Part shown: positions 1-64,000 of the stretch, piece after piece
How positions within the stretch are numbered: the stretch's first letter is position 1
Layout of the letters: each line of letters opens with the position of its first letter
DNA from: Phycisphaerae bacterium
GTDB lineage: Bacteria > Planctomycetota > Phycisphaerae > UBA1845 > Fen-1342
Assembly (NCBI GenBank): GCA_963675745.2
Contig: CAXXWX010000021.1
Span: forward strand, 1-64,000
Length of the DNA: 64,000 nucleotides
Direction: 5' to 3'
Translations under genes and position numbers: made by a program
The notes under the pieces: model-generated
Database searches by the model: none
What the model saw: the letters and a program-made list of their open reading frames with translations, nothing else
What the model was told of the DNA's origin: nothing

Positions 1-111
1 GGCCCAAGCCCTGACCGCCTCCGCGACGCGTCGCGGAGGCGGTTGCTGCTGTAGTCGTTGCTGATGCCTTTTGCGGCAGTTGGACTGGACCCGCACAGGC
101 TTCAGCACGTT

Positions 112-2763
112 CTAACGTCGCACCACCCAGGTGCCCGCCAAACGGTCGTGCAGTCCGCGATGCGGGTGAATAGCGCCATAAACCGCGGCGGCAATCCACA
201 GGGGTACCGCCACGAGAGTCACGCCAAACGCGACACCCTGCGCCCGGTTGATCAACAGCGCCGCAAGCGACATGGGGAGAAGCACGGGAAGCCAGACTAT
301 CGCCCAGCGAGCCAGCAGGTGTGATGGCGTGGCCGGCTGTCCCTTGGCGTTGACCACCGCCAGCCGGAAGATGGAGTGACTCACCGTACCACGGAAGGGG
401 AGTCCGAGCAGCTGGACCAACGCCAGTGCGGCTAATACCGCCAAAGGGGAGATGACGACGATCTCGCCCAGATAGTCGCTCCACGGCTTGTCGTGATAGC
501 GCCCGACAAGGACCGCGATCCAGACGTAGAGCGGCAGCATGAAGATCGATCCCGCGCGGATGCCTCGGCCCACTTCGGCAGGTCTGTCCAAAAGGCCGCG
601 CAGTGTGCCGGCGAGGAAGCTGAGCTTCTCGAATTTCCCGCCCCCGAGATTCTGCATCACCGGCCGCGCATGAAGGGGCAGGCCGGTTGACTCCACATAG
701 GCCGCAACCTCGCTCAGAAAACGCTGTTGACCGGCAACGTCCTTGACGGGAATACGTTCGGTGGGCGGGCTCTCGGCGGGCCAGGGTTCATCGAGGAGGA
801 TGGCGCGGCCATCAGCGGAGATCCAAACATGCTCAAGGCTCAGCTCTGCGGGCAGCGTCTGATCACTCGTTGCCTCCCACAGTTCCAGCGCCAGGTCGTG
901 GAGCCAGTGGCGCAGCGTAGTCCACGGCACGCGTTGTCCCGCGCTGACCAGGCTGAGAAAGGGCACGCCGGGAGTGGCTTCGAACGCATCCCAGGTAAAC
1001 TCGCCCGCCTCCACCTTTTGCAGCCAGCGCAAACGGCCGGGCCGGGCGGCATTTCGTCTGGCAAGGGAGAGCTCCGCTGAATTCCGCCGCAACAACCAGA
1101 CCCGGCGTCGCAGCACGGGATCGATGGCGGCGATCCACTTTCCGGGCACCATCTCTTCGATAATCTGGTACGGCCCAAGTGAATCGGCGGCCTCGGCGGG
1201 AGTCTCCACTTCGCCCGCCGGTGCAATCGACGGTCGCACCGTCCCCCGCGGTTTGAAAACCACGCGTGTTCCGCTGACGAGATCCCAAGCGGTGGCGAAG
1301 CCGTTTTCAGGGCGTGCGACCAATGCCAGCAAGGCCGCGATCCAGGGGCAGACACAGGCTGCGACCACGTACAGTGCGGTTTGAAAGCCGGTCCAATTGG
1401 CGTCGGATATCAGCGCCAGCATGAGCGGCATGCGAACGCCTTCACAACAGAGAATCGGAATGAGAATGCGGAGCAGCGCTCGTCCGATGCCGGGCGGGCG
1501 GCCGCTCGCGCGGACCACGCGCAATCCCTTAAGCCACTTTCCGAGACCGGCCCCCCATATGCCCTCGACGATACTGAAATAGAGGAAGCCGACGCAGAAG
1601 AGTAGGATGTAGTATCTCGCCGAGTACAGAGTGCGTTCGACGAGGGGCCGCACAAGCAGTTCCTCGGCGCCGACCACGAACATCAAAATCACATACGCGG
1701 GCAGGAAAGCGATCAGGTAATCGATCCAGCCGGTGGACACGCGAACCAGCAATGACGCGGGCTCCGGTTCTCTGGAGCTGAAGGGCAACAGTGCGTTTCG
1801 CAGCACCGTGTAATCGGCGAAGCGCCCCTCCGGTTCCTTTGCCAGACATCGGGCGACCACCCGTTCGAGTCCGGGCGGTACACCTTGTCGCAGCTCGCCC
1901 AGCGGCAGTGGTTTCTGGTTGACGGCGTTGGCCACCACCTGCACCGCATTCTCACCCTCGAACGGAGCCCGGTCGGTCAGCAACGTGAACAGCGTTGCCC
2001 CGACCGAATAGATGTCGGCGCGCACGTCCAGGGCATCGCCGCGCAACTGCTCGGGCGCGGCGTAGGCAGGCGTGCCCATGATCTTGCCGTGAGCGGTGAC
2101 GAACGTATCGGTCTTGGCCAGCGTAGAGACCGAAAGTCCAAAGTCACCCACCTTCACCGATCCGTCCGGGCAGACGAAGCAGTTGGAGGGCTTGATGTCG
2201 CGGTGCAGCACGCCACCCGCGCAGGCCGATTCAAGGCCGGCGATAACATCCAGGATGGCGTCGACCGCCTCCGTCACCGGGAGCGGGCCGCGCTTCTTGA
2301 GGGTGTCCTTGAGGGTGCCGCCGCCGGCGATCTCCATTGTGATCACCGGCAGCCCCTCGATCTCCTCGCTGCCGAAAACGTAGAGGCTGTTCGGATGATT
2401 GACGCGCGCGGCGAGGCGGCCCTCGCGCAGGAACCGCTGGCGCATCTCCGGCGAGTCAAGCTGCAAACCGAGCACCTTCAGGGCCACACGGCGGCCGGTG
2501 GCGCGCTCTTCGGCCTCATAGACCACGCCCATTCCGCCGCGACCGAGCAACCCCAACAGCCGGTAGTCGCCGAACTCGCACGGGAATTTCGACGGCCCGT
2601 GCAGTGACAGCGGTCCGCCGGGTGCCATCGTGATGGTCTCGGTCCGGCCGCTGGCCGGCTCCAGGGCGCCCGACAGAAGACAGGCGGGGCAGAGCTCCTC
2701 AGTCGATGTCGCGGGAATCACCACGCCACAGTGCCGGCATCTGTCCGCTTCGGAAGCGTTCAT
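112..2763 (-). CDS. Membrane Ser/Thr protein kinase with N-terminal Cys motif, RDD domain, degenerate second kinase-like domain and second RDD-like segment
   Basis: Kinase motifs LGRGGMGVVY, VALK, HRDIKPSN, DFG and APE. RDD-like GLGKWLKGLRVV...WDLVSGTRVV and LHDRLAGTWVV. ATG at 2763 chosen because GGAGA precedes it. Confidence 0.9.
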   Translation of the reverse strand: MNASEADRCRHCGVVIPATSTEELCPACLLSGALEPASGRTETITMAPGGPLSLHGPSKFPCEFGDYRLLGLLGRGGMGVVYEAEERATGRRVALKVLGLQLDSPEMRQRFLREGRLAARVNHPNSLYVFGSEEIEGLPVITMEIAGGGTLKDTLKKRGPLPVTEAVDAILDVIAGLESACAGGVLHRDIKPSNCFVCPDGSVKVGDFGLSVSTLAKTDTFVTAHGKIMGTPAYAAPEQLRGDALDVRADIYSVGATLFTLLTDRAPFEGENAVQVVANAVNQKPLPLGELRQGVPPGLERVVARCLAKEPEGRFADYTVLRNALLPFSSREPEPASLLVRVSTGWIDYLIAFLPAYVILMFVVGAEELLVRPLVERTLYSARYYILLFCVGFLYFSIVEGIWGAGLGKWLKGLRVVRASGRPPGIGRALLRILIPILCCEGVRMPLMLALISDANWTGFQTALYVVAACVCPWIAALLALVARPENGFATAWDLVSGTRVVFKPRGTVRPSIAPAGEVETPAEAADSLGPYQIIEEMVPGKWIAAIDPVLRRRVWLLRRNSAELSLARRNAARPGRLRWLQKVEAGEFTWDAFEATPGVPFLSLVSAGQRVPWTTLRHWLHDLALELWEATSDQTLPAELSLEHVWISADGRAILLDEPWPAESPPTERIPVKDVAGQQRFLSEVAAYVESTGLPLHARPVMQNLGGGKFEKLSFLAGTLRGLLDRPAEVGRGIRAGSIFMLPLYVWIAVLVGRYHDKPWSDYLGEIVVISPLAVLAALALVQLLGLPFRGTVSHSIFRLAVVNAKGQPATPSHLLARWAIVWLPVLLPMSLAALLINRAQGVAFGVTLVAVPLWIAAAVYGAIHPHRGLHDRLAGTWVVRR

Positions 2764-2832
2764 GAATCCATCTCCCAATCTGGTCCATTCACCTCTTCCT
2801 GAAGCAAACAGGCCGGGAGGTTACAAAACAGC

Positions 2833-3567
2833 TCACCGCTTCCGCAAGATTGTGACCAGATAGCGCATTTCATCATCAAGGTCCGCTTCATCGCTGACCG
2901 TCTCGGCAATGGCGGCCCGCAGCAGCTTCCGGTAACGGCGCCGCAGGCGATGAATGGCGATCTTGACCGCGCCCTCGCTCATCTTCAGCCGCGCGGCGAT
3001 TTGCTCTCGGGGCGAATCTTCCTCTCCGGTGAGGCTGCCCTTGAGTGCGTCAAACTGCTCGATCCTGCCGGCGTGCAGCATCTCGGCGCGCAGGGCTTGC
3101 AGCGCTCCGGCAACTGTCTCCAGCGCCCACTCGCGGTCGAAGATGAGCTCCGGATCGTCTGTGTGCCTGGCTGCTCCGGCGTAGCGGGCCTCCGGGTCAA
3201 GCGCATCCCACTCGATGAGGCGCACGCCGCCGCCGCGCTTCTGCGCCTGGCCGCGATGCCACTCATTGGCCAGAAAGTGTTTGAGCGCGCCCAGCAGGTA
3301 GGAGCGGAATCGGCCGCGCTCGGGATCGGCCGACGCAAACCCACCGGTCTCCATTATTCTGGTGAAAAACGACTGGGTCAGGTCCTGGGCGTCGTCAGCG
3401 GAATAGCCGCGATAGCGCACGAAGGCATAGAGGGGATACCAATACGCGCGACAGAGCGCCTCGAGCGCATCACGGGCGCGGGTCTGGCCGGCCTCGTCGG
3501 GTGTGGCCGCGCGCACCAGGCTCCAATGCGTCGTGGCGAAGTCCTGGTGACCGAGCGGCTCCTTCAT
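2833..3567 (-). CDS. ECF-type sigma-70 factor (kinase-associated type)
   Basis: FATTHWSLV...ALEALCRAYWYPLYAFVR, DAQDLTQSFF, GRFRSYLL and a C-terminal HTH (IAARLKMSEGAVKIAIHRLRRRY). Directly upstream of the kinase. Start taken at ATG 3567. Confidence 0.88.
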   Translation of the reverse strand: MKEPLGHQDFATTHWSLVRAATPDEAGQTRARDALEALCRAYWYPLYAFVRYRGYSADDAQDLTQSFFTRIMETGGFASADPERGRFRSYLLGALKHFLANEWHRGQAQKRGGGVRLIEWDALDPEARYAGAARHTDDPELIFDREWALETVAGALQALRAEMLHAGRIEQFDALKGSLTGEEDSPREQIAARLKMSEGAVKIAIHRLRRRYRKLLRAAIAETVSDEADLDDEMRYLVTILRKR

Positions 3568-3737
3568 GCCACTATCGTACTCGCATGCTCCATCACTGCA
3601 TGTACGAAACGTGCGTGCGGTTGCCAAAAACAGCGACTTCGCCGCCGGTGGCCGCACGCTGCGGCCAGGCGGAGGGTGCTTGCACCCTCCGCCATGCACG
3701 TCCAATCGGTGGAGTTACTGCGGTTTCGTGTTGTGAT

Positions 3738-4226
3738 TTACGCGTTGCGGACTTTGATGCGCTTGGGTTTCGCGCCCGCGTGTTTGGCCAGCGCGACCGT
3801 GAGGACGCCGTCCTTGAACGTCGCATCCACCTTCTCGGGGTCGACCGTGCTTGGCAACTGTATCGATCGTTGGAAGCTGCCAAAGCTGCGTTCGGTGAAG
3901 TGGACGCTCTTCTTCTTTTCCTCTTTCTCTTCGCGCTTATCGCCGCGGATAGTGAGCACGCCACCCGTGATTCTGATATCGACGTCTTCCGGCTTTACGC
4001 CCGGAAGTTCGATCGTCACCGTCACCGCGTTCTCGGTATCAGCCAGATCGGTGCGGGGTGTGGCCAGTCCGGCCGGCGGCCAATCAAGGCCCGCGTTGCC
4101 CCACGGGTCGCGGAAGAACCGGTCAAAAAGCGTATCCATCTCGTGGCGGAACTGCACCAGCGCCTTCTCAGGCTCGGTGTTGCCGCCACGCTCCTCTCGT
4201 TTGCGTCGCCACGGAATAAGATTCAT
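3738..4226 (-). CDS. Hsp20/alpha-crystallin small heat shock protein
   Basis: ELPGVKPEDVDI, ERSFGSFQRSIQLP, ATFKDGVLTV and C-terminal I-x-V motif. Confidence 0.95.
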   Translation of the reverse strand: MNLIPWRRKREERGGNTEPEKALVQFRHEMDTLFDRFFRDPWGNAGLDWPPAGLATPRTDLADTENAVTVTIELPGVKPEDVDIRITGGVLTIRGDKREEKEEKKKSVHFTERSFGSFQRSIQLPSTVDPEKVDATFKDGVLTVALAKHAGAKPKRIKVRNA

Positions 4227-4276
4227 GGTTCACCTCCCATCACTCACGTACGGCGGAGATGACCAGTACGTGAGTC

Positions 4277-4681
4277 CTACTTGGTTTTGACACTGATCTT
4301 GCGCGGGACGGCCTGCTCAGTCTTTGGCAGGTGAAGTTTCAGCACACCGTCCTGCAGCTCCGCCTCGATTCTGGTCGAGTCAATGCCTTCACCAACCTGG
4401 AATGTGCGGTAGTAGTCGCCGACGCCGTACTCGCGCAGCAGGTAGTTACCCTGCTCGGCGTCCTGGCGCGATTGCACGCGCCCGTGTACGGCCAGCTCGC
4501 CGTGCTCATACCGGATGTCCAGGTCGTCGGCCTTTACGCCGGGCATGTCCGCCAGCAGCAGGAGCTGCTCGTCGTTTTCCAGGATGTCCACGGTCGGCAC
4601 GTAAGTGCGACCGGAACGCAGCCGCTCTGTGGGCTGGAGATCCTGTGTTTCCCGTTTCTCAATTGCGGTTTCGTCTGCCAT
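4277..4681 (-). CDS. Hsp20/alpha-crystallin small heat shock protein
   Basis: PTVDILE...ADMPGV, YYRTFQV, AELQDGVLKLHLPK, PRKISV. Confidence 0.93.
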   Translation of the reverse strand: MADETAIEKRETQDLQPTERLRSGRTYVPTVDILENDEQLLLLADMPGVKADDLDIRYEHGELAVHGRVQSRQDAEQGNYLLREYGVGDYYRTFQVGEGIDSTRIEAELQDGVLKLHLPKTEQAVPRKISVKTK

Positions 4682-4745
4682 CGGAACACCTCCGTTGACT
4701 AGCTTGCTACGTCGTTGATCTTTGCTTGCACGGCGACGGTTTCGC

Positions 4746-5183
4746 CTACGTCGCCAGCACCTTGATCTGCTTGGGTTTGGCGGCTTCCGCCTTGGGCAGC
4801 CAGAGCATCAGCACGCCGCTGTCGAGTACGGCCTCGACCTTGTCGGCGTTGACTTCGCAGGGCAGGGTGATGGAGCGTGTGAACTCACCAGCCGCGCGCT
4901 CGTGTCGATGGTAGGCCCAATCGCCCGCCACCGGTCCGCGCCGACCCTTGACCGTCAGCTCGTTGCCAACCGCGAGGATTTCGAGGTCGTCCTTGCTGAC
5001 GCCCGGCACCTCTGCCTCTACACAGAGCTTGTCGCCGGCGTCCCAGATGTTCATCGCCGGGTAGGCCGCAGCGCGTGCGTACGGCCGCCGTGACAGCCCT
5101 GTGCCGAAGGCGTCGAAGAGCCGGTCCATATCCCGTCGCAGCTCGTCGAAACGACTCGTCGGAAACATGACTTGACCAAACAC
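4746..5183 (-). CDS. Hsp20/alpha-crystallin small heat shock protein
   Basis: YPAMNIW, AEVPGV, ERAAGEFTRSITLP, GVLMLWLPKAE, PKQIKV. GTG start with GGAGG upstream. Confidence 0.93.
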   Translation of the reverse strand: MFGQVMFPTSRFDELRRDMDRLFDAFGTGLSRRPYARAAAYPAMNIWDAGDKLCVEAEVPGVSKDDLEILAVGNELTVKGRRGPVAGDWAYHRHERAAGEFTRSITLPCEVNADKVEAVLDSGVLMLWLPKAEAAKPKQIKVLAT

Positions 5184-5252
5184 TGTGGCACCTCCATTTC
5201 TGCATTGTTAGCCAGGCTCAACGTCCTGGCATTTGCCAATCGCCAGTCATTG

Positions 5253-5268
5253 AGCAACCAACGTGCCA
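5253..5268 (-). promoter_or_regulatory. Sigma-54 (-24/-12) promoter for the hsp20 genes
   Basis: Minus strand reads TGGCACG-TTGG-TTGCT, an exact match to TGGCACG-N4-TTGCW, about 70 bp upstream of the first hsp20. Confidence 0.7.
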
Positions 5269-5510
5269 GAGGCCCGGCGCCCGAGGGTCTGCCAGAAGTG
5301 CTTTAATAGCAATAGGTTACGCAGGCATTAGTATCGGAGTCTCCGCGCGTTGCTCTGTCATTTTGGCAGGATACACGTGCGCGCAACGGCACCATCATCC
5401 GCAAGACAACCTGAGCTACGACGGTCTGTCCGTTGGCGTTTTGCTTGCCTGTTTCTGATCGCCAATCGCGTCTGATGTTGCCGCAACCGGGGTTTTTTGA
5501 CACGTTCTTT

Positions 5511-5526
5511 TGGCACGCAGTATGAT
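5511..5526 (+). promoter_or_regulatory. Candidate sigma-54 promoter (GA variant at -12) for the ygfM-xdhD operon
   Basis: TTTTGGCACG-CAGT-ATGAT: perfect -24 box, GA instead of GC at -12, about 45 bp before the ATG at 5572. Confidence 0.4.
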
Positions 5527-5571
5527 TAAGGATGTCGCTCAAACTCGGTGGTGGTGAATAGAGACTCGTCC

Positions 5572-6396
5572 ATGATCAAGAAGTTCCACCGGCCCCAAAC
5601 GGTCGACGAAGCGGTCCGGCTCAAGGAAGAACTGGGAAATCAGGCCGTCTTTCTGGCCGGTGGGACAGAAGTCAATGCGAGCGGCTTTGCATTCGCCGGC
5701 GAACACGTCATTAGTCTCGCCGGGTTGGATCTGGGCGGGGTTGCCGTGGCGGGGGACGAGTTGGCCATCGGGGCTTTCTGCACCATTGCCGAGCTGATCG
5801 CCGCCGCGGGGATCCCGGACTGTCTGCGCGCGGCCGGCCTGAACGTGGTGAACCGGAACATCCGCAACATCGCCACCATCGGCGGGCATCTGGCCAACGG
5901 AAAATCCTGCGGCGATCTGATACCCGCGCTTACGGTCCTGGAGACTGTACTGGATGTCGCCCAGGCCGGTGCCACGCGCACCATTCCAGTACTGGAATAC
6001 CTCGCGCTGGAGAGCAAACCGCTCGTCACCCGGATCAGGATTCCGCTGGCAAACACCCGCCGGCAGATCGCGGTCGGTAACTACACGCGCACCGCCAGCG
6101 ACGTTTCGATTCTCACGGCGGCGGTCGCACTGACCAGGGACGGCGTGCGCATCCGTGATCCGATCGTCGCGATTGGTGGCGTGGCCCGTCATGTGGTCAG
6201 GTTGGGGGGCGTGGAGCGCGAGCTGCGCGATCAAGAGCTGCCCGCGCGCGAGAGTGTCGAGCAGTGGGTCACCGAGGAGGTTTCTCCGGTGTCCGACGTT
6301 CGTGGCAGCGCGGAGTTCAAGCGCTATCGGGCGGGCGTGCTCATCGCGACTACGGTTCAGCGGGCTTATCAAGGTGAAACGGAGGCTCCCCGTTGA
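5572..6396 (+). CDS. ygfM: FAD-binding subunit of a molybdenum hydroxylase (YgfM-like)
   Basis: FHRPQTVDEA, FLAGGTEVN, IRNIATIGG, SDVRGSAEFKR. Overlaps the start of xdhD as in the ygfM-xdhD arrangement. Confidence 0.8.
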   Translation: MIKKFHRPQTVDEAVRLKEELGNQAVFLAGGTEVNASGFAFAGEHVISLAGLDLGGVAVAGDELAIGAFCTIAELIAAAGIPDCLRAAGLNVVNRNIRNIATIGGHLANGKSCGDLIPALTVLETVLDVAQAGATRTIPVLEYLALESKPLVTRIRIPLANTRRQIAVGNYTRTASDVSILTAAVALTRDGVRIRDPIVAIGGVARHVVRLGGVERELRDQELPARESVEQWVTEEVSPVSDVRGSAEFKRYRAGVLIATTVQRAYQGETEAPR

Positions 6397-9257
6397 AGAT
6401 ATTCGTTCAACTCAATGGGGCGCCCCGCGAGTTCGAGACCGAGCCGGGAGAGAAGCTCCGCGACTTGCTTCAGCGCGAGGGGCTGATCTCCGCGCGGAAC
6501 GGCTGCGACGGCCAGGGATCGTGCGGCGCCTGTGCCGTGCTGCTCGACCGCAAGCTGGTGAACTCATGTCTGCTGCTGGCGCCACAGGTGGATGGCCGTG
6601 AACTCCACACAGTGGACTATCTCGCGAGCAACCGGGAGTTGTCCGCGCTGCAGTCGGCATTTGTCGATGCCGGCATAGTCCAGTGTGGCTACTGCACTCC
6701 CGCCATGCTGCTGGCGATTCACGAGCTGCTGACCGCGTGCGACCAACCGACGCGAGCGCAGATCCAGGATGCTCTGTCCGGCGTTTTCTGCCGCTGCACC
6801 GGCTACGAACAGGTATTCCTCGCCGTCGACCTGGCGCGGCGGCGGATGAAAGACCCGCAGTACCAGGGCAGCGTCGCGCCGGAGTTCCGCGACAACCTGC
6901 GCGTGGTCGGCAAGGCCAAACGCAAGGTCGACGGGGCGATGCTGGCTCGTGGCGAAGCAGCCTTTGTAGAGGATCGGGTCCCACCGGGGGCCTGCCACCT
7001 GAAGATGCTGCGCAGCCCACACGCCCACGCGTATATAACCAGCATTGACACGCGCGAGGCCGAGGCCATGCCGGGCGTGGTGCTGGTTCTGACGCACAAG
7101 AACTGTCCCCAGACCCACTACAACCAGGCCGGGCAGGGTTTCCCAGAACCCTCACCCTATGACCGTCAGATGTTTGGGGAGAAGGTCCGGCACGTCGGGG
7201 ATCGCGTGGCCGCGGTAGTGGCGGAGTCGCCCGAGATTGCCCAGGCCGCCATCGAGAAGATCAAGGTGGAGTATGAGCTTCTCGAACCGGTGTTGACGAT
7301 CGACGCGGCGGCGGCGGAGGGCGCTCCGTGCGTTCACGACAGCGCGCTGGAGTACGTCGTCGGCGCCCCGGCGGATCTCGACAACAGCGGGGCGAATCCG
7401 CGCGATGGAAGAATCATCTACCAGTTTCCAATCCACGCCGATCCGCGTCGGAACATCGCGGCGCGCGTCGACGGCGGCATCGGGGATATCGACCGGGGCT
7501 TTGCCGAAGCCGACGTGATCGTGGAGCGTGAGTACGAAACCGCGCAGGTGCAGTGCACGCCGGTCGAACCCCACGTGGTTTACACCCGGATGGAAGGCGG
7601 CCGTCTGGTGATCCACGCGTCAACCCAGGTGCCCTGGCACATCCGCCGCATCGTGGCGCTGGTGCTCGGCATCTCCGAAAACAAGATCCGCGTGATCAAG
7701 GAGCGCGTCGGGGGCGGCTTCGGGGCCAAGCAGGACATCGTGCTCGAAGAGGTCGCCGCCTATTGCACATGGATCACCGGTCGCGGCGTGTTCTTCCGGT
7801 TCGATCGTGAGGAAGAGTTCATTGCCGCCAGGACCCGCCATCCCGTGCGCGTGCGTGTCAAACTCGGGGCCAGGAAGGACGGTCAACTGACGTCCATTTT
7901 CATGGACCTCAAGGCCAACACCGGGCCGTACGGGGCGCATTGTCTGACGGTCCCCATGAACGCCTGTTCCAAATCGCTGCCGCTGTTCATGTGCGACAAC
8001 GTCAGGTTTGAGGTCACCACGTACTACTCCAACATCCCGCCGGCGGGGGCATACCAGGGATACGGCGCACCGCAGGGCTCATACGCTTTGCAGATGGCGG
8101 TTGCCGAGCTCGCCGGCGAACTGGGCATGGATCATCTCGAACTCATCGAGAAAAACCGCGTGCGCGAAGGCTCCATGCTCGAGATTCTCAAGTGCCTTGG
8201 GGAGGGGCGCGAAGGCACCGCTCAAGAGGTGTCAAGTTGCGGGCTCGGACCGGCCCTCGACAACGGCTCGAAGATGATCAACTGGGGACGGCGGGAGGAG
8301 AGCGGCGACCCTGATGTGCGCATCGGCAAGGGGGTGGCGATCGTTCAGCAGGGGTCCGGGTTGCCCGGCCTCGATTCGGCCAACGCCGCTATCACCATGC
8401 TGGGTGACGGCACGTTCATGCTGTTGAGCGGCGGGGCCGACCTGGGGACCGGCCTGGATACGGTTACGACGAAGATGGCGGCGGAGTGCCTCTGCACAAC
8501 CATGGGCGACATCGCGCTGATTGCCGCTGACACGGATGTGACCCCATTCGACAGCGGCGCCTACGCTTCCAGCGGAACCTACTTCTCAGGCGGCGCCGCG
8601 CTTAACGCCGCTTCGGCCATGAAAGACAAGATTCTGGCGCTGGCGGCGGAGATGCTGAATGAGCCGCCTGCCGACCTCCAGCTCGAATTCCGCTCGATGG
8701 TCAAGGGGCGGAAGGGTTCGGTGAGCTACCAGGACATCGCCCGTTACGCCGAGACCGGCACGGGGCACGGTCTGCCCAGCGCCACGGGTCGCTTCATCAC
8801 CGACAAGGCATCGTTCCCTTACGGGGCGCACTTCTGCCAGGTTGCCGTCAATACGCGCAGCGGCGACGTCAAGATTCAGAAGTACTACGCCTTGCAGGAT
8901 TGCGGCACGCCGGTAAACCCCGAACTGGCGATGGGACAGATTTACGGCGGAGTTCTGAAATCCATCGGGCATTCCCTGTGGGAAGAGATGATTTTCGACA
9001 AGGATGGACGCTGCCTGAACGCCAATCTGCTGGATTACAAGGTGCCGATGATCGGTGACCTGCCAGGGGATTTCCGTGTGGAGCTGGTCGACGTTGACGA
9101 TCCTTTCGGGCCATACGGCAGCAAATCCGTCGCCGAAATCAGTTGCAACGGAGCGGCGCCGGTGATCGCGGCGGCCATTCATGACGCGGTCGGCGTTTGG
9201 ATGCGCAAATGGCCGTTCACGCCGGAGAAGATTCTCAGGGAACTCGGTAAGCTCTAG
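6393..9257 (+). CDS. xdhD: Fused 2Fe-2S/molybdopterin-binding oxidoreductase, XdhD (YgfN)-like
   Basis: N-terminal CDGQGSCGAC, QCGYC and CRCTGY. Mo domain GGGFGAKQ, AYQGYGAPQ, YASSGT and GSKSVAE. 954-aa fusion. Confidence 0.85.
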   Translation: MKIFVQLNGAPREFETEPGEKLRDLLQREGLISARNGCDGQGSCGACAVLLDRKLVNSCLLLAPQVDGRELHTVDYLASNRELSALQSAFVDAGIVQCGYCTPAMLLAIHELLTACDQPTRAQIQDALSGVFCRCTGYEQVFLAVDLARRRMKDPQYQGSVAPEFRDNLRVVGKAKRKVDGAMLARGEAAFVEDRVPPGACHLKMLRSPHAHAYITSIDTREAEAMPGVVLVLTHKNCPQTHYNQAGQGFPEPSPYDRQMFGEKVRHVGDRVAAVVAESPEIAQAAIEKIKVEYELLEPVLTIDAAAAEGAPCVHDSALEYVVGAPADLDNSGANPRDGRIIYQFPIHADPRRNIAARVDGGIGDIDRGFAEADVIVEREYETAQVQCTPVEPHVVYTRMEGGRLVIHASTQVPWHIRRIVALVLGISENKIRVIKERVGGGFGAKQDIVLEEVAAYCTWITGRGVFFRFDREEEFIAARTRHPVRVRVKLGARKDGQLTSIFMDLKANTGPYGAHCLTVPMNACSKSLPLFMCDNVRFEVTTYYSNIPPAGAYQGYGAPQGSYALQMAVAELAGELGMDHLELIEKNRVREGSMLEILKCLGEGREGTAQEVSSCGLGPALDNGSKMINWGRREESGDPDVRIGKGVAIVQQGSGLPGLDSANAAITMLGDGTFMLLSGGADLGTGLDTVTTKMAAECLCTTMGDIALIAADTDVTPFDSGAYASSGTYFSGGAALNAASAMKDKILALAAEMLNEPPADLQLEFRSMVKGRKGSVSYQDIARYAETGTGHGLPSATGRFITDKASFPYGAHFCQVAVNTRSGDVKIQKYYALQDCGTPVNPELAMGQIYGGVLKSIGHSLWEEMIFDKDGRCLNANLLDYKVPMIGDLPGDFRVELVDVDDPFGPYGSKSVAEISCNGAAPVIAAAIHDAVGVWMRKWPFTPEKILRELGKL

Positions 9258-9274
9258 CAAAGGAGAAGGGGACC

Positions 9275-10753
9275 TTGCCGAACCATCGATTCACCGTCTG
9301 CCGCGCGGAGTACCTTCTGCCCCTGGCCGACCCGGACCGCGGCCAGCGCATCCGCGACGGTTATGTGTTGGCCGAGGGGGAGACGATCACGGAGGTCGGC
9401 CCATATACGCCCGACACCGGAGCGCGTTTGTTGCGTGATTTGGGGGCGGAGCTGCTTATCCTCGGAGCCCCGGGCTCGGACGATCCGATTCCATGCCAGC
9501 GCGGCGTGTTGCTGCCCGCGTTCGTCAAGGCCCACGGCCATGACCACGAACAGCCGATCATTGGAATCGCCAAAGATGAACCGCTGACCTCGTGGCTGGA
9601 TCACGCCGTAAACCCGTTCACCGGGTTCATCAACAAACACAAGGACCGGCTGACCGAGGAACTGGGTTGCTCGCCCCAGCTTGCGACCTACCGCATGGCC
9701 CGGCTCTGCGATATCCACTATGGAATCACCGCGAGCATGGTCCACCACTGCAACCATAACAAGCACCATGTGGCGGAAGTGGCGCAGGCCAACGAGGCGG
9801 CGGGGACGACGATGATCGTCGCCATCGGTGGACAGGACCGCAACTACGTGCGCGAGCTGCTCGATCGTCCGGAGGATGCGCTGGGTCGGCTGGATGCGGC
9901 GTTGGCCATCGAGGGGCTCGAACGCACCAGCTTCTGCCCCGGCCCCGACCAGCTCTTCTCGAACAGCCGCGATATCCTGGTTCCCTTGAAGGCGTGGGCC
10001 CGTGAACACGACACGCTGTTTCACGTACACAGCGCGGAGGAGCCCAAAACCACCCGCTGGTTCATCGATGAGATCGAGCCGGGCATGACCCCGGTGGAGT
10101 TCGCCGAGTCCATCGGCATTCTCGACGCGAACACGGTGTTGGCCCATCAGGTCAACTGCGGTCCGCGCGATGTGGAAATCCTGGCCCGCACCGGTGCCAA
10201 AGTCGTACACAATCCCCTGGCCAACACCATTCTTGGCTCGGGTATGCCGCCGTTGATCGAGATGCTCGCGGCGGGCATCCCGGTGGCCGTTTCCACCGAT
10301 GGCTCGGGTTCCGCGGACAACCAGAATATCCTGGCCGCCGCCCGCCTGGCGGCTCAATACCAGAAAGCCCGTCACCAGGACGCGACGCTGCTGCCCGCGC
10401 GGCGGCTTCTGGAGATGATCACGGCCGTGCCGGCCCGCATGTTGCGCCTCAACCAGGGCGAGCTGGCACCCGGTCGCCAGGCCGATTGGATTGTGGTCGA
10501 TCTGGCGAAGCCCAACCTGGTGCCCACGCGTATCGACAACGTGATGGAGAATCTCATCTGGGCGGCGGATGGCAGTGAGGTCGATACGGTGGTGGCGCGC
10601 GGTCGCGTGCTGAAGGAGCGCGGGAACATCCTCCCGTTCCTGGACGGCAGCACGCCGCAGGAAATCATGGCCGCGGTCCAGATTCTCTCGGAGCGTTTCC
10701 TCGAGTATCAGTCGGCCGCTCCGGAGATCAGCGGTACCGGCGCCCACAGGTAA
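9275..10753 (+). CDS. Metal-dependent amidohydrolase/deaminase (SsnA / purine-deaminase-like)
   Basis: LPAFVKAHGH, HVHSAEE, VLAHQV, VVHNPLAN, STDG, GELAPGRQADWIVVD. Confidence 0.85.
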   Translation: MPNHRFTVCRAEYLLPLADPDRGQRIRDGYVLAEGETITEVGPYTPDTGARLLRDLGAELLILGAPGSDDPIPCQRGVLLPAFVKAHGHDHEQPIIGIAKDEPLTSWLDHAVNPFTGFINKHKDRLTEELGCSPQLATYRMARLCDIHYGITASMVHHCNHNKHHVAEVAQANEAAGTTMIVAIGGQDRNYVRELLDRPEDALGRLDAALAIEGLERTSFCPGPDQLFSNSRDILVPLKAWAREHDTLFHVHSAEEPKTTRWFIDEIEPGMTPVEFAESIGILDANTVLAHQVNCGPRDVEILARTGAKVVHNPLANTILGSGMPPLIEMLAAGIPVAVSTDGSGSADNQNILAAARLAAQYQKARHQDATLLPARRLLEMITAVPARMLRLNQGELAPGRQADWIVVDLAKPNLVPTRIDNVMENLIWAADGSEVDTVVARGRVLKERGNILPFLDGSTPQEIMAAVQILSERFLEYQSAAPEISGTGAHR

Positions 10754-10825
10754 TCCGCGCCGGGCTGCCGACGTCGGCTGCGTTCCGCGGGCGGGAGTCT
10801 GCCGAGTGTGGCAGGAGCGGCTGTC

Positions 10826-11413
10826 ATGTACGTCACCGGGATCTTGCTCGCCGCCGGGATGTCTACTCGAATGGGGACCGACAAACTGCTACTGCGTTAC
10901 AAGGGCGAGCCGGTTCTCAACCGGTCGCTGGCCCCGCTGATCGAGTCTCCTCTGCTCAGCGAGGTTGTAGTCGTGGTCAACCCGAGCGCCGCGCTGCCGA
11001 TCGATCGAGCCGGTTGCACGGTTGTTGTCAATCCTGACGCACACCGTGGTTTGGCGTCTTCATTGCGGGCCGGCGTAATGGCCGCGTCCGAGCTGGCGGA
11101 TGCCTACCTCGTTGCCCTGGCGGACATGCCGGCGATCAGCGCGGCGTTGATCGCCACTCTGGTCGAGGCCTACCGCCGATCCGGCAAGAAAATCCTGGTG
11201 CCGGTGTACGAGGGGCGTAACGGCCATCCGGTGATTTTCGGCTCAGAGTGCAAGCAGCGGCTGCTGCGGCTCGAGGGGGATGTCGGGGGACGCGCGATTA
11301 TTCGCGAGAACGCGGAGATAGTGGAGTGCATGCCGGTGGATGATTCCGGCGTGGTGTTCGATATTGACACGCCCGAAGACCTGGGCGATGGTCCGGTTCG
11401 CTCGCGAGCATGA
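10826..11413 (+). CDS. mocA: Molybdenum cofactor cytidylyltransferase-like NTP transferase
   Basis: GILLAAGMSTRMGTDKLLL, LADMP, GHPVIF, GDVGGR, FDIDTPED; located in the Mo-hydroxylase cluster. Confidence 0.8.
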   Translation: MYVTGILLAAGMSTRMGTDKLLLRYKGEPVLNRSLAPLIESPLLSEVVVVVNPSAALPIDRAGCTVVVNPDAHRGLASSLRAGVMAASELADAYLVALADMPAISAALIATLVEAYRRSGKKILVPVYEGRNGHPVIFGSECKQRLLRLEGDVGGRAIIRENAEIVECMPVDDSGVVFDIDTPEDLGDGPVRSRA

Positions 11414-11434
11414 CTGGAGCAGCGCACGTTAACC

Positions 11435-12232
11435 ATGCATACAAAAGTGCTGATTAAAGGTGCCGGCGAACACGCTTCAGGAACCGCTCATCGCCTGTTC
11501 CGCTGCGGTTTTCGCGTGGTCATGACCGATATCGAGCATCCGACGGCTGTCCGGCGCGCCGTGTCCTTCAGTTCCGCCGTCTATCAGAAGGAGATCACCG
11601 TCGAGGGCGTTACGGGCGTTGCATACACGCTCGACGCGGCTGACTCTCTCGGGGGGTTTGACTGGCGACACATTCCGGTTTTCGTTGACCCCGCGGCCCA
11701 ACTCGTGAAGCTGTGGAAACCGGATGTGCTGATCGACGGCCGCATTTTGAAGGAGCGGCGCGACAGCCGGATCGACGATGCACCCCTGGTCATCGGGTAC
11801 GGCCCCGCGCTGGTGGCCGGCCGGGACGCGCACTTCATTGTGGAGACCAGCCGGGGCCACGATCTGGGGCGGATCATCAGCGAGGGAACCGCCGCTCCGG
11901 ACACGGGAGTGCCTGGCGCGATCGGCGGCTATACAGTCGAGCGCGTGCTCAGGGCGCCGGCGGACGGAACTTTGTGCACGAAGCGGGATATCGGCGATCA
12001 AGTGAAAGCCGGTGAGCGAATCGCTACCGTCGGCGACTGCGACATCACCGCCGCCATTCCCGGCGTTATTCGCGGCCTGCTGCTGGACGGCTCCACCGTC
12101 ATTGCGAACCAGAAACTGGGAGACATCGATCCGCGTGGCGTGCGCTCATACTGCTACACATTGTCCGACAAGACCAGGACCATCAGCGGCGCGGCCCTGG
12201 AGATCATCCTCTCCTGCATCAATCGCCGGTGA
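11435..12232 (+). CDS. yqeB: Selenium-dependent molybdenum hydroxylase system protein, YqeB/EF2563 family
   Basis: IKGAGEHASGTAHRL, PTAVRRAVSF, ETSRGHDLGRII, PDTGVPG, GVIRGLL, KLGDIDPRG, SDKTRTISG. Confidence 0.88.
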   Translation: MHTKVLIKGAGEHASGTAHRLFRCGFRVVMTDIEHPTAVRRAVSFSSAVYQKEITVEGVTGVAYTLDAADSLGGFDWRHIPVFVDPAAQLVKLWKPDVLIDGRILKERRDSRIDDAPLVIGYGPALVAGRDAHFIVETSRGHDLGRIISEGTAAPDTGVPGAIGGYTVERVLRAPADGTLCTKRDIGDQVKAGERIATVGDCDITAAIPGVIRGLLLDGSTVIANQKLGDIDPRGVRSYCYTLSDKTRTISGAALEIILSCINRR

Positions 12233-13011
12233 ACCACGTGGCCGCTGACCCGCTACAGACTCGGCTTGTCACCCGCCTCCTGGGTGACGCGGAGCAGCGC
12301 TACATCTTCCTGATCGGCGGCGGCGGCAAGACCACGCTGATGTTCGCGCTCGCCGGGTGGCTTTGTGACAACGGCCGCACCGTCATCACCACGACCAGCA
12401 CGAAGATCCTCCACCCGCCGCGGGAAGTCTCGCCCGCGGTAGTGATCGAAGCCGATATCCGACGACTGATTCCTCGCGCGCGCGAGGCGCTGGCCGACGC
12501 TGCGCACGTAACCATGGCCCGTGCGCGAGTCGCCGGCCACGACAACAAACTCCGCGGCTTTACAGAGCTTGACCTCGACCGACTGCGCGACGCCGGAGTC
12601 GCTGACTGCATCCTCGTTGAAGCCGACGGCGCTGCCGGCCGTTCGCTCAAAGCTCACGGTGATCACGAGCCGGTGGTTTCACCCGGAGCTGATCTGGTAA
12701 TCGCCGTAATTGGCGTCGATTGCATCGGCAAGCCGCTCAATGACGAGCACGTCCATCGCCCCGCGCGCTGCGCTGAGATTCTCGGTTGCGCGGAAGGCAC
12801 GCCCATCACGGCCAATGACATCGCGACACTCTTTTATCATCTGCAGGGGTATCTCAAGACCGTCGGTCCACGGACCGAAGTCGCCGTATTCATCAGCAAG
12901 GTCAAGTCGGCTATCGATCGCGAGAATGCCGACCTGTTGGCGAAAACGCTGCGAGCCGCGGACCGGGACGGGTGTGTTGCGCGAATCGTCATTGGAGATT
13001 TGACGCTGTAG
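12229..13011 (+). CDS. yqeC: Selenium-dependent hydroxylase accessory protein YqeC
   Basis: IGGGGKTTLM, ITTTSTKI, LVEADGAAGRSLKAHGDHEPVV, HVHRP. GTGA overlap with yqeB. Confidence 0.88.
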   Translation: MNHVAADPLQTRLVTRLLGDAEQRYIFLIGGGGKTTLMFALAGWLCDNGRTVITTTSTKILHPPREVSPAVVIEADIRRLIPRAREALADAAHVTMARARVAGHDNKLRGFTELDLDRLRDAGVADCILVEADGAAGRSLKAHGDHEPVVSPGADLVIAVIGVDCIGKPLNDEHVHRPARCAEILGCAEGTPITANDIATLFYHLQGYLKTVGPRTEVAVFISKVKSAIDRENADLLAKTLRAADRDGCVARIVIGDLTL

Positions 13012-13031
13012 CAACTCGCGGGCGCGCGGGC

Positions 13032-13871
13032 TTACGTTCCGTTCTCTGCGAAGTGGAAGTAGATAATGCGGCTCAAGACCTGACGGCGGTAGGCTTCGGT
13101 CGAACGGATGTCGCCGATGGGTGAGATATCCGGTTCCAGCAGGGTGAGTACGTCGGCGGGACTGGTGAGGGGCTGGCCCGCCGCCAATGCCCGCTCCAGC
13201 GTCGGGCAGCGACAGACCGCTGGAGCAACGCTGTTCGCCACCACACGCCAGCCCAGGTCATCCTGCACAACGGCCACGCCGAGCTTGGATATGACCAGCG
13301 CCCGGCGCGCGCCCACTTTCTCGAACCACTCCACGCGGCGCGCACGGCGCGGCAGGCGGATCGCCGTGATCAACTGGTCCGGCCGGCGCACAGACTGCTT
13401 ATACCCGGTGTAGTACGCGCTCAGCGGAACCTCGCTCGTCCCATCGCGCGACTGCAAGACCACCGTGGCGTCGTAAGCCATCAGCACCAACACGCCGTCG
13501 GCGGCTGGCGACCCGTGGCCGATGTTGCCGGCCCACGTGCCGCGCGTCTGAATCTGGATGGAACCGACCAGGCGGGCGGCATCCGCGAGCAGCGGAAACG
13601 CCTGCGCCACCTCATGCGCTTCTATGACCTGCCAGTACGTGGTCAGCCCGCCAAGTTCGAGGCTGTCGTCGGTCAGACGCAAGTTCCGCAATTCGCTCAG
13701 TCGTGACAAGTCGAGCAGCCGCAGGTTGTCCTTGTCAACGCGACTCCAGCCCACAAACAGATCGGTCCCGCCGGCGACAGGCGTCAGCGGGCTCTCGGCG
13801 GAGGCCAGCGCCTCGAGGGCTTCGGACAGACTGGACGGCTGGATCACTTCCACATCAGTCCTCGGTTTCAC
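13032..13871 (-). CDS. FAD-binding (medium) subunit, xanthine dehydrogenase/CoxM family
   Basis: VAGGTDL, VGSIQIQTRGTWAGNI, SPAAD, ISPIGDIRSTEAYRR. Confidence 0.9.
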   Translation of the reverse strand: MKPRTDVEVIQPSSLSEALEALASAESPLTPVAGGTDLFVGWSRVDKDNLRLLDLSRLSELRNLRLTDDSLELGGLTTYWQVIEAHEVAQAFPLLADAARLVGSIQIQTRGTWAGNIGHGSPAADGVLVLMAYDATVVLQSRDGTSEVPLSAYYTGYKQSVRRPDQLITAIRLPRRARRVEWFEKVGARRALVISKLGVAVVQDDLGWRVVANSVAPAVCRCPTLERALAAGQPLTSPADVLTLLEPDISPIGDIRSTEAYRRQVLSRIIYFHFAENGT

Positions 13872-14316
13872 GCCCCAGGGCGCGATTCACACCGGCGATG
13901 ATCGCGTCATATCCCGTACACCGGCACAGGTTTCCAACCATGAGCATGCGCAAAGGGACACCGTCGAGAACTTCCGGGTGTTTGCGCAGCCAGCGCGTCG
14001 TCATGACCACGCCCGGCGTGCAGGCGCCGCACTGTGCCGTACCCGTTGCGTTCATGTCGTCGGCGAGCGAGGCGGCCGCGGACTCGATGGTCTCAACCGA
14101 TCGTCCGGCCACCTGAAAGGCCGGCACCAGGCATGAGGCAACCGGCAGATCGTCGAGCAACACCGTACACGCACCGCACTCGCCCTCGCCACAACCCTCC
14201 TTCGTGCCGGTGCAGCCACAGTCGTAGCGCAGCACGTCCAGCAGGCGGGCGTCCGCCGGCACCGTCCGCACCACCGCCTGGCCGTTGAGCGTAAACGCCA
14301 GTTCGATTTCATCCAT
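13855..14316 (-). CDS. 2Fe-2S (small) subunit, xanthine dehydrogenase/CoxS family
   Basis: GTKEGCGEGECGACTV, QCGACTPG, GNLCRCTGY. Confidence 0.92.
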   Translation of the reverse strand: MDEIELAFTLNGQAVVRTVPADARLLDVLRYDCGCTGTKEGCGEGECGACTVLLDDLPVASCLVPAFQVAGRSVETIESAAASLADDMNATGTAQCGACTPGVVMTTRWLRKHPEVLDGVPLRMLMVGNLCRCTGYDAIIAGVNRALGRETED

Positions 14317-16513
14317 CGGTCTTGCGCTCCAGGTGAGCCATCAGACGTTCAGGCGTCAACGGGATCTGCGTGATGTTGGTGCCCAAAGCGTGGCACACGG
14401 CGTTGATCACGGCCGGCGCCGGCCCGTCCATCGGCAGCTCGCCGATGCCCTTGGCACCGCCCGGGCCGTACGGCGACGGTTGCTCCTCGAAAAACACGCG
14501 AATCGGCGGCAGGTCGGCGCTGGTGGGAATGGTGTAGTTGCTCAATTGCGTGTTGGCCATGGCCCCGTCTTCGAGCACGACATCTTCCGTCAGAGCCCAA
14601 CCGATTCCCTGGGCCACGCCGCCCCGAATCTGCCCGGCGGCTGTCGTCGGGTTCACAACTTTGCCCACCTCCTGCAAAGCTACGAAGTCACGGACGTGAA
14701 CCGTGTACGTACGCAGATCAACTTCGACGTCGGCGACGTATACCGCCCAGGCATAACAGGCGTACGCATCGCCCTGGTGGGTTGCTTCGTCCCACCTGAT
14801 GTGCTCGGGCGTCTTGTATTTCGCGCGCCCGATCAGACGCCGGCCCGGATTGGCCTGGTGCCAGGCCTGGATCGCCTGCGGCAGCGAAGGGCCGCTGGCG
14901 CCGACAATTGAAACCAGATCACCGCACGCCCGCTCGATCAACTTCCCCACGATCATCGTGGTGCGACTGGCCACGGTGGGCCCACTATCGGGCACGCGCG
15001 CGGTATCCGGCTCAACCGCCAGAATCTCATCCTCGCTGACGCCCAGGCTGTCGGCCGCAATCTGCGTCAGAACCGTTCGGGCCCCTTGCCCCATTTCCGT
15101 GTTGGCGGCCAGCAGTTCCACCTTCCCGTCCGCATGCCCCTCGACCCACGCTTCGGACGCCAGCATGGTCTCGCCGCCGCCCGTGAAACCGGCCCCGTGG
15201 AGGAAAGTTGCAAACCCGATGCCGCGGCGCAGATAGGGATGCGCGCCGTTGGTTCGCGCGTATTCCGCACGGCGTTCGGCGTAGGATGCGCGCTTTAGCC
15301 CACCGTCCATCAGTGCCACCAGATCGACGCCATCACGATAAACCTGCCCGGTGGCCATCGTCTGCCCGTCACGCAGCAGGTTGCGCCGGCGCAGCTCGGC
15401 CGGGTCCAGCGCGATCTTCTCGGCGATCACGTCCATGTGCCGCTCGATGGCGAACTCGGTCTGCGGCACGCCGAATCCGCGAAACGCCCCGTAGGGCGGC
15501 GAGTTGGTCAGGCGGGCCTCCCCGTACACGTGCGCGTTCTCGCAGAAGTATGGGCCGGTAGCGTGGATCACGCCGCGACTGAGCACCACGGGGGACATCG
15601 TGGAGTAGGCCCCGCCGTCGAGGATTACCTCAATCTCCATGGCCAACAACCGCCCGTCGTGGTCGACGGCGGTGCGATGACGCACCCAGCTCGGGTGGCG
15701 CTTGGTGCTGGCCGCCATGTCTTCACGCCGGTCGTAGATGATCTTGACCGGTGCCCCGGCCTTCTCAGCCAGCAGGCCCGCGTGGATGGCCAGAACCGAG
15801 GGATAATCTTCCTTGCCACCGAACGCACCGCCGGTGGCGGCCTGGATCACGCGCAGCTCCTCCTGCGATCGGCCAAAGAAGTGGGTCAGCGCCTTGAGCA
15901 CGTAGTAGGGGCATTGCATGCTGCCGCGTACCACCAGGCGCCCGTTCTCACGGTAGGCCAACATTCCGTTCGGCTCGAGGTAGGCGTGCTCCTGGGCGCC
16001 TGTCTGATACCACCCTTCGATCACGTGAGCGGCACGGGCGAAAGCCGACTTCGGATCACCCTTGTGAATATCAACGCGCTTGAACACGTTGTCCCCGCCG
16101 TACTGGATGAGCTCCGGCGTCAACGGCTGCCTGGGATCCAGAATGGCGGGCAGCGGTTCATACTCGATACGGACCGACCGCAGGGCCCGCCGTAGCGCAC
16201 GCACCGAACGGTGGGCGATCAGCACGACGGCCTCATGCCGGTGGTGGAACTCTGAGGCCACCAGTGCCGGTTGATCATTCACAATGTGGGCGACTTCGTT
16301 CGGTCCCGGGATGTCCCGGTGATCGACAATCACGTATTCGTTCCAGTTGACGCTGGGATCGAAGTGGATGCCCGTGATCCGGCCGCGGGCGGCCGGTGTG
16401 CGAATTGTGCCGCCGTGCAGGACGCCCTCCAACTGGATGTCATCGACATAGCGTGTGGCGCCGCGGAGCTTCTCGGGCCCGTCCACCCGTGGAATGTCCG
16501 CACCAATTCCCAT
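14309..16513 (-). CDS. Molybdopterin-binding (large) subunit, xanthine dehydrogenase family
   Basis: QEHAYLEP, GGAFGGKED, AFRGFGVPQ, EMGQG, TVASRTT, GAKGIGE. Confidence 0.92.
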   Translation of the reverse strand: MGIGADIPRVDGPEKLRGATRYVDDIQLEGVLHGGTIRTPAARGRITGIHFDPSVNWNEYVIVDHRDIPGPNEVAHIVNDQPALVASEFHHRHEAVVLIAHRSVRALRRALRSVRIEYEPLPAILDPRQPLTPELIQYGGDNVFKRVDIHKGDPKSAFARAAHVIEGWYQTGAQEHAYLEPNGMLAYRENGRLVVRGSMQCPYYVLKALTHFFGRSQEELRVIQAATGGAFGGKEDYPSVLAIHAGLLAEKAGAPVKIIYDRREDMAASTKRHPSWVRHRTAVDHDGRLLAMEIEVILDGGAYSTMSPVVLSRGVIHATGPYFCENAHVYGEARLTNSPPYGAFRGFGVPQTEFAIERHMDVIAEKIALDPAELRRRNLLRDGQTMATGQVYRDGVDLVALMDGGLKRASYAERRAEYARTNGAHPYLRRGIGFATFLHGAGFTGGGETMLASEAWVEGHADGKVELLAANTEMGQGARTVLTQIAADSLGVSEDEILAVEPDTARVPDSGPTVASRTTMIVGKLIERACGDLVSIVGASGPSLPQAIQAWHQANPGRRLIGRAKYKTPEHIRWDEATHQGDAYACYAWAVYVADVEVDLRTYTVHVRDFVALQEVGKVVNPTTAAGQIRGGVAQGIGWALTEDVVLEDGAMANTQLSNYTIPTSADLPPIRVFFEEQPSPYGPGGAKGIGELPMDGPAPAVINAVCHALGTNITQIPLTPERLMAHLERKTDG

Positions 16514-16699
16514 CCTGCGACTCCTCGACTGACACTGATATTAGAGCATAACCCGGTAGTATGCCGCACGAAAGAGAGCACGCGGTCCGAGCGCTGGAAC
16601 AATCCCTGACCTGGGGCGTCAAACCTTCACAACCGACCGACTTGGGTTAACATGATCGTGGGTCTGTTCTTCATTCCGTCGCAACACAAGGAGCATGCG

Positions 16700-18754
16700 A
16701 TGAATCCACGGCTCATCGGCTTTTTTGTCGCTTTGGCCGCAACGACCGGCGCGCTCGCTCAGCAGTCGCCGACCGACATTGACGTCACCCGCGTGGCGAT
16801 TTTCTCCAGCGGTGTGGCGTTCTTCGAGTGCGATGGCAGCGTCGTGGATAATGCCTCCGTCGAGCTCAAGTTCCGCACCGACCAGATCAACGACATCCTC
16901 AAGTCGCTGGTCGTGCAGGATTATGACGGCGGCAGCATCAGCGTCGTCAGCTACGCCTCGCGCGATCCGGTCGAGAAGACGCTCAAGAGCTTCGCGGTCG
17001 ACATCACCGGCAAGCCCACTTTCGGCCAACTGCTTGACCAACTGCGCGGCGAACCCGTCAGCATCGCCGGCCCGCGCAAGATGACCGGCGTGATCGTCGG
17101 CGTCGAGTCGACAACCCGCGTGGTCGACGACCAGGTAATCGAAACCCAGTATGTCAATGTGCTGACGGACGACGGCATGCAGGCCTTGCCGATCCACGAG
17201 CTCACCGGCGTGGAGCTGACGAACCCGAAGATCGCCCACGAGCTTCAGGCCGCCCTGGCCACTCTCGCCGCCGGCCGTGACGCCGACAAGAAGACCGTGG
17301 TCATCAACTTCGACGGTCAGGGTCGCCGACGCGTGCGGGCGATGTATCTGCTCGAAGCCCCGATCTGGAAAACGAGCTATCGGCTGGTGCTCTCAGATGA
17401 GGAAGAGCCATATTTGCAGGGCTGGGCCACGGTTGAAAACGCGACCGAAGAAGATTGGGACAACGTGCAGTTGTCGCTCGTCTCGGGTCGGCCGATTTCA
17501 TTCCGGATGGACCTCTACACGCCGCTGTACGTGCCGCGTCCGGTCGAAGAGTTGGAGCTCTACGCCTCGTTGCGGCCGCCGACGTTCGCCGGCGCGTTTG
17601 AGATGGAGGCCGACGCCAATGGGGACGGACTGCGGGACAAGTCGGTGCCCGCCGCGGCGCGGCGTATGCCGTCGCGTGGGCGAATGGCGGCTAAATCTCC
17701 CATGGTGCTGCTGGAAACTCCCTCAGCGGGAGATGCCATGTTGGGCGAGGGGTTCATCCCCGCCGCCGGCGGCGTCGCGTCGGTTGCGGCGGCTGAGGAA
17801 GCCGGCGAGCTGTTCCAGTACGTGCTCACCGAGCCGGTCACGATCGCGCGCCAGCATTCCGCCATGCTGCCGATCGTCACGCAGGACGTAACCGCCGAGA
17901 AGGTCAGCATCTTTAACGCCAACACGCACCCCAAGCACCCCATGAACGGTCTGATGCTGGATAACTCCACCGGTCTGAGCCTGATGCAGGGGCCCATCAC
18001 GGTTTTCGACGGCGGCATCTACGCCGGTGACGCCAAGCTGCCCGATCTCCAGCCCGGCGAGAAACGTCTGCTGGCCTACGCCCTCGATCTGCCGGTCGAA
18101 GTCGCCACCAAGCAGGATTATGTCGAGAACGAAGTTCGCCTGCGCATCGTCAAGGGCACGCTCTATCGCCAGCTCAAGTCCGTCGATCGTCGTGAATACA
18201 CGATCAAGAACAAGGACACCGATGATCGCACCGTCCTGATCGAACAGCCGCAGCCGGCCGGCTGGACTCTGCTCGAGCCGGCGGAGCCGTTCGAAAAGAC
18301 CGCCGACACGCTGAGATTCAAAGTCGCCGTGACGGCGGGTAAGTCGGCGACGCAAAACGTCAGCCTTGAACGCGTTCGCGAAGAATCGGTGTCCCTGGGC
18401 AACGTGGGCCTTGACCACATTCGCATTTATCTGCGCAGCCGCGTGATTTCACCGGCACTCAAGGAGCAGATGCAGCGCATCATCGCGATGCGCACCGAGC
18501 TGGACCGTATCGGTGCCGAGCGCAACGAAGCCGAGCGCAAGGCACAGACGGCGGTCGAAGACCAGGAGCGCATTCGTCGCAATCTCGAAACCCTGCGCGG
18601 CAACACCGACCAGCACACACGCCAACTGCGCAAGTTCGACGAATTCGAAGACCAGATCGAGCAATGGCGCGCCCGCGTTGACGAGCTGGCCAGGCAGGAG
18701 CAGGAGAAGCGTCAGGCCCTCGAGGACTATCTCCTGGGGCTGAATGTGGAATGA
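16700..18754 (+). CDS. Secreted DUF4139-type protein with C-terminal coiled coil
   Basis: Signal peptide, VTRVAIFSSGVAFF, INDILKSL, WKTSYRL, LQGWATVEN...DWDNVQLSLVSGRP. Confidence 0.75.
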   Translation: MNPRLIGFFVALAATTGALAQQSPTDIDVTRVAIFSSGVAFFECDGSVVDNASVELKFRTDQINDILKSLVVQDYDGGSISVVSYASRDPVEKTLKSFAVDITGKPTFGQLLDQLRGEPVSIAGPRKMTGVIVGVESTTRVVDDQVIETQYVNVLTDDGMQALPIHELTGVELTNPKIAHELQAALATLAAGRDADKKTVVINFDGQGRRRVRAMYLLEAPIWKTSYRLVLSDEEEPYLQGWATVENATEEDWDNVQLSLVSGRPISFRMDLYTPLYVPRPVEELELYASLRPPTFAGAFEMEADANGDGLRDKSVPAAARRMPSRGRMAAKSPMVLLETPSAGDAMLGEGFIPAAGGVASVAAAEEAGELFQYVLTEPVTIARQHSAMLPIVTQDVTAEKVSIFNANTHPKHPMNGLMLDNSTGLSLMQGPITVFDGGIYAGDAKLPDLQPGEKRLLAYALDLPVEVATKQDYVENEVRLRIVKGTLYRQLKSVDRREYTIKNKDTDDRTVLIEQPQPAGWTLLEPAEPFEKTADTLRFKVAVTAGKSATQNVSLERVREESVSLGNVGLDHIRIYLRSRVISPALKEQMQRIIAMRTELDRIGAERNEAERKAQTAVEDQERIRRNLETLRGNTDQHTRQLRKFDEFEDQIEQWRARVDELARQEQEKRQALEDYLLGLNVE

Positions 18755-18759
18755 TGCGG

Positions 18760-18869
18760 GAATGCAGAATGCGGAATGAGGAATGGAGAATGAAGAAACG
18801 CGCCGGCGACAACTAGACGCCGGATCGCCGGTTTCTGCATTCCTCATTCTTCATTCTGCATTCTCATTC
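18760..18869. repeat. Inverted pair of GAATGNN heptamer arrays forming a hairpin between convergent genes
   Basis: Five GAATGNN units (18760-18794) plus GAAAC face GTTTC plus about five NNCATTC units (18836-18869). Confidence 0.85.
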
Positions 18870-19223
18870 CGGTTCCGGCAATTGCAGTGCATGCCCTTCG
18901 GCCTGCGGAATGTAGTATACCTCGTGTTCCTTGGAATAGCGGGCCCGCATGATGGTGAAGTCCTGGGTCTCGTCGTTCCATAGCACCAGCGGTCCGCCAC
19001 GGCCGCCAAGGTGCTTGAAGCGCGTGGGGTCGGACATTCGCTCGCCGAGTTGGCGCGCGGTGAAGCGGAATACCTGGCCGGTCGTGGCGCACATCCACGT
19101 CGTCGCCGTGTCATCGGTGTCCGGGATGTCGCTGGCCTCTGGTCCGCCGAAACGCCAGGCCGCAATGGCGGCGGCGGCGACCAGGAGCACGAACAGAAGG
19201 CCGAGTCGGATGTTCGGGTGCAC
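18864..19223 (-). CDS. Small membrane-anchored hypothetical protein downstream of the prepilin gene
   Basis: N-terminal hydrophobic helix, co-oriented with the prepilin-type gene; no family recognised. Confidence 0.6.
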   Translation of the reverse strand: MHPNIRLGLLFVLLVAAAAIAAWRFGGPEASDIPDTDDTATTWMCATTGQVFRFTARQLGERMSDPTRFKHLGGRGGPLVLWNDETQDFTIMRARYSKEHEVYYIPQAEGHALQLPEPE

Positions 19224-19281
19224 TATTTCGGTTTCCTAACGTGGGTGTGCATGGGCAAGCGCGGCTTGGCCGTGTGGCGCG

Positions 19282-20178
19282 TTACTCTTCCTCAGGCGGA
19301 TCGCAGGTTACCAGGTCATCGTAATACCGCCGGGGATTCATCTCGCCGGGCTCCTGGACCCACGTTGGGCAGATGATGTGCCATCCGTCGCCGCAGTTGG
19401 CGCGCGTGTCGTAGAAGCGGTTCTCGGCATGGCCATCGAGAAAACCGGCCGAGTGCCGTGACCATTGCCGGTGCATGCCCATCACCTGAAACTGGTTGGC
19501 GACCGCCCAATCCATGGCGTCCTCCATGTAGAAGACGAGTTGCGACAGGCTGATTGTGTGATCGCGCAGCAGGGCCTGGAGATTGTGGCCCCAGTTGTCG
19601 CCGGTCCAGCGGCCGTTGGCCAGTTTGGGGGCCCAGGGGTTCGGAAACCCGCCGTAGGTGTTCAGGAGCGTCAGGTTGGTGTGATAGCTGGTCCCGACGT
19701 CGTCATATGCCGACATGACGGTCTTGTCGGCCGGGTTGTCGTACTTGCGTTGGTAGGATGCGCGATCCGACGGGCACTGCATCGGATAAACCTCGTCATC
19801 GTCATCGACGACACCGCTCATGATAAAGCGATTCAGCGGGCGCTCGCTCGCCTTGAAAAGAAACTTTCGGTATTTGGGCCTTGAGTCCCAGAACTCGTCA
19901 TTCGTCTTGCCCGCGTAATTCCAGGTGCAGACGCCGGTCACGCCGTACGTGCCGATTTTGGCCATCATCGGGAAGCGTTCATTCTCTTCATTGAAGTACG
20001 CCTGCGTGGCGATGCCGAGCGTTCGCAGGTTGGCGACACACTTGACCGCCTTGGCCTGTTCCCGGGCGCGCCCCAGCGACGGTAGCAGAATGGAGATAAG
20101 CAGGGCGATGATCGCCACCACGACCAGGAGCTCGATCAGTGTAAACGCACGCCGCCTCAGCGCTATTCGCGCGACCAT
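19282..20178 (-). CDS. Prepilin-type N-terminal cleavage/methylation protein with H-X9-DG-type motif (DUF1559-like)
   Basis: RRAFTLIELLVVVAIIALLISILLPSLGRAREQAK...C..NLR, CPSD, H...AGFLDGHAE. Confidence 0.88.
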   Translation of the reverse strand: MVARIALRRRAFTLIELLVVVAIIALLISILLPSLGRAREQAKAVKCVANLRTLGIATQAYFNEENERFPMMAKIGTYGVTGVCTWNYAGKTNDEFWDSRPKYRKFLFKASERPLNRFIMSGVVDDDDEVYPMQCPSDRASYQRKYDNPADKTVMSAYDDVGTSYHTNLTLLNTYGGFPNPWAPKLANGRWTGDNWGHNLQALLRDHTISLSQLVFYMEDAMDWAVANQFQVMGMHRQWSRHSAGFLDGHAENRFYDTRANCGDGWHIICPTWVQEPGEMNPRRYYDDLVTCDPPEEE

Positions 20179-20464
20179 ATGCAGTACTCCGCGGAATCCT
20201 TGATGTGCAATACCTCTCACGCCCGGAGAAAGCCGAAATGAGCACTTCCCGGCGGGCATGGTCCGGTGACACGTAACTGACGTGACACACTGAGCCTAGT
20301 GGCTGACGGGCACCGAGTCAAAGACATTCCGGCGTTGGTAAACCCGATCAAGGCGGATCGTAGATCGCTTGCGCACGCACCCGAGATTGTCTGCCGGCTG
20401 TGTTTGGTGTTTGTTCGCATTAGCCCTATAATAGTGCCCAACTGTTTATATCGCAGGTGCCCGT

Positions 20465-22780
20465 ATGGACGTCAGCTCTTTCATCGCCAGGCTGCAAGCC
20501 GCGCGCGACTATCGGAACCAGGTTGTCGAGGCCCGCGTTTTGCCCGCGCGCGACGCCGTGTTTCGCCAACCCGAGCGGCCGCTGGACGAGCGCCTGCACG
20601 GCTGGCTGCGTGAAGCCGGCATTGAGCGGCTCTACGCCCATCAGGCCGACGCGCTCGATGCCATCCGGGTCGGCCGCCACGTGCTGCTGGCGACCGGCAC
20701 CGCCTCGGGCAAGAGCCTGTGCTATCAACTGCCGATTCTGGAAGCCCTGCTCGAAGATCCGCAATCGCGCACGCTGTACCTCGCGCCGGCCAAGGCGCTG
20801 GCATATGATCAGCTCAACGGCCTCGAACGCCTGATCGAACGCGCCGGCCTCACCGATGTGGCCAAGGCGGCCTGCTACGACGGTGACACGCCCCAGCACA
20901 AGCGCCCGCGCATCCGCCGCACCGCCAACATCCTGCTATCAAACCCGGATATGTTGCATGTGAGCATCCTGCCGTACCACGCGAAATGGGCGCCGTTTTT
21001 CGCTCGCCTGCGTTACATCGTGCTCGACGAGATCCACAGCTACCGCGGCATTTTCGGAAGCCACGTGGCCGGCGTGTTGTGGCGCTTGCGGCGCATCTGC
21101 GAACACTACGGCTCTTCGCCGACGTTCATCAGTTGCTCAGCCACGCTGGGCAATCCGCACGAGCTCGCCGAAAGCCTGACCGGCCAGGCGACAACCGTGA
21201 TCGACGGCGACACATCGCCGCGCGGCGCCAAGCACATCATCATGTGGAATCCGCCATTGCTCGACGGTGCCCGCATCGGTCGGCGCAGCGCCAATGTCGA
21301 GGCCACCGAGTTGATGCGGAAGTTGCTCGAAGCCGACGCCGGTACAATCACATTCACCAAGGCGCGCGTCGTGGCCGAATTGATCTACAAGTTCGTGGTC
21401 GAGGCGCTGGGCCGGCGGCGCCCCGAACTCGCCGGTCGGGTCAAACCCTACCGCGGCGGCTATCTGCCGAATGAACGGCGCGAGATTGAGCAGGGGCTGT
21501 TCAGCGGTCGAATTCGCGGCGTGTGCAGCACGAATGCCCTCGAGCTTGGCATCGACGTCGGTTCGCTCGACGCGGCCATCGTCGTGGGTTTTCCCCGCAC
21601 CTTCTGTAGCCTGTGGCAGCAGATCGGCAGAGCCGGGCGGCGCCGGGACGAATCCCTGGCCGTGTTCGTCGCCTATGACGATCCGATCGACCAGTTTCTG
21701 TGTCGCAACTCGGCGTTCCTGTTCGAGCAACCCCTGGAACATGCCATCGTCGATCCGCAAAACCCGCACATTCTCGCGGCCCAGCTCGGCTGCGCGGCGT
21801 TCGAGCTGCCGCTGACCGACAATGATCTCAACAGCCTTGGCGAGATGGGCCCGGCCGTCGCCGAGGTTCTGGCCGACGAGGGCCGCGTAAAACGCAGCGG
21901 CGAACGGCTGTACTGGTCTTCAGCCGAGGTCCCCGCAGTGCAGGTCGATCTGCGCACGATCAGCAACGCCACCTATTCGGTGATCGACACCACCAACGGC
22001 CGCAACGAGGTCATCGGTCAGGTGGATTCGATATCCGCCCCCGAGCTCGTGTATCCCGAGGCGATTTACCTGCACCAGGCGGAGAGCTTCATCGTCCGCG
22101 AGCTCGACCAGGAACTGCACACCGCCAGGGTCGAACGCTTTGACGCGGATTACTACACGCAGCCCGTTCTCGCCGACGACTGTCGCATCGTGCGCGAACG
22201 GCACGCCGACGAGGGTGGTGGCGGCAGGCGGTTCTTCGGCGACGTGCGCGTGATGTGGCAGACCATCGCGTTTCGCAAGTTCAAGTATTACACGCAGGAG
22301 CTCATCGGCCAGACCAAGCTCACGCTCGATCCGCAGCACGTCAATACCGCCGCCTGCTGGCTCCAGCCGCCGGCGCGCGCCCTCGACGCGCTCAAAGAGG
22401 CCGGCCACAAGGCATTCGAAGCATTGAGCGCCGCGCGCAATCTCCTCACCGTTGCCTTGCCGCCGATGGCCATGTGCGACCGCTTCGACATCGGTGGCAT
22501 CGTTGACTCAGCCCAGCTTGGCGTCGCGACGATTTTTCTGTACGACCGCTACGAGGGTGGTTTGGGCTATGCCCGGCACGCGTTTGAGCATCATGAAGAG
22601 CTGCTGAAGATGGCGCATGGGCTCGTGGCCGATTGCGCCTGTGAAGATGGTTGCCCCGGTTGCGTGGCCCCTCCCAATCTCCGCGTCGCCATTCACCACG
22701 ACCCCGACCTGTATCGCGGCTATGAGATCCCCAGCAAGCAGGCCGCCCTGACACTCCTGCGCGCCTGGCTCACCCCGTAG
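20465..22780 (+). CDS. DEAD/DEAH-box helicase with C-terminal DUF1998 (MrfA/YprA/Hrq1/SftH family)
   Basis: GTASGKS, DEIH, SATLGNP, TNALELGIDVG, QQIGRAGR, YDRYEGGLG, CACEDGCPGC. Confidence 0.92.
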   Translation: MDVSSFIARLQAARDYRNQVVEARVLPARDAVFRQPERPLDERLHGWLREAGIERLYAHQADALDAIRVGRHVLLATGTASGKSLCYQLPILEALLEDPQSRTLYLAPAKALAYDQLNGLERLIERAGLTDVAKAACYDGDTPQHKRPRIRRTANILLSNPDMLHVSILPYHAKWAPFFARLRYIVLDEIHSYRGIFGSHVAGVLWRLRRICEHYGSSPTFISCSATLGNPHELAESLTGQATTVIDGDTSPRGAKHIIMWNPPLLDGARIGRRSANVEATELMRKLLEADAGTITFTKARVVAELIYKFVVEALGRRRPELAGRVKPYRGGYLPNERREIEQGLFSGRIRGVCSTNALELGIDVGSLDAAIVVGFPRTFCSLWQQIGRAGRRRDESLAVFVAYDDPIDQFLCRNSAFLFEQPLEHAIVDPQNPHILAAQLGCAAFELPLTDNDLNSLGEMGPAVAEVLADEGRVKRSGERLYWSSAEVPAVQVDLRTISNATYSVIDTTNGRNEVIGQVDSISAPELVYPEAIYLHQAESFIVRELDQELHTARVERFDADYYTQPVLADDCRIVRERHADEGGGGRRFFGDVRVMWQTIAFRKFKYYTQELIGQTKLTLDPQHVNTAACWLQPPARALDALKEAGHKAFEALSAARNLLTVALPPMAMCDRFDIGGIVDSAQLGVATIFLYDRYEGGLGYARHAFEHHEELLKMAHGLVADCACEDGCPGCVAPPNLRVAIHHDPDLYRGYEIPSKQAALTLLRAWLTP

Positions 22781-22864
22781 GGGGCGGCTCGCCGCACCGG
22801 TTTCTCTGCCGGAACGTCCGACTCGGGGGTCGGACTCACGCCGTAGGGGGCGGCTCGCCGCACC
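22769..22864. repeat. Two 30-bp direct repeats of a GTAG-headed palindrome (REP-like) with an internal hairpin
   Basis: CTCAC[C/G]CCGTAGGGGGCGGCTCGCCGCACC at 22769-22798 and 22835-22864; GTCCGAC..GTCGGAC hairpin lies between them. Confidence 0.7.
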
Positions 22865-22880
22865 TGTTTGCCTACGTCTC

Positions 22881-23501
22881 CTACGGCGCCTCTGGAATCC
22901 TCAATTCATACGGCTCAACCACGGTGCAGTAGTCCTGCCGGCCCAGGCGCCCGACAGTGCGCAACTTGCGGGAGTCGATCGCACCGTCCTCCCCCAGCAG
23001 CCAATCCGCAACGTGCATGGCAACTATGTCGCCGAGCACGAGGTTGCCGGCGCCGGGCGCATCTCCGAATTCAATGATGTCGCGCAGCCGGCATTCGATG
23101 TTCACCGGCGACTCCTCGACCAGGGGCGGCTTGACCTTCGTCGCCGGCCTTGGCGTCAGCCCGCTCCAATCGAATTCGCTCTGCTCGGGAGGCAGGAGCG
23201 TGGCGCAGCGCACCATGGGCTGGGCGATCGCCTCGGTAACCGTCGCGATACAGAACTCACGCGCGGCCTTGATGTTGTTCAGCGTGTCCTTGGGGCCGCC
23301 GTCACGCCGCGTGCTGGGACAGACCACACACACCGGCGGATTGGCGGAGACCATGTTGTACCAACTGAACGGCGCCAGGTTTGTCGTGCCGCCCGCTGAG
23401 ATCGTCGAGACCAACGCAATCGGTCGTGGCGTAATACACCCGATCAGGAGCTTGTACATCTCGCGCCAGTCGAATTTGCCGGTGGTCACATCAACGTACA
23501 C
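22881..23501 (-). CDS. Flavin reductase family (FMN-binding split barrel) protein
   Basis: YKLLIGCITPRPIALVST, NLAPFS, KDTLNNI, ESPVNIEC, VGRLG. GTG start after GGAGA. Confidence 0.88.
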   Translation of the reverse strand: MYVDVTTGKFDWREMYKLLIGCITPRPIALVSTISAGGTTNLAPFSWYNMVSANPPVCVVCPSTRRDGGPKDTLNNIKAAREFCIATVTEAIAQPMVRCATLLPPEQSEFDWSGLTPRPATKVKPPLVEESPVNIECRLRDIIEFGDAPGAGNLVLGDIVAMHVADWLLGEDGAIDSRKLRTVGRLGRQDYCTVVEPYELRIPEAP

Positions 23502-23991
23502 AGGGTGTCTCCACTTCAGGCGAGCCCGCCGCGTCAGCTTGTGGCTGGGCGCGGGCCAGTCGGGCGCGAAACTCCCGCAGCCGGTCCACGTCACAGATTT
23601 CGGCCAGCGGTTTCATAACGAATTCACGTTCCCACATTCGAGGGTGCGGCACTGTCAGAGTCGGTTCACTGATTATCTCCGCGCGGTACAACAGCAGATC
23701 GAGATCCAATGTGCGCGGGCCAAAACGAACGTGCCGCTGCCGGCCATTACGCTGCTCAATCGCCAGCAGCCGATCAAGCAGTGATTGCGGCGGCAGGGCC
23801 GTGTCCAGCTCCGCAACAGCATTGAGGTATAAACCCTGGTGCGGCGGCCCGCCGGCCGGGACCGTCTCGTGGTACGTGGAGACCGCCACCACCCCTATAT
23901 CAGGATCGCAGTCGAGCTGGGCAAGCGCCGTATCAAGGTAACGTCGGCGGTCCCCCAGATTCGAACCCAGCGAAATGTAGATGCCTTGCAT
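23491..23991 (-). CDS. folK: 2-amino-4-hydroxy-6-hydroxymethyldihydropteridine diphosphokinase
   Basis: YISLGSNLGDR, YLNAVA, FGPRTLDLDLLLY, LTVPHPRMWEREFV. Confidence 0.95.
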   Translation of the reverse strand: MQGIYISLGSNLGDRRRYLDTALAQLDCDPDIGVVAVSTYHETVPAGGPPHQGLYLNAVAELDTALPPQSLLDRLLAIEQRNGRQRHVRFGPRTLDLDLLLYRAEIISEPTLTVPHPRMWEREFVMKPLAEICDVDRLREFRARLARAQPQADAAGSPEVETPCVR

Positions 23992-24318
23992 GTTTTCCGC
24001 CCAGACGGCGCCGCGCTGCGCGACGCAACGTCTCGGCCACCAGCCCACGCCGACGCCGCACCGCATCCCCATCCGTTCCGGTTTACAATCACGAGAGAGT
24101 GTACGGCCCGCGAAGTTGCCATACAACCTGGGTATCGCGCTGGCATCAGGACGCCCCCAGCGGTAGAATTGACGATTTCCGTGTCTGCGACGGCAGACGG
24201 CGTCCAGTACGCCGATAGAATGTAAATATGTGGCAAGCCCCCGGTGCCGCGGTGCCGGCGTGACCTTCATACGAGCGTTGTGGATTGATCACCCGCGGAT
24301 TCCAGACGAGTTGACACC

Positions 24319-26193
24319 ATGAAGACAGCTACGGCTCCCGGCGTCCAACCGGACGGCCATTCACCGCAAAAGGTCGAGCAACTGGCGGATGTGACCGTTC
24401 GTTTTGCCGGTGATTCCGGCGACGGCATGCAGCTCGCCGGCACGCAATTCAGCAACACGTCCGCTGTGTTCGGCAACGACGTGGCGACGTTTCCTGATTA
24501 CCCATCCGAGATCCGCGCGCCGGCCGGAACGTTGGCGGGCGTCTCCGGATTTCAGATTCACATCGGCGACCACGACATCCGTACACCAGGGGACCATGTC
24601 GACGCGCTGGTTGCCATGAACCCGGCCGCGCTCAAGGTCAATATCAAGGACCTGCGTGATGGCGGGCTGCTGATCATCAACACCGACGAATTCACGCCGC
24701 AGAATCTCAAACGCGCCAAGTTCGAGTCGAACCCGCTCGACGGCGACCAGCTCAACCTCTTCCGCGTGTACAAGGCACCGATCACGCGTCTGACGTTTGA
24801 GGCTGTGGCCGAAGCCGGTTTGGGTGCCAAGCAGTCGCAGCGCTGCAAAAACTTCTTCACGCTTGGGCTGGTATTCTGGATTTTCGACCGCCCACTGGAG
24901 ACGACCTTTAAGTGGATCAACACCAAGTTCGCCAAGGTGCCCGCCGTCGCCCAGGCCAACACGCTGGCGATCAAGGCCGGCTACCATTTCGGTGAGACCG
25001 CCGAGATTCTGCCGATCAGGTACCGCGTCAAGCCCGCCAAGCTGGCTCCCGGGCGCTACCGCAACCTGACCGGCAACCAGGCGACGTCGATGGGCTTGAT
25101 CACCGCCGCCAAACTCGCCGGCAAGCCGCTGTTCTATGGCAGCTACCCGATTACCCCGGCCAGTGAGATTCTGCACGATCTCTCAGCCCACAGAAATTAC
25201 GACGTACGCACGTTCCAGGCCGAAGACGAGATCGCAGCCATGGCGGCCACCGTCGGTGCCGCGTTTGCCGGCGCGCTGGCGGTCACCGGCACCAGCGGGC
25301 CGGGTATGGCTCTCAAGCAGGAGGCCATCGGCCTGGCCGTCATCACGGAATTGCCCTGCGTGATCATTAATGTTCAGCGCGGCGGCCCGAGCACCGGGTT
25401 GCCGACCAAGACCGAGCAGGCCGATCTGTGGCAGGCGTTGCTGGGGCGCAATGGCGAATGCCCCGCGCCGGTGCTCGCCGCCCAGTCACCCTCTGATTGC
25501 TATTGGTCCGCGATTGAGGCTGTGCGGATCGCCGTCAAATACATGACGCCCGTGATCCTGCTGACCGATGGTTACCTGGCGAACGGCTCGGAACCGTGGC
25601 GCATTCCCGAAATGCGGGAGCTGCCCCCCATTGAAATCACCCACGCGGATGACCCGGCCAAGTTCAGACCTTATCGACGCGACGCGAATGGCGCGCGACC
25701 CTGGGCCATCCCCGGCACCCCCGGCCTCGAGCATCGGGTCGGCGGCCTGGAAAAATCCGACGTGACCGGAAACGTCAGTCACGACCCGGCCAACCATCAG
25801 CGCATGATCACGCTGCGTGCCGAGAAGGTCGCCAAGGTCGTCCAGGACGTGCCCGACCAGCAGCTCACCGGTGCCGATTCGGGTGACCTGCTGGTGGTTT
25901 CGTGGGGCGGCACCTATGGGGCGGTTTCGATCGCCGTCGAACAAGCCATCGCCCAGGGCCACAGCGTATCGCACATGCACCTGCGCTGGCTGGATCCGCT
26001 GCCCGCCAACGTCGGTGAGATCCTTCGTAGCTTCAAACAGGTCATCGTTTGTGAGTTGAACATGGGGCAGCTCAAGCAACTGCTCCAGGCGCGCTTCTGC
26101 ATCGAAATGCGCGCTTTGAACAAAGTGCAGGGGCAGCCGTTCCGCGTCAGCGAAGTCTATGACGCGATCAGCAAGATCGTGGAGGACAAATAG
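24319..26193 (+). CDS. korA: 2-oxoacid:ferredoxin oxidoreductase alpha subunit
   Basis: RFAGDSGDGMQL, YPITPAS, QAEDEIAA, TSGPG, QRGGPSTGLPTKTEQ. Confidence 0.92.
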   Translation: MKTATAPGVQPDGHSPQKVEQLADVTVRFAGDSGDGMQLAGTQFSNTSAVFGNDVATFPDYPSEIRAPAGTLAGVSGFQIHIGDHDIRTPGDHVDALVAMNPAALKVNIKDLRDGGLLIINTDEFTPQNLKRAKFESNPLDGDQLNLFRVYKAPITRLTFEAVAEAGLGAKQSQRCKNFFTLGLVFWIFDRPLETTFKWINTKFAKVPAVAQANTLAIKAGYHFGETAEILPIRYRVKPAKLAPGRYRNLTGNQATSMGLITAAKLAGKPLFYGSYPITPASEILHDLSAHRNYDVRTFQAEDEIAAMAATVGAAFAGALAVTGTSGPGMALKQEAIGLAVITELPCVIINVQRGGPSTGLPTKTEQADLWQALLGRNGECPAPVLAAQSPSDCYWSAIEAVRIAVKYMTPVILLTDGYLANGSEPWRIPEMRELPPIEITHADDPAKFRPYRRDANGARPWAIPGTPGLEHRVGGLEKSDVTGNVSHDPANHQRMITLRAEKVAKVVQDVPDQQLTGADSGDLLVVSWGGTYGAVSIAVEQAIAQGHSVSHMHLRWLDPLPANVGEILRSFKQVIVCELNMGQLKQLLQARFCIEMRALNKVQGQPFRVSEVYDAISKIVEDK

Positions 26194-26195
26194 CC

Positions 26196-27224
26196 GTGAC
26201 TGCTTCCGAGACTGCGCCGGCCTTGACCGTCAAGGACTTCCGCAGCGACCAGGATGTCAAGTGGTGCCCCGGGTGCGGCAACTACTCGATCCTGACGCAG
26301 ATTCAGAAGGTCTTGCCCACGCTCGGCGTTCCGCGCGAGAACGTCGTCGTCGTATCGGGCATCGGCTGCTCCAGCCGCTTTCCGTATTATGTGAATACGT
26401 ACGGGTTTCACGGCATCCATGGCCGCGCGCCGGCGATCGCCAGCGGAGTGAAGCTGGCCAACCCTGACCTGAACGTGTGGGTCATCACCGGCGACGGCGA
26501 CGGCTTGAGCATCGGTGGCAACCACTTCCTGCACACCATTCGTCGCAACATGGGCCTGAAGCTCATTCTGTTCAACAACCGCATTTACGGGTTGACCAAG
26601 GGGCAGGCTTCTCCCACCAGCGAGTTCGGCAAGCGCACCAAGTCATCGCCGCATGGCACGCTCGAACAGCCGGTACACCCGATCTCGGTGGCGATTGGCG
26701 CCGAGGTCACCTTCGTGGCGCGCTGCGTGGACATGGACACAAAATTCGCCCAGCAGGTTTTCCAGCGCGCCGCCGAGCACAAGGGCACCGCCTTTGTCGA
26801 GGTCTATCAGGATTGCAATGTCTATAACCACGGCGCGTACGACTACGCCACCGATCGCCAGAGCAAACTCGAACACGTGCTCTACCTCGAGCACGGGAAA
26901 CCGATGATCTTCGGCCGCGAGCAGAACAAGGGCATCCGACTGAATGGAACCACGCCCGAGGTGGTCGAGCTCGGCGTTGGCGGCGTATCAGCCGACGATC
27001 TGCTGGTGCATGACGAGAAGGCCGCCGAGCCGACGTTGGCATACCTGCTTTCGCGCATGCGCTACCCCGAGTTCCCCGAGCCCATGGGCGTCTTTCGCGC
27101 GATCGAACAACCCACCTACGAATCGCTGATGATTGAGCAGATCAACGCCGTCACCGAGCGCAGCGGCGCTGGTGATCTGGAGCAGCTTTTCAATGCCGGC
27201 GACATCTGGGAAGTGACAGAGTAG
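26196..27224 (+). CDS. korB: 2-oxoacid:ferredoxin oxidoreductase beta subunit
   Basis: WCPGCG, SGIGCSSR, HGRA, GDGDGLSIGGNH, NNRIYGLTKGQASPT. Confidence 0.92.
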   Translation: MTASETAPALTVKDFRSDQDVKWCPGCGNYSILTQIQKVLPTLGVPRENVVVVSGIGCSSRFPYYVNTYGFHGIHGRAPAIASGVKLANPDLNVWVITGDGDGLSIGGNHFLHTIRRNMGLKLILFNNRIYGLTKGQASPTSEFGKRTKSSPHGTLEQPVHPISVAIGAEVTFVARCVDMDTKFAQQVFQRAAEHKGTAFVEVYQDCNVYNHGAYDYATDRQSKLEHVLYLEHGKPMIFGREQNKGIRLNGTTPEVVELGVGGVSADDLLVHDEKAAEPTLAYLLSRMRYPEFPEPMGVFRAIEQPTYESLMIEQINAVTERSGAGDLEQLFNAGDIWEVTE

Positions 27225-27402
27225 GGCGTTTCGCGGAACCGAGTAGTGTTTGCAAACCCATAGCGGCCGATGGTCCCCGGCAACCAATGTAACGGCCGGC
27301 GCCCCGCCGGCCGCCGAATCCCAGCGGTTCGCGCCACACCACTGCTCAACCGTCGGCGTAACCGCAATTGACGATCGCCCCAGACCACTTGACGCCCGCG
27401 CA

Positions 27403-27452
27403 TAAAACCCGCCGGTGCCGATGCCCCATTGCAGGGGCGCCGGCGCCGGCGG
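27403..27452 (-). terminator. GC-rich hairpin between convergent korB and trxA (U-tract on the minus strand)
   Basis: CCGCCGGTGCCG...CGGCGCCGGCGG stem followed by GTTTTA on the minus strand. Confidence 0.45.
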
Positions 27453-27484
27453 CCGTTACTTCGTCGTGACGAACAGCGCTCGAT

Positions 27485-27823
27485 CTAGCGGTCGCTGATG
27501 CGCGCGTCGATCAGCGTCTGGTAATCCTGTTTCTGGCGCGCGCCCACTATCTTCTCAACCTGCGTGCCGCCGTCAAAAAGCAGTACGGTTGGGATGTTCT
27601 GTATGCCGTATTGGGCGGCGATTTTCTGTGCGTTGTCGACGTTCAGCTTGCCGACCTTCACTCTTCCCTTGTAGTCGGCGGCCAGCTCCTCGAGCGTCGG
27701 AGCGAGCATCAGGCAGGGTTGGCACCACTCCGCCCAGAAGTCAACCAGGACCGGAACGTCGGCCTGCAACACCTCTGCTTCGAAGTTGTCTTCCGTGAAC
27801 TCCAGCGTGTTTTCTCCAGCCAT
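27485..27823 (-). CDS. trxA: Thioredoxin
   Basis: VLVDFWAEWCQPC, KLNVD, YGIQNIPTVLLF. Confidence 0.93.
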   Translation of the reverse strand: MAGENTLEFTEDNFEAEVLQADVPVLVDFWAEWCQPCLMLAPTLEELAADYKGRVKVGKLNVDNAQKIAAQYGIQNIPTVLLFDGGTQVEKIVGARQKQDYQTLIDARISDR

Positions 27824-28067
27824 CGAGAAGCTCCCTGATTGAGTGGACTGGCTCTGTGGACTGCACAATTCTATTGCCGCCCGTGCCTCTGTCAAATCGC
27901 CGGCCCGCTACGAGAAATCGCGCGCCGGCAGCGGTCCACCCGGCCCGGTTACCACGGTCCGGGCCGCCTCATCGCGGCGGGTGCAAGGCAGCCTGACGGA
28001 CAAAGTCGGCTGACGGACAAAGTAGCGGCCTGCGCCTCGCAGGCCGTCGGCGCTGCGAGTGTCATAC

Positions 28068-28340
28068 GCCATGTGGGTGCCCCACGCCTTGGGGTGGGGG
28101 ACTGACTTGCGCAACGTGCGAGATCAAGCGCCTTCCCGCGTGAGATCAGTCCCCCACGGCAAGCCGCGGGGCACCCACATGCGCGCCGCGAGATCAGTCC
28201 CCCGCGGCGAGCCACGGGGCACCCACATGCGCGCCGTAAGATCAGTCCCCCGCGGCGAGCCACGGGGCACCCGCACGCGCGCCGTAAGATCCGTCCCCCA
28301 CGGCAAGCCGTGGGGCACCCTCATGGCAAGCCGCGGGCAC
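28068..28340. repeat. Array of 48-bp palindromic (REP-like) units: four direct copies plus one inverted copy
   Basis: AGATC[A/C]GTCCCCCRCGGCRAGCC...GGGGCACCC starts at 28143, 28191, 28239 and 28287; inverted copy at about 28068-28107. Confidence 0.9.
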
Positions 28341-28363
28341 CCGCAGGCAGTGTGCGCCGGTTG

Positions 28364-31300
28364 TCAGCAGAAATCGCGCGATGAGTGCCGCACTTTGCCG
28401 ACAAGCTCTGACAGATCGTGCAGCCGGCTTACCTGAACGTGGATTACCTTGCCTTGGCGTTCCACTACTCCATCAGCGACCACGGCGATCTTGTGCCGGG
28501 TCTTGCGCCCCTCGCGATCCCATACTTGCGGACGGATGATCAGGTTGGCCATCCCGGTCTCGTCCTCCAGCGTCATGAACACCATGCCCTTGGCGGTCAT
28601 CGGCCTCTGGCGCACCGTGACCAGTCCGGCCACTCTGATGCCGCGTCCGTGCCGGGTTGCCTTTAGCTTTGCGTTGGGCGTGACTTTCAATCGCCGCAAT
28701 TCTTCCCTGACCAGTTCAATCGGATGAGCGTTGAGCGACATTCCGAGCGCGTCGTAGTCATGTTCGACGGTTTCGGCCAGCGTCATCGCCGGCAGCTTGG
28801 CGGATTGTTCCGCGGGCTCCAGGTCCGCGAACAAACTCTGCTGCTGACGATCCAACGCCAGAATCTGCCATAACACCTGTCGGCGATCGAGCCCCAGCGA
28901 CCGAAAAGCGTCGGCGGCCGCGAGTCGCACAAGCGTCTCACGTGAAACATCATCACGCCGGGCCAATTGGCGGATCGATGTAATCGGGCCTTCGCGCCGG
29001 GCGGCCTCGATGCCGGCGACCTTGTCGGCACTAAGCCCGCGCACAATACGCATACCCAGCCGCACCGCCGGCCCACCCGCGCCCCAACCAGCCGGATCCC
29101 GCGTGTGCGTGTGCCACGGCTCTGTGAGCCGTGCTGTGCTGCCGCGAGAGAAACACGGCTCACAAAGCCGTGGCACCCCCCTCGTGACCTCGTGCCCCCG
29201 CTGCCTTGCTGCCTCGTTGCCTTGTTGCCTCGTTGCCTCGCTGCCTTGCTGCTTTGTGGCCTTGCTGCCTTGTTCCCTCGTGGCCTCGTGGCCTCGTGGC
29301 CTTGTGGCCTCCTTCCCCTCCAACGCACAATCATACCCACTCCAATTCACATCCACCGGCCGCACCGCGACGCCGTGGGCCAGCGCGTCACGCACGAGTT
29401 GCGCCGGGGTATAAAACCCCAACGGCTGGGCGTTGATCAATGCCGCCAGAAACGCCGCCGGGTGATAGCGCTTGAACCAGCAGGATGCATAGACCAACAG
29501 TGCAAACGAGGCGGAGTGACTCTCAGGAAAGCCGTATTCGGCAAACCCGCTGATCTGTTTAAAGACGGCCTCGGCGAACTCGCGTGAGTATCCGTTGATA
29601 AGCATGCCCTTCATCAATCGGGTTTGAAATGGGCTCAGATCGCCATGGCGTTTCCAGGCCGCCATTGCCCGCCGCAATTGGTCGGCCTCGCCGGGGGTGA
29701 AGTTGGCGGCGACGACCGCGAGCTTCATCACCTGTTCCTGAAACAGCGGCACGCCGAGCGTCTTTTCCAGCACCGCCTTGATACGTTCATCCGGATACCA
29801 GACCGGCTCCAGCCCGTCACGGCGGCGCAGGTACGGATGAACCATGCCACCCTGGATCGGTCCCGGCCGCACAATCGCCACCTCGATCACCAGGTCATAA
29901 AAACAGCGCGGCTTCAAACGCGGCAACATGCTCATCTGCGCCCGGCTCTCGATCTGAAAGACGCCGACGGTGTCAGCGTCGCAGATCATGTCGTAGACGC
30001 GGGGGTCTTCGGGGGGGATGGAGGAGAGGGAACAGGGAACGGGGAACGGGGAACGGGGAACGGGGAACGGGGAACAGGGAACGGGGAACGGGGAACGGGG
30101 AACGGTGGCGGGGGGGGCTAGGTGGGGGGTGTGCGTAGCTTGTTGATCAGGGCTTGGAGCATGCGCGCGATTTCGTGGATCAGATCCGGCAGTTGGTTGG
30201 CTGTTGGGAGCAGCTTGAGTTCCTGGGCTATGATTAGCTGCGTTTCCAATTCCGCAAGCGAACCCCGCGCTATGGTGAGGAAGTGGATGTAGTCCTTTCG
30301 GCTCTGACGAGCATTGCCTTCCGCAATGTTGCTCGGAATCGAGACGGCGGCACGCCTGATCTGGCTCGTGAGTCCGAACCGTTCGCCCTCGGGCATCTGG
30401 CTTGTCAGTTTGTAGACGGTCTTGGCCAACGTGATTCCCTTCTTCCAAACGATCAGATCGCGAAAGTCCACTATGTTTGCCATACTTGCACCTTTCAAGT
30501 TCAGATACCAGCGAATCACCAATCCCCCCGCGCGCAACAACCCGTTCCCCGTTCCCCGTTCCCCGTTCCCTGTTCCCTGTTCCCCGTTCCCCGTTCCCTG
30601 TTCCCTCCATCATCCGAAACATCCCACTAATCGCCGTCAGCATCCCCAGGGCCAGGCAGTCCACTTTCAAGATCCCCAATGCATCGATATCGTCCTTATC
30701 CCACTCGATAAATGTGCGGCCGGGCATGGCGCCGTTCAGCAGGGGGACGATCTCACACAGCGGCGTCTCGGTGATTACAAAGCCGCCGACGTGCTGGGAG
30801 AGATGACGTGGAAAACCCGCCACCTGGCGCACCAGCCGCAGGACCATCTGCACAGTGCGATTGTCAGGATTGAGGCCGGCGGCGCGGATCGCATCGGTGG
30901 GCAGCTCGTTATCCCACCACTCGGTCATCTTTGACATGCGCTCGACGCGATCGAGCGACAGGCCGAGGGCCTTACCGATGTCACGGACGGCCGAGCGCGC
31001 GTGATAGGTGATCACCTCCGCCGTAATCGCCGCCCGTTCGCGGCCGTACTTCCGGTAGATGTATTGGAAAACCTCCTCGCGGCGGTTGTGCTCGAAATCA
31101 ACGTCGATGTCCGGCGGCTCATTGCGTTCCTTGCTGACGAAGCGCTCGAAGAGCAGATCGATGCGCGCCGGATCAACCGCGGTGACGCCCAGGCAGTAAC
31201 ACACCGCGGAGTTCGCCGCCGACCCGCGCCCCTGGCACAAGATGCCGCGGCCGCGGGCAAAACGCACCAGATCCCAGACGGTCAGGAAGTAATACTCGTA

Positions 31301-32323
31301 GCGCAGCTCCTCGATGAGCTTAAGCTCGGCGGTGAGCAGATCGCGCACCTTGTCCGGGATGCCGTCGGCATAACGCCGCGCCGCGCCCGCCCAGGTCAGT
31401 TGTGCGAGGTATTCGATCGGTGACAGGTCATCCGGGCACACCTCGTGGGCGTATTCGTACTTGAGCTCATCAAGACTGAAGGTGCAGCGCTCGGCAATCT
31501 CGATCGTGCGCTCCAACAGATCGGTATGCGCCGCGTAACGCCGCCCGGTTTCATCCAGTGTCCGCAAGTGTCGCTGAGCGTTTGGGAACAACCGGCGGCC
31601 GGCGTCATGGATCGTGCATTTCTCACGCACACAGGTGAGCGCGTCCTGCAAGTAACGCCGGGCCGCATCGTGATAGTGAACATCATTGGCGGCGACCAGC
31701 GGGATGTTGACCTGGTTGGACAACGCGTGTAGCCACGCAAGGCGCTCCGTGTCGGGCTGCTCATACGCGAGTTCGGCGGCCAGATACACATCGTGCCCAA
31801 AGAGCTCGCGGTAAGCGTGGTAATGTCGAATGTCCGCGGCTGACGCGACCGGCCGGCGCGGCGGCGTGACGATCGCGATCAAGCCGCTGGCCAGCGCGGC
31901 CACATCATCAAACGTCAGGTGACATTGCCCCTTCTTGACACGCAAACGCCCCCGCGTGATCAGACGCGACAGCCGTCCATACGCAGCGCGATCCGGCGCC
32001 AACAGCACAACGGGCGGCGCATCAACCGGCGTGATCTCGGCCCCAACGATCAGATGCAGATTGTGATGCTGCGCCGCAATGTGTGCCCGTACCACGCCGG
32101 CCAGAGAGTTTCTGTCCGTGATCGCCAACGCGGCGTAGCCCAACTCGGCGGCGCGCTCGACCAGCTCTTCCGGGTGCGACGCGCCGCGCAGAAATGAGAA
32201 GTTCGTCAAACAGTGCAACTCGGCGTACGCGGTCGATACCGGTGAGCGGCGGTGGGATGTTGTCTCGGTGGTGACGCTATGGCAGGGATGAGAATGCCGC
32301 TTCTGATTCGCCGGGGCTGGCAT
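28364..32323 (-). CDS. dnaE2: Error-prone DNA polymerase DnaE2 with two in-frame insertions
   Basis: YAELHCLTNFSFLRGASHPEEL, CQGRGSAANS, PPDIDVD, PRHLSQHVGG, WDKDD..LKVDCLALGML, YGFPESH, RQRPMTAKGMVFMTLEDETG, C-terminal SRDF. Confidence 0.95.
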   Translation of the reverse strand: MPAPANQKRHSHPCHSVTTETTSHRRSPVSTAYAELHCLTNFSFLRGASHPEELVERAAELGYAALAITDRNSLAGVVRAHIAAQHHNLHLIVGAEITPVDAPPVVLLAPDRAAYGRLSRLITRGRLRVKKGQCHLTFDDVAALASGLIAIVTPPRRPVASAADIRHYHAYRELFGHDVYLAAELAYEQPDTERLAWLHALSNQVNIPLVAANDVHYHDAARRYLQDALTCVREKCTIHDAGRRLFPNAQRHLRTLDETGRRYAAHTDLLERTIEIAERCTFSLDELKYEYAHEVCPDDLSPIEYLAQLTWAGAARRYADGIPDKVRDLLTAELKLIEELRYEYYFLTVWDLVRFARGRGILCQGRGSAANSAVCYCLGVTAVDPARIDLLFERFVSKERNEPPDIDVDFEHNRREEVFQYIYRKYGRERAAITAEVITYHARSAVRDIGKALGLSLDRVERMSKMTEWWDNELPTDAIRAAGLNPDNRTVQMVLRLVRQVAGFPRHLSQHVGGFVITETPLCEIVPLLNGAMPGRTFIEWDKDDIDALGILKVDCLALGMLTAISGMFRMMEGTGNGERGTGNRERGTGNGERVVARGGIGDSLVSELERCKYGKHSGLSRSDRLEEGNHVGQDRLQTDKPDARGRTVRTHEPDQACRRLDSEQHCGRQCSSEPKGLHPLPHHSAGFACGIGNAANHSPGTQAAPNSQPTAGSDPRNRAHAPSPDQQATHTPHLAPPATVPRSPFPVPCSPFPVPRSPFPVPCSLSSIPPEDPRVYDMICDADTVGVFQIESRAQMSMLPRLKPRCFYDLVIEVAIVRPGPIQGGMVHPYLRRRDGLEPVWYPDERIKAVLEKTLGVPLFQEQVMKLAVVAANFTPGEADQLRRAMAAWKRHGDLSPFQTRLMKGMLINGYSREFAEAVFKQISGFAEYGFPESHSASFALLVYASCWFKRYHPAAFLAALINAQPLGFYTPAQLVRDALAHGVAVRPVDVNWSGYDCALEGKEATRPRGHEATREQGSKATKQQGSEATRQQGNEAARQRGHEVTRGVPRLCEPCFSRGSTARLTEPWHTHTRDPAGWGAGGPAVRLGMRIVRGLSADKVAGIEAARREGPITSIRQLARRDDVSRETLVRLAAADAFRSLGLDRRQVLWQILALDRQQQSLFADLEPAEQSAKLPAMTLAETVEHDYDALGMSLNAHPIELVREELRRLKVTPNAKLKATRHGRGIRVAGLVTVRQRPMTAKGMVFMTLEDETGMANLIIRPQVWDREGRKTRHKIAVVADGVVERQGKVIHVQVSRLHDLSELVGKVRHSSRDFC
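29111..29307. repeat. Octamer tandem array (16 units, consensus CCTYGYKG, 29180-29307) plus a 23-bp inverted repeat (29111-29133/29154-29176) inside dnaE2
   Basis: Read directly from the sequence; translates to the low-complexity EATRPRGHEATREQGSK... stretch in DnaE2. Confidence 0.9.
30028..30104. repeat. 11 x GGGAACR heptamer array (3-prime arm in the dnaE2 mRNA)
   Basis: 77 bp of uninterrupted GGGAAC[A/G] units. Confidence 0.97.
30118..30483 (-). CDS. Four-helix-bundle protein (23S rRNA intervening-sequence protein / bAvd-like), nested in dnaE2 in the +1 frame
   Basis: FRDLIVWKK, ERFGLTSQIRRAAVSIPSNIAEG, FLTIARGSLAELETQL. 121 aa, with its own GAAAGGT RBS-like site before ATG 30483. Confidence 0.92.
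   Translation of the reverse strand: MANIVDFRDLIVWKKGITLAKTVYKLTSQMPEGERFGLTSQIRRAAVSIPSNIAEGNARQSRKDYIHFLTIARGSLAELETQLIIAQELKLLPTANQLPDLIHEIARMLQALINKLRTPPT
30543..30605. repeat. 9 x YGTTCCC heptamer array (reverse complement of the 30028-30104 unit)
   Basis: 63 bp of uninterrupted [C/T]GTTCCC units. Confidence 0.97.
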
Positions 32324-32373
32324 GACTGCTGTCCGCAGAGCTTGATCTGAGGCTGATATCGCTCTGTGACAGC

Positions 32374-32392
32374 ATACCTAACAAATACCTAA
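32374..32392. promoter_or_regulatory. Candidate operator: ATACCTAA direct repeat with 11-bp period upstream of dnaE2
   Basis: ATACCTAA-CAA-ATACCTAA in an AT-rich patch about 50 bp upstream of the dnaE2 ATG. Confidence 0.35.
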
Positions 32393-32434
32393 TATACAAG
32401 GGGGGTGCGGCGGTGGCGCAAACGATGCCGATTG

Positions 32435-32992
32435 TCAGTAGTCCTTGAAAGGCGTGCCCTGAGAGTCGACATCCGTCGTGTTGGCGATGATTTGGCCGGT
32501 CTCAGGATTGTAGATCCAGCCCTTCTTGTTGCCCTCGTGTTCGTCGAGGGGCAGTTCGGTGTCGAAATCGACCTCGTCGGCCTTCTCCGCAGCGTTTATT
32601 CCCACGTTCAGACGTGGTATTCCTCGAAGATATGGACCGAAGAGACGCGAAGACGTGTGGGATCCGGTCACGCCCGTAACTGACGAATACTCAAGCAGTT
32701 GGGCGTAAAAGTCCTCCTCGTCGCCATTACCCTTCTGTGAGCCATCGATCTTATGGTAGCCCGGAAACGCGCCCGCGTGCTCGGCGGCATACAGGGCGAT
32801 AGCCGACCGCAGGGCGCTTAGATTTCCACGCAACGCCGACTCCGACGCGGCGGATGTACCCTGGCTCAACCTGGGGACGGCGATGGCTGCCAGAACGCCG
32901 ATAATAACAATGACAACGACCAGTTCGACAAGTGAGAACCCCAGTTTCCGAATTAACGCTCTACCCACACGCAATCTCCGGTATGCCCGCAT
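32435..32992 (-). CDS. Prepilin-type (pseudopilin GspG-like) protein
   Basis: GFSLVELVVVIVIIGVLAAIAVPR, LRSAIALYAAEH, FGPYL, GWIYNPETGQI. Confidence 0.88.
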   Translation of the reverse strand: MRAYRRLRVGRALIRKLGFSLVELVVVIVIIGVLAAIAVPRLSQGTSAASESALRGNLSALRSAIALYAAEHAGAFPGYHKIDGSQKGNGDEEDFYAQLLEYSSVTGVTGSHTSSRLFGPYLRGIPRLNVGINAAEKADEVDFDTELPLDEHEGNKKGWIYNPETGQIIANTTDVDSQGTPFKDY

Positions 32993-33297
32993 ACAATCTC
33001 GGTCTAGAGCATTCACGACCTTAATAGTCACGTTCGCGTCAGATCACCTCACCGCCGGATTAGCCGCGATGACGCTTGCGTATGCACGCCCGCGAGGCGT
33101 ATCATCAACGTAAGATCAGGCTGCAACTGTCGTTGAGCAGAGATCACTGGCTATACGTCAGATGGCCAGACGTGTGCGGCGTTGGCAGGACGCCGCGCGC
33201 TTGTGGATTCCGGGCTTGTTCCTGGACCGCCACTGCTCGCTCAACATCGCGTGGACGTAGCAGTGCGGGCACAAACAACGGGGGAGGGCGCCTCGAG

Positions 33298-34161
33298 ATG
33301 GACGCGTGCCACCGAGATGCCGTTGGGCCTCTGCCAGACACAAGCCCGCGGCGCATTCGCCAGGCATTATGCGAGGTGCGCGCGCGCTTTCCCTTCCCGT
33401 CCATAGCGACCATCGCGGGCGATTCGTCTGTCGATAAGATCCGGACCATCATCAAGCACACGCCGTACGGCGCGCGCGTGCTTGACTATGGGTGCGGGAC
33501 TGCGTTTACACTCGCGATTCTCCGCGTGCTCGGCTATGAGTGCTATGGCGTGGATGATCTTCAGGATGCCTGGTATGCGCACGGCGACAATCGCGAGAAA
33601 ATCGTGCGGTTTGCGCGCGAGTCCGGAGTCGAGCTGGTCGTGGACAACAATGCGCGCATGTTCGACAAGGAGTCGTTTGACGCGGTACTGATGCACGGCG
33701 TCATCGAGCATCTGCACGATTCTCCGCGCGAACTTCTCAACGATCTGGTCGAATTGCTCAGGCCCGGCGGCATGCTGCACATACTCGTGCCGAACGCGGT
33801 CAACATTCGCAAGCGGCTTCATGTCCTCATCGGCCGTACTAACCACCCACCTTATGCCTCATTCTATTGGTATCCCGGACACTGGCGCGGGCATGTTCGA
33901 GAGTACACGCGCGGCGATCTACGACTGCTGGTCGAATACCTGGGGCTGGAGCCGGTACACCTGTGCGACTGTCACCGCGCACTGGAAGTGCTGCACCCGG
34001 CGCTGCGGCCGATCTATCGCGTGGTGACTTCCGTGATTCCCGGCTCGCGCGACACCTGGAGTTGGATCGGGAAAAAGCCGCACGGGTGGCAGCCCCGGCG
34101 GACGATGGAAGATGCACACACCACCGACCGACCGAATTGGCAGGTGCTTGTGGACGAGTGA
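33298..34161 (+). CDS. Class I SAM-dependent methyltransferase
   Basis: VLDYGCGT, FDAVLMHGVIEHL, LRPGGMLHILVPN, HVREYT. Start uncertain. Confidence 0.85.
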   Translation: MDACHRDAVGPLPDTSPRRIRQALCEVRARFPFPSIATIAGDSSVDKIRTIIKHTPYGARVLDYGCGTAFTLAILRVLGYECYGVDDLQDAWYAHGDNREKIVRFARESGVELVVDNNARMFDKESFDAVLMHGVIEHLHDSPRELLNDLVELLRPGGMLHILVPNAVNIRKRLHVLIGRTNHPPYASFYWYPGHWRGHVREYTRGDLRLLVEYLGLEPVHLCDCHRALEVLHPALRPIYRVVTSVIPGSRDTWSWIGKKPHGWQPRRTMEDAHTTDRPNWQVLVDE

Positions 34162-34201
34162 TGGGCGCGATGGCGACGATCCGTCGCCGACCAGGGTCAC
34201 G

Positions 34202-35014
34202 CTACCGGGGCGGACGGTGAGCCAATAGTGAATATGTGTGCGGCAGTCGGCGGATAATGTCCGCCGGGAGGTTCGGGTACTCGTCGTAGAATTGCTCGGG
34301 GTGCTCCTCGAGTCGCTCCAGGCGCAGGCCGGCCGCGCTGACCGCGTTGACGACCTGCCCGAGATTCCACTGACGCTCGTACTTCGCGCTCTGGGAGGCG
34401 ACCGGAATGTCAAGTTTGCCGATGTACTGGTCATCCCAACCCTGGCCGCGTTGCGGCTCGGCCAGGAAGTAGTTGCCGTCGTTCTCGTCAAAGCACAGCT
34501 CACTGGCGTTGTGATCCCAGATCCAGTTGAGCGGATGTCCTTCAAAAACGTAGAGCCGGCCGCCGGGCTTGAGCAGTCGCGCCACCACGCGCGCCCATGC
34601 CTCGATGTCCATCATCCAGTAAAGGGCTCCGCGGCCGGTGTAGACCAGGTCGGCCGTCGCATCGAGCTTGGCCGGCGTGTCGAGCACATCGCAGCAGTAC
34701 CACGTGGCGGGCGCGGCGAGCGCCTCTGATTTGCGCCGCGCGCAAGCGATCATGCGCGGGCTGATGTCGACACCCACCACCTCCGCGGCGCCGTGATTCC
34801 ACAGTGATAGCGTGTCTCGGCCGCCGGCGCACTGCAAGTGGATTGCGCGGCGGCACCAATCGGACAAACCAGCGAGGAAGGGAAGCTCCGGAGCGCAGAA
34901 ATTCTCCCCGCCACCGCGCAGAAACTCGATGTCGGCGGCAACTTCTTCCTCGTAGCGCTGCGCCGCTTCGTCAAACGCAGCGCCGGTGCTGCGGTGCATC
35001 TCGGCAATGTCCAT
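34202..35014 (-). CDS. Class I SAM-dependent methyltransferase
   Basis: HLQCAGGRDTLS, VVGVDIS, DLVYTGRGALYW, LLKPGGRLYVFEGHP. Confidence 0.88.
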   Translation of the reverse strand: MDIAEMHRSTGAAFDEAAQRYEEEVAADIEFLRGGGENFCAPELPFLAGLSDWCRRAIHLQCAGGRDTLSLWNHGAAEVVGVDISPRMIACARRKSEALAAPATWYCCDVLDTPAKLDATADLVYTGRGALYWMMDIEAWARVVARLLKPGGRLYVFEGHPLNWIWDHNASELCFDENDGNYFLAEPQRGQGWDDQYIGKLDIPVASQSAKYERQWNLGQVVNAVSAAGLRLERLEEHPEQFYDEYPNLPADIIRRLPHTYSLLAHRPPR

Positions 35015-35100
35015 AGGTCGCACCCTCCGCGCATGGAAAAGGGGACAAGCACATCGTCTGGCAATGTACTTATCCCCATTTTCCGTTGCCGGCAATGCCG

Positions 35101-38100
35101 CTATTTGCTCAACAAGGCCACAAAGGCGTCAATGTCACCGTTGTTGACCAGGCTGTCACCGTTAACGTCAGCGAGGTTTATGTCGCATTCCGGATAGGTG
35201 GCGGCATAGTCGCCCGGCTCGGTCAGCGCCAGTACGAACGGGTCAATGTCACCATTGTTGATCAACCCATCGCAGTTCATATCGCCCAACTCGTACTCGC
35301 CGCTCTCGCACTCGTCGGGGATGCCATTGAGATTGTTGTCGGTCGATGTGCCGCCGCTGATGTCACACTCATCGGGCACGCCGTTCGTGTTGCAATCCTG
35401 GCAAGCGGGGTCATTTGGATCGCAGTCGGCGATGTCACACTCGTCGGGAATGCTGTTGCCGTTGCAGTCCTGACTGAAGCCGCCGCTGATATCGTCGGCG
35501 TCGGGCACGTCATTGCCGTTGCAGTCCTTACCCGTGGTCGCACAGTTCTGGCCGGAATAGGCCGTCTCCACGTTGTCCACGTTGCGCGCCTTGACATGGA
35601 AGCAGTATTCGGTGTCGGCATCCAGCCCCTGAACGGTGATGGTGCCCCACGCGGCATCGGTCTGCCAGACCGGCGAGACTGACGCCGTCCCGGATGCGCT
35701 GACGAATCTCCCGTTCCATGCACCATCGCTGGTTAGACACTCGATGGCGAACTCGGTGTATGCGGGGTTGCTGTTGGGACGCACGTTGACATCGAGCGTA
35801 CTGACGCCAACGTTGGCGATCGTGGGCGAGATTGGTGCGAGTGCCAGTGTGGCCTTGGTGGCCGACGCGCCCCAGTCGGTCTCAAACGACGATTGGTTAC
35901 GCCCCTTGGCCCTGAAGGTGTACGACGTGTTAACGGCCAGACTGGCAGCCGTGTCAGTCTCCACCTGAATCCACTCATTGAGGCCGCCGTCTCCGCCGGT
36001 CGTCTCCGAGTCGAAGTACACGCCCGAGTAACCCTCCGTGAGGTTCGACATCGATTGCGTCGTACTGAGGGCGATCGACGAGGTCGTCACCGTCCCGATC
36101 GTGACGTCGGGTGTCTCGATATCGGTGGCGGGGGTGTACCACGTGCTCGTAGCGGTCTCGTTGGGCGGATCGGCGTTGTCGCGGGCCTTCACGCGATATT
36201 GGTAACGCGTGTTGGCTGCCAGACCGTTATCAACATAGGCTGTGCCGGACTGCCAGGCACTGCTATGGCCATCGGGGGATTCGAAGTAATACGACACCGG
36301 CGGGGTGATCAAGTCCGTCGCCGTCGTGGCGGTCATTGTGATCGAGCTATCCGTCAACGGAACCGGCGGGCTGGCGAACGTCATCGGATTGGGTGTGGGC
36401 GGGTCGGTGTCGGCGAACGTGCCGATGGTGATATCGAGGTCGTACTCGTTGCGCGTGTCATCGGCCAGGAAGACGCGCAGGTAGAAGTACGCGCCGCTGC
36501 CGAAATTCGTGTGGTACAGCACTTCGTTGCTGGTCGTCGTCGTCCCCGACGCCACCACCGAGCCGCCGCAGGAGTCATACAGCTCGGCGTTGATGTTGCC
36601 GTACCCATCGGTGAAGGAAAGCTGAATCTCAACCTGATCCTCGTTCGCCAGGTAGATGCGATACCAGTCCTCGTCGACGCTCTTCACGACCAGGTTTGAA
36701 TACGACCCTTCACCCAGCGTGGCGGCGCCAGCGCAGGAATCGTTGTTCTCGTAACCGTCATCAGGGCCGGCCGCGAGGTAGGAAGACATGCTCGAGTACA
36801 CGTACGAGAACTTGCCGTAGTAGATATCCACGTTTAGATTGTCGCAGCCAGCTTCGCCATATCCAAAACTGCAAATGCCGAAGAGCTGCTGGTTGTCCTC
36901 GCGGAATATGCCGGAACCGGAAGAGCCGTAGTAGATCGTGCCCACCGCGCCGGACACATCCCACTGGATGCGGTGAAAGTCACTGTAGCCGTATTGCCGG
37001 CGGCCGCGGCTGTAGCGTTTCCAACTGCCGCTGGGGTGATGAACGCCGACCGACCACGTGCCGCTGGCCGGATCGCTGCTGGTCCAACCGCTCCAGTAAA
37101 CGCCGGCCGGGAGCACGCCGTTGATCATGAGCAAGGTCCAGTCGGCCGAGCCGCCTTCACCCGATGTGCCCAACAGCGACGCATTGCTGCTGTATCTGCT
37201 TGTCATCAGGCTCCCGCCGCACGTGGCGTTCTGGTAGAACCACTCGGCCTCCATCGTCTGGGCTTCGGAGTTGGTGTCGATGCAGTGGGCGGCGGTCAGG
37301 AAATACGGGGTCTGGTCATTGTTCTGGGCCGCGAGCAGCGTTCCGGAGCAGTTGTACCAGCCACCGCCGTCGTCTTCGAACGTGATCTTCGCTACCGAGT
37401 AGCTGACGTCTTCCCACGCCGAGTAACAGGCGACGTCACCCATGCAGTCCAGCGGGGCGCGCAGGTCATTCGGCAGACTTAACACGCGGTACATGTGCGC
37501 GAGCTCGTCGATGTCAAAGGGAACCTCGGCGGCCAGACCGGCGGGGACGTAATATTCGATATAGGCCGTTTCGCCCTGAATCGTGCCGGTCCAGAAGGCC
37601 CCCGTGCCATGCGGGCCGCTATCCAGATACGGTCCCACAACCTGATCGGGGTATTTGGGAGAGAAAGCGTAGAGCTCTGCGCCGGCCGGGAGGCTGAACG
37701 CGTCGAAGTGCAGACGAAGTTGTTTGGCGCTCGGCGACGTGATCGCCAAAGTCCACAGATGGCCGCCATCGGCGGTCAGGGCCCAGTTTCCGGGCATTTG
37801 AAGCGGAAGTTCGCGATTAACGCCTACGCGTGGCGGGTTGTCCCAGCCCTCGCTGACAGCGTCCTCATCAAGCAGTGCGGCCGTGTCCAGCGGCGGGAGG
37901 GTAACGACCGGGTATGCGGGTGGCGCGTCGAACGTCTGTGTCGTGGATGGTAGGGTCACCATCGGCACAGCCGGCGTGTAATCGATGGGCCAGCCATTGC
38001 CAAGAGCGCCGGCTTCAACCGCGTCACTGGGGCCGGCACCGATGATATCTGTCGGCGTGGACGGCGTGCCGCGCATCTGAGCCGCCGCTTCGCCGGCCAC

Positions 38101-38184
38101 AACTCCGGATATGAGCAGTGTCGCCACCGATAGTGTACAGAGCCAGGATACCAGGGGTTTCCGTTTCGCAGCCCTACTGTGCAT
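35101..38184 (-). CDS. Secreted S1 (lysyl-endopeptidase-like) serine protease with PPC/FN3-like domains, DCNxNxxPDxCD repeats and dockerin-like tail
   Basis: Signal peptide, CSGTLL, YFLTAAHC, DWTLL, VHHPSG, GSSGSG, terminal GDMNCDGLINNGDIDPFV...DVNGDSLVNNGDIDAFV. Confidence 0.88.
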   Translation of the reverse strand: MHSRAAKRKPLVSWLCTLSVATLLISGVVAGEAAAQMRGTPSTPTDIIGAGPSDAVEAGALGNGWPIDYTPAVPMVTLPSTTQTFDAPPAYPVVTLPPLDTAALLDEDAVSEGWDNPPRVGVNRELPLQMPGNWALTADGGHLWTLAITSPSAKQLRLHFDAFSLPAGAELYAFSPKYPDQVVGPYLDSGPHGTGAFWTGTIQGETAYIEYYVPAGLAAEVPFDIDELAHMYRVLSLPNDLRAPLDCMGDVACYSAWEDVSYSVAKITFEDDGGGWYNCSGTLLAAQNNDQTPYFLTAAHCIDTNSEAQTMEAEWFYQNATCGGSLMTSRYSSNASLLGTSGEGGSADWTLLMINGVLPAGVYWSGWTSSDPASGTWSVGVHHPSGSWKRYSRGRRQYGYSDFHRIQWDVSGAVGTIYYGSSGSGIFREDNQQLFGICSFGYGEAGCDNLNVDIYYGKFSYVYSSMSSYLAAGPDDGYENNDSCAGAATLGEGSYSNLVVKSVDEDWYRIYLANEDQVEIQLSFTDGYGNINAELYDSCGGSVVASGTTTTSNEVLYHTNFGSGAYFYLRVFLADDTRNEYDLDITIGTFADTDPPTPNPMTFASPPVPLTDSSITMTATTATDLITPPVSYYFESPDGHSSAWQSGTAYVDNGLAANTRYQYRVKARDNADPPNETATSTWYTPATDIETPDVTIGTVTTSSIALSTTQSMSNLTEGYSGVYFDSETTGGDGGLNEWIQVETDTAASLAVNTSYTFRAKGRNQSSFETDWGASATKATLALAPISPTIANVGVSTLDVNVRPNSNPAYTEFAIECLTSDGAWNGRFVSASGTASVSPVWQTDAAWGTITVQGLDADTEYCFHVKARNVDNVETAYSGQNCATTGKDCNGNDVPDADDISGGFSQDCNGNSIPDECDIADCDPNDPACQDCNTNGVPDECDISGGTSTDNNLNGIPDECESGEYELGDMNCDGLINNGDIDPFVLALTEPGDYAATYPECDINLADVNGDSLVNNGDIDAFVALLSK

Positions 38185-38589
38185 CTTCATCTCCCAATTG
38201 CACCCCCACGACGTTACGCGCGACACGGTCAACGCGGCGGAATTCTTGTGGACCTTTGGCTCGAAACCGGTTGCGGAGACTGGGCCACAACCCGATTACT
38301 GCTGAGCACTGCCAGACATCCAGCTTCATCTTTGAGCGATTATAGAGACGTACCAAGCCTGACGGCGGCCTTATCACGGGCCGCACCCGCAAATCACACC
38401 TTGCCACGCAAGGTGTTATCGCCCGGCTGAAGTTGCTTCCTCAACCTCCCGCACGATTACGATAAGACACGCTCCGTGCGCTCGCTCCACAGGTGGGTCT
38501 CTCCACCCGACATCCGCTATCGTAAGCAGACCAGGGGGGTGAGGGCAAGGGATTATTCAGGCGAGACCGTCGGCCGGCGGGCGTGGGGG

Positions 38590-38811
38590 TTATTTAGCGG
38601 ACTTACGGGATCGCCCGGATCCCCGCGTCTTACCAGCCGAATCGCCGCGCCGCGCCTGCCATTCGCACGGCGCATTCTTGTTTACCAGCTCGCGCAGCTT
38701 CTTGCACCACACCGCCGACATGGTGCGGCAGATTCCCGCGGTGTCGGCGGGTGGAAAATCCGCATGTGGGCACGCAAAATCACAGTATTGAGGAACGCTC
38801 ACCTTGCTCAT
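38590..38811 (-). CDS. Small Cys-rich hypothetical protein
   Basis: 73-aa ORF MSKVSVPQYCDFACPHADF..GICRTMSAVWCKKL..NKNAPCEW with five Cys and a basic tail. Confidence 0.55.
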   Translation of the reverse strand: MSKVSVPQYCDFACPHADFPPADTAGICRTMSAVWCKKLRELVNKNAPCEWQARRGDSAGKTRGSGRSRKSAK

Positions 38812-39429
38812 GATGACGCAGTATTGGGCTTTCTGAGTGTAATAGCAATAGCCGGACACATGACGCCGCAACGACGGTGAGTCGGGCCTGAAGTCGGCGA
38901 TGATTTGCATTGCCGTAAAACTGTGCTAGGCTGAATAGTAGGGCTGCGTCGGTCAACAGGCAGGCCCGAACATGTCCATTGAAATAACCGTAATCACGCT
39001 GGCCGCGGGTTTTCCAAGGTCAGTCACGCTGTTTGGCAGGTAGTCGGATAGGTCAATCAACGGGGGTATACAGGAGTGGTTCGTCGTGACCCGGCTGGCC
39101 CCTGCGCGGGCGCTGGCTATGCGGATGCGAGATGCGGAGCGGCCCTTGATCGCACCGGTCGGCCGGGTACGTATTTGAAGTTAGACCGCGGGATGATCCG
39201 CGCGTTACATGGAACTGATACCAGGGGAGTGGGTTAGTTTCGCGCGCGCACAGGTCGTTTCGGAATGTGCCCTGGGTGAATGTTCCGACCTGTGCGCGTC
39301 CGTTTACAACCTGTCGCCTCGCGACCGTGACAAAGTGGGAGTACTACATTCAGCAGGCGCGGCGGCGACATTCATAGCCCCATTGCGGGGCGTGTGCTCC
39401 GTGACAAGTCAACGGAGCACAAATACGAC

Positions 39430-39464
39430 GCACGGGCAGCTTGCTCTGCCCGTGCACGTTTTTT
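39430..39464 (+). terminator. Rho-independent terminator-like hairpin on the + strand
   Basis: GCACGGGCAG-CTTGCT-CTGCCCGTGC followed by ACGTTTTTT. Confidence 0.55.
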
Positions 39465-39559
39465 AGGGGGCGATCATCGAGATACCGTGCACGTGGCGCG
39501 CTGTATGTTGTGTGGGCTTGGTGCCATGGTCCGGCCGGTCGCCGTTGCATAGCTGCCGG

Positions 39560-39871
39560 CTATGGGGACTCGGCGGATAGCTTGTCTTGGACGCTGCGCA
39601 CTTTTTCCGCCATTGTCTGGCGGCGGTCGGTGCGCGTGCCGAGCTTTACGGTGGTCGAGATTCGCGGCGCGCCCATTTCGTGGATCGCCTCATGACAGCT
39701 ACGCAGGGCGGCAAACACGGTTTCCCACTCACCTTCGACGTTCGTGCCGTACGCATGTAACTGCGGGTTCAAGCCGGCCTGCTTGAGAATCCGCTCGCAC
39801 GCCGCAATATATCGAGACACGGAAACACCGACACCAACGGGTACAACGCACAAGTCCGCGATCACGTCCAT
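39560..39871 (-). CDS. MTH1187/UPF0045 family thiamine-binding protein
   Basis: IADLCVVPVGVGVSVSRYIA, LHAYGTNVEGEW, HEMGAPRISTTVKLGTRTDR. Confidence 0.92.
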   Translation of the reverse strand: MDVIADLCVVPVGVGVSVSRYIAACERILKQAGLNPQLHAYGTNVEGEWETVFAALRSCHEAIHEMGAPRISTTVKLGTRTDRRQTMAEKVRSVQDKLSAESP

Positions 39872-40429
39872 CGTGACACCTCATATCAAAACCAGGCCGA
39901 ATCACCTTGCAGATTCTAAGTGCGTTTCGCCGCTCGGTGTAATGATCGATATGTCAATCCGCTGGCGGAGTGGTTGGGGGCTTCCAAGCGACGCCAGGGG
40001 CAAGGCCCCGGAACGGGCATCGTTTCTCGCTCAACGGATCGGTACCCGGGGCATTGCGCGCCTCCGCCATCTGTTCTTCCTAACGGTTAGTATGGGCGCC
40101 AGCGAAAGTCCGCCGCCGCGCTGAACCAGCGAATGCGGCGTCTGTGGCGGCGCGCCGTCGTCGGCCTACCTTACATGTGAGCGAGCAGATTGCTCCAAGC
40201 GCCTTGTGTTCGCACGCGCTCAGCCGGCTGCGCGCGCCGTTCCGCGGGCAGTCGGGAGCCTCACCCCCCTTCGGCGAAGACCGCGCCCGCGTAGCGCTGC
40301 TTCCGATGGTCGGGAGAGAGCCTGCAAAATGTGCGCGCGGAATGGCGTGGCGCGGTACAATGAGCCCGAACCGCGCAGCTGCGGAGGAAAGCAAGGCCAT
40401 CTGGGGAGTATCAACCAAGGAGAAATGTC

Positions 40430-43075
40430 ATGCGTAACTCATGGCGACTGCGCCTAGCCACGATGCTGGGGCTGACGTGGACCTGCGCGGTTGCGGCACA
40501 GACACCCACAACGCACGACCCGGCCGGCGAACGTCAGGGATCGGAGCTGGGGCTGATGCCCGCCGGTTGGAACGCGGCACCGGAACGCCCCGAACCGGGA
40601 GGACGGCCCGGTCCGCGGCTGAAATCCAGTGACGAAACGCAGATGGTCCTGGGAGATCTCGCCGACGGTCCTGCTTCGCGTTGGCTCGGCGACATCCTCG
40701 TGACCGATCCCACCTACGATCAGGTCGAGCCGGCGATGTGCAAGGCGCCCGACGGCATGCTGTTCATCGCCGTCGAGCAGTACGGAGTTGACTACGACGG
40801 TTGGGTGCGGATCTACCGCTCCACGGACGGCGGCCGGACCTGGGCCTGGCTGGTCAGTTTCATCACCGGCGACGAAGCGCGGAATCCGTCCATCACCTAC
40901 GCCGAGCGCGACTCCGGAGAGAAGTGGGTCTTCCTCGCGTATGAAGTGACGATGTTCGACTCCACGAAACGTATCGTGGTGGTTCGATTCGATCCCGACG
41001 ACCCCGGCGGCACGTGGGCCGCAGTGACCGCGGCAAGCGGAATCACCGGGACGTCGGACATCTACCCGCGCATCTGCACGGATTATCTGATGTACAACGT
41101 GTTCTACGTGTACGTCACGTATTCCGTGTACGCGATCGACTACTACGCGACGATGTTTACGCACAGCGAGGACTACGGGGTGAACTACTCAACGCCCCAG
41201 GACATCACGGGCGGCTCAGAGAGCTCGACATTCGCGAGCCGTCCCGACATCACCTACGGGGCCGCCGGCCTGTTCGTCGCGTTCGAGAAGCCGGGCTGGT
41301 CGGGTAGCGCCTGGAAAACGCAGGTCTGGGTGACGCGCAGCACGAACTACGGCAATTCATGGAACGCCCCCGTGCAGTTGACCACGGCGGAGGACGGCGC
41401 CTGGCATCCGTCCGTCGCGGCCGCCGTCGGTGTCTCGACGGTGATGGTCGCCTATACGCAGTCATTCGCATCCCAGACCGACATTTTCTGCGCGTACTCA
41501 ACGAACGGCGGCACTTCTTACACTCCGAGCAGTGCCCTGCCGCGAACCTTCGACAACGAGAAGAGCGTGGCCTTGTCCGTCAGCGACAACGGTGGCCGCT
41601 ACCACGCCGCCTTCTGGCGCGCCTATGACATCGAGTACACCTACACCGATGCCACGTCGCCGCTGCCCTGGGCCCCGGTGACCCTGGTCAACGAGATCAA
41701 TTGGGCGAGCTCGACCTACAGCCGGCCTGCGATCTGCGTCAACCCGACCAAGCCGCTGGCCCAAGAAGCCTGCGTGGCGTGGACCGACTATCGTGGGGAT
41801 TTCTACGACGTGTACTTCGACGCCGGATTCCACGACGGCGCGTGCTGTCTGCCCGACGAGTCCTGCTTCGAGACGAACGCGACCGAGTGTGTGGCCGCCG
41901 GCGGCACCTGGCAGGGTTCGGGCATCGCGTGTGATTCGGATCTCTGTCTCATTGACCCGTGCGATGAGGACGTGCAAGCGCCGACTGCGACGCTTGATCT
42001 GGGAGATTTTCAATGCGTCCCGTACTCCGATTCGACGCCGGTAGTCGGCGTTGCCAGCGATCCCGAGGATAACCTGCAGAGCTGGGCGCTTGAGGAGCGC
42101 GGTATGGGGGCCGATCCGTGGGCCATCGTGGCCGAGGGTTTCACGCCTGTCGTCAATGGCGTCCTGGCCAACTGGAATCCCGCCGCACCCGGGTATCGCA
42201 TGCTGCGGCTGACTGTTGTCGACGCGTGCGGGCACGCGGCGACCGACGTGCACCTGATGTACGCGGACCAGGGCCCGCAAGCGACGATCAATTACCCGAT
42301 CGACGATGCCGTCATCGGGGGTTCGGCGGTCTGCATCGATGCCCTGGTGAGCCATGGTGTGTGCGCGATCGACTGGCAGCTGGAGTATCGACCGATGGCC
42401 GGCAGTTGGATCTATCTCGCGGACGGGACTAACGCGGTCTACAACCTGCCGTTGACGCACTGGGATACGACCGCCGTGCCCGATGGTCAGTACGAAATTC
42501 GGGTCACCGCGTCATCAGTGGGCGGTACCACTGTCGACACAGTCATTGTGACCGTAGACAACACAGCGCCGGAGGTCGGGCTCGACCAGCCGCTGAACTG
42601 CGCCTGGGTCGACGGCGTGTTGGAGATTTACGGCTTTGTGCATGACGACAACCTGAGCGGATGGAGCCTCCACTGGACCGGAGGGCCGTCGAATTCGTGG
42701 AATCCGATCCAGTCCGGTTCAGGGGCGATAGACGGACTGCTCGCGACCTGGGACGTGAGTGGCCTGTCGGACTGCTCCTACACCCTCCGGCTCAGCGCCA
42801 GCGATCAGGCGCGCCTGAACTGCACGAATGACTCGCACTGGGTGGAGTTTCTTGTTTCCGTGCGCGTCGGCGCCGCGTACGCGCGCGGCGACTTGAACTG
42901 CGACGGTTGGGTCAACAACGGCGATATCGATGCGTTTGTTTTTGCACTGTCGTTCCCCGAGCAGTACGCCGACGAGTACCCGGGTTGCGATATCATGAAC
43001 GGCGACATCAACGGCGACGGCGATGTCAACAACGGCGACATCGACGCTTTTGTGGCGCTGCTTGGCGGGATGTAG
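40430..43075 (+). CDS. Secreted protein with BNR/Asp-box propeller, Ig-like repeats and dockerin-like tail
   Basis: Signal peptide, Asp boxes STDGGRTW, SEDYGVNY, STNYGNSW and STNGGTSY, GACCLPD, WDTTAVPDGQY, terminal GDLNCDGWVNNGDIDAFV...GDINGDGDVNNGDIDAFV. Confidence 0.8.
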   Translation: MRNSWRLRLATMLGLTWTCAVAAQTPTTHDPAGERQGSELGLMPAGWNAAPERPEPGGRPGPRLKSSDETQMVLGDLADGPASRWLGDILVTDPTYDQVEPAMCKAPDGMLFIAVEQYGVDYDGWVRIYRSTDGGRTWAWLVSFITGDEARNPSITYAERDSGEKWVFLAYEVTMFDSTKRIVVVRFDPDDPGGTWAAVTAASGITGTSDIYPRICTDYLMYNVFYVYVTYSVYAIDYYATMFTHSEDYGVNYSTPQDITGGSESSTFASRPDITYGAAGLFVAFEKPGWSGSAWKTQVWVTRSTNYGNSWNAPVQLTTAEDGAWHPSVAAAVGVSTVMVAYTQSFASQTDIFCAYSTNGGTSYTPSSALPRTFDNEKSVALSVSDNGGRYHAAFWRAYDIEYTYTDATSPLPWAPVTLVNEINWASSTYSRPAICVNPTKPLAQEACVAWTDYRGDFYDVYFDAGFHDGACCLPDESCFETNATECVAAGGTWQGSGIACDSDLCLIDPCDEDVQAPTATLDLGDFQCVPYSDSTPVVGVASDPEDNLQSWALEERGMGADPWAIVAEGFTPVVNGVLANWNPAAPGYRMLRLTVVDACGHAATDVHLMYADQGPQATINYPIDDAVIGGSAVCIDALVSHGVCAIDWQLEYRPMAGSWIYLADGTNAVYNLPLTHWDTTAVPDGQYEIRVTASSVGGTTVDTVIVTVDNTAPEVGLDQPLNCAWVDGVLEIYGFVHDDNLSGWSLHWTGGPSNSWNPIQSGSGAIDGLLATWDVSGLSDCSYTLRLSASDQARLNCTNDSHWVEFLVSVRVGAAYARGDLNCDGWVNNGDIDAFVFALSFPEQYADEYPGCDIMNGDINGDGDVNNGDIDAFVALLGGM

Positions 43076-43081
43076 CCATGC

Positions 43082-43259
43082 CGTCCTTCAGGGACGGGGT
43101 GAATATAGCCCGGCACGAATGGCTGGGGTGATCTTCGCCACGTGAAGGCTGAGTCCCGCCGGGATGGCTGTGCTCTAAGTCGTCCCGGCGGAACTTGGCG
43201 GCCAGGTACGTGATGCAAACCCAGCGCGGCTGGGCTATTTTCAGATGGCCCTGCGGGGC
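43082..43259. repeat. About 180-bp palindromic intergenic element (REP/MITE-like)
   Basis: GAATATAGCCCGGC (43101-43114) is inverted relative to GCTGGGCTATTTTC (43229-43242). Short hairpins CGTCCTTCAGGGACG and GCCCTGCGGGGC mark the ends. Confidence 0.55.
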
Positions 43260-43489
43260 AAACAACTCGGAAACCGCGGCGGCGGGATTCTCGCCGGTGC
43301 TGTTACGGCCCCCGAGCAGGCCACGCGCGCTGCGGGTGCTTGCATCCGCCACGGCCGATTGCTACTTTGGAGATTGGTCAGGGGATAGAGGCCACGGGGC
43401 ACACTCGCGCAGCTTCCCTTCCGCGGCGCAATCCCCACAGCCCGCGCGGGCTGCAAATCGACGGTCACATTCCTGGGGAGGAAGTGCAG

Positions 43490-46400
43490 ATGTTCGTTCG
43501 CGCACGAAATGCGGCAGCGCTCACGACGCTGGTTCTACTGTGTCTCAACTCCACTGTCGTGGCCCAGTCGCGGCTGTTCGTGAAGTGCGACGCAACGGGA
43601 GCCGACGACGGTTCGTCCTGGGACGACGCCTACGTGTATCTCCAGGATGCGCTCAGTGCGGCGGCGGGCTCAGGCGGGACCGTAACCACAATCTGGGTCG
43701 CCGGCTGCACTTACAAACCCGACCAGGGCCAGGGGCTCACGCCCGGTACGCGTACGCTGTCGTTCGAATTGCAGAACGGCCTGGCGATCTATGGCGGTTT
43801 TGCCGGCGATGAAGACCCGAACACGTTTGACATCGCCGACCGCGATTTCGTGACGAACGAGGCGATTCTCTCGGGCGATTTGGCCGGCGATGATGATCCG
43901 AACTTCGTGAATTACGGGGAGAACAGCTACCACGTCACTGTCGCGCTCGGTGTCAACTCAAGCGCGAAAATCAACGGCTTCACCGTCAGCGGCGGTAACG
44001 CGGATGGCGGCGGGGCCGATAGCGAGGGGGGCGGTATTCGCATAGATGCCGGCGCGCCGATGGTCGTGAACTGCATCTTTCGCGCCAACACTGCTGAGCT
44101 TGGTGGAGGCGTTGCGAACCGACACGCCACACCGACGCTGACGGATTGCCGGCTTGAGGGCAACGCGTCAAGCGCAAGTGGTGGCGGGTTGTTCAGCCGG
44201 GACACGGATAGCCACCCGGCAATGATTGGCTGCGTGCTCACCGGAAACGCCGCTGTCAGCGATGGTGGCGGTGTTTTCGTCTGTTGCGGCACCGAACTGA
44301 CGCTGACCGATTGCCAGTTCGTCGGGAACACAGCACAGTACGGTGGTGGACTGACCAACCATGAGTGCGACGCCGCAATCACTGGCTGCGCGTTCTCGAA
44401 CAACAGCGCATCGGTTGAGGGCGGCGGCGCGCTGTGCGCCTGGGAGGGCAACCCCAGCTTCCAGAACTGCACGTTTACCGGCAACAGCGCCCCATCCGGC
44501 GGCGGCATTTACCACGGCGGCACCGGCACGCCCAGCTTTGTTGACTGCACGTTTGAACAGAACACCGCGACCAGCGTCGGCGGCGCTTTCTTCGTCGGCG
44601 ACGACAACGCCTTCCAGCTCACGCGCTGCCACTTCAACTACAACCATTGCGATAACGACGGCGGCGCGATTGCTTGTCACACCGCCACGCTCACGCTCGA
44701 CGACTGTGACTTCACCGGCAACACCAGTACGTACGGCGGCGCATTCGCACTCGGATGGGACGGCAGTGCGGACTTCACCGACTGCGAGTTCATCAGCAAC
44801 GAGAGCACCGACCGCGGCGGGGCCATTCAGGGCTGGGGCACGGAAGGTTCAATCTCCGCGCTGCGCTGCACGTTCACCGAAAACAGCTCTGACACCAGCG
44901 GCGGCGCGATCGACTATCGCAACGGAACACTCACGCTGACCGAGTGCGACTTCGTAGACAATAGCTGTGTTTACGATGGCGGCGCCGTAAACACGTATGA
45001 CTCCGCCGTACCCGATTACAGCGGCTGCACATTCACCGGCAACCACGCCGGCACGGTCGGCGGCGGAGCATCAATCTGGGCAACCCAGAGCGGAACGCTG
45101 GCCTACTGCCACTTCGAGAACAACACATCAGGCGACGCCGGCGGCGCGGTCTTCATCAGCGAGAGCGATCCGACCGTCGACACCTGCACGTTTACCACCA
45201 ATTCCAGCAACTGGGGCGGTGCGCTGGAAATCAGCGGCAACGACTGTCAACCGCACATCCTGGAGTGCGTCTTTGCCAGCAATATCACGACCGGCGCCGA
45301 CGGTGGTGCCATCAGCAACAACGGCTCATATCCGACCATCGAGGGCTGCAATTTCTCTGACAACCACGCGGCCGATGATGGCGGCGCTATCCGCATGTAC
45401 TACGCTTTCCCCGTTATCACCGACTGCGACTTCACCGACAATACCTGCGCCGACCGCGGCGGCGCTCTGTATGACGGCTCCGAGGTCGGGCCGACTGGTG
45501 ACGTCATTGTCAGCGGATGCACTTTCACCAACAGCCACGCCGGCAATGCCGGCGGGGCGCTCTACCAGATGAGTAGCACGGCCTACACGTTGACGGACTG
45601 CGAACTGATCGGAGGAAGCGCCAGCTCTGGCGGCGGTGTGTGGGCCGTGATCGGCGATCTCACCATCCGCGACACGCTCATCCGCGATGGCAACGTCAGC
45701 GGGCGCGGCGGGGGGATTTGGGCCCAGACCATGAACATCACCATCGTCGACACCGACCTCGTTGGAAACACGGCAACGGTTGACGGCGGGGGCATGGCGT
45801 GCAGCGGTGCGACACTCACCGCCTGCAATCTGCGCCTCCTCGGCAACGGCACGAACGGCAGGGGCGGCGGGCTCTGGAGCCTGCAAGGCAATGACTCCAT
45901 AACAAACTGCGCCTTCGGCAGCAATACGGCCGGTACGCAGGGTGGCGGCTTGTTCACTTGGTCCACCGTCACTGGCTCATTCTCGCTGAATGTCACCAAC
46001 AGCACATTCGCCGGCAATTCCGCCAACGCCGGCGCGTCGATGCACTGCGGCTACGGCGGTGGATCCCCGATTGCCGTCGAGGTCCACAACTCGATTCTTT
46101 GGGACGACGTCGCCGGCATCGTCGATATTGATGGTTCGGTCAATGATGTCACCTACTGCAACGTCATGGGGGGATGGGCCGGCGTCGGCAATGTCAACGA
46201 GGATCCCAAGCTCGTCGATATCGATGGCACCGACAATATCCCCGGCACGCTTGATGACCTGCTGATCCTCGGGGCCGGCTCTCCCTGCATCGACGCCGGC
46301 AGCAATGACGCCGTCCCCGCGGACATACATGATCTGGACGGAGACCTGAACACGACCGAGCTATTGCCCTACGACCTGGACGACGTGCCGCGCTTCGTGA

Positions 46401-49063
46401 ATGATCCCATGGTCAATCCCGATCCGGGCCAGGGTGATCCGCCAGTCGTCGATATGGGCGCGTTTGAATACCAATACGACTGCAACAACAACACCATCAT
46501 AGACTCGGTCGACATCGCCGCCGGCATCAGCGAGGACTGCGACAACAACGGCGTGCCCGATGAGTGCGATCTGGCCGCCGGGCGCATGACCGATGACAAT
46601 GAGGACGACATCCCCGACCAGTGCGACTGCAATGCCAACGGCGTCTACGACTATGACGACATCGCCTTGGGTACGAGTGAGGACTGCAACGCCAATGCCG
46701 TTCCCGATGAGTGCGACATCGCCGCCGGCACCAGCGAAGATTGCAACCTGAACGATATCCCCGACGAGTGCGACCTGGCCGATTGCGATCCCAACAACCC
46801 CGATTGTCAGGACTGCAACGCCAACGGTGTGCCCGACAGTTGCGACATTGCCGGCGGCGCGTCAACCGACTTCAACGGCGATTCGGTTCCCGACGAGTGC
46901 CAGGATTGCAACGGCAACGGCTGGCCGGATGACTACGAGATCGCCCAGGGCATAACGTCTGACTGCAACAACAACGCGGTTCCCGATGACTGCGATGTCG
47001 ACCCCAGTGATCCGGACGGCGATGGCCAGACGTATCCCGACTGCAATCACAACGCTATTCCGGATAGCTGCGACATCGATCCCAACGACCCGGACGGCAA
47101 CGGGCAGATCAGCGGCGACAGCGGCGGAAACGGCATACCCGACGAGTGCGAGTCAGCGCTGCGTTTCGTGCTCCCGGCCGCTCCGCCGGGCGGTGACGGC
47201 CTGACATGGGCGTCCGCGTTCAATGATCTTCAGCCGGCTCTTGATGACGCCGAGGTCATGTACGATGTGGTGACCGAGATATGGGTTGCCGCGGGAAGCT
47301 ACACGCCAAGTGCCACCAGTGACCCCAATGACCCGCGCAGCGCGACGTTTGCCCTGCGCGCCGGCCTGGCCGCTTACGGCGGCCTGGCGGGTACCGAAGA
47401 CCCCAACACGTTCGATCTGGCGGGACGGAACTACATCGCAAATGAGACGATCCTCACCGGTGACCTCGGCGACGACGACTTGCCAGACTTCGTCAACAAC
47501 GATGAGAACTGCTACCACGTCGTGACCGCTGGTGGCAGCGACTCAGCGACCGCGCTCGACGGATTCACGATTACCGCCGGCAACGCCGATGGTGCCGGCC
47601 GGGACTACCAGGGCGGCGGCCTGCTGAATGATGGCGGCCAACTCGCAGTCGCAAACTGCACGTTTATGCGCAACTGGGCCGGTGCCGGTGGCGGAATCGC
47701 CAATCTCGACGGCGGTGACAGCACGATCGACCATTGCACGTTCGAATTCAACCAGGCCGAGACCAGCGGCGGGGGTGTATACAACCTCGACGCCGATCCC
47801 ACGCTGACAGAATGCTGGTTCCGCTATAACACGGCAGACAAGGGTGCCGGGCTGGCCAACGACGCCGCCCGCGCTGATGTCAGCCACTGCGTCTTCGAGC
47901 ACAACAGCGCAGTCCATTACGGCGGCGGAGCGCGCAACGAATCCTCGCCGGCGCCAAGTTACACAGACTGTGCCTTTGTGTGTAACGTGGCCGATGCGGA
48001 CGGCGGTGGCCTCAGTGACAGCAATGCAGGCGCGCGCGTGGTGGATTGCACATTCGCCACCAACCGGGCCGCCATCTTCGGCGGCGGCCTCTGCCTCAGT
48101 AACACCGACCGCAGTTCCAATGTGGTCAACTGCCAGTTCCTCGGTAATTTCGCCCAGTACGGCGGCGCGCTGGTGACGACCACCGGCCCGGCGACCGTCG
48201 CCAACTGCCTGATGATCGGCAATGTGGGCCGGGGGCAGGCCGGCGGCCTTGGCGGTGGAGGAGGCGTTTTTGTCTACGGCGGCCAGCCCCTGATCACCAA
48301 CAGCACGCTCTGCGCCAATATCAGTCGCGAAGGTGCCGGCGCCGGGATCTATGGGTTTTACGGCACGCCGACCATCGCCAATTGCGTTCTGTGGGGCAAC
48401 ACGATTGGCGCCGCCGATCCCAACGAGCCCGCGCAGATTTTCATCTACGGTGATGCGCCGGTGGTGGATTTCTCGTGTGTTGACGGATGGACCGGTGCCC
48501 TGGGCGGCACTGGGAACTTCAGCAGCGATCCGATGTTTGTGCAAACGCCCAGCGATGGTGATGACGGCTGGGTCGACGATCCCAACACTACAGGTGTGGA
48601 CGAGAGCGCAAACAACGATTACGGCAACCTGCGCCTCCAAGCGGGATCGGCGTGCGTGGACTCCGGCGACAACAACCGCGTGGCGCGCGACACGCTGGAT
48701 TTCGATGATGATGACTGCCCGACCGACCGCATCCCGATCGACCTTGATCACAACTATCGCCTGCATGACGATCCGGTGACGCCCGACAGTGGTCTGCCGA
48801 CCGGGGCTCCGGCCATTGTTGATCGCGGACCGTACGAACTCGGCGCGTCGGCGACCATTCCGCCGTCGGCCTGTCCCGGCGACACGAATTGCGACGGACT
48901 TATCAACAACGGCGACATCGACCCGTTCATACTCGCCATCACCGAGCCGGCCCTGTACGCGGCGGCGTATCCCGAGTGCGACGTGTTCTCCGCCGACTGC
49001 AACAGCGACGGCCTGATCAACAACGGCGACATCGACTGGTTTGTCGCGTTGCTGTCTGAGTGA
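43490..49063 (+). CDS. Very large secreted right-handed beta-helix (Pmp-like GGA/FxxN repeat) protein with Cys/Asp repeats and dockerin-like tail
   Basis: Signal peptide, many CxFxxNxAxxGGA repeats in two blocks, SPCIDAG..VDMGAFE, multiple DCNxNxxPDxCD repeats, terminal GDTNCDGLINNGDIDPF. Confidence 0.85.
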   Translation: MFVRARNAAALTTLVLLCLNSTVVAQSRLFVKCDATGADDGSSWDDAYVYLQDALSAAAGSGGTVTTIWVAGCTYKPDQGQGLTPGTRTLSFELQNGLAIYGGFAGDEDPNTFDIADRDFVTNEAILSGDLAGDDDPNFVNYGENSYHVTVALGVNSSAKINGFTVSGGNADGGGADSEGGGIRIDAGAPMVVNCIFRANTAELGGGVANRHATPTLTDCRLEGNASSASGGGLFSRDTDSHPAMIGCVLTGNAAVSDGGGVFVCCGTELTLTDCQFVGNTAQYGGGLTNHECDAAITGCAFSNNSASVEGGGALCAWEGNPSFQNCTFTGNSAPSGGGIYHGGTGTPSFVDCTFEQNTATSVGGAFFVGDDNAFQLTRCHFNYNHCDNDGGAIACHTATLTLDDCDFTGNTSTYGGAFALGWDGSADFTDCEFISNESTDRGGAIQGWGTEGSISALRCTFTENSSDTSGGAIDYRNGTLTLTECDFVDNSCVYDGGAVNTYDSAVPDYSGCTFTGNHAGTVGGGASIWATQSGTLAYCHFENNTSGDAGGAVFISESDPTVDTCTFTTNSSNWGGALEISGNDCQPHILECVFASNITTGADGGAISNNGSYPTIEGCNFSDNHAADDGGAIRMYYAFPVITDCDFTDNTCADRGGALYDGSEVGPTGDVIVSGCTFTNSHAGNAGGALYQMSSTAYTLTDCELIGGSASSGGGVWAVIGDLTIRDTLIRDGNVSGRGGGIWAQTMNITIVDTDLVGNTATVDGGGMACSGATLTACNLRLLGNGTNGRGGGLWSLQGNDSITNCAFGSNTAGTQGGGLFTWSTVTGSFSLNVTNSTFAGNSANAGASMHCGYGGGSPIAVEVHNSILWDDVAGIVDIDGSVNDVTYCNVMGGWAGVGNVNEDPKLVDIDGTDNIPGTLDDLLILGAGSPCIDAGSNDAVPADIHDLDGDLNTTELLPYDLDDVPRFVNDPMVNPDPGQGDPPVVDMGAFEYQYDCNNNTIIDSVDIAAGISEDCDNNGVPDECDLAAGRMTDDNEDDIPDQCDCNANGVYDYDDIALGTSEDCNANAVPDECDIAAGTSEDCNLNDIPDECDLADCDPNNPDCQDCNANGVPDSCDIAGGASTDFNGDSVPDECQDCNGNGWPDDYEIAQGITSDCNNNAVPDDCDVDPSDPDGDGQTYPDCNHNAIPDSCDIDPNDPDGNGQISGDSGGNGIPDECESALRFVLPAAPPGGDGLTWASAFNDLQPALDDAEVMYDVVTEIWVAAGSYTPSATSDPNDPRSATFALRAGLAAYGGLAGTEDPNTFDLAGRNYIANETILTGDLGDDDLPDFVNNDENCYHVVTAGGSDSATALDGFTITAGNADGAGRDYQGGGLLNDGGQLAVANCTFMRNWAGAGGGIANLDGGDSTIDHCTFEFNQAETSGGGVYNLDADPTLTECWFRYNTADKGAGLANDAARADVSHCVFEHNSAVHYGGGARNESSPAPSYTDCAFVCNVADADGGGLSDSNAGARVVDCTFATNRAAIFGGGLCLSNTDRSSNVVNCQFLGNFAQYGGALVTTTGPATVANCLMIGNVGRGQAGGLGGGGGVFVYGGQPLITNSTLCANISREGAGAGIYGFYGTPTIANCVLWGNTIGAADPNEPAQIFIYGDAPVVDFSCVDGWTGALGGTGNFSSDPMFVQTPSDGDDGWVDDPNTTGVDESANNDYGNLRLQAGSACVDSGDNNRVARDTLDFDDDDCPTDRIPIDLDHNYRLHDDPVTPDSGLPTGAPAIVDRGPYELGASATIPPSACPGDTNCDGLINNGDIDPFILAITEPALYAAAYPECDVFSADCNSDGLINNGDIDWFVALLSE

Positions 49064-49359
49064 CCGCCGGCTGCGCGGACCTGTGAGCATCGGGCGGGCG
49101 GCCAACGCCGGGGCGGAAGTCTCGACGGACGTCCCGCCGGCGTTGCAACTGCTTCCCCGCACACGTTACGCTGCGCAACGTATGGCGTATCGCTTGGGTT
49201 TTGGCGCCACTCCCTGCCCGACCTGTGACGGTCATGCGTTTACTCTGACCGGCGACGTCAGCGGGAGTTGCCCCCACTGCGATAACAGACCGCGCGGGCG
49301 TATGCTTGCCCCGCGATTCGTGCGCCATGCTGACCCGTGAGCCGGGAGGGCTTAATCGG

Positions 49360-49812
49360 ATGCGATGGCGACGCACGGCGAAGCGGCTGGGAACGAGGCT
49401 TTGTATCGCGATCGTTCTTGTCGCGATCGGTAGCCTGTGGCTGCGTTTCTCCGCCAGCACCAGCATGCTCGGGTTCGAAGTTGGGAGCGGAGTTCTGGAG
49501 ATCACGTGGCAAGGTGGCGATGCGCCCGTCCGCCTTCCAAGAGGATGCTGGGTTGAAACTGTGCCGGCGAGTCTGGATCTTAGGCCGCCGACGATCGGGC
49601 AGTCAGTGTATGTTAGTGCGAAGCGCTCCGAGTCTTTCCGATATGCCAGGCTGCCACTCTGGTTGCCGCTCCTGCTGATCGCCGGGCCGACGGCGTACCT
49701 GTGGTGGCGCGATCGGCCGCCGCGCCCCGGGCACTGCGCGCGATGCGGCTACAACCTCACCGGCAACGCCAGCGGCCGTTGTCCCGAGTGCGGCGAGTCG
49801 ATCCACAAATGA
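49360..49812 (+). CDS. Membrane protein with C-terminal zinc ribbon (Phycisphaerae-type)
   Basis: TM segments, [23 protein letters not shown] and [22 protein letters not shown]. Start uncertain. Confidence 0.75.
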
Positions 49813-49837
49813 TGACGAGCAACGAGAAGGGGGCAAA

Positions 49838-49911
49838 TGGGCGGCGACGGACTCGAACCGCCGACATCTTCCTTGTAAGGGAAGCGCTCTAGCCAACTGA
49901 GCTAGCCGCCC
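49838..49911 (-). tRNA. tRNA-Val (anticodon TAC), CCA not encoded
   Basis: GGGCGGC acceptor stem, TAGCTCAGTTGGCTAGAGC D-arm, CTTCC-CTTACAA-GGAAG anticodon arm, GGTTCGAGTCC T-arm. Confidence 0.97.
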
Positions 49912-50044
49912 GGGGCCGGTTCACACTCAGACCGGGATCGAGTTATCATATCCGCGAAACCGCCGCCCACCAAGCGCCGCGTGCGAGGCGCCCCGCGGTT
50001 TCACGGGTCATAGCGCACAAGATTTTCGCGGAGGCCGGCCGGCC

Positions 50045-51139
50045 ATGGCTGACGAGACTTCCAGGGATAAGCGGCTTGCGGAGTGTCGTCGGCGCATCGA
50101 CGAGATTGACGCCGAGGTCGTTCGCCTGCTAAGTGCGCGAGGCGAGGCCGCCCGTGAGATTGGTGCCATCAAGGCCGAGGACGGCGTCGCCGTATACGCG
50201 CCGGACCGCGAGAAGCAGGTTTACCAGCGTCTCGACGAGCTGAACACCGGTCCGTTTTCCAGCCAGGTCCTGCGCGCGATCTATCGCGAGCTGATGAGCG
50301 GTTCGATCGCTCTCGAACGCCCGCAGCGCATCGCGTTTCTCGGTCCGCGCGGAAGTTTCTCGCACTTGGCGGCCACGGCGAAGTTCGGCGCCGCGGTCGA
50401 GTACGAGCCCGTCCTAGACATCGCCGGCGCGTTCGCCGAAGTGGATCACGACCGGGCTGACTTTGCCGTCGTCCCGGTTGAGAACTCCACCGGCGGCGGT
50501 GTAATCGACACGTTGGACGCGTTCATGAACACGGCCGTCAAGGTCTGTGCCGAGATCCGAATCCGTATCCATCACAACGTGTTATCACGCGTGCCACTGG
50601 GCGAGATCAGCCGGCTCTACTCCAAGCCCGAGATTTTCGAGCAGTGCCGCGGCTGGTTGATGGAAACCGGCTTGCTCGACAAGACCATACCCGTGGCCAG
50701 CAGCAGCAGAGCGGCCGAGCTTGCCGCGGCCGAAGCTGGGGCGGCGGCGATCGGCAGCACGCTTGCCGCCGAGCTCTTCGACCTGCCCGTGCTGGTTGGG
50801 AACATCGAGGAAAACCCGCGCAACATCACGCGATTCTTCGTGCTGGGCCACAAGATGGCGCGCCCGACGGGTGACGATAAGACGGTGGTAATGTTCGCCG
50901 CCGCCCACCGCGCCGGCGCGCTGGTCGACGTGCTGGACGCGTTTCGGCAGGCGGGGGTTAACCTGACGATGATCACCTCACGCCCCAGCAAGCGACGCAA
51001 CTGGGAGTACTACTTCTTCGTTGACGCCGAAGGACACGCCGACATCCCGCCGGTGTCGGCTGCGCTGACGGCCGCGCGCGAGCACTGCCTGCACCTGTCG
51101 GTGTTGGGTTCATATCCGCAAACGCCCGAGTTGGCCTGA
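50045..51139 (+). CDS. pheA: Bifunctional chorismate mutase/prephenate dehydratase
   Basis: RRRIDEIDAE..R..IGAIK..RE, FLGPRGSFS, VPVENSTGG, NITRFFVLG, NLTMITSRPS..WEYYFFVD. Confidence 0.95.
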   Translation: MADETSRDKRLAECRRRIDEIDAEVVRLLSARGEAAREIGAIKAEDGVAVYAPDREKQVYQRLDELNTGPFSSQVLRAIYRELMSGSIALERPQRIAFLGPRGSFSHLAATAKFGAAVEYEPVLDIAGAFAEVDHDRADFAVVPVENSTGGGVIDTLDAFMNTAVKVCAEIRIRIHHNVLSRVPLGEISRLYSKPEIFEQCRGWLMETGLLDKTIPVASSSRAAELAAAEAGAAAIGSTLAAELFDLPVLVGNIEENPRNITRFFVLGHKMARPTGDDKTVVMFAAAHRAGALVDVLDAFRQAGVNLTMITSRPSKRRNWEYYFFVDAEGHADIPPVSAALTAAREHCLHLSVLGSYPQTPELA

Positions 51140-51455
51140 ACGCGCGGCCGTTTAATGCTGACCACCGTCGCGGCGGCCGCTTACCGGTCGGTTCCGCCCT
51201 CCAAAAAAGTCCGATCTCCATTTGAATCGGCCCTTCCGGCATGCCTATCAACTGATGTGCGGCGCGTGTATGCGGGCCCCACGAGCAGAATGTGAGACGC
51301 GTCCATCCAGGTAAGGGAATGATGGGCGCGGGTAACCACGCGGCCCGCCGTATGCGGCCGGTGGGCTGAATATCGACTCTCCATCAAGTATTTGCGTGGC
51401 ATAGAGCCGCGCGAAGAGCGTAGCGGCAATGGGCCGCGCTACCAGGGAGGAAGCG

Positions 51456-52196
51456 ATGCGCGCCAGGTTGATTGGCATTATTGCAGCCATGAGTGTTGGA
51501 GCCACATTGGCTTCGGCGTCCATGATCGTCTACGACAACATCGGGGATTTCGTGCCGGACGGCGACACGTACTATGAAGCCTCCCAGGTTATCGACCTCG
51601 GCGGCGGCGACGTCAATTCCTGGGTCGCCGAGGATTTTTACGCTTATGACCTCGCGCCTGAAGAAGTCGCCGAAATCGACGCGATTGAATGGGTCGCGGA
51701 ATACAACAACCACGGCATGTTCCGCTCGGAGATAATCTACACCGCCGAAGTTATCATCCTTGAGGAATCGGTCGAGAGGGGCTACACCGAAGTCGCCGGC
51801 TTCCCCATTGATGGGCTGAGCTATGAGCGCGAGGGGACCGAAGTCGGTGTTGCCGTCGTCGATCGCTTCACTGTTGAGCTGCCCGAGACATTCATCATGA
51901 CGCCCGAGTCCCATTACTACGTGGGTGTGCGTTTGAAGACGCCGGACGGCATGTACGGCGGCAGCCATCGAATTGCCAGCGTCGGCAACCCGGTAAACGA
52001 CCACAGCCTGGCCAGCGCGATATACAAGTCCGACTGGGGTTACCCGGACTGGACACCGATGGATTCCGACCCGTTCTGGGCCGGCTCTGGAAACACGGAA
52101 TACGCCATCTCGCTTCGCGGAACCATTACGCCCGAGCCGGCGGGGATGCTGCTGATTCTCGTGGGTGCCGGCGTATTGCTGGGCCGGCGGCGCTAA
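51456..52196 (+). CDS. PEP-CTERM sorting-domain protein
   Basis: Signal peptide, acidic body, C-terminal TPEPAGMLLILVGAGVLLGRRR. Confidence 0.88.
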   Translation: MRARLIGIIAAMSVGATLASASMIVYDNIGDFVPDGDTYYEASQVIDLGGGDVNSWVAEDFYAYDLAPEEVAEIDAIEWVAEYNNHGMFRSEIIYTAEVIILEESVERGYTEVAGFPIDGLSYEREGTEVGVAVVDRFTVELPETFIMTPESHYYVGVRLKTPDGMYGGSHRIASVGNPVNDHSLASAIYKSDWGYPDWTPMDSDPFWAGSGNTEYAISLRGTITPEPAGMLLILVGAGVLLGRRR

Positions 52197-52237
52197 GGCC
52201 TTACGCGGGGGCCGACTGAAACCCACATGCAAACTGC

Positions 52238-52269
52238 AACGGGCGCCGTCAACGCGGCGCCCGTTTTTG
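52238..52269 (+). terminator. Rho-independent terminator
   Basis: AACGGGCGCCG-TCAACG-CGGCGCCCGTT-TTT. Confidence 0.75.
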
Positions 52270-52309
52270 TACTGCGCCGGGCCGCGAATATGTGTGCCGC
52301 CGATGATGC

Positions 52310-53032
52310 TCAGGGGCGTGGCGGGATCTTGACTTTGTCGGGCGCGAGCAATTCGCGGGCGCGCCCCAGTGGGACAAGGTAAGAGTCGGCCGGTGCCTGC
52401 TCCAGCGATTCAAAGGACCATGCCTGATCAACGCGGAAGGGCCCGACCGCGGAGCGCGTCAACGCGGTGAGACATCCACCCGTGTCGAGACTGGTGCCCA
52501 GATCGCGAATCAGCGCGCGAACATACATCCCACGCCCGCAGGCAACCGAGAACTCGACCGTCGGCCACGCATAGGCGTGGATGTGCAGCCAATAGACCTG
52601 GACCGCGCGGGGCTTAAGCTCGGGGAGCCGGCCGGATTTCTGAAGCTTATAGGACGGTCGCCCGCCGACCTTGAGCGCGCTGATCGCCGGCGGTAGCTGC
52701 TGAATCGTGCCCTCCAGCGCCGCAGCCGCGGCCCGCACATCGTCAACATGAGGGATTGTACGTACATCAACTGCGTGCAAAGGGCGGTCGCTGTCAAAGC
52801 TCTCACTCGTGACGTCCAGCCGAGCGGTCGCGCGGTAGACTTTCGGCTGGTCCATAAGCGATTCCACTAACTTGGTGGCCTTGCCCAGACAAAGCACGAG
52901 GACGCCCTCGGCCGCCGGGTCGAGCGTGCCGGCATGACCGCTCTTGCGCTGGCCGGAGATCTTGCGCACGCGATATAGCGCCTTGGCACTGGTTATTCCA
53001 ATCGGCTTATGGAAGTTGATGATGCCGTCCAT
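52310..53032 (-). CDS. truB: tRNA pseudouridine(55) synthase (short form, no obvious PUA domain)
   Basis: DGIINFHKPIGITS, GHAGTLDPAAEGVL, QLPPAISALKVGG, CGRGMYVRALIRDLG. Confidence 0.93.
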   Translation of the reverse strand: MDGIINFHKPIGITSAKALYRVRKISGQRKSGHAGTLDPAAEGVLVLCLGKATKLVESLMDQPKVYRATARLDVTSESFDSDRPLHAVDVRTIPHVDDVRAAAAALEGTIQQLPPAISALKVGGRPSYKLQKSGRLPELKPRAVQVYWLHIHAYAWPTVEFSVACGRGMYVRALIRDLGTSLDTGGCLTALTRSAVGPFRVDQAWSFESLEQAPADSYLVPLGRARELLAPDKVKIPPRP

Positions 53033-53438
53033 AGCGGCCTTTTACCGCATTGCCGAGCACACGAACAGTCTCGCGGCTCCAGACATGTGGCGGCGCGGCC
53101 GACGTGCCGACAACGCGACCCGCTGATAAACCGCGCGTGCGGCTTGCCTCTGGCGGCTGGTCCAATATTGTCATATTGGGCCGAAGTTCAGAAGTGTTCT
53201 CTTTATCCAATTCGGCCAGCGGTGCGCCTAATCAGCGAGGAGGCTGAGCAGGAGACCAAAGCGGGCGTGTGACAACTGGTGTCGCGCCCAACACACGGCC
53301 GCGGTGAGGACAACCAATCGCCGTGCCACCCGCGTCTGTTCGCGCAGGTCCCTGTCTCAGGACGCAGTCAACATCCATCCTCGCTCATGGGCCGGAGCGA
53401 GGTCTGGGATGGTCCCGGTACAGCACAACGTTGACCAC

Positions 53439-54416
53439 ATGCCACAACAGGCGGTACGGCAGTCCGGCCTGATCGGACAGAGCTCCGCCGCGGCAAGATT
53501 GCGGTCGCTCATCGGGGGGGTGGCGCAACGGGCTTGCACAGTGATCATCCACGGCGAGTCTGGCACCGGCAAGGAGCTGGTCGCGCGCGAGATCCACGCG
53601 GCATCCGCGCGCAGTGACGGGCCGTTTGTGCCGGTTGACTGCACCACGCTGCGTGACACGCTGTTCGAATCACAGCTTTTCGGCCACGTCAAAGGCGCCT
53701 TCACCGGCGCTGAGCGGGCGACGCTGGGCTTCTTCCGCGCCGCCGACGGGGGCACGCTGTTTCTGGACGAGATTGGCGAGATGGCGCTGCCGGTCCAGGC
53801 CAAGCTGCTGCGCTGCGTCCAGGATCGCGCGGTCGTGCCGCTGGGTGGCGTGGACCCGATCCCGGTCAATATCCGCATCGTCGCGGCAACACACCGCAAC
53901 CTGAAGGCGATGGTTCGCCGAGGTGAATTCCGCGAGGACCTGTACTTTCGTCTGAATGTCGTGCGGATAAACGTGCCGCCGTTGCGGGAACGACGGGAGG
54001 ACATTGCCTCGCTTGCCGAGCACTTCCTGGCGTACTTCGCGCGCATCTACGAGGAGCCATCAAGAGCCTTGTCACCCGAGGCGATCAGGGCCCTCGAACT
54101 GCACGATTGGCCGGGCAACGTGCGCGAACTGGCAAACGCCGTCGAGCAAGGGCACGCCTTGTCGACACGTGGGCTGGTCAACGCCGCCGACCTCCCGGAA
54201 GAGGTGCGCGCGGTCGGGGGCGCGCAGGTGTCGGAATCGATCGATGGGATTCCACCACTCGAAACCGCCGAGCGGGCCTTGATAGCCCGGGCATTGCGTG
54301 CCGCGGGCGGTAACCAGGCCCGTGCGGCCCAGATGCTGCAGATCGACCGTCGGCGTATCTATCGCAAGGTACGCCGCTACGACCTGCACTCGCTCGTCAC
54401 CCATCGCCAGGCGTAA
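53439..54416 (+). CDS. Sigma-54-dependent enhancer-binding protein (AAA+ and Fis HTH, no N-terminal sensor domain)
   Basis: [61 protein letters not shown]. Start uncertain. Confidence 0.92.
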
Positions 54417-54687
54417 CACTCCCCTTATCCAACAGACGCTGCACCGATCAGCCGTCGCACATAGGGCGGCGTGCATCCGGTTATGCCACAACGGTACTCG
54501 TGGCCATAACGGCACCTCGAGTCGTAAGTTCCGGTCTTCAGGTCATTTAAGGATCTGCCGGCCGTGGATAGTACCAAAATAGTACCATATCGGTGAATTG
54601 GCCGGCAATCACAAGGACAGATTGTCGATGACATAAGTCTTTTGGAGGGAGTCACTTGCGCTCTTTCTGTGCGGATGGCCCGGCCTT

Positions 54688-54703
54688 TGGCACGCCGCGT
54701 GAC
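54688..54703 (+). promoter_or_regulatory. Candidate sigma-54 promoter (GA variant at -12)
   Basis: CTTTGGCACG-CCGC-GTGAC, about 55 bp before the receiver-like ORF. Confidence 0.4.
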
Positions 54704-54759
54704 ATACAGGTCGTTTGAACTGACCTTCGCGTCGAAAGGAGACCACAGTCGTGACACTT

Positions 54760-55299
54760 ATGCCGGACACTCGCGTGTTGCTGATTTCCCTGGCGGGCAG
54801 CCCTCCGCCGGACCTGGCACGCATCGCCGTCCGCAACGACTGGCCGCTGCTGCTGGCCGCTCGTGTGTCGCAGGCTTTGAGGGAGGTCAGGGAACGGCGG
54901 CCCGGCGTGGTCATCGTGCCCATCTCGCGGCAGTTCGAAGACGAACTCGAGTTGCTGCGTCTCCTGCCGACCAAAACGCAGCGTGTCTCGTCGATCGCCT
55001 GCGCCAGCGCGCATGATGACAGAATCGAGCGAGCGATACGGAACGCGGGGGCTGACTCCTATCTGCCGACAGCGGCCGACGATGCCCTGGTAGAGCGGAC
55101 TGTTAACGAAATACTGACTCGGCGACAGGCCACACCGTTGCCGATGCACTACGCCGCACGCACGGCTGCTGAGTGCCAACGACTCTCCTCCTCCTCCTCC
55201 TTTTCACCTATGCCGACTGAGAGTTCCGGGCGGCGGGCCAGCTCCGCCCGCCGTCCGCTCAGTGGCACTGGTAACGCGGAGATGGGGCAGGTTGTCTGA
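54760..55299 (+). CDS. Degenerate receiver (CheY-like) domain protein
   Basis: RVLLIS..ALREVRERRPGVVIV..ELLRLL..IERAIRNAGADSYLP pattern; the phosphoacceptor Asp is apparently absent. Confidence 0.5.
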   Translation: MPDTRVLLISLAGSPPPDLARIAVRNDWPLLLAARVSQALREVRERRPGVVIVPISRQFEDELELLRLLPTKTQRVSSIACASAHDDRIERAIRNAGADSYLPTAADDALVERTVNEILTRRQATPLPMHYAARTAAECQRLSSSSSFSPMPTESSGRRASSARRPLSGTGNAEMGQVV

Positions 55300-55601
55300 G
55301 CGGCGGTCAATTGCAGGAATCAATAACGGCACGATGGGTCGACCGCGCAGAGCCGAAGGCCGAGTTGCCGCGGATGACATGAGCAGTTTCCGTTACATCG
55401 GGGGCGCCGGCCGGCAGGGAATTTCTGCCGGCGTTTGAATGCTGACCAGAACGTACTCGAACCGCGCGTAGCGTCTGACCGTCGAGTCGGACGTAGTGGA
55501 TAGACGTACACCCGTTCGGAAAAGGCCTCTGAGGAGCAGGCCGTCGACGGGTGCTGTAGCGAACCAATAGGCAAGTTCACATATCTGCAAGGAGAGAAAC
55601 G

Positions 55602-56396
55602 ATGAGAACCTCAATCAAAGCGGCTGTTTGCGCCGGCTTCATGATGCTGGTCGTCGCCACCGCCGGCGCCGACTGGTTCTTCGGCGAAGACCACAAGATG
55701 CACTTCCCCCAGATGCCCGACACCGATGGCTGGGACGTCAGAGGTACGACGCCGAGCATTCTGGCCGACAACTGGCAGTGCAGCGAGAGCGGGCCGGTCA
55801 CCGACTTCCACATCTGGGGCTCGTGGGAAGGTGGCCTAACCGGCAGCATCACTGAGGTGCGCGTCAGCGTCCACGAGAACGTCCCGGCGGACCCGACCGA
55901 TCCGACTTCGTTCAACCAGCCGGGATCGTTGCTCTGGGCGCAGGCCTTCGATTCCGCCGGGTTTGTCATGCTTGACCCCTGGGGTTCAGGTTTGCAGGGG
56001 TGGTACGACCCGACGACCGGGAATGTGAAGACCAACGACCACGACACGTTCCATCAGATCAACATCGAGAACATCAACAATCCGTTCGTGCAGACGTTCG
56101 GTGAAATCTACTGGTTGAGCTTCTCGGTATCGCTGGACCCCGCCATCGGTGGAACCTGGGGATGGAAGACGGCCGACCTGGACCAGTACCCCGCGCCGTA
56201 TACCGGCAACACTTTCATGGGTGACGCCAACTGGTTCGCGCCGGGAGCCGGGTGGCAGCAGCTTCATGATCCGCTCACTGGTAGTTCGATGGACCTGGCG
56301 TTCGTCATTACGCCCGAGCCGGCTTCGTTGGTGCTGCTCGTTGGCGCTGGTCTGGTGCTCGTGCGATCGAGACGAGGGCGTTTGCTGGCTTCGTAG
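55602..56396 (+). CDS. PEP-CTERM sorting-domain protein
   Basis: Signal peptide, HKMHFPQMPD..GWDV..LADNW domain, C-terminal TPEPASLVLLVGAGLVLVRSRR. Confidence 0.88.
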   Translation: MRTSIKAAVCAGFMMLVVATAGADWFFGEDHKMHFPQMPDTDGWDVRGTTPSILADNWQCSESGPVTDFHIWGSWEGGLTGSITEVRVSVHENVPADPTDPTSFNQPGSLLWAQAFDSAGFVMLDPWGSGLQGWYDPTTGNVKTNDHDTFHQINIENINNPFVQTFGEIYWLSFSVSLDPAIGGTWGWKTADLDQYPAPYTGNTFMGDANWFAPGAGWQQLHDPLTGSSMDLAFVITPEPASLVLLVGAGLVLVRSRRGRLLAS

Positions 56397-56475
56397 TCGC
56401 GCGGCGCCAACATCCGCGTTTGAATGGCACGACCGACCTCGCGACCGCGCGAGTCTGTGATATGGAAGGAAAAGC

Positions 56476-57231
56476 ATGCGTACTCAACATCAAATCATCG
56501 CACGCCTCGTGGGCATCGTCGCGGCTGGTGCCGCGCTCGCCGGGCTCGCCGCTGCGGATGACTGGGAAATCTACATGACGGTGGATAACCAGTTCGATAT
56601 TTACTTCGGTACACCGACGGTTACGAATTACGCCGCCGGCGGTGGGGCCACCTGGACCAGCGAGGACTATTTCCAGGCCCTCGGTCGTCTACCGACTGAC
56701 TATCTGTATGTGGCGACGGCATCTGACCACGCCACGGCTCAGGGATTCCTCGGTACATTCACGAACACCACGACCGCGACCACCATCAGCACCGGCGATG
56801 CGGCCTGGGAAGTCTTCCCCGCCGGGGCCTACGCGGCGACCAACCCGTATGGGGCCGGCGCCTGGCCGGCCAGCCTGATGCCGACGCAGGCCGAGGTAGA
56901 CACGGCCATCGCCTATGCCGAGGCGAACAACCTGTGGGTGACGCCCACGTCCGCGCCGGGCTACGACAATGACCTTTCGACCCCCATCACGCCCTACACC
57001 TGGGAGTGGGGTTGGACGTTCCCCAATATTCAGCCATCGGCGAGTTGGATCTGGTACGACAGCGGCAATGACACGTCGGGCGGGTCCTTCGCCCCGGCAC
57101 CGTTCAAGGGCTTTAACCACGACGAGTTTCTCGTCTTCCGGATCGCCGGAGCGGCGCCCGAACCCGCTTCAGCCGGACTGCTGGCGCTGGGCAGCATAGC
57201 TGTTGCCGGCTTTCGTCGGCGTCTGCTCTGA
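56476..57231 (+). CDS. PEP-CTERM sorting-domain protein
   Basis: Signal peptide, TVDNQF..ASWIW lectin-like pattern, C-terminal APEPASAGLLALGSIAVAGFRRR. Confidence 0.88.
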   Translation: MRTQHQIIARLVGIVAAGAALAGLAAADDWEIYMTVDNQFDIYFGTPTVTNYAAGGGATWTSEDYFQALGRLPTDYLYVATASDHATAQGFLGTFTNTTTATTISTGDAAWEVFPAGAYAATNPYGAGAWPASLMPTQAEVDTAIAYAEANNLWVTPTSAPGYDNDLSTPITPYTWEWGWTFPNIQPSASWIWYDSGNDTSGGSFAPAPFKGFNHDEFLVFRIAGAAPEPASAGLLALGSIAVAGFRRRLL

Positions 57232-57267
57232 TTCCAGCGCGACATGCCGAGCATTACAGACCGTCAT

Positions 57268-57309
57268 GCCGAGTGCCCCTTTCTCGCTGAGAGGAATGGG
57301 GCACTCGGC
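57268..57309. terminator. Strong hairpin after the PEP-CTERM pair
   Basis: GCCGAGTGCCCC / GGGGCACTCGGC 12-bp stem; no clear U-tract. Confidence 0.4.
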
Positions 57310-57385
57310 GTATGCATCTATCAGGCTAAGCCGCGTGGTCGGATTGTGTGAGCAACCCGAGGCGGGCGAGCGCCGGCGCGAGAGG

Positions 57386-57655
57386 CTGACCCGCGCGTCC
57401 GGCGAACGATCCGGTGTACCCACTCGAATCTCAGATCCCGAATCTCAGATCTCAGATCCCGAGTCTCGAATCTCAAATCTCGAATCTCAAGTCTGAGCAC
57501 AAGAGACTGACCCGCGCGTCCGACGAACGCACGGGTCAGCTCTGGTGGAGAATCCGATTGCGCGACTTCACGGCGTCACTCGCCGCGCCGCGCTGGACAC
57601 GGCGTCACTCGCCGCGCCGCGCTGGACACGGCGTCACTCACCGCGCCGCGCTGGA
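57386..57655. repeat. Composite repeat patch: 10 heptamers (consensus TCRRATC, 57424-57493) between two CTGACCCGCGCGTCCGRCGAACG repeats, then a 3 x 29-bp tandem repeat (57569-57655)
   Basis: Read directly from the sequence. Confidence 0.88.
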
Positions 57656-57666
57656 TAGGGCGGGAA

Positions 57667-60246
57667 TCAACCTCCCGTCAGCAGTGCCACGAACGGGTCG
57701 ATGTCGCCGTTGTTGATCAGGCTGTCACCATTAACGTCACCATTGTAGATGTCGCAATCCGGATACGCGGCCTGATAGCCGGCCACGTCGTTCAGCGCCA
57801 ACACGAACGGGTCGATGTCGCCGTTGTTGACCAGTCCGTCGCAATTCATATCGCCGACGAGTGATCCGCAGCACGCGTAGTCATTCAGAATTCTGAACGA
57901 ATCCACCCACCAGCCCGGAGTGGCAGCGCTCGCGCTGGAGCCCAACCGCCAGCGGAAGACGACGGTGCTGCCCACCAATGCCGGCGGCAGGTCCACGATG
58001 GTCTGGACAAAGCCGTCGGATGTGTCGGCCCAAGCCCACCGCTGCGTCAACGGATTCGAGGTCGTGTTGTCCATCTTCCGCGTGTAGCCGCCGGTTACGA
58101 AGCTCGCGCCGGCGTCCAGAATATCCTGAAATACGCCGCCATCGACGGAGATTTCGAGCACGCCGGCGTCCCAGTAATCATTGAAATCCCACTGGTGCCA
58201 GAACTCCAACTGGGTATCGGCGGTAGTGATGGGTATCGACGGTGAATCGAGTCGATTGTCGCTGACCGCGGCGGGTGACGGCGCGAAAGCCGCGTTCGGA
58301 GCCGTGTCGGCCGCGCCGTTGTCCGTTGCCCAGAGAGGGCCGGGGCCTTGGGCGAGTGTAGCCGTCCACCCGGTTGGCAGGGCTGGCACAGTTTCACCGT
58401 CAAAATCCTGGGTCCAAGCCAAGGTACCCAGCGTGAAGTCGTAGGTCGCCGGCGCGTACGTCGTGGCGCCGTCCTGGAGCTGGAGCGTCACGGTGAGCGT
58501 GTCGCCGCATACGCCGGTCGCGGTGAACGTGAAGTCTCGGGAATCTGTCGCCCCCGGCGCGAGCGCGCCGTAGCTTTGCGGGCCGCTGGGTGACGTCACG
58601 CCGCCGGTGGGCAGCAAAGTGGCCACGAGGTCGGTCGTGGCCGAGCCGCCGAGATTCTCCAGCGTGAGGCTCAGAGTCACGGTCTCGTCGGGGTCGATGG
58701 CGAGATTGGGCGGATCGCACGCTTCGGCCACGAACGCGGCGCCGGCGGACCCGGCACCGAAGAAGCCGAAGTTTCCGGTGATCGTCGCGCCCGGTTCGGA
58801 CAGCTCATAGACCAGGACATCGGTCGCGGCCGGGGTGTAGTCGTCGCTGTTGGGCGTCGTCAATGGGCCAAAGACGCTTGGCGGAAGGTAGAAATCGCCG
58901 GCATCGGCGTAGCCGTCGCCAGTCTCGATCTCCTCCAACCCGTCCGCTTCCATACGTCGCAGCAGCTTGTGATCGGTGTAGGAGTTGTTGTACAGCCAGT
59001 TCGTGGCGGTACCGTCCAGTGTGGCATCGACATGCCAGATCGCCAGGCCGGTGGGATAGTTTGCCGGGTCGTTGCCGGTCCCGGCCTTGCGGTACTGGAC
59101 CATGAAGTACTCATCGAAGCTGTCGCCCGGGGTCACACCCGGCATGATCAACACGCAGTCTTGCGAGGTTCCCGAGGGATTCAGCGTGACTGTCTGGGCG
59201 CCGGTGACGATCGTCGTGGGCGTGATCCAGTCGACCATGAACTTGGAGTAGCAGTTCCAGTCGCCGACGTTGTCGTGCTGCATGTCGAGGCCGCCGATGC
59301 CGCCGTCGGGGCCGACGGTGTCGTCGTAGTCGTAGTAGTCCGGCAGGCCCAGCGCGTGGCCGGTCTCGTGGATCTCGGTGTGCTGGTCGTAGTCGCCGCC
59401 TTCGGGGTTACCAATCCAGCCCCAGACGTAGGTGTCCATCTCTTTGCCGTCGATGGTGTAGCCAGGATTGGCCCACCAACTGGTCTTGTAGGCCCACCAG
59501 AGGCCGGCCCAGCCGTTGTCCGGGCCGGTGTACTTGAGATACACCGTGTCAAGCGTGCCATTCCCATCATTGTCATACTGCGTGAAGTCGTGGCCCTGGC
59601 TGTCGAAGTAGTCCAAGGCTTCCATGAACAGGGTCTCGCGCGCGAAGCCATCGCTCACCGTTGCGGCCAGGTCCGAGTAATAGCACCGGCTGTGCTGCGC
59701 CATGTACCAGCCCAGCACGTTGCCCTGGATGTGCAGCGTGTTGTACGACGCCCGCTCAAAGTAGTTGTGTACGCTCTCGTATGGAAAATCGTTGGGATCG
59801 CCGTCCTGGAAGCACTTGTCGTAGACGTCCGCCTGGGTCTGGTTCGGCGTGTGCGCGTATCCGGGGCAAACGGGATCATTGGGATCATTCGGATCATCGG
59901 GATCCTCGGGAAACTCGACCAGAATCACGAGGATGTTTGGCGAACCCGAAGTCGGCAGGCCACCCTGCCGCGCGGGCGGCGGCTCGCGCAGCGGCGGCAG
60001 ACCAGCGGCCTCGCGCGCCAGTTGTTCAACGCGCCAGTGGGCATACGCCGCCATGCCGGGCGCGGGCTCGTGATTCCCGAGGGCGTACGCGTTGGCCAGG
60101 CGCTGCTCCCACGTACCATCGGCCTTGTACTGGGCGATTTGCTCCGGCGTGGGAGGCACGGTCGCCATAATTGGCGTGGCCAGACAGAGCAGTCCGAGCA
60201 CGGCACAGACGGCCGGTGCCCAGGCGCATGTAATGCGACGATCCAT
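57667..60246 (-). CDS. Secreted M6 (immune inhibitor A-like) metalloprotease with dockerin-like tail
   Basis: Signal peptide, ILVEFP, SVHNYFERASY, HETGHALGLPDYYD, EYFMVQYR, GLAIWHVD, terminal GDMNCDGLVNNGDIDPFV...GDVNGDSLINNGDIDPFV. Confidence 0.9.
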   Translation of the reverse strand: MDRRITCAWAPAVCAVLGLLCLATPIMATVPPTPEQIAQYKADGTWEQRLANAYALGNHEPAPGMAAYAHWRVEQLAREAAGLPPLREPPPARQGGLPTSGSPNILVILVEFPEDPDDPNDPNDPVCPGYAHTPNQTQADVYDKCFQDGDPNDFPYESVHNYFERASYNTLHIQGNVLGWYMAQHSRCYYSDLAATVSDGFARETLFMEALDYFDSQGHDFTQYDNDGNGTLDTVYLKYTGPDNGWAGLWWAYKTSWWANPGYTIDGKEMDTYVWGWIGNPEGGDYDQHTEIHETGHALGLPDYYDYDDTVGPDGGIGGLDMQHDNVGDWNCYSKFMVDWITPTTIVTGAQTVTLNPSGTSQDCVLIMPGVTPGDSFDEYFMVQYRKAGTGNDPANYPTGLAIWHVDATLDGTATNWLYNNSYTDHKLLRRMEADGLEEIETGDGYADAGDFYLPPSVFGPLTTPNSDDYTPAATDVLVYELSEPGATITGNFGFFGAGSAGAAFVAEACDPPNLAIDPDETVTLSLTLENLGGSATTDLVATLLPTGGVTSPSGPQSYGALAPGATDSRDFTFTATGVCGDTLTVTLQLQDGATTYAPATYDFTLGTLAWTQDFDGETVPALPTGWTATLAQGPGPLWATDNGAADTAPNAAFAPSPAAVSDNRLDSPSIPITTADTQLEFWHQWDFNDYWDAGVLEISVDGGVFQDILDAGASFVTGGYTRKMDNTTSNPLTQRWAWADTSDGFVQTIVDLPPALVGSTVVFRWRLGSSASAATPGWWVDSFRILNDYACCGSLVGDMNCDGLVNNGDIDPFVLALNDVAGYQAAYPDCDIYNGDVNGDSLINNGDIDPFVALLTGG

Positions 60247-60583
60247 GGGTGAATTCCTCCTAGAATGCAAGCATTGGCGACGCGCGCTGTCGATTGGCGG
60301 TCGCCTATATCCCGAGATTCCGTGCCCGCTTTAGCGCGGTCTTCGCGATAAAGCCCTCATGATGCGTAGACCAGGTGGACGCTTCGACCGGATCCGAACC
60401 GTGTCGACGGACCGGAATGCCTTACCCTCGGTTAGGTAACTGAAACTTCTGTATTGATCGTGGCGAATAGTATCTCTGAATTCAATGCGAGAGATCACGC
60501 CAACCCAATGCGTGTATGTACGCAGCGCTATACGTAGTTGCACGGATACTGGGTGGACGATGCCGGGCGGCCGAATCGGGCGG

Positions 60584-61246
60584 TTACAGCTCCGACCGAT
60601 GCTCGATCGCGAATTGCAGCAACTTATGAGCCCCCTTGAACTCGAGTTTCCGGCAGATGTTTGACCGGTGCCGCTCGACGGTCCGGTGGCTGATGCACAA
60701 TTCGCGGGCAATCTCCCGGTTGGTCTTGTTCTCCGCCACCAGCAGCAGGACGCGGCGCTCCGTCGCCGTCAGACTGGCCAACCCGGAGTGATTCTGCTTC
60801 AGTTCAGAGACCCGCCGTTGCCGGCGCACAAGCCACTGCGAAATGGTCGGGCTGAAGAACAGAGTTCCGGCGGCCACGGCCTTGAGCCCGAGGAGCACCA
60901 GGTTTAGCGCGTCCTCCTTGAGGATGTAACCACACGCTCCGGCGTCCAGGGCCGCATTAAATGTGCTTTCTTCAGAGTCGAGCGTGAGCATGAGGCAGGC
61001 TGGCGCGGGTTTCAGCGGCCGCAGCGAGCGGGCCAGCGCCACACCTCCCAGTTGCGGCAGATTCACGTCGATGATCGCGATCGCCGGCAAGATTGTCTGT
61101 ATCTGCTTCAGGGCCGTGGCGCCATCGCCGGCTTCGCCCACAACCTTGAACGCCGGGTCGGCTTCGATGATCTGCTTGAGGCCGTGCCGAAACACGGGGT
61201 GATCGTCGACGATGTAGACTGTTGTTACCGTTGCTGCTGGTTTCAT
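60584..61246 (-). CDS. NarL/LuxR-family response regulator
   Basis: IVDDHPVFRHGL, IIDVNLP, GYILKE, LTATERRVL...NREIARELCISHRTVERHRSNI. Confidence 0.95.
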   Translation of the reverse strand: MKPAATVTTVYIVDDHPVFRHGLKQIIEADPAFKVVGEAGDGATALKQIQTILPAIAIIDVNLPQLGGVALARSLRPLKPAPACLMLTLDSEESTFNAALDAGACGYILKEDALNLVLLGLKAVAAGTLFFSPTISQWLVRRQRRVSELKQNHSGLASLTATERRVLLLVAENKTNREIARELCISHRTVERHRSNICRKLEFKGAHKLLQFAIEHRSEL

Positions 61247-63999
61247 GCGGTTTGCCCCGGCCTCGGCAGCGGCACTTTCACTGTTACCCGCGTACCCATT
61301 CCGGGCGCGGACTGAAAATCGATGCGGCCGTTCAGGAAGTGTGCTCGTTCTTTCATGCCGGTCAATCCAAAACTCGGCTGCCCGTCGCCGGGGACGAGCC
61401 GCGCGTCAAACCCCGAACCGTTGTCCTCGACCAGGATGCCCATCTCGGCGGCACTCCGCTTGGCCGAGATGGTAACATGCCCGGCCCCCGCGTGCTTGAC
61501 GACGTTATTGAGGGCCTCCTGGACAATGCGATAGATGTTGATCTCCATTTCCGGTGTCAGCAAACCGTCGATGTCATCCAGATCAACCGCGAACTCCATG
61601 CCGGATGTGCCCGTCAGTTCCTCGACCATCCACCTGATGGCGTGAGTCAGGCCCACCTGTTCCAACGCGCCGGGACGCAGCGCGCGAGACACGGAGCGCA
61701 GGTCGGTGATCAAGCGTGTGACCTCGGTTGACAGCTCTTCGAGTTGTCCACTGATCTCGGGCGCGAGGTGATTGCCTTTGGCCAGCACGGCCATTCGAGT
61801 CTGGATCAGCAGCAAGTCGTGCCCGAGACCGTCGTGCAGCTCCGCGGCCAGCCGTTTTCGTTCGGCCTCCTGGCGCGCGATCAACTGCCGCGTGAACTCC
61901 GCCTGTATCAACCGCTGACGCCTCTGGCGCCGCAGCAGGCGGTAAACCAGGCCGCAAATAACCACGCAAATCCCGGTCGTGACTAAGGCGCGAAACCACC
62001 CCGTCTCCCAGAACAGCGGCAGCACGTCAAACCGCACGCCGGCGCCGACTTCGTTCCACACGCCGTCGCTGTTGGCAGCCCGTACCCGAAACAGGTACCG
62101 CCCGGCGTAAAGGTCACTGAAATAGGCAACTCGCCGGTTCCCCACATCCCGCCACGCCTGGTCGATGGGCTCGAGCCGGATCTGGAAGCGCACTCTGTCC
62201 GGCGCGGCGAAGCTGGGCGCCGCGTAGTGAATCTCGGTGCCGCTATTTCCGGGCGGCAAGTCCAGGACATCCGGGAACGGAGCCTGCACGCTCCGCTGCA
62301 CCTCGCTGCCATCGCCTGTGCGGTCTTGTGAAACGCGGTAGACTATTTTCTCGATGTGCACGAGCGGCGGCGTGGTGTTGAGCGGGAACCGGGCAGGGTC
62401 GGCCATCCCGACCCCTTTCGTTGTCGCGAACCACAGTCTGCCGTCGGCGTCGCGCGCGCAGACCGGTTGCCGCAATCCAGAGCATTCCATTGTTGGCAGG
62501 CCGTCGGTCGAGTCGAAGCGCTGGCAGGTGAGCTTTGTCAGCCGCTTGTCCGCGACGGCGTCAACCTCCGCTCGGGCTACCCGCATCACGCCGCGGTCGG
62601 ATGACAGCCAGAGGTGTCCGGCTTCGTCGTCGAGTATCCCGAACACGCGCCCGGCCGCCAAACCGGACTCCGGCCCGATGCCGGCGAGGACACCCTCGCG
62701 CCACCGCAGCAGCCCCGCCTTGGTGGAGCCCATCCACATGGTCCCGTCGTCGTCGCTCTTCAGGCAGGCGATATTGCGGATCGGGCTACCCCCGGCAGAG
62801 CGCACTTCGACAAAGCGATCGCCCGCCAGACGGTACACGCCGGCCAGACAGGAGAGCCAAATGATCCCGTCACGATCCTCCGCAAAGCACACCACCTCGG
62901 CTGCCGGCAGACCCTCGTCAGGACCGTACAGACGGGTGACTTCGCCCTCCACGACCGCGACCTGCTGATTGCCGGAGATCCAGATCCGTTCGCGCGAGTC
63001 CTCGAACAGCGCGATCACGGTGCCTCCAACGAGCCGCCCTTCGGGAACGTATCGCCCTCCGGTGCTGTCAAATACATATAGCCCCATGTAGAACATGCCC
63101 ACCCAGGTGCTTCCCTGCCGGTCGGTCAGAACACTCTGAAGGGAATCGCCGAATCCTCGAAAGCCGTTGACGGGTGCAGCAGCCAACTCGTTGTCGTCGA
63201 GCCTGAAGAGACCCGCGCCGTACGTTGCAACCCACAGCCCGCCTCCGGGCGCTGGTGCCACGGACGTCACGGGCGCGGGAAGGGCGGTGCGCGTGCCAAA
63301 ATCGTGAAATCGCCGAGCCGTCAGGCGTGTGAGTCCGCGGCTATTGGTTCCGACCCACAGGTTTTGCTCGTTATCCTCGAAGGCGAAACGAAACGAGTCG
63401 CAGGCAAGGCCGTTGATCTCTTTGCGGCAGCGCAGCCGGCCGCTCGGCGAAAGCTGAAACAGGCCCAGGCTGTACGAGGGAATCCAGATGTCACCGTGGC
63501 TATCCTCGAAGAGGCTCCAGACGCCGCTGATCGGCTTTGACAGTTGGCGTCTCTGAACCTCGCTCCCCTGCGAGAATCTCCGCAGGTTGGTGCCGACCAG
63601 CACCCACAGCCCGCCGTCGCGCGCCGGCGCGCAGCCCACGTTCTCGGGCTCCACGCCTTCGAGTTCCGACGCTGACCAGGAAGGCATCCAACGCTGCCCG
63701 TCCCAGCGCCCGACAAACCGGTTCTGCACCACCCACCAACGGCCGGCATCGTCAACGCCACCCCAGTAGCCCCGGCCGGGATTCCCCGGCGGCTCCGGCA
63801 GCGGGTTAAGTCCGCTCTCAGTGAACTCGACGACCTTCCCGTCAAACGTCGTTAGCAGCAGATCCCCATCGCCACGCTCCGCGAACGTGCGGATTATGGC
63901 TCCCTCCAGTGCCGGATCGCGCGTGAAGTCAAGCCAGCGCGCGCCGGCCCGGACAACCAGCCCTTGCGTCGTGCTGATCCAAAGCCAGCCACGCTGATC
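61243..63999 (-). CDS. Sensor histidine kinase with beta-propeller (Reg_prop) and Y_Y_Y domains plus HisKA_3/HATPase; 5-prime truncated by the window
   Basis: Repeated D..G.LW.GT..GL, YLFRVRAANSDGVWN, TM helix, QEAERKRLAAELHDGLG, YRIVQEALNNVVKH, DNGSGF. The frame is open to the window end. Confidence 0.93.
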   Translation of the reverse strand, partial: DQRGWLWISTTQGLVVRAGARWLDFTRDPALEGAIIRTFAERGDGDLLLTTFDGKVVEFTESGLNPLPEPPGNPGRGYWGGVDDAGRWWVVQNRFVGRWDGQRWMPSWSASELEGVEPENVGCAPARDGGLWVLVGTNLRRFSQGSEVQRRQLSKPISGVWSLFEDSHGDIWIPSYSLGLFQLSPSGRLRCRKEINGLACDSFRFAFEDNEQNLWVGTNSRGLTRLTARRFHDFGTRTALPAPVTSVAPAPGGGLWVATYGAGLFRLDDNELAAAPVNGFRGFGDSLQSVLTDRQGSTWVGMFYMGLYVFDSTGGRYVPEGRLVGGTVIALFEDSRERIWISGNQQVAVVEGEVTRLYGPDEGLPAAEVVCFAEDRDGIIWLSCLAGVYRLAGDRFVEVRSAGGSPIRNIACLKSDDDGTMWMGSTKAGLLRWREGVLAGIGPESGLAAGRVFGILDDEAGHLWLSSDRGVMRVARAEVDAVADKRLTKLTCQRFDSTDGLPTMECSGLRQPVCARDADGRLWFATTKGVGMADPARFPLNTTPPLVHIEKIVYRVSQDRTGDGSEVQRSVQAPFPDVLDLPPGNSGTEIHYAAPSFAAPDRVRFQIRLEPIDQAWRDVGNRRVAYFSDLYAGRYLFRVRAANSDGVWNEVGAGVRFDVLPLFWETGWFRALVTTGICVVICGLVYRLLRRQRRQRLIQAEFTRQLIARQEAERKRLAAELHDGLGHDLLLIQTRMAVLAKGNHLAPEISGQLEELSTEVTRLITDLRSVSRALRPGALEQVGLTHAIRWMVEELTGTSGMEFAVDLDDIDGLLTPEMEINIYRIVQEALNNVVKHAGAGHVTISAKRSAAEMGILVEDNGSGFDARLVPGDGQPSFGLTGMKERAHFLNGRIDFQSAPGMGTRVTVKVPLPRPGQTA

Positions 64000-64000
64000 C

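Follow-up and report, generated by a model that had tools for sequence, protein, structure and literature searches.

The closest described system to the locus reported here is the ShiLan domain of actinobacteriophage DNA methylases, an insertion of a hidden HNH open reading frame (ORF) (Arsenault, Gosselin, Gogarten 2025, PMC11855218). According to the available portion of that paper, the host frame runs without a stop over an ORF that is intact in a different frame, intron and intein features are not detectable, the insert is predicted to persist in the product as a loop, and the distribution is patchy; our locus is alike in all of these respects. In the same portion, the ShiLan cargo is described as an HNH homing endonuclease for which no ribosome-binding site was detectable, and the term "four helix" is absent from the main text. 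The second point of comparison is the intervening sequence (IVS) with S23p in the 23S rRNA of Coxiella burnetii, which, as far as the available text of PMC4990558 describes it, resembles our locus in protein family, in terminal inverted repeats forming a stem, in heptamers and in size. In addition, Rickettsia RPE and bacterial MITEs are stem-loop repeats that are translated in frame, and one RPE-bearing enzyme has been shown to be active (PMC2229807, available text). Out-of-frame remodelling of genes has also been described in general (PMC8788219, in the part available).

In the present study, we analysed a 64,000-nt stretch of DNA from a Phycisphaerae bacterium (the window), which contains a dnaE2 gene with an insert. 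The host gene and its catalytic motifs are located as follows:

28364..32323, minus strand: dnaE2, error-prone DNA polymerase III alpha (host gene), a single ORF of 1319 aa, open throughout
31097..31117, minus strand: catalytic motif PPDIDVD, aa 403-409, intact
30659..30670, minus strand: catalytic motif LKVD (palm), aa 552-555, intact, about 20 codons ahead of the cassette

The protein was identified as DnaE2 by its score against the NF004225 profile (1388 bits; cut-off 939), its catalytic Asp motifs and its tail, SRDFC, with the SRDF motif at aa 1315. Among 66 DnaE2 sequences, the PPDIDVD columns (P101-D107) were invariant or nearly so, and the first-pass annotation, which had described both catalytic motifs as intact, was correct on this point. 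The dN/dS of dnaE2, a quantity that it had named as informative, was 0.13 in the flanks of 27 loaded alleles (those carrying the nested gene described below). This value indicated purifying selection on DnaE2 and spoke against a decaying host gene. Partner genes were also found: on contig C10 of the same genome, a weak IMS match coincided with a 510-aa frame preceded by a RecA-like ORF, and from their translations we take this pair to be ImuA and ImuB. The genes dnaE2, imuA and imuB occur as a contiguous or split cassette (PMC3919608). A direct repeat, TTAGGTAT-N3-TTAGGTAT, was observed at window positions 32374-32392 (minus strand), about 50 nt upstream of dnaE2, and near-matches lay upstream of the distant imuA-imuB-like pair (G000:C10 near 139853-139876); only 4 matches occurred genome-wide at up to 3 mismatches. 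This repeat is a candidate shared SOS-type operator of the split mutasome cassette. A promoter scan returned 3 sites against 1.6 expected, none of them useful. We also observed a second in-frame dnaE2 insert at 29080-29320 (minus strand), which comprised an 8-mer array (29180-29311) and a short palindrome and spanned 100 aa, compared with 24-74 aa in the 8 relatives in which it was observed. Just 3' of the dnaE2 stop, at 28139-28325, lay four palindromic units of 48 nt in tandem.

The main insert is a cassette in the palm-to-fingers linker, between the palm motif LKVD and the fingers. Its parts are as follows:

30026..30607, minus strand: whole cassette (arm, spacer, nested gene, spacer, arm), 582 nt or 194 codons for dnaE2
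30541..30607, minus strand: 5' arm, about 9 tandem GGGAAC(A/G) heptamers
30026..30105, minus strand: 3' arm, about 11 tandem inverted heptamers
30118..30483, minus strand: nested four-helix-bundle gene (PF05635 / TIGR02436), 121 aa plus stop, 122 codons
30489..30495, minus strand: Shine-Dalgarno-like AAAGGTG ahead of the nested ATG, -6.3 kcal/mol

Between fixed anchors, the window allele measured 690 nt and the shortest empty alleles 138 nt, an excess of 552 nt or 184 codons. The 67-nt arms were 96% complementary and formed terminal inverted repeats, with a stem around an S23p-family ORF. The heptamer arrays of the window were long and 94-95% pure. When contigs from 3 of 17 listed sequencing runs were compared with the window, those of the best run were identical letter for letter in the unique parts and broke at both arms, and no contig of the three runs bridged an arm; the heptamer counts are approximate. 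The outer end of the 3' arm lay inside a conserved host Leu codon, at an identical nucleotide offset in 25 of 37 alleles, and the 5' boundary was variable among alleles. At least six classes of arm were distinguished across alleles, with units of 7 or 8 nt and never triplets; most were 8-mers of varied type and length, and most arms were short and degenerate.

The nested gene lies on the same strand as dnaE2 in the +1 frame relative to it; that is, dnaE2 reads the -1 frame of the nested gene. Its product matched PF05635 (E 2e-39; 134 bits against a cut-off of 33.8), TIGR02436 (133.5 bits against 24) and the structure 2GSC in the PDB (E 3e-25). Within the cassette, no nuclease or transposase was encoded, the only matches being PF05635 and a weak one to bAvd. 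An SD-like site of -4 kcal/mol or better stood at the nested start in 35 of 37 alleles against 38% of control windows, a count that is biased upward because the best start was picked per allele. The dN/dS of the nested protein was 0.23, which indicated purifying selection. A stop interrupted the nested gene of 2 of the 38 alleles, both with a host frame that was still open. Slippage into the nested frame, which would give a DnaE2-four-helix fusion, was not conserved, as upstream nested-frame stops were present in 20 of 33 rows, including 3 duplicates.

In the predicted RNA fold, the arms closed into a long stem, and it was the arms that gave the whole 681 nt a z of -10.4. The arms were able to pair in every loaded allele (median 53 bp, minimum 35). 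The first-pass annotation had proposed that this stem extends into host codons, at the following positions:

30608..30611, minus strand: host codons GAUG, predicted to pair with CAUC (30017-30020) across a 5-nt bulge, not beyond chance
30017..30025, minus strand: host-side bulge and CAUC, predicted stem extension, not beyond chance

The proposed pairing of GAUG-GAGGGAACA with UGUUCCCUC-(UCCUC)-CAUC was indeed present in both the minimum-free-energy and the centroid folds, but it was no better than in synonymous shuffles of the window (z -1.08). Within the family, the mean z of host-flank pairing was -0.49 in 31 loaded alleles and -0.40 in 6 empty ones, showing no enrichment.

The dnaE2 frame contained no stop from KVDCL to DTVGVFQ, and the other two minus-strand frames contained several between 29900 and 30703. 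The reading that dnaE2 stays open through the insert was thus confirmed, the ORF being unbroken over all 194 cassette codons, including the 122 shared with the nested gene. For the window gene alone, an estimate from its own codons gave a P of about 0.07 for a stop-free frame, and the openness of this single nested gene could be due to chance. As a control, we used 112 loci from a class-wide family search with 150 of 524 matches listed; 29 were delivered as loci, 80 were fetched by coordinates and 3 came from the window's own genome, with some contig-end or duplicate rows skipped. These loci held 115 family genes. The -1 frame was open in 13, of which 6 were nested in long host ORFs, and the +1 frame in 2, neither within a long ORF. 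Free homologues, whose general openness would have undercut the proposed dual coding, were open in the -1 frame in 7 of 109 cases overall, and GC-rich ones in 5/55 (GC3 >= 0.62) or 4/32 (GC3 >= 0.70).

The nested alleles gave a different picture. All 38 complete loaded alleles among the matches listed (one per genome, with kin not independent) had the cassette at the same site, the host frame stop-free and the nested gene in +1, although assemblies are interrupted at the arms of several loaded alleles (G227, G097, G266, G151), where frameshifted alleles could be hidden. Their anchor distances ranged from 576 to 918 nt, every one divisible by 3, and the expectation that insert length stays in frame across relatives was therefore upheld. 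Three further loaded alleles, cut by contig ends, were open as far as the sequence reaches. The count of 38 includes L254, which is absent from the 37-allele analyses; L027 was left out, L094-L096 were dropped as repeats of counted alleles, and L029 and L112 are short alleles that are not loaded. In 37 nested genes, a wobble T that would make a stop (TAA, TAG or TGA with the next codon) occurred at 0 of 365 positions. The expected number was 79 from matched next-base controls, about 55 when scaled by the deficit of free genes, and 67 at the rate of free high-GC genes; the free genes themselves showed 126 such T against 178 expected. In dnaE2's own flanks, stop-making T occurred at normal frequency. 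The spacers and arms contained no stop in the host frame, against 68 and 78 in the other two frames. The synonymous sites of the nested genes were near saturation (median pS 0.66 over 351 pairs; dS 1.5 against 1.05 in the dnaE2 flanks), which indicated that the absence of stop-making T was actively maintained rather than inherited. These comparisons strongly support the view that selection keeps the dnaE2 frame open across the cassette.

It could instead be supposed that chance and a one-time filter suffice: a GC-rich gene would have been open on landing, and its state would have been inherited, perhaps in a decaying dnaE2. The open fractions among GC-rich free homologues are compatible with such a landing, and all dnaE2-nested genes formed one clade (SH-aLRT 99 and 95, quick trees). 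Yet the nested genes had a median identity of only 57% among alleles, 47 of 115 columns were at risk of a stop, and none appeared despite the near-saturated synonymous sites; the low flank dN/dS likewise disagrees with a decaying host. As judged from these alignments, this explanation would cover the origin of the insertion and not its maintenance; it is largely refuted, and as a full account we regard it as scarcely credible.

Excision at the RNA level was also considered. If the cassette were cut from the mRNA and the halves rejoined, as by an unknown intron type, the open frame would be a mere back-up. The long closing stem would bring the host halves together, the 3' boundary is fixed in most alleles, and the IVS is excised from rRNA (PMC4990558, available text). 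However, splicing would need neither the triplet length found in 38/38 alleles nor the stop-codon avoidance (0/365). The 5' boundary varies, and, according to the same text, IVS excision yields fragments and the RNA is not rejoined. A group I or II intron was not found either, since an Rfam search over 29800-30900 gave a single chance match (osmY, 17 bits against 47). Taken together, splicing is very unlikely.

The first-pass annotation had further suggested a slippage-based switch, in which dnaE2 would be turned on or off as a 7-mer is gained or lost by strand slippage. The repeat units, being 7 or 8 nt, would shift the frame on any single gain or loss, the window arrays are long and pure, and heptamer copy number varies among Coxiella strains (PMC4990558, available text). 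Nevertheless, none of the 38 assemblies was out of frame (rule-of-three bound about 8%, with kin not independent), and each arm on its own preserved the +1 relation of the nested gene. Most arms are short and degenerate. Such repeats also occur in frame in other genes, for example a kinase, which points to a genome-wide family and not to a dedicated tract. A phase-variable repeat would come with an ON and OFF allele pair, and no such pair was seen among the 38. The switch was not supported by these data and is highly improbable; slippage may occur as a rare mutation that is purged.

We then compared the constraints on the two products of the shared stretch. An alignment of 29 host-frame peptides contained no invariant column. 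Because the dS of the nested gene was not below that of the flanks, the host-frame peptide imposes only the absence of stops. In the AlphaFold model, residues 285-452, corresponding to DnaE2 aa 587-754, had a pLDDT below 50, and the remainder folded like Pol III alpha; the loop of about 190 aa is accordingly predicted to be disordered. The loop site already measured 46 to 118 aa in unloaded alleles. A word-index search with the host-frame peptide (226 candidates) returned only the window's own protein, and an HMMER library search gave 6 matches, of which 2 were nested cases, 2 were short shifted-frame gene calls and 2 were apparently due to chance. No Hint or intein family was detected in the 1319-aa protein, and the junction residues varied, so the insert is not an intein. 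The substitution patterns indicate that selection is asymmetric, with the nested protein constrained and the host-frame peptide unconstrained. The earlier proposal of selection for dual coding was therefore upheld for the open frame and the nested protein, but not for the host-frame peptide, in which no constraint beyond the absence of stops was detected.

The distribution of the cassette was examined within and beyond the window's family. In this family, the dnaE2 site was found in 58 of 72 genomes; 29 alleles were loaded, and in the other 29 the site held no more than a short hairpin. When 301 genomes of the class were searched, the matches listed included loaded alleles in other families and orders, and the named records with a loaded allele were labelled Planctomycetales or Phycisphaerae. 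Other phyla among 80 dnaE2 loci had a short site. On the dnaE2 tree, loaded, hairpin-only and empty alleles were interleaved. Loaded and unloaded alleles occurred as sisters (L017/L090 and L254/L269), and L090 retained a 3' remnant of the nested gene after an in-frame deletion. At the sequence level, these alleles demonstrated repeated decay to gene-less hairpins. In one assembly (L027, G023:C12), the dnaE2 halves stood in reversed order within one open frame, which is probably a misassembly at the repeats, or else a permutation.

This distribution bears on the idea of a domesticated regulator, in which the stem would let RNase III destroy untranslated dnaE2 mRNA and thereby damp the mutator, with the nested protein possibly binding the arms and tuning the effect. 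Pairable arms in every loaded allele are consistent with it, as are the presence of an RNase III gene in the window genome, the excision of the Coxiella IVS by RNase III (PMC4990558, available text) and the loaded state of half of the family alleles. On the other hand, the other half lack the gene or the whole cassette, the loaded and unloaded sisters fit a dispensable passenger, and an equal layout occurs in unrelated hosts. A regulatory role would be compatible with read-through, and we consider it unlikely.

Arm type followed the nested gene more closely than the host. Arm classes, which were assigned by eye after the first tree had been seen, required 9 changes when mapped on the tree of the nested genes, 19 on that of dnaE2 and about 24 after shuffling. 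In 27 family alleles, the correlation (r) was 0.36 between arm and nested gene, 0.07 between arm and host and 0.10 between nested gene and host; over all 37 alleles, that between nested gene and host was 0.43, and the Mantel p-values overstate significance, as kin are not independent. Hosts that were 94% identical could carry 65%-identical nested proteins, and hosts of 79-86% identity carried 79-80%-identical ones. The host data rejected one arm-defined group (p-AU 4e-5). The nested-gene data did not reject two tested host clades (p-AU 0.13 and 0.47), with a short tree (115-122 columns) that is mostly unresolved. A scan for a co-conversion tract (15 windows with a value, 4 without) revealed no clear one; the best stretch was that of the 25 codons to the left of the site (r 0.30, uncorrected p 0.015). 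Because arm type follows the nested gene and not dnaE2, the cassette has likely been exchanged as a unit between dnaE2 alleles. Convergence of protein and arm is the alternative and could account for the pattern in part; under exchange or convergence alike, the nested protein and the arm are coupled.

The same arrangement was found in other host genes. Read-through nesting in the -1 frame also occurred in BREX PglX, in Eco57I-type and N6_N4 methylases, and in GNAT-domain and FGE-domain proteins; the frame relation was common to at least five unrelated host genes. Among the 115 control family genes, no long host ORF read the nested gene in its +1 frame. The window genome contained four PF05635-family genes, each with different arms, and only the dnaE2-nested one had arms of the GGGAAC type. 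Arrays of the GGGAAC type numbered 46 in this genome, and a mechanical criterion placed 12 of them within long ORFs. The genome also yielded a count of 219 arrays with a period of 7 or 8, belonging to several families. The GGGAAC heptamer was observed in frame at G000:C26:635322-635426 (as a hairpin), C26:447577 and C3:60799, in genes that we take, from their motifs, to be Ser/Thr kinase-like (the hairpin), arginyl-tRNA-synthetase-like and radical-SAM-like. A heptamer-armed four-helix gene (L004, G000:C1:217529-217834) lay between neighbours that are presumably ATP synthase gamma and beta genes, again judged from their motifs. Two further four-helix genes (L058 and L226) had a long opposite-strand open frame on both sides, a possible antisense nesting. 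Heptamer arrays of GAATGAA / TTCTTCA (an inverted pair) and of CTCAAAT, together with a tandem repeat of 29 nt, were located at 18754-18869 and 57423-57662 in the window, and another heptamer array lay at G000:C10:160730-160750, about 300 nt away from the gene for RNase III. Orphan heptamer repeats have been described, with no link to PF05635-family genes in the text available from that source (PMC4679880).

Collectively, we consider it probable that the insert is an rRNA-IVS-type cassette at a fixed, insertion-tolerant loop of dnaE2, present in numerous members of a single class of Planctomycetota and tolerated by translational read-through. At insertion, a GC-rich nested gene would pass a one-time filter, roughly one in ten being open, and lasting selection against host-frame stops would follow. 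The ribosome, trailing RNA polymerase, would translate straight through the cassette in the nested gene's -1 frame, and the product would be a full-length DnaE2 that retains a disordered loop. The nested gene would be translated separately from its own ribosome-binding site. In untranslated mRNA, the arms may pair and be cut by RNase III, as we infer by analogy with the rRNA IVS, releasing a nested mini-mRNA, and the nested protein may recognise its own arm repeat. A more speculative extension, possible yet doubtful, is that the PF05635 protein reads the arm repeat and aids nuclease-free movement into fixed dnaE2 and methylase sites, that read-through renders the insertion harmless, and that arm pairing sets an either/or choice between mutator polymerase and mini-mRNA. 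If true, such cassettes would form a class of site-specific mobile elements of their own, separate from introns, inteins and insertions based on homing endonucleases, and a function would be assigned both to PF05635 and to the orphan families of 7/8-mer repeats.

Finally, we compared the cassette with the known systems. Avd of diversity-generating retroelements and XCC0516 (PDB 2GSC) have a homologous four-helix fold (PMC10053308, available text). The nested protein is not a DGR Avd, its scores against the bAvd and DGR-Avd profiles being below cut-off (30 against 40 and 30 against 80 bits), and no reverse transcriptase match lay on the window's contig, with 4 elsewhere in the genome. RPE and MITEs, as described in the available text of PMC2229807, are gene-less and 100-200 nt long; they match the empty hairpin alleles but not the loaded dual-frame cassette. 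The cassette is not an rRNA IVS proper, as it sits in dnaE2 and not in a 16S or 23S rRNA gene. Its host molecule is an mRNA; a cut not followed by rejoining would destroy this message, and survival of the cassette therefore depends on the open host frame. Moreover, purifying selection acts on the dnaE2-nested ORF, in contrast to the Coxiella ORF, for which decay is described (PMC4990558, available text). With regard to ShiLan, the host frame was likewise free of stops over an out-of-frame ORF in 38/38 alleles, but the cargo is not an HNH endonuclease: it is a PF05635 four-helix gene that is preceded by an SD-like site and whose product has no known nuclease activity. The inverted tandem-repeat arms that flank it are a further difference, as is the host, a polymerase gene of the chromosome that is occupied in genomes from across a bacterial class. 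In searches of the openly accessible literature, we found no description of an out-of-frame PF05635 gene inside a gene for another protein. To our knowledge, evolutionary evidence has rarely been provided for same-strand nesting of genes that is maintained by selection in bacterial chromosomes, and the 38 diverged alleles provide a clean signature of such nesting. The nesting would also explain why annotated DnaE2 proteins of the class are about 200 aa overlength and why gene callers miss the nested gene. The series at one site (loaded, broken, hairpin-only and empty, with arm types paired with protein clades) makes PF05635 function and the origin of 7/8-mer repeats testable. In comparison with the phage HNH insertion, the dnaE2 cassette would thus extend the read-through strategy to a non-nuclease cargo and to a chromosomal polymerase.

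Follow-up and report, generated by a model that had tools for sequence, protein, structure and literature searches.

A four-helix-bundle gene nested within dnaE2 of a Phycisphaerae bacterium between inverted heptamer arrays: a probable dual-coding, read-through cassette

The error-prone polymerase gene dnaE2 of a Phycisphaerae bacterium contains, shortly after the codon for its third catalytic aspartate, an in-frame cassette in which a complete four-helix-bundle gene lies between two inverted arrays of heptamers. Judging from sequence, we consider a dual-coding cassette that is read through the most likely explanation, with a probability of roughly two in three, the products then being a polymerase with a disordered loop of about 190 aa and a small protein. 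In the course of events that we propose, an IVS-type cassette (a four-helix-bundle gene within inverted 7–8-nt arrays) would have entered a variable DnaE2 loop long ago in a planctomycete lineage, the stretch now being dual-coding. Ribosomes would read through the insert to give full-length polymerase in which the third catalytic Asp is followed by a helix and then by the unstructured loop of about 190 aa; the same mRNA would yield the nested protein through an internal start of its own. More tentatively, the stem may form only when ribosomes are sparse and then become an RNase III substrate, and cleavage would in that case mean loss of the message and not splicing. Where the nested gene is lost, in-frame remnants of the arms would stay behind. 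The window, that is, the whole stretch of DNA analyzed, comprises 64,000 nucleotides, and the features that matter here are the following.

28364..32323, (−) strand: dnaE2, error-prone C-family DNA polymerase, 1319 aa, stop-free across all inserts
31097..31117, (−) strand: PPDIDVD motif with the first two catalytic Asp, intact
30659..30670, (−) strand: LKVD motif with the third catalytic Asp, D555; the insert begins 19 residues later
30028..30605, (−) strand: whole cassette, 578 nt, host-frame residues 574–765
30543..30605, (−) strand: 5′ arm, 9 × GGGAACR on the mRNA (exact unit count)
30484..30542, (−) strand: leader with a weak purine-rich RBS-like site (AAAGGTG) before the nested ATG
30118..30483, (−) strand: nested four-helix-bundle gene, PF05635/TIGR02436 (S23p/IVP family), 121 aa, +1 frame, own stop
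30028..30104, (−) strand: 3′ arm, 11 × YGTTCCC on the mRNA, the last unit encoding S-L of the host L-x-x-I-P
29074..29320, (−) strand: second in-frame dnaE2 insert, about 61 aa extra, with one-direction 8-mer arrays and a palindromic unit

The 1319-aa ORF scores 1387.7 bits against the NCBIfam error-prone DNA polymerase model PRK05672 (cut-off 939), and we class it as DnaE2 (ImuC) on this above-cut-off match and its intact catalytic Asp motifs, PPDIDVD being assigned its role through a relative aligned with E. coli DnaE. Purifying selection on the DnaE2 core is strong (pN 0.059 versus pS 0.549 in 15 cassette-bearing alleles). Linkage to imuA-imuB is absent at this dnaE2; an ImuB-like gene sits at a distance, on contig C10 (138160-138528) of the genome analyzed here (G000), and among 28 loci checked, some with short flanks, such a gene adjoins dnaE2 in six. 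In-frame inserts occur at about nine loops in DnaE2 of this group, bringing its length to as much as 1699 aa from the first motif, and the second insert in our gene contains no nested gene. Two repeats flank dnaE2: a tandem array (window 28139-28325, 48-nt unit, 3.9 copies) just downstream, and upstream, at window 32372-32400, the direct repeat TTAGGTAT, a possible operator and the sole match to its pattern in the genome.

The cassette agrees closely with the original prediction, made from this DNA alone, of a roughly 580-bp insert within dnaE2: it measures 578 nt, and the host ORF is stop-free throughout. The insert had been placed about a dozen residues past the catalytic Asp, the actual distance being 19 residues (D555 to G574). 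In the host frame it encodes 192 aa rich in P, G, R and S, standing in place of a linker of about 8 aa, and the stretch from LGMLT to ADT thereby spans 219 aa here versus 35–37 aa in the shortest alleles. The predicted counts of nine and eleven inverted heptamers are exact, and the intact 121-aa ORF in the +1 frame is borne out by a PF05635 score of 133.8 bits (cut-off 33.8), with Xcc0516 (2GSC) as the nearest solved structure (E 3.4e-25). The arms are 96% complementary over 67 nt, in line with the anticipated stem of about 60 bp, and a long-range helix of 63 bp is predicted in the cassette RNA; the predicted fold of the mRNA strand has −310.9 kcal/mol (z −10.5), and none of 20 shuffles did as well. 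Three tandem arm units occurred in none of 50 shuffles of the window. The RBS-like site before the nested gene is present as proposed but weak, and by a loose, uncontrolled pattern a purine-rich site lies upstream of 22 of 26 nested genes. Even with E values of up to 1 allowed, the insert matched nothing in Rfam; 28000-33000 gave no rRNA match, and the 1319-aa protein matched no intein family. The description of the cassette as IVS-like, residing in an mRNA and devoid of its own transposase, reverse transcriptase or intein, holds.

The arrangement recurs. The set of 41 genomes comprised our own and 40 relatives, the closest being Planctomycetota and some of them Phycisphaerae; 16 have a nested gene at the site, 11 have the site without the gene, one has a permuted gene, two are cut off before the site and 11 yielded no dnaE2 locus. 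A further 14 full alleles were found outside this set (six new among 80 genome loci, one each in a phylum and a genus search, five at the 67 measurable of 80 metagenome loci, and one among 32 viral-collection loci), bringing the total to 30, of which 29 are complete; all 29 non-duplicate alleles are in frame and stop-free, with inserts of 186–455 aa. In three genomes a related cassette, likewise in frame and stop-free, occupies a second dnaE2 loop, and the search for other intragenic examples proposed at the outset thus returned many: 30 first-site and three second-site dnaE2 alleles, and other hosts besides. All cassette-bearing dnaE2 alleles have their nested gene in the +1 frame, the only workable one because the other shifted frame holds 2–9 stops. 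The arm unit varies among alleles (GGGAACR, GGGATTNA, GGGACRNA, GGCACGRA and others), while in 29/29 the left arm pairs better with its own right arm than with the median foreign right arm. Some alleles retain arm remnants alone. The suggested orthologue alignment did yield empty alleles, the cassette being absent from 11 of the 27 genomes read at the site, and from 62 of the 67 metagenome loci. Individual alleles depart further from the common layout: L144 has a first-site insert of 455 aa with extra hairpins, and the dnaE2 of L044, a frame of 1748 aa, holds two nested genes as well as numerous arm inserts. In the permuted gene (L049:1395-5357, G023:C12) dnaE2 segments follow one another in the order 1-122, 552-897, 291-544, about 104-309 and 888-1042 within one open frame of 1385 aa; the breaks coincide with insertion loops and junction repeats are absent. 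This may be real or a misassembly, a second genome of the same genus having the normal order.

Both reading frames bear marks of selection. The host-equivalent frame is stop-free in 19/19 nested genes as against 6/58 other family genes of the same relatives (78 family-gene rows, one partial duplicate dropped), and one of these six is itself nested in a methyltransferase-like ORF. T-ending codons before AA, AG or GA, which make host-frame stops, number 0/185 in nested and 149/757 in free genes. Synonymous shuffling predicts 49.4 host-frame stops in 26 nested genes, where there are none, and 165 in 46 free genes above 55 bits, where there are 124; because the free genes too have fewer stops than their shuffled versions, codon-pair bias accounts for part of the deficit, but not for the zero. 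Aromatic residues in the host frame are depleted in nested genes (51 versus 93 expected) and hardly so in free genes (207 versus 214), which suggests selection on a translated loop. The nested protein itself is under purifying selection (pN 0.29 versus pS 0.69 in 23 nested copies), its identity being 59% as compared with 30% for the host-frame peptide, and it has 17 invariant columns in 24 rows where the host-frame peptide has none. An internal TGA breaks the nested gene in 2/33 copies, in both of which the host frame is open. Because the alleles share ancestry, all these counts are non-independent, and the selection statistics and z-scores are too high.

Of the three fates originally proposed for the insert, tolerance as a protein loop is thus favored, and removal or bypass at the RNA level lacks support. 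Alignment places the insertion at a short linker that follows a helix, both in E. coli DnaE and in an empty-allele model, and AlphaFold renders the insert as coil with pLDDT under 50; the full-allele model has pTM 0.43 and an rmsd of about 22 Å to solved DnaE, and the empty-allele control pTM 0.48, the palm being weak in both, which were built on 30-row alignments, and the models do not reveal a core folded around the insert. Speaking against removal, the 3′ arm supplies the conserved Leu of the host L-x-x-I-P motif in 19 of the 23 alleles that were read, its final unit encoding P-x-S/C-L in register. The genome also has one-direction arrays, which form no stem, in frame within dnaE2 and further genes, and 3 of its 128 array loci passed a strict filter (which missed dnaE2 itself) as gene-less in-frame arrays, in hosts whose motifs point to IleRS, ArgRS and a protein kinase. 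In-frame REP inserts of 38 and 81 aa have been reported in dnaE2 (PMC3733652, in the portion available).

What the nested protein does is a separate matter, and the best, if tentative, lead is that it serves as the trans-acting partner of gene-less arrays spread over the genome, as RAYT does for REPINs. It would bind, maintain or copy cognate arms, with dnaE2 as the long-lived refuge of a master copy, a role that is compatible with read-through. The 128 array loci of the genome fall into nine families, and 26 loci hold both orientations of one family. Four PF05635 genes are present, three of them intergenic with stops in the host-equivalent frame; inverted arms from an abundant array family flank three of the four, and arrays of this kind lie upstream of the remaining one. 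Of the 16 genomes with a first-site cassette, 15 have at least one of three G-rich units elsewhere than in the cassette, as has 1 of the 11 that lack a cassette at this site (G012, the bearer of a second-site cassette); the association is a lead only, the three patterns having been derived from the arms. In 12 of the 14 genomes that could be tested, the unit used in the arms outnumbers the other two, in counts that include the arms. In favor of such a partner we also count that Y1 transposase (PF01797) loci have no 7–8-mer arrays nearby (0/36). Against it, the related genomes are not independent, five array families of this genome have no PF05635 gene, no catalytic activity is known for the protein, and arrays and cassette could be gained and lost together for another reason. 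A RAYT as mobilizer was considered and rejected on the same count of 36 PF01797 loci. One RAYT-like gene, so named by its motifs, lies inside a GAATGCA-type array hairpin with terminal repeats of its own (L244, G000:C12:72007-72849). Elsewhere in the window, gene-less heptamer arrays of other families lie at 18754-18869, as an inverted pair directly after a stop codon, and at 57423-57494, and a tandem array with a 29-nt unit (3.2 copies) at 57569-57662.

Other hosts were then considered. Searched as a single sequence, the host-frame peptide retrieved nothing but itself, and a profile of shifted-frame peptides, built mostly from dnaE2 copies, matched 741 cluster representatives. From the best 150 of these, 69 had at least 320 aa, and 68 were scanned (one of 4983 aa was omitted). 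At this peptide level, and among the best 150 of 741, 46/68 matched DNA-methyltransferase models (13 PglX, 2 DUF1156, several below cut-off), the remainder being eight DnaE, eight of other families (one an intein) and six unmatched. At the DNA level, a nested gene in the same frame was found at seven non-dnaE2 loci from the phylum search and at four viral-collection loci. A methyltransferase-like ORF with a nested four-helix-bundle gene (L057 and G036:C108:2188-2415) also has a probable in-frame stretch resembling a Y1 transposase; other weak PF01797 matches fall in open frames of 800–1700 aa.

Such a range of hosts raises the question of whether the cassette has been domesticated as a throttle, in which stem, RNase III and nested protein together limit or time the expression of genes that are risky when over-expressed, namely a mutagenic polymerase and restriction or BREX methyltransferases. 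We regard this as unlikely, even though the preponderance of DNA-methyltransferase and DnaE-family models among the best 150 of 741, the arm complementarity kept in 29/29 first-site alleles (for which read-through alone has no need), an RNase III gene in the genome, and cleavage of the Coxiella IVS stem by RNase III (PMC4990558, partial text) all fit it. REPs, however, accumulate in the same hosts (PMC3733652, in the part at hand), so that the bias could come from loops that tolerate inserts and from weak selection; the profile derives mostly from dnaE2 copies; and many genomes and most metagenome loci do without the cassette, as noted above. Combining throttle and array partner, one could tentatively picture a class of splicing-free parasites, Avd-like cassettes that are dual-coding within genes, whose protein recognizes the arms and maintains or spreads 7–8-mer arrays and whose stem throttles DNA-acting hosts; the dnaE2-resident lineage would then be the master copy for the planctomycete G-rich arrays. 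That the nested protein binds DnaE2 as Avd binds its reverse transcriptase seems very improbable, because the hosts are many and unrelated.

The history of the cassette bears on a further reading, no more probable than the throttle, namely that its location is incidental and that the nested gene is a passive passenger kept for a function unrelated to arms or host. Its arms would then stay matched through template switching at quasi-palindromes. No free-standing copy falls within the cluster of 26 dnaE2-resident proteins, and second-site copies nest inside the first-site group; the dnaE2 copies form one branch (SH-aLRT 87) in a quick tree of 66 rows from which rows under 55 bits were dropped, and dnaE2 residence requires two changes in an 87-row tree (one long row dropped), so that the copies are clustered and at most probably monophyletic. 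On the DnaE2 tree, alleles with and without the cassette are intermixed (seven changes), the comparison for co-descent of nested gene and DnaE2 gives a Spearman coefficient of 0.13 (p 0.18, 21 alleles), and four AU tests do not reject vertical descent (p 0.15–0.36). These sequence relationships fit a single old entry followed by many losses, and homing between dnaE2 alleles may be an alternative; of the mobile cassette originally envisaged the IVS-like anatomy stands, and present-day mobility is at most a possibility, the cassette looking old and tied to its locus. A passive relic accords with the clustering, the unrejected vertical descent and the scatter as repeated loss. Whole-unit replacement in both arms and the match of arms to genome-wide arrays nevertheless exceed what local repair would do, and the cassette has also reached a second dnaE2 loop and several unrelated hosts.

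Removal at the RNA level, by cutting the stem and rejoining the flanks or by ribosome bypass, is in our estimate quite improbable. It would draw on the predicted 63-bp stem, the anatomy shared with 23S IVSs, the RNase III and RtcB genes of the genome and a 3′ arm whose end lies within 44–57 nt of the anchor that follows it in 18 of the 21 alleles, and the open host frame could be a back-up for such a process. The array-bounded segment of 578 nt is not divisible by 3, though, and a predicted cut at the stem base preserves the frame in 3/21 alleles, a noisy figure since the arrays pair in several registers. Excision of the cassette with both arms would leave 27 aa here compared with 35 in the shortest natural alleles; neither a conserved junction nor matched take-off and landing codons were seen in the dnaE2 alleles; and intron models gave no match. 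Strict stop avoidance in a host frame under clear selection, together with aromatic depletion, would moreover be superfluous. In the Coxiella case cutting by RNase III leaves fragments, and the available part of PMC4990558 contains no mention that they are religated.

On the features tested, the cassette falls outside the IVS, REP, Avd, intron and intein classes; by analogy it resembles ORF-bearing IVSs in anatomy and intragenic REPs in how the host copes. Inteins and homing-endonuclease introns are parasite-like inserts in DNA-metabolism genes near polymerase active-site motifs, with full and empty alleles scattered; our cassette has no splicing domain, endonuclease or conserved junction residues and appears to be retained in the protein. 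The 23S rRNA IVSs of Coxiella and Leptospira share with it a PF05635 gene looped out by a long terminal stem and the absence of a mobility enzyme, and that of Coxiella has tandem heptamers upstream of its ORF, which is described as decaying and probably not made (PMC4990558, in part). Here, in contrast, the host is dnaE2 coding sequence and not an rRNA helix, in an mRNA that needs continuity, the insert also codes in the host frame, purifying selection acts on the nested ORF, and the arms consist wholly of tandem arrays whose unit changes between genomes. Intragenic REP/RPE elements and RAYT-bearing REPtrons likewise place in-frame repeats as extra amino acids in dnaE2 and DNA-repair genes and combine a single gene-bearing copy with numerous gene-less ones; those inserts, however, are without a nested gene and have an HUH tyrosine transposase as partner (PMC3733652, in the portion available). 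Unlike in a REPtron or TIRtron, what lies between the arms here is a PF05635 gene, and tandem 7–8-mers make up the arms. The Avd protein of diversity-generating retroelements has a homologous fold and is encoded with an error-prone polymerase (PMC10053308, in part), though the partner here would be a DNA-dependent C-family polymerase and not a reverse transcriptase. The predicted Avd homology holds for the fold but is remote, with scores of 29.8 bits against NF033474 (cut-off 80) and 29.4 against PF22296 (cut-off 40), and 29500-31200 contains no long direct repeat of the template/variable kind. Arrays of G-rich 7-mers, often in inverted pairs and genome-wide, are known from Xanthomonas, Nostoc and Beggiatoaceae, where they are mostly intergenic, as opposed to bracketing a gene and lying within a coding frame; the main texts of PMC4692102 and PMC4679880, as far as available, make no mention of a helix-bundle protein beside them.

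A PF05635 gene nested in coding sequence is undescribed in the literature searched, which lay outside subscription journals and bioRxiv supplements. Such genes have probably been overlooked because gene callers report the host ORF only.

Conserved pairs in which one gene lies wholly within another on the same strand are considered rare in bacteria. The present pair recurs in 30 DNA polymerase alleles beside an active-site motif with selection measurable on both frames, and would mean that a mobile gene can persist within coding sequence without splicing. The alleles form a natural series (full, dead-gene, arms-only, empty, second-site and with several arm units) that may be used to test the function of PF05635 proteins and the origin of bacterial heptamer arrays.

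An assembly chimera produced by the repeats can be dismissed for practical purposes: no contig spans a whole array and the same assembly has frameshifts in dnaE1, but the layout is common to 30 alleles of separate assemblies with differing arm units, and depth is even across the insert (8.2 versus 8.3–8.4 in the flanks, from contigs of run X1, one of three runs of a single study consulted as contigs only). A joint skipping 30107-30577 at first resembled excision at the DNA level, a candidate we rejected as the intervening letters map to a gene-less array on C26. The replicative dnaE1 (G000:C23:224900-229000) is split across frames by apparent single-base indels that are probably assembly errors, and C2 and C22 both hold rtcB and identical array pairs, the result of either a duplicated segment or a strain mixture.
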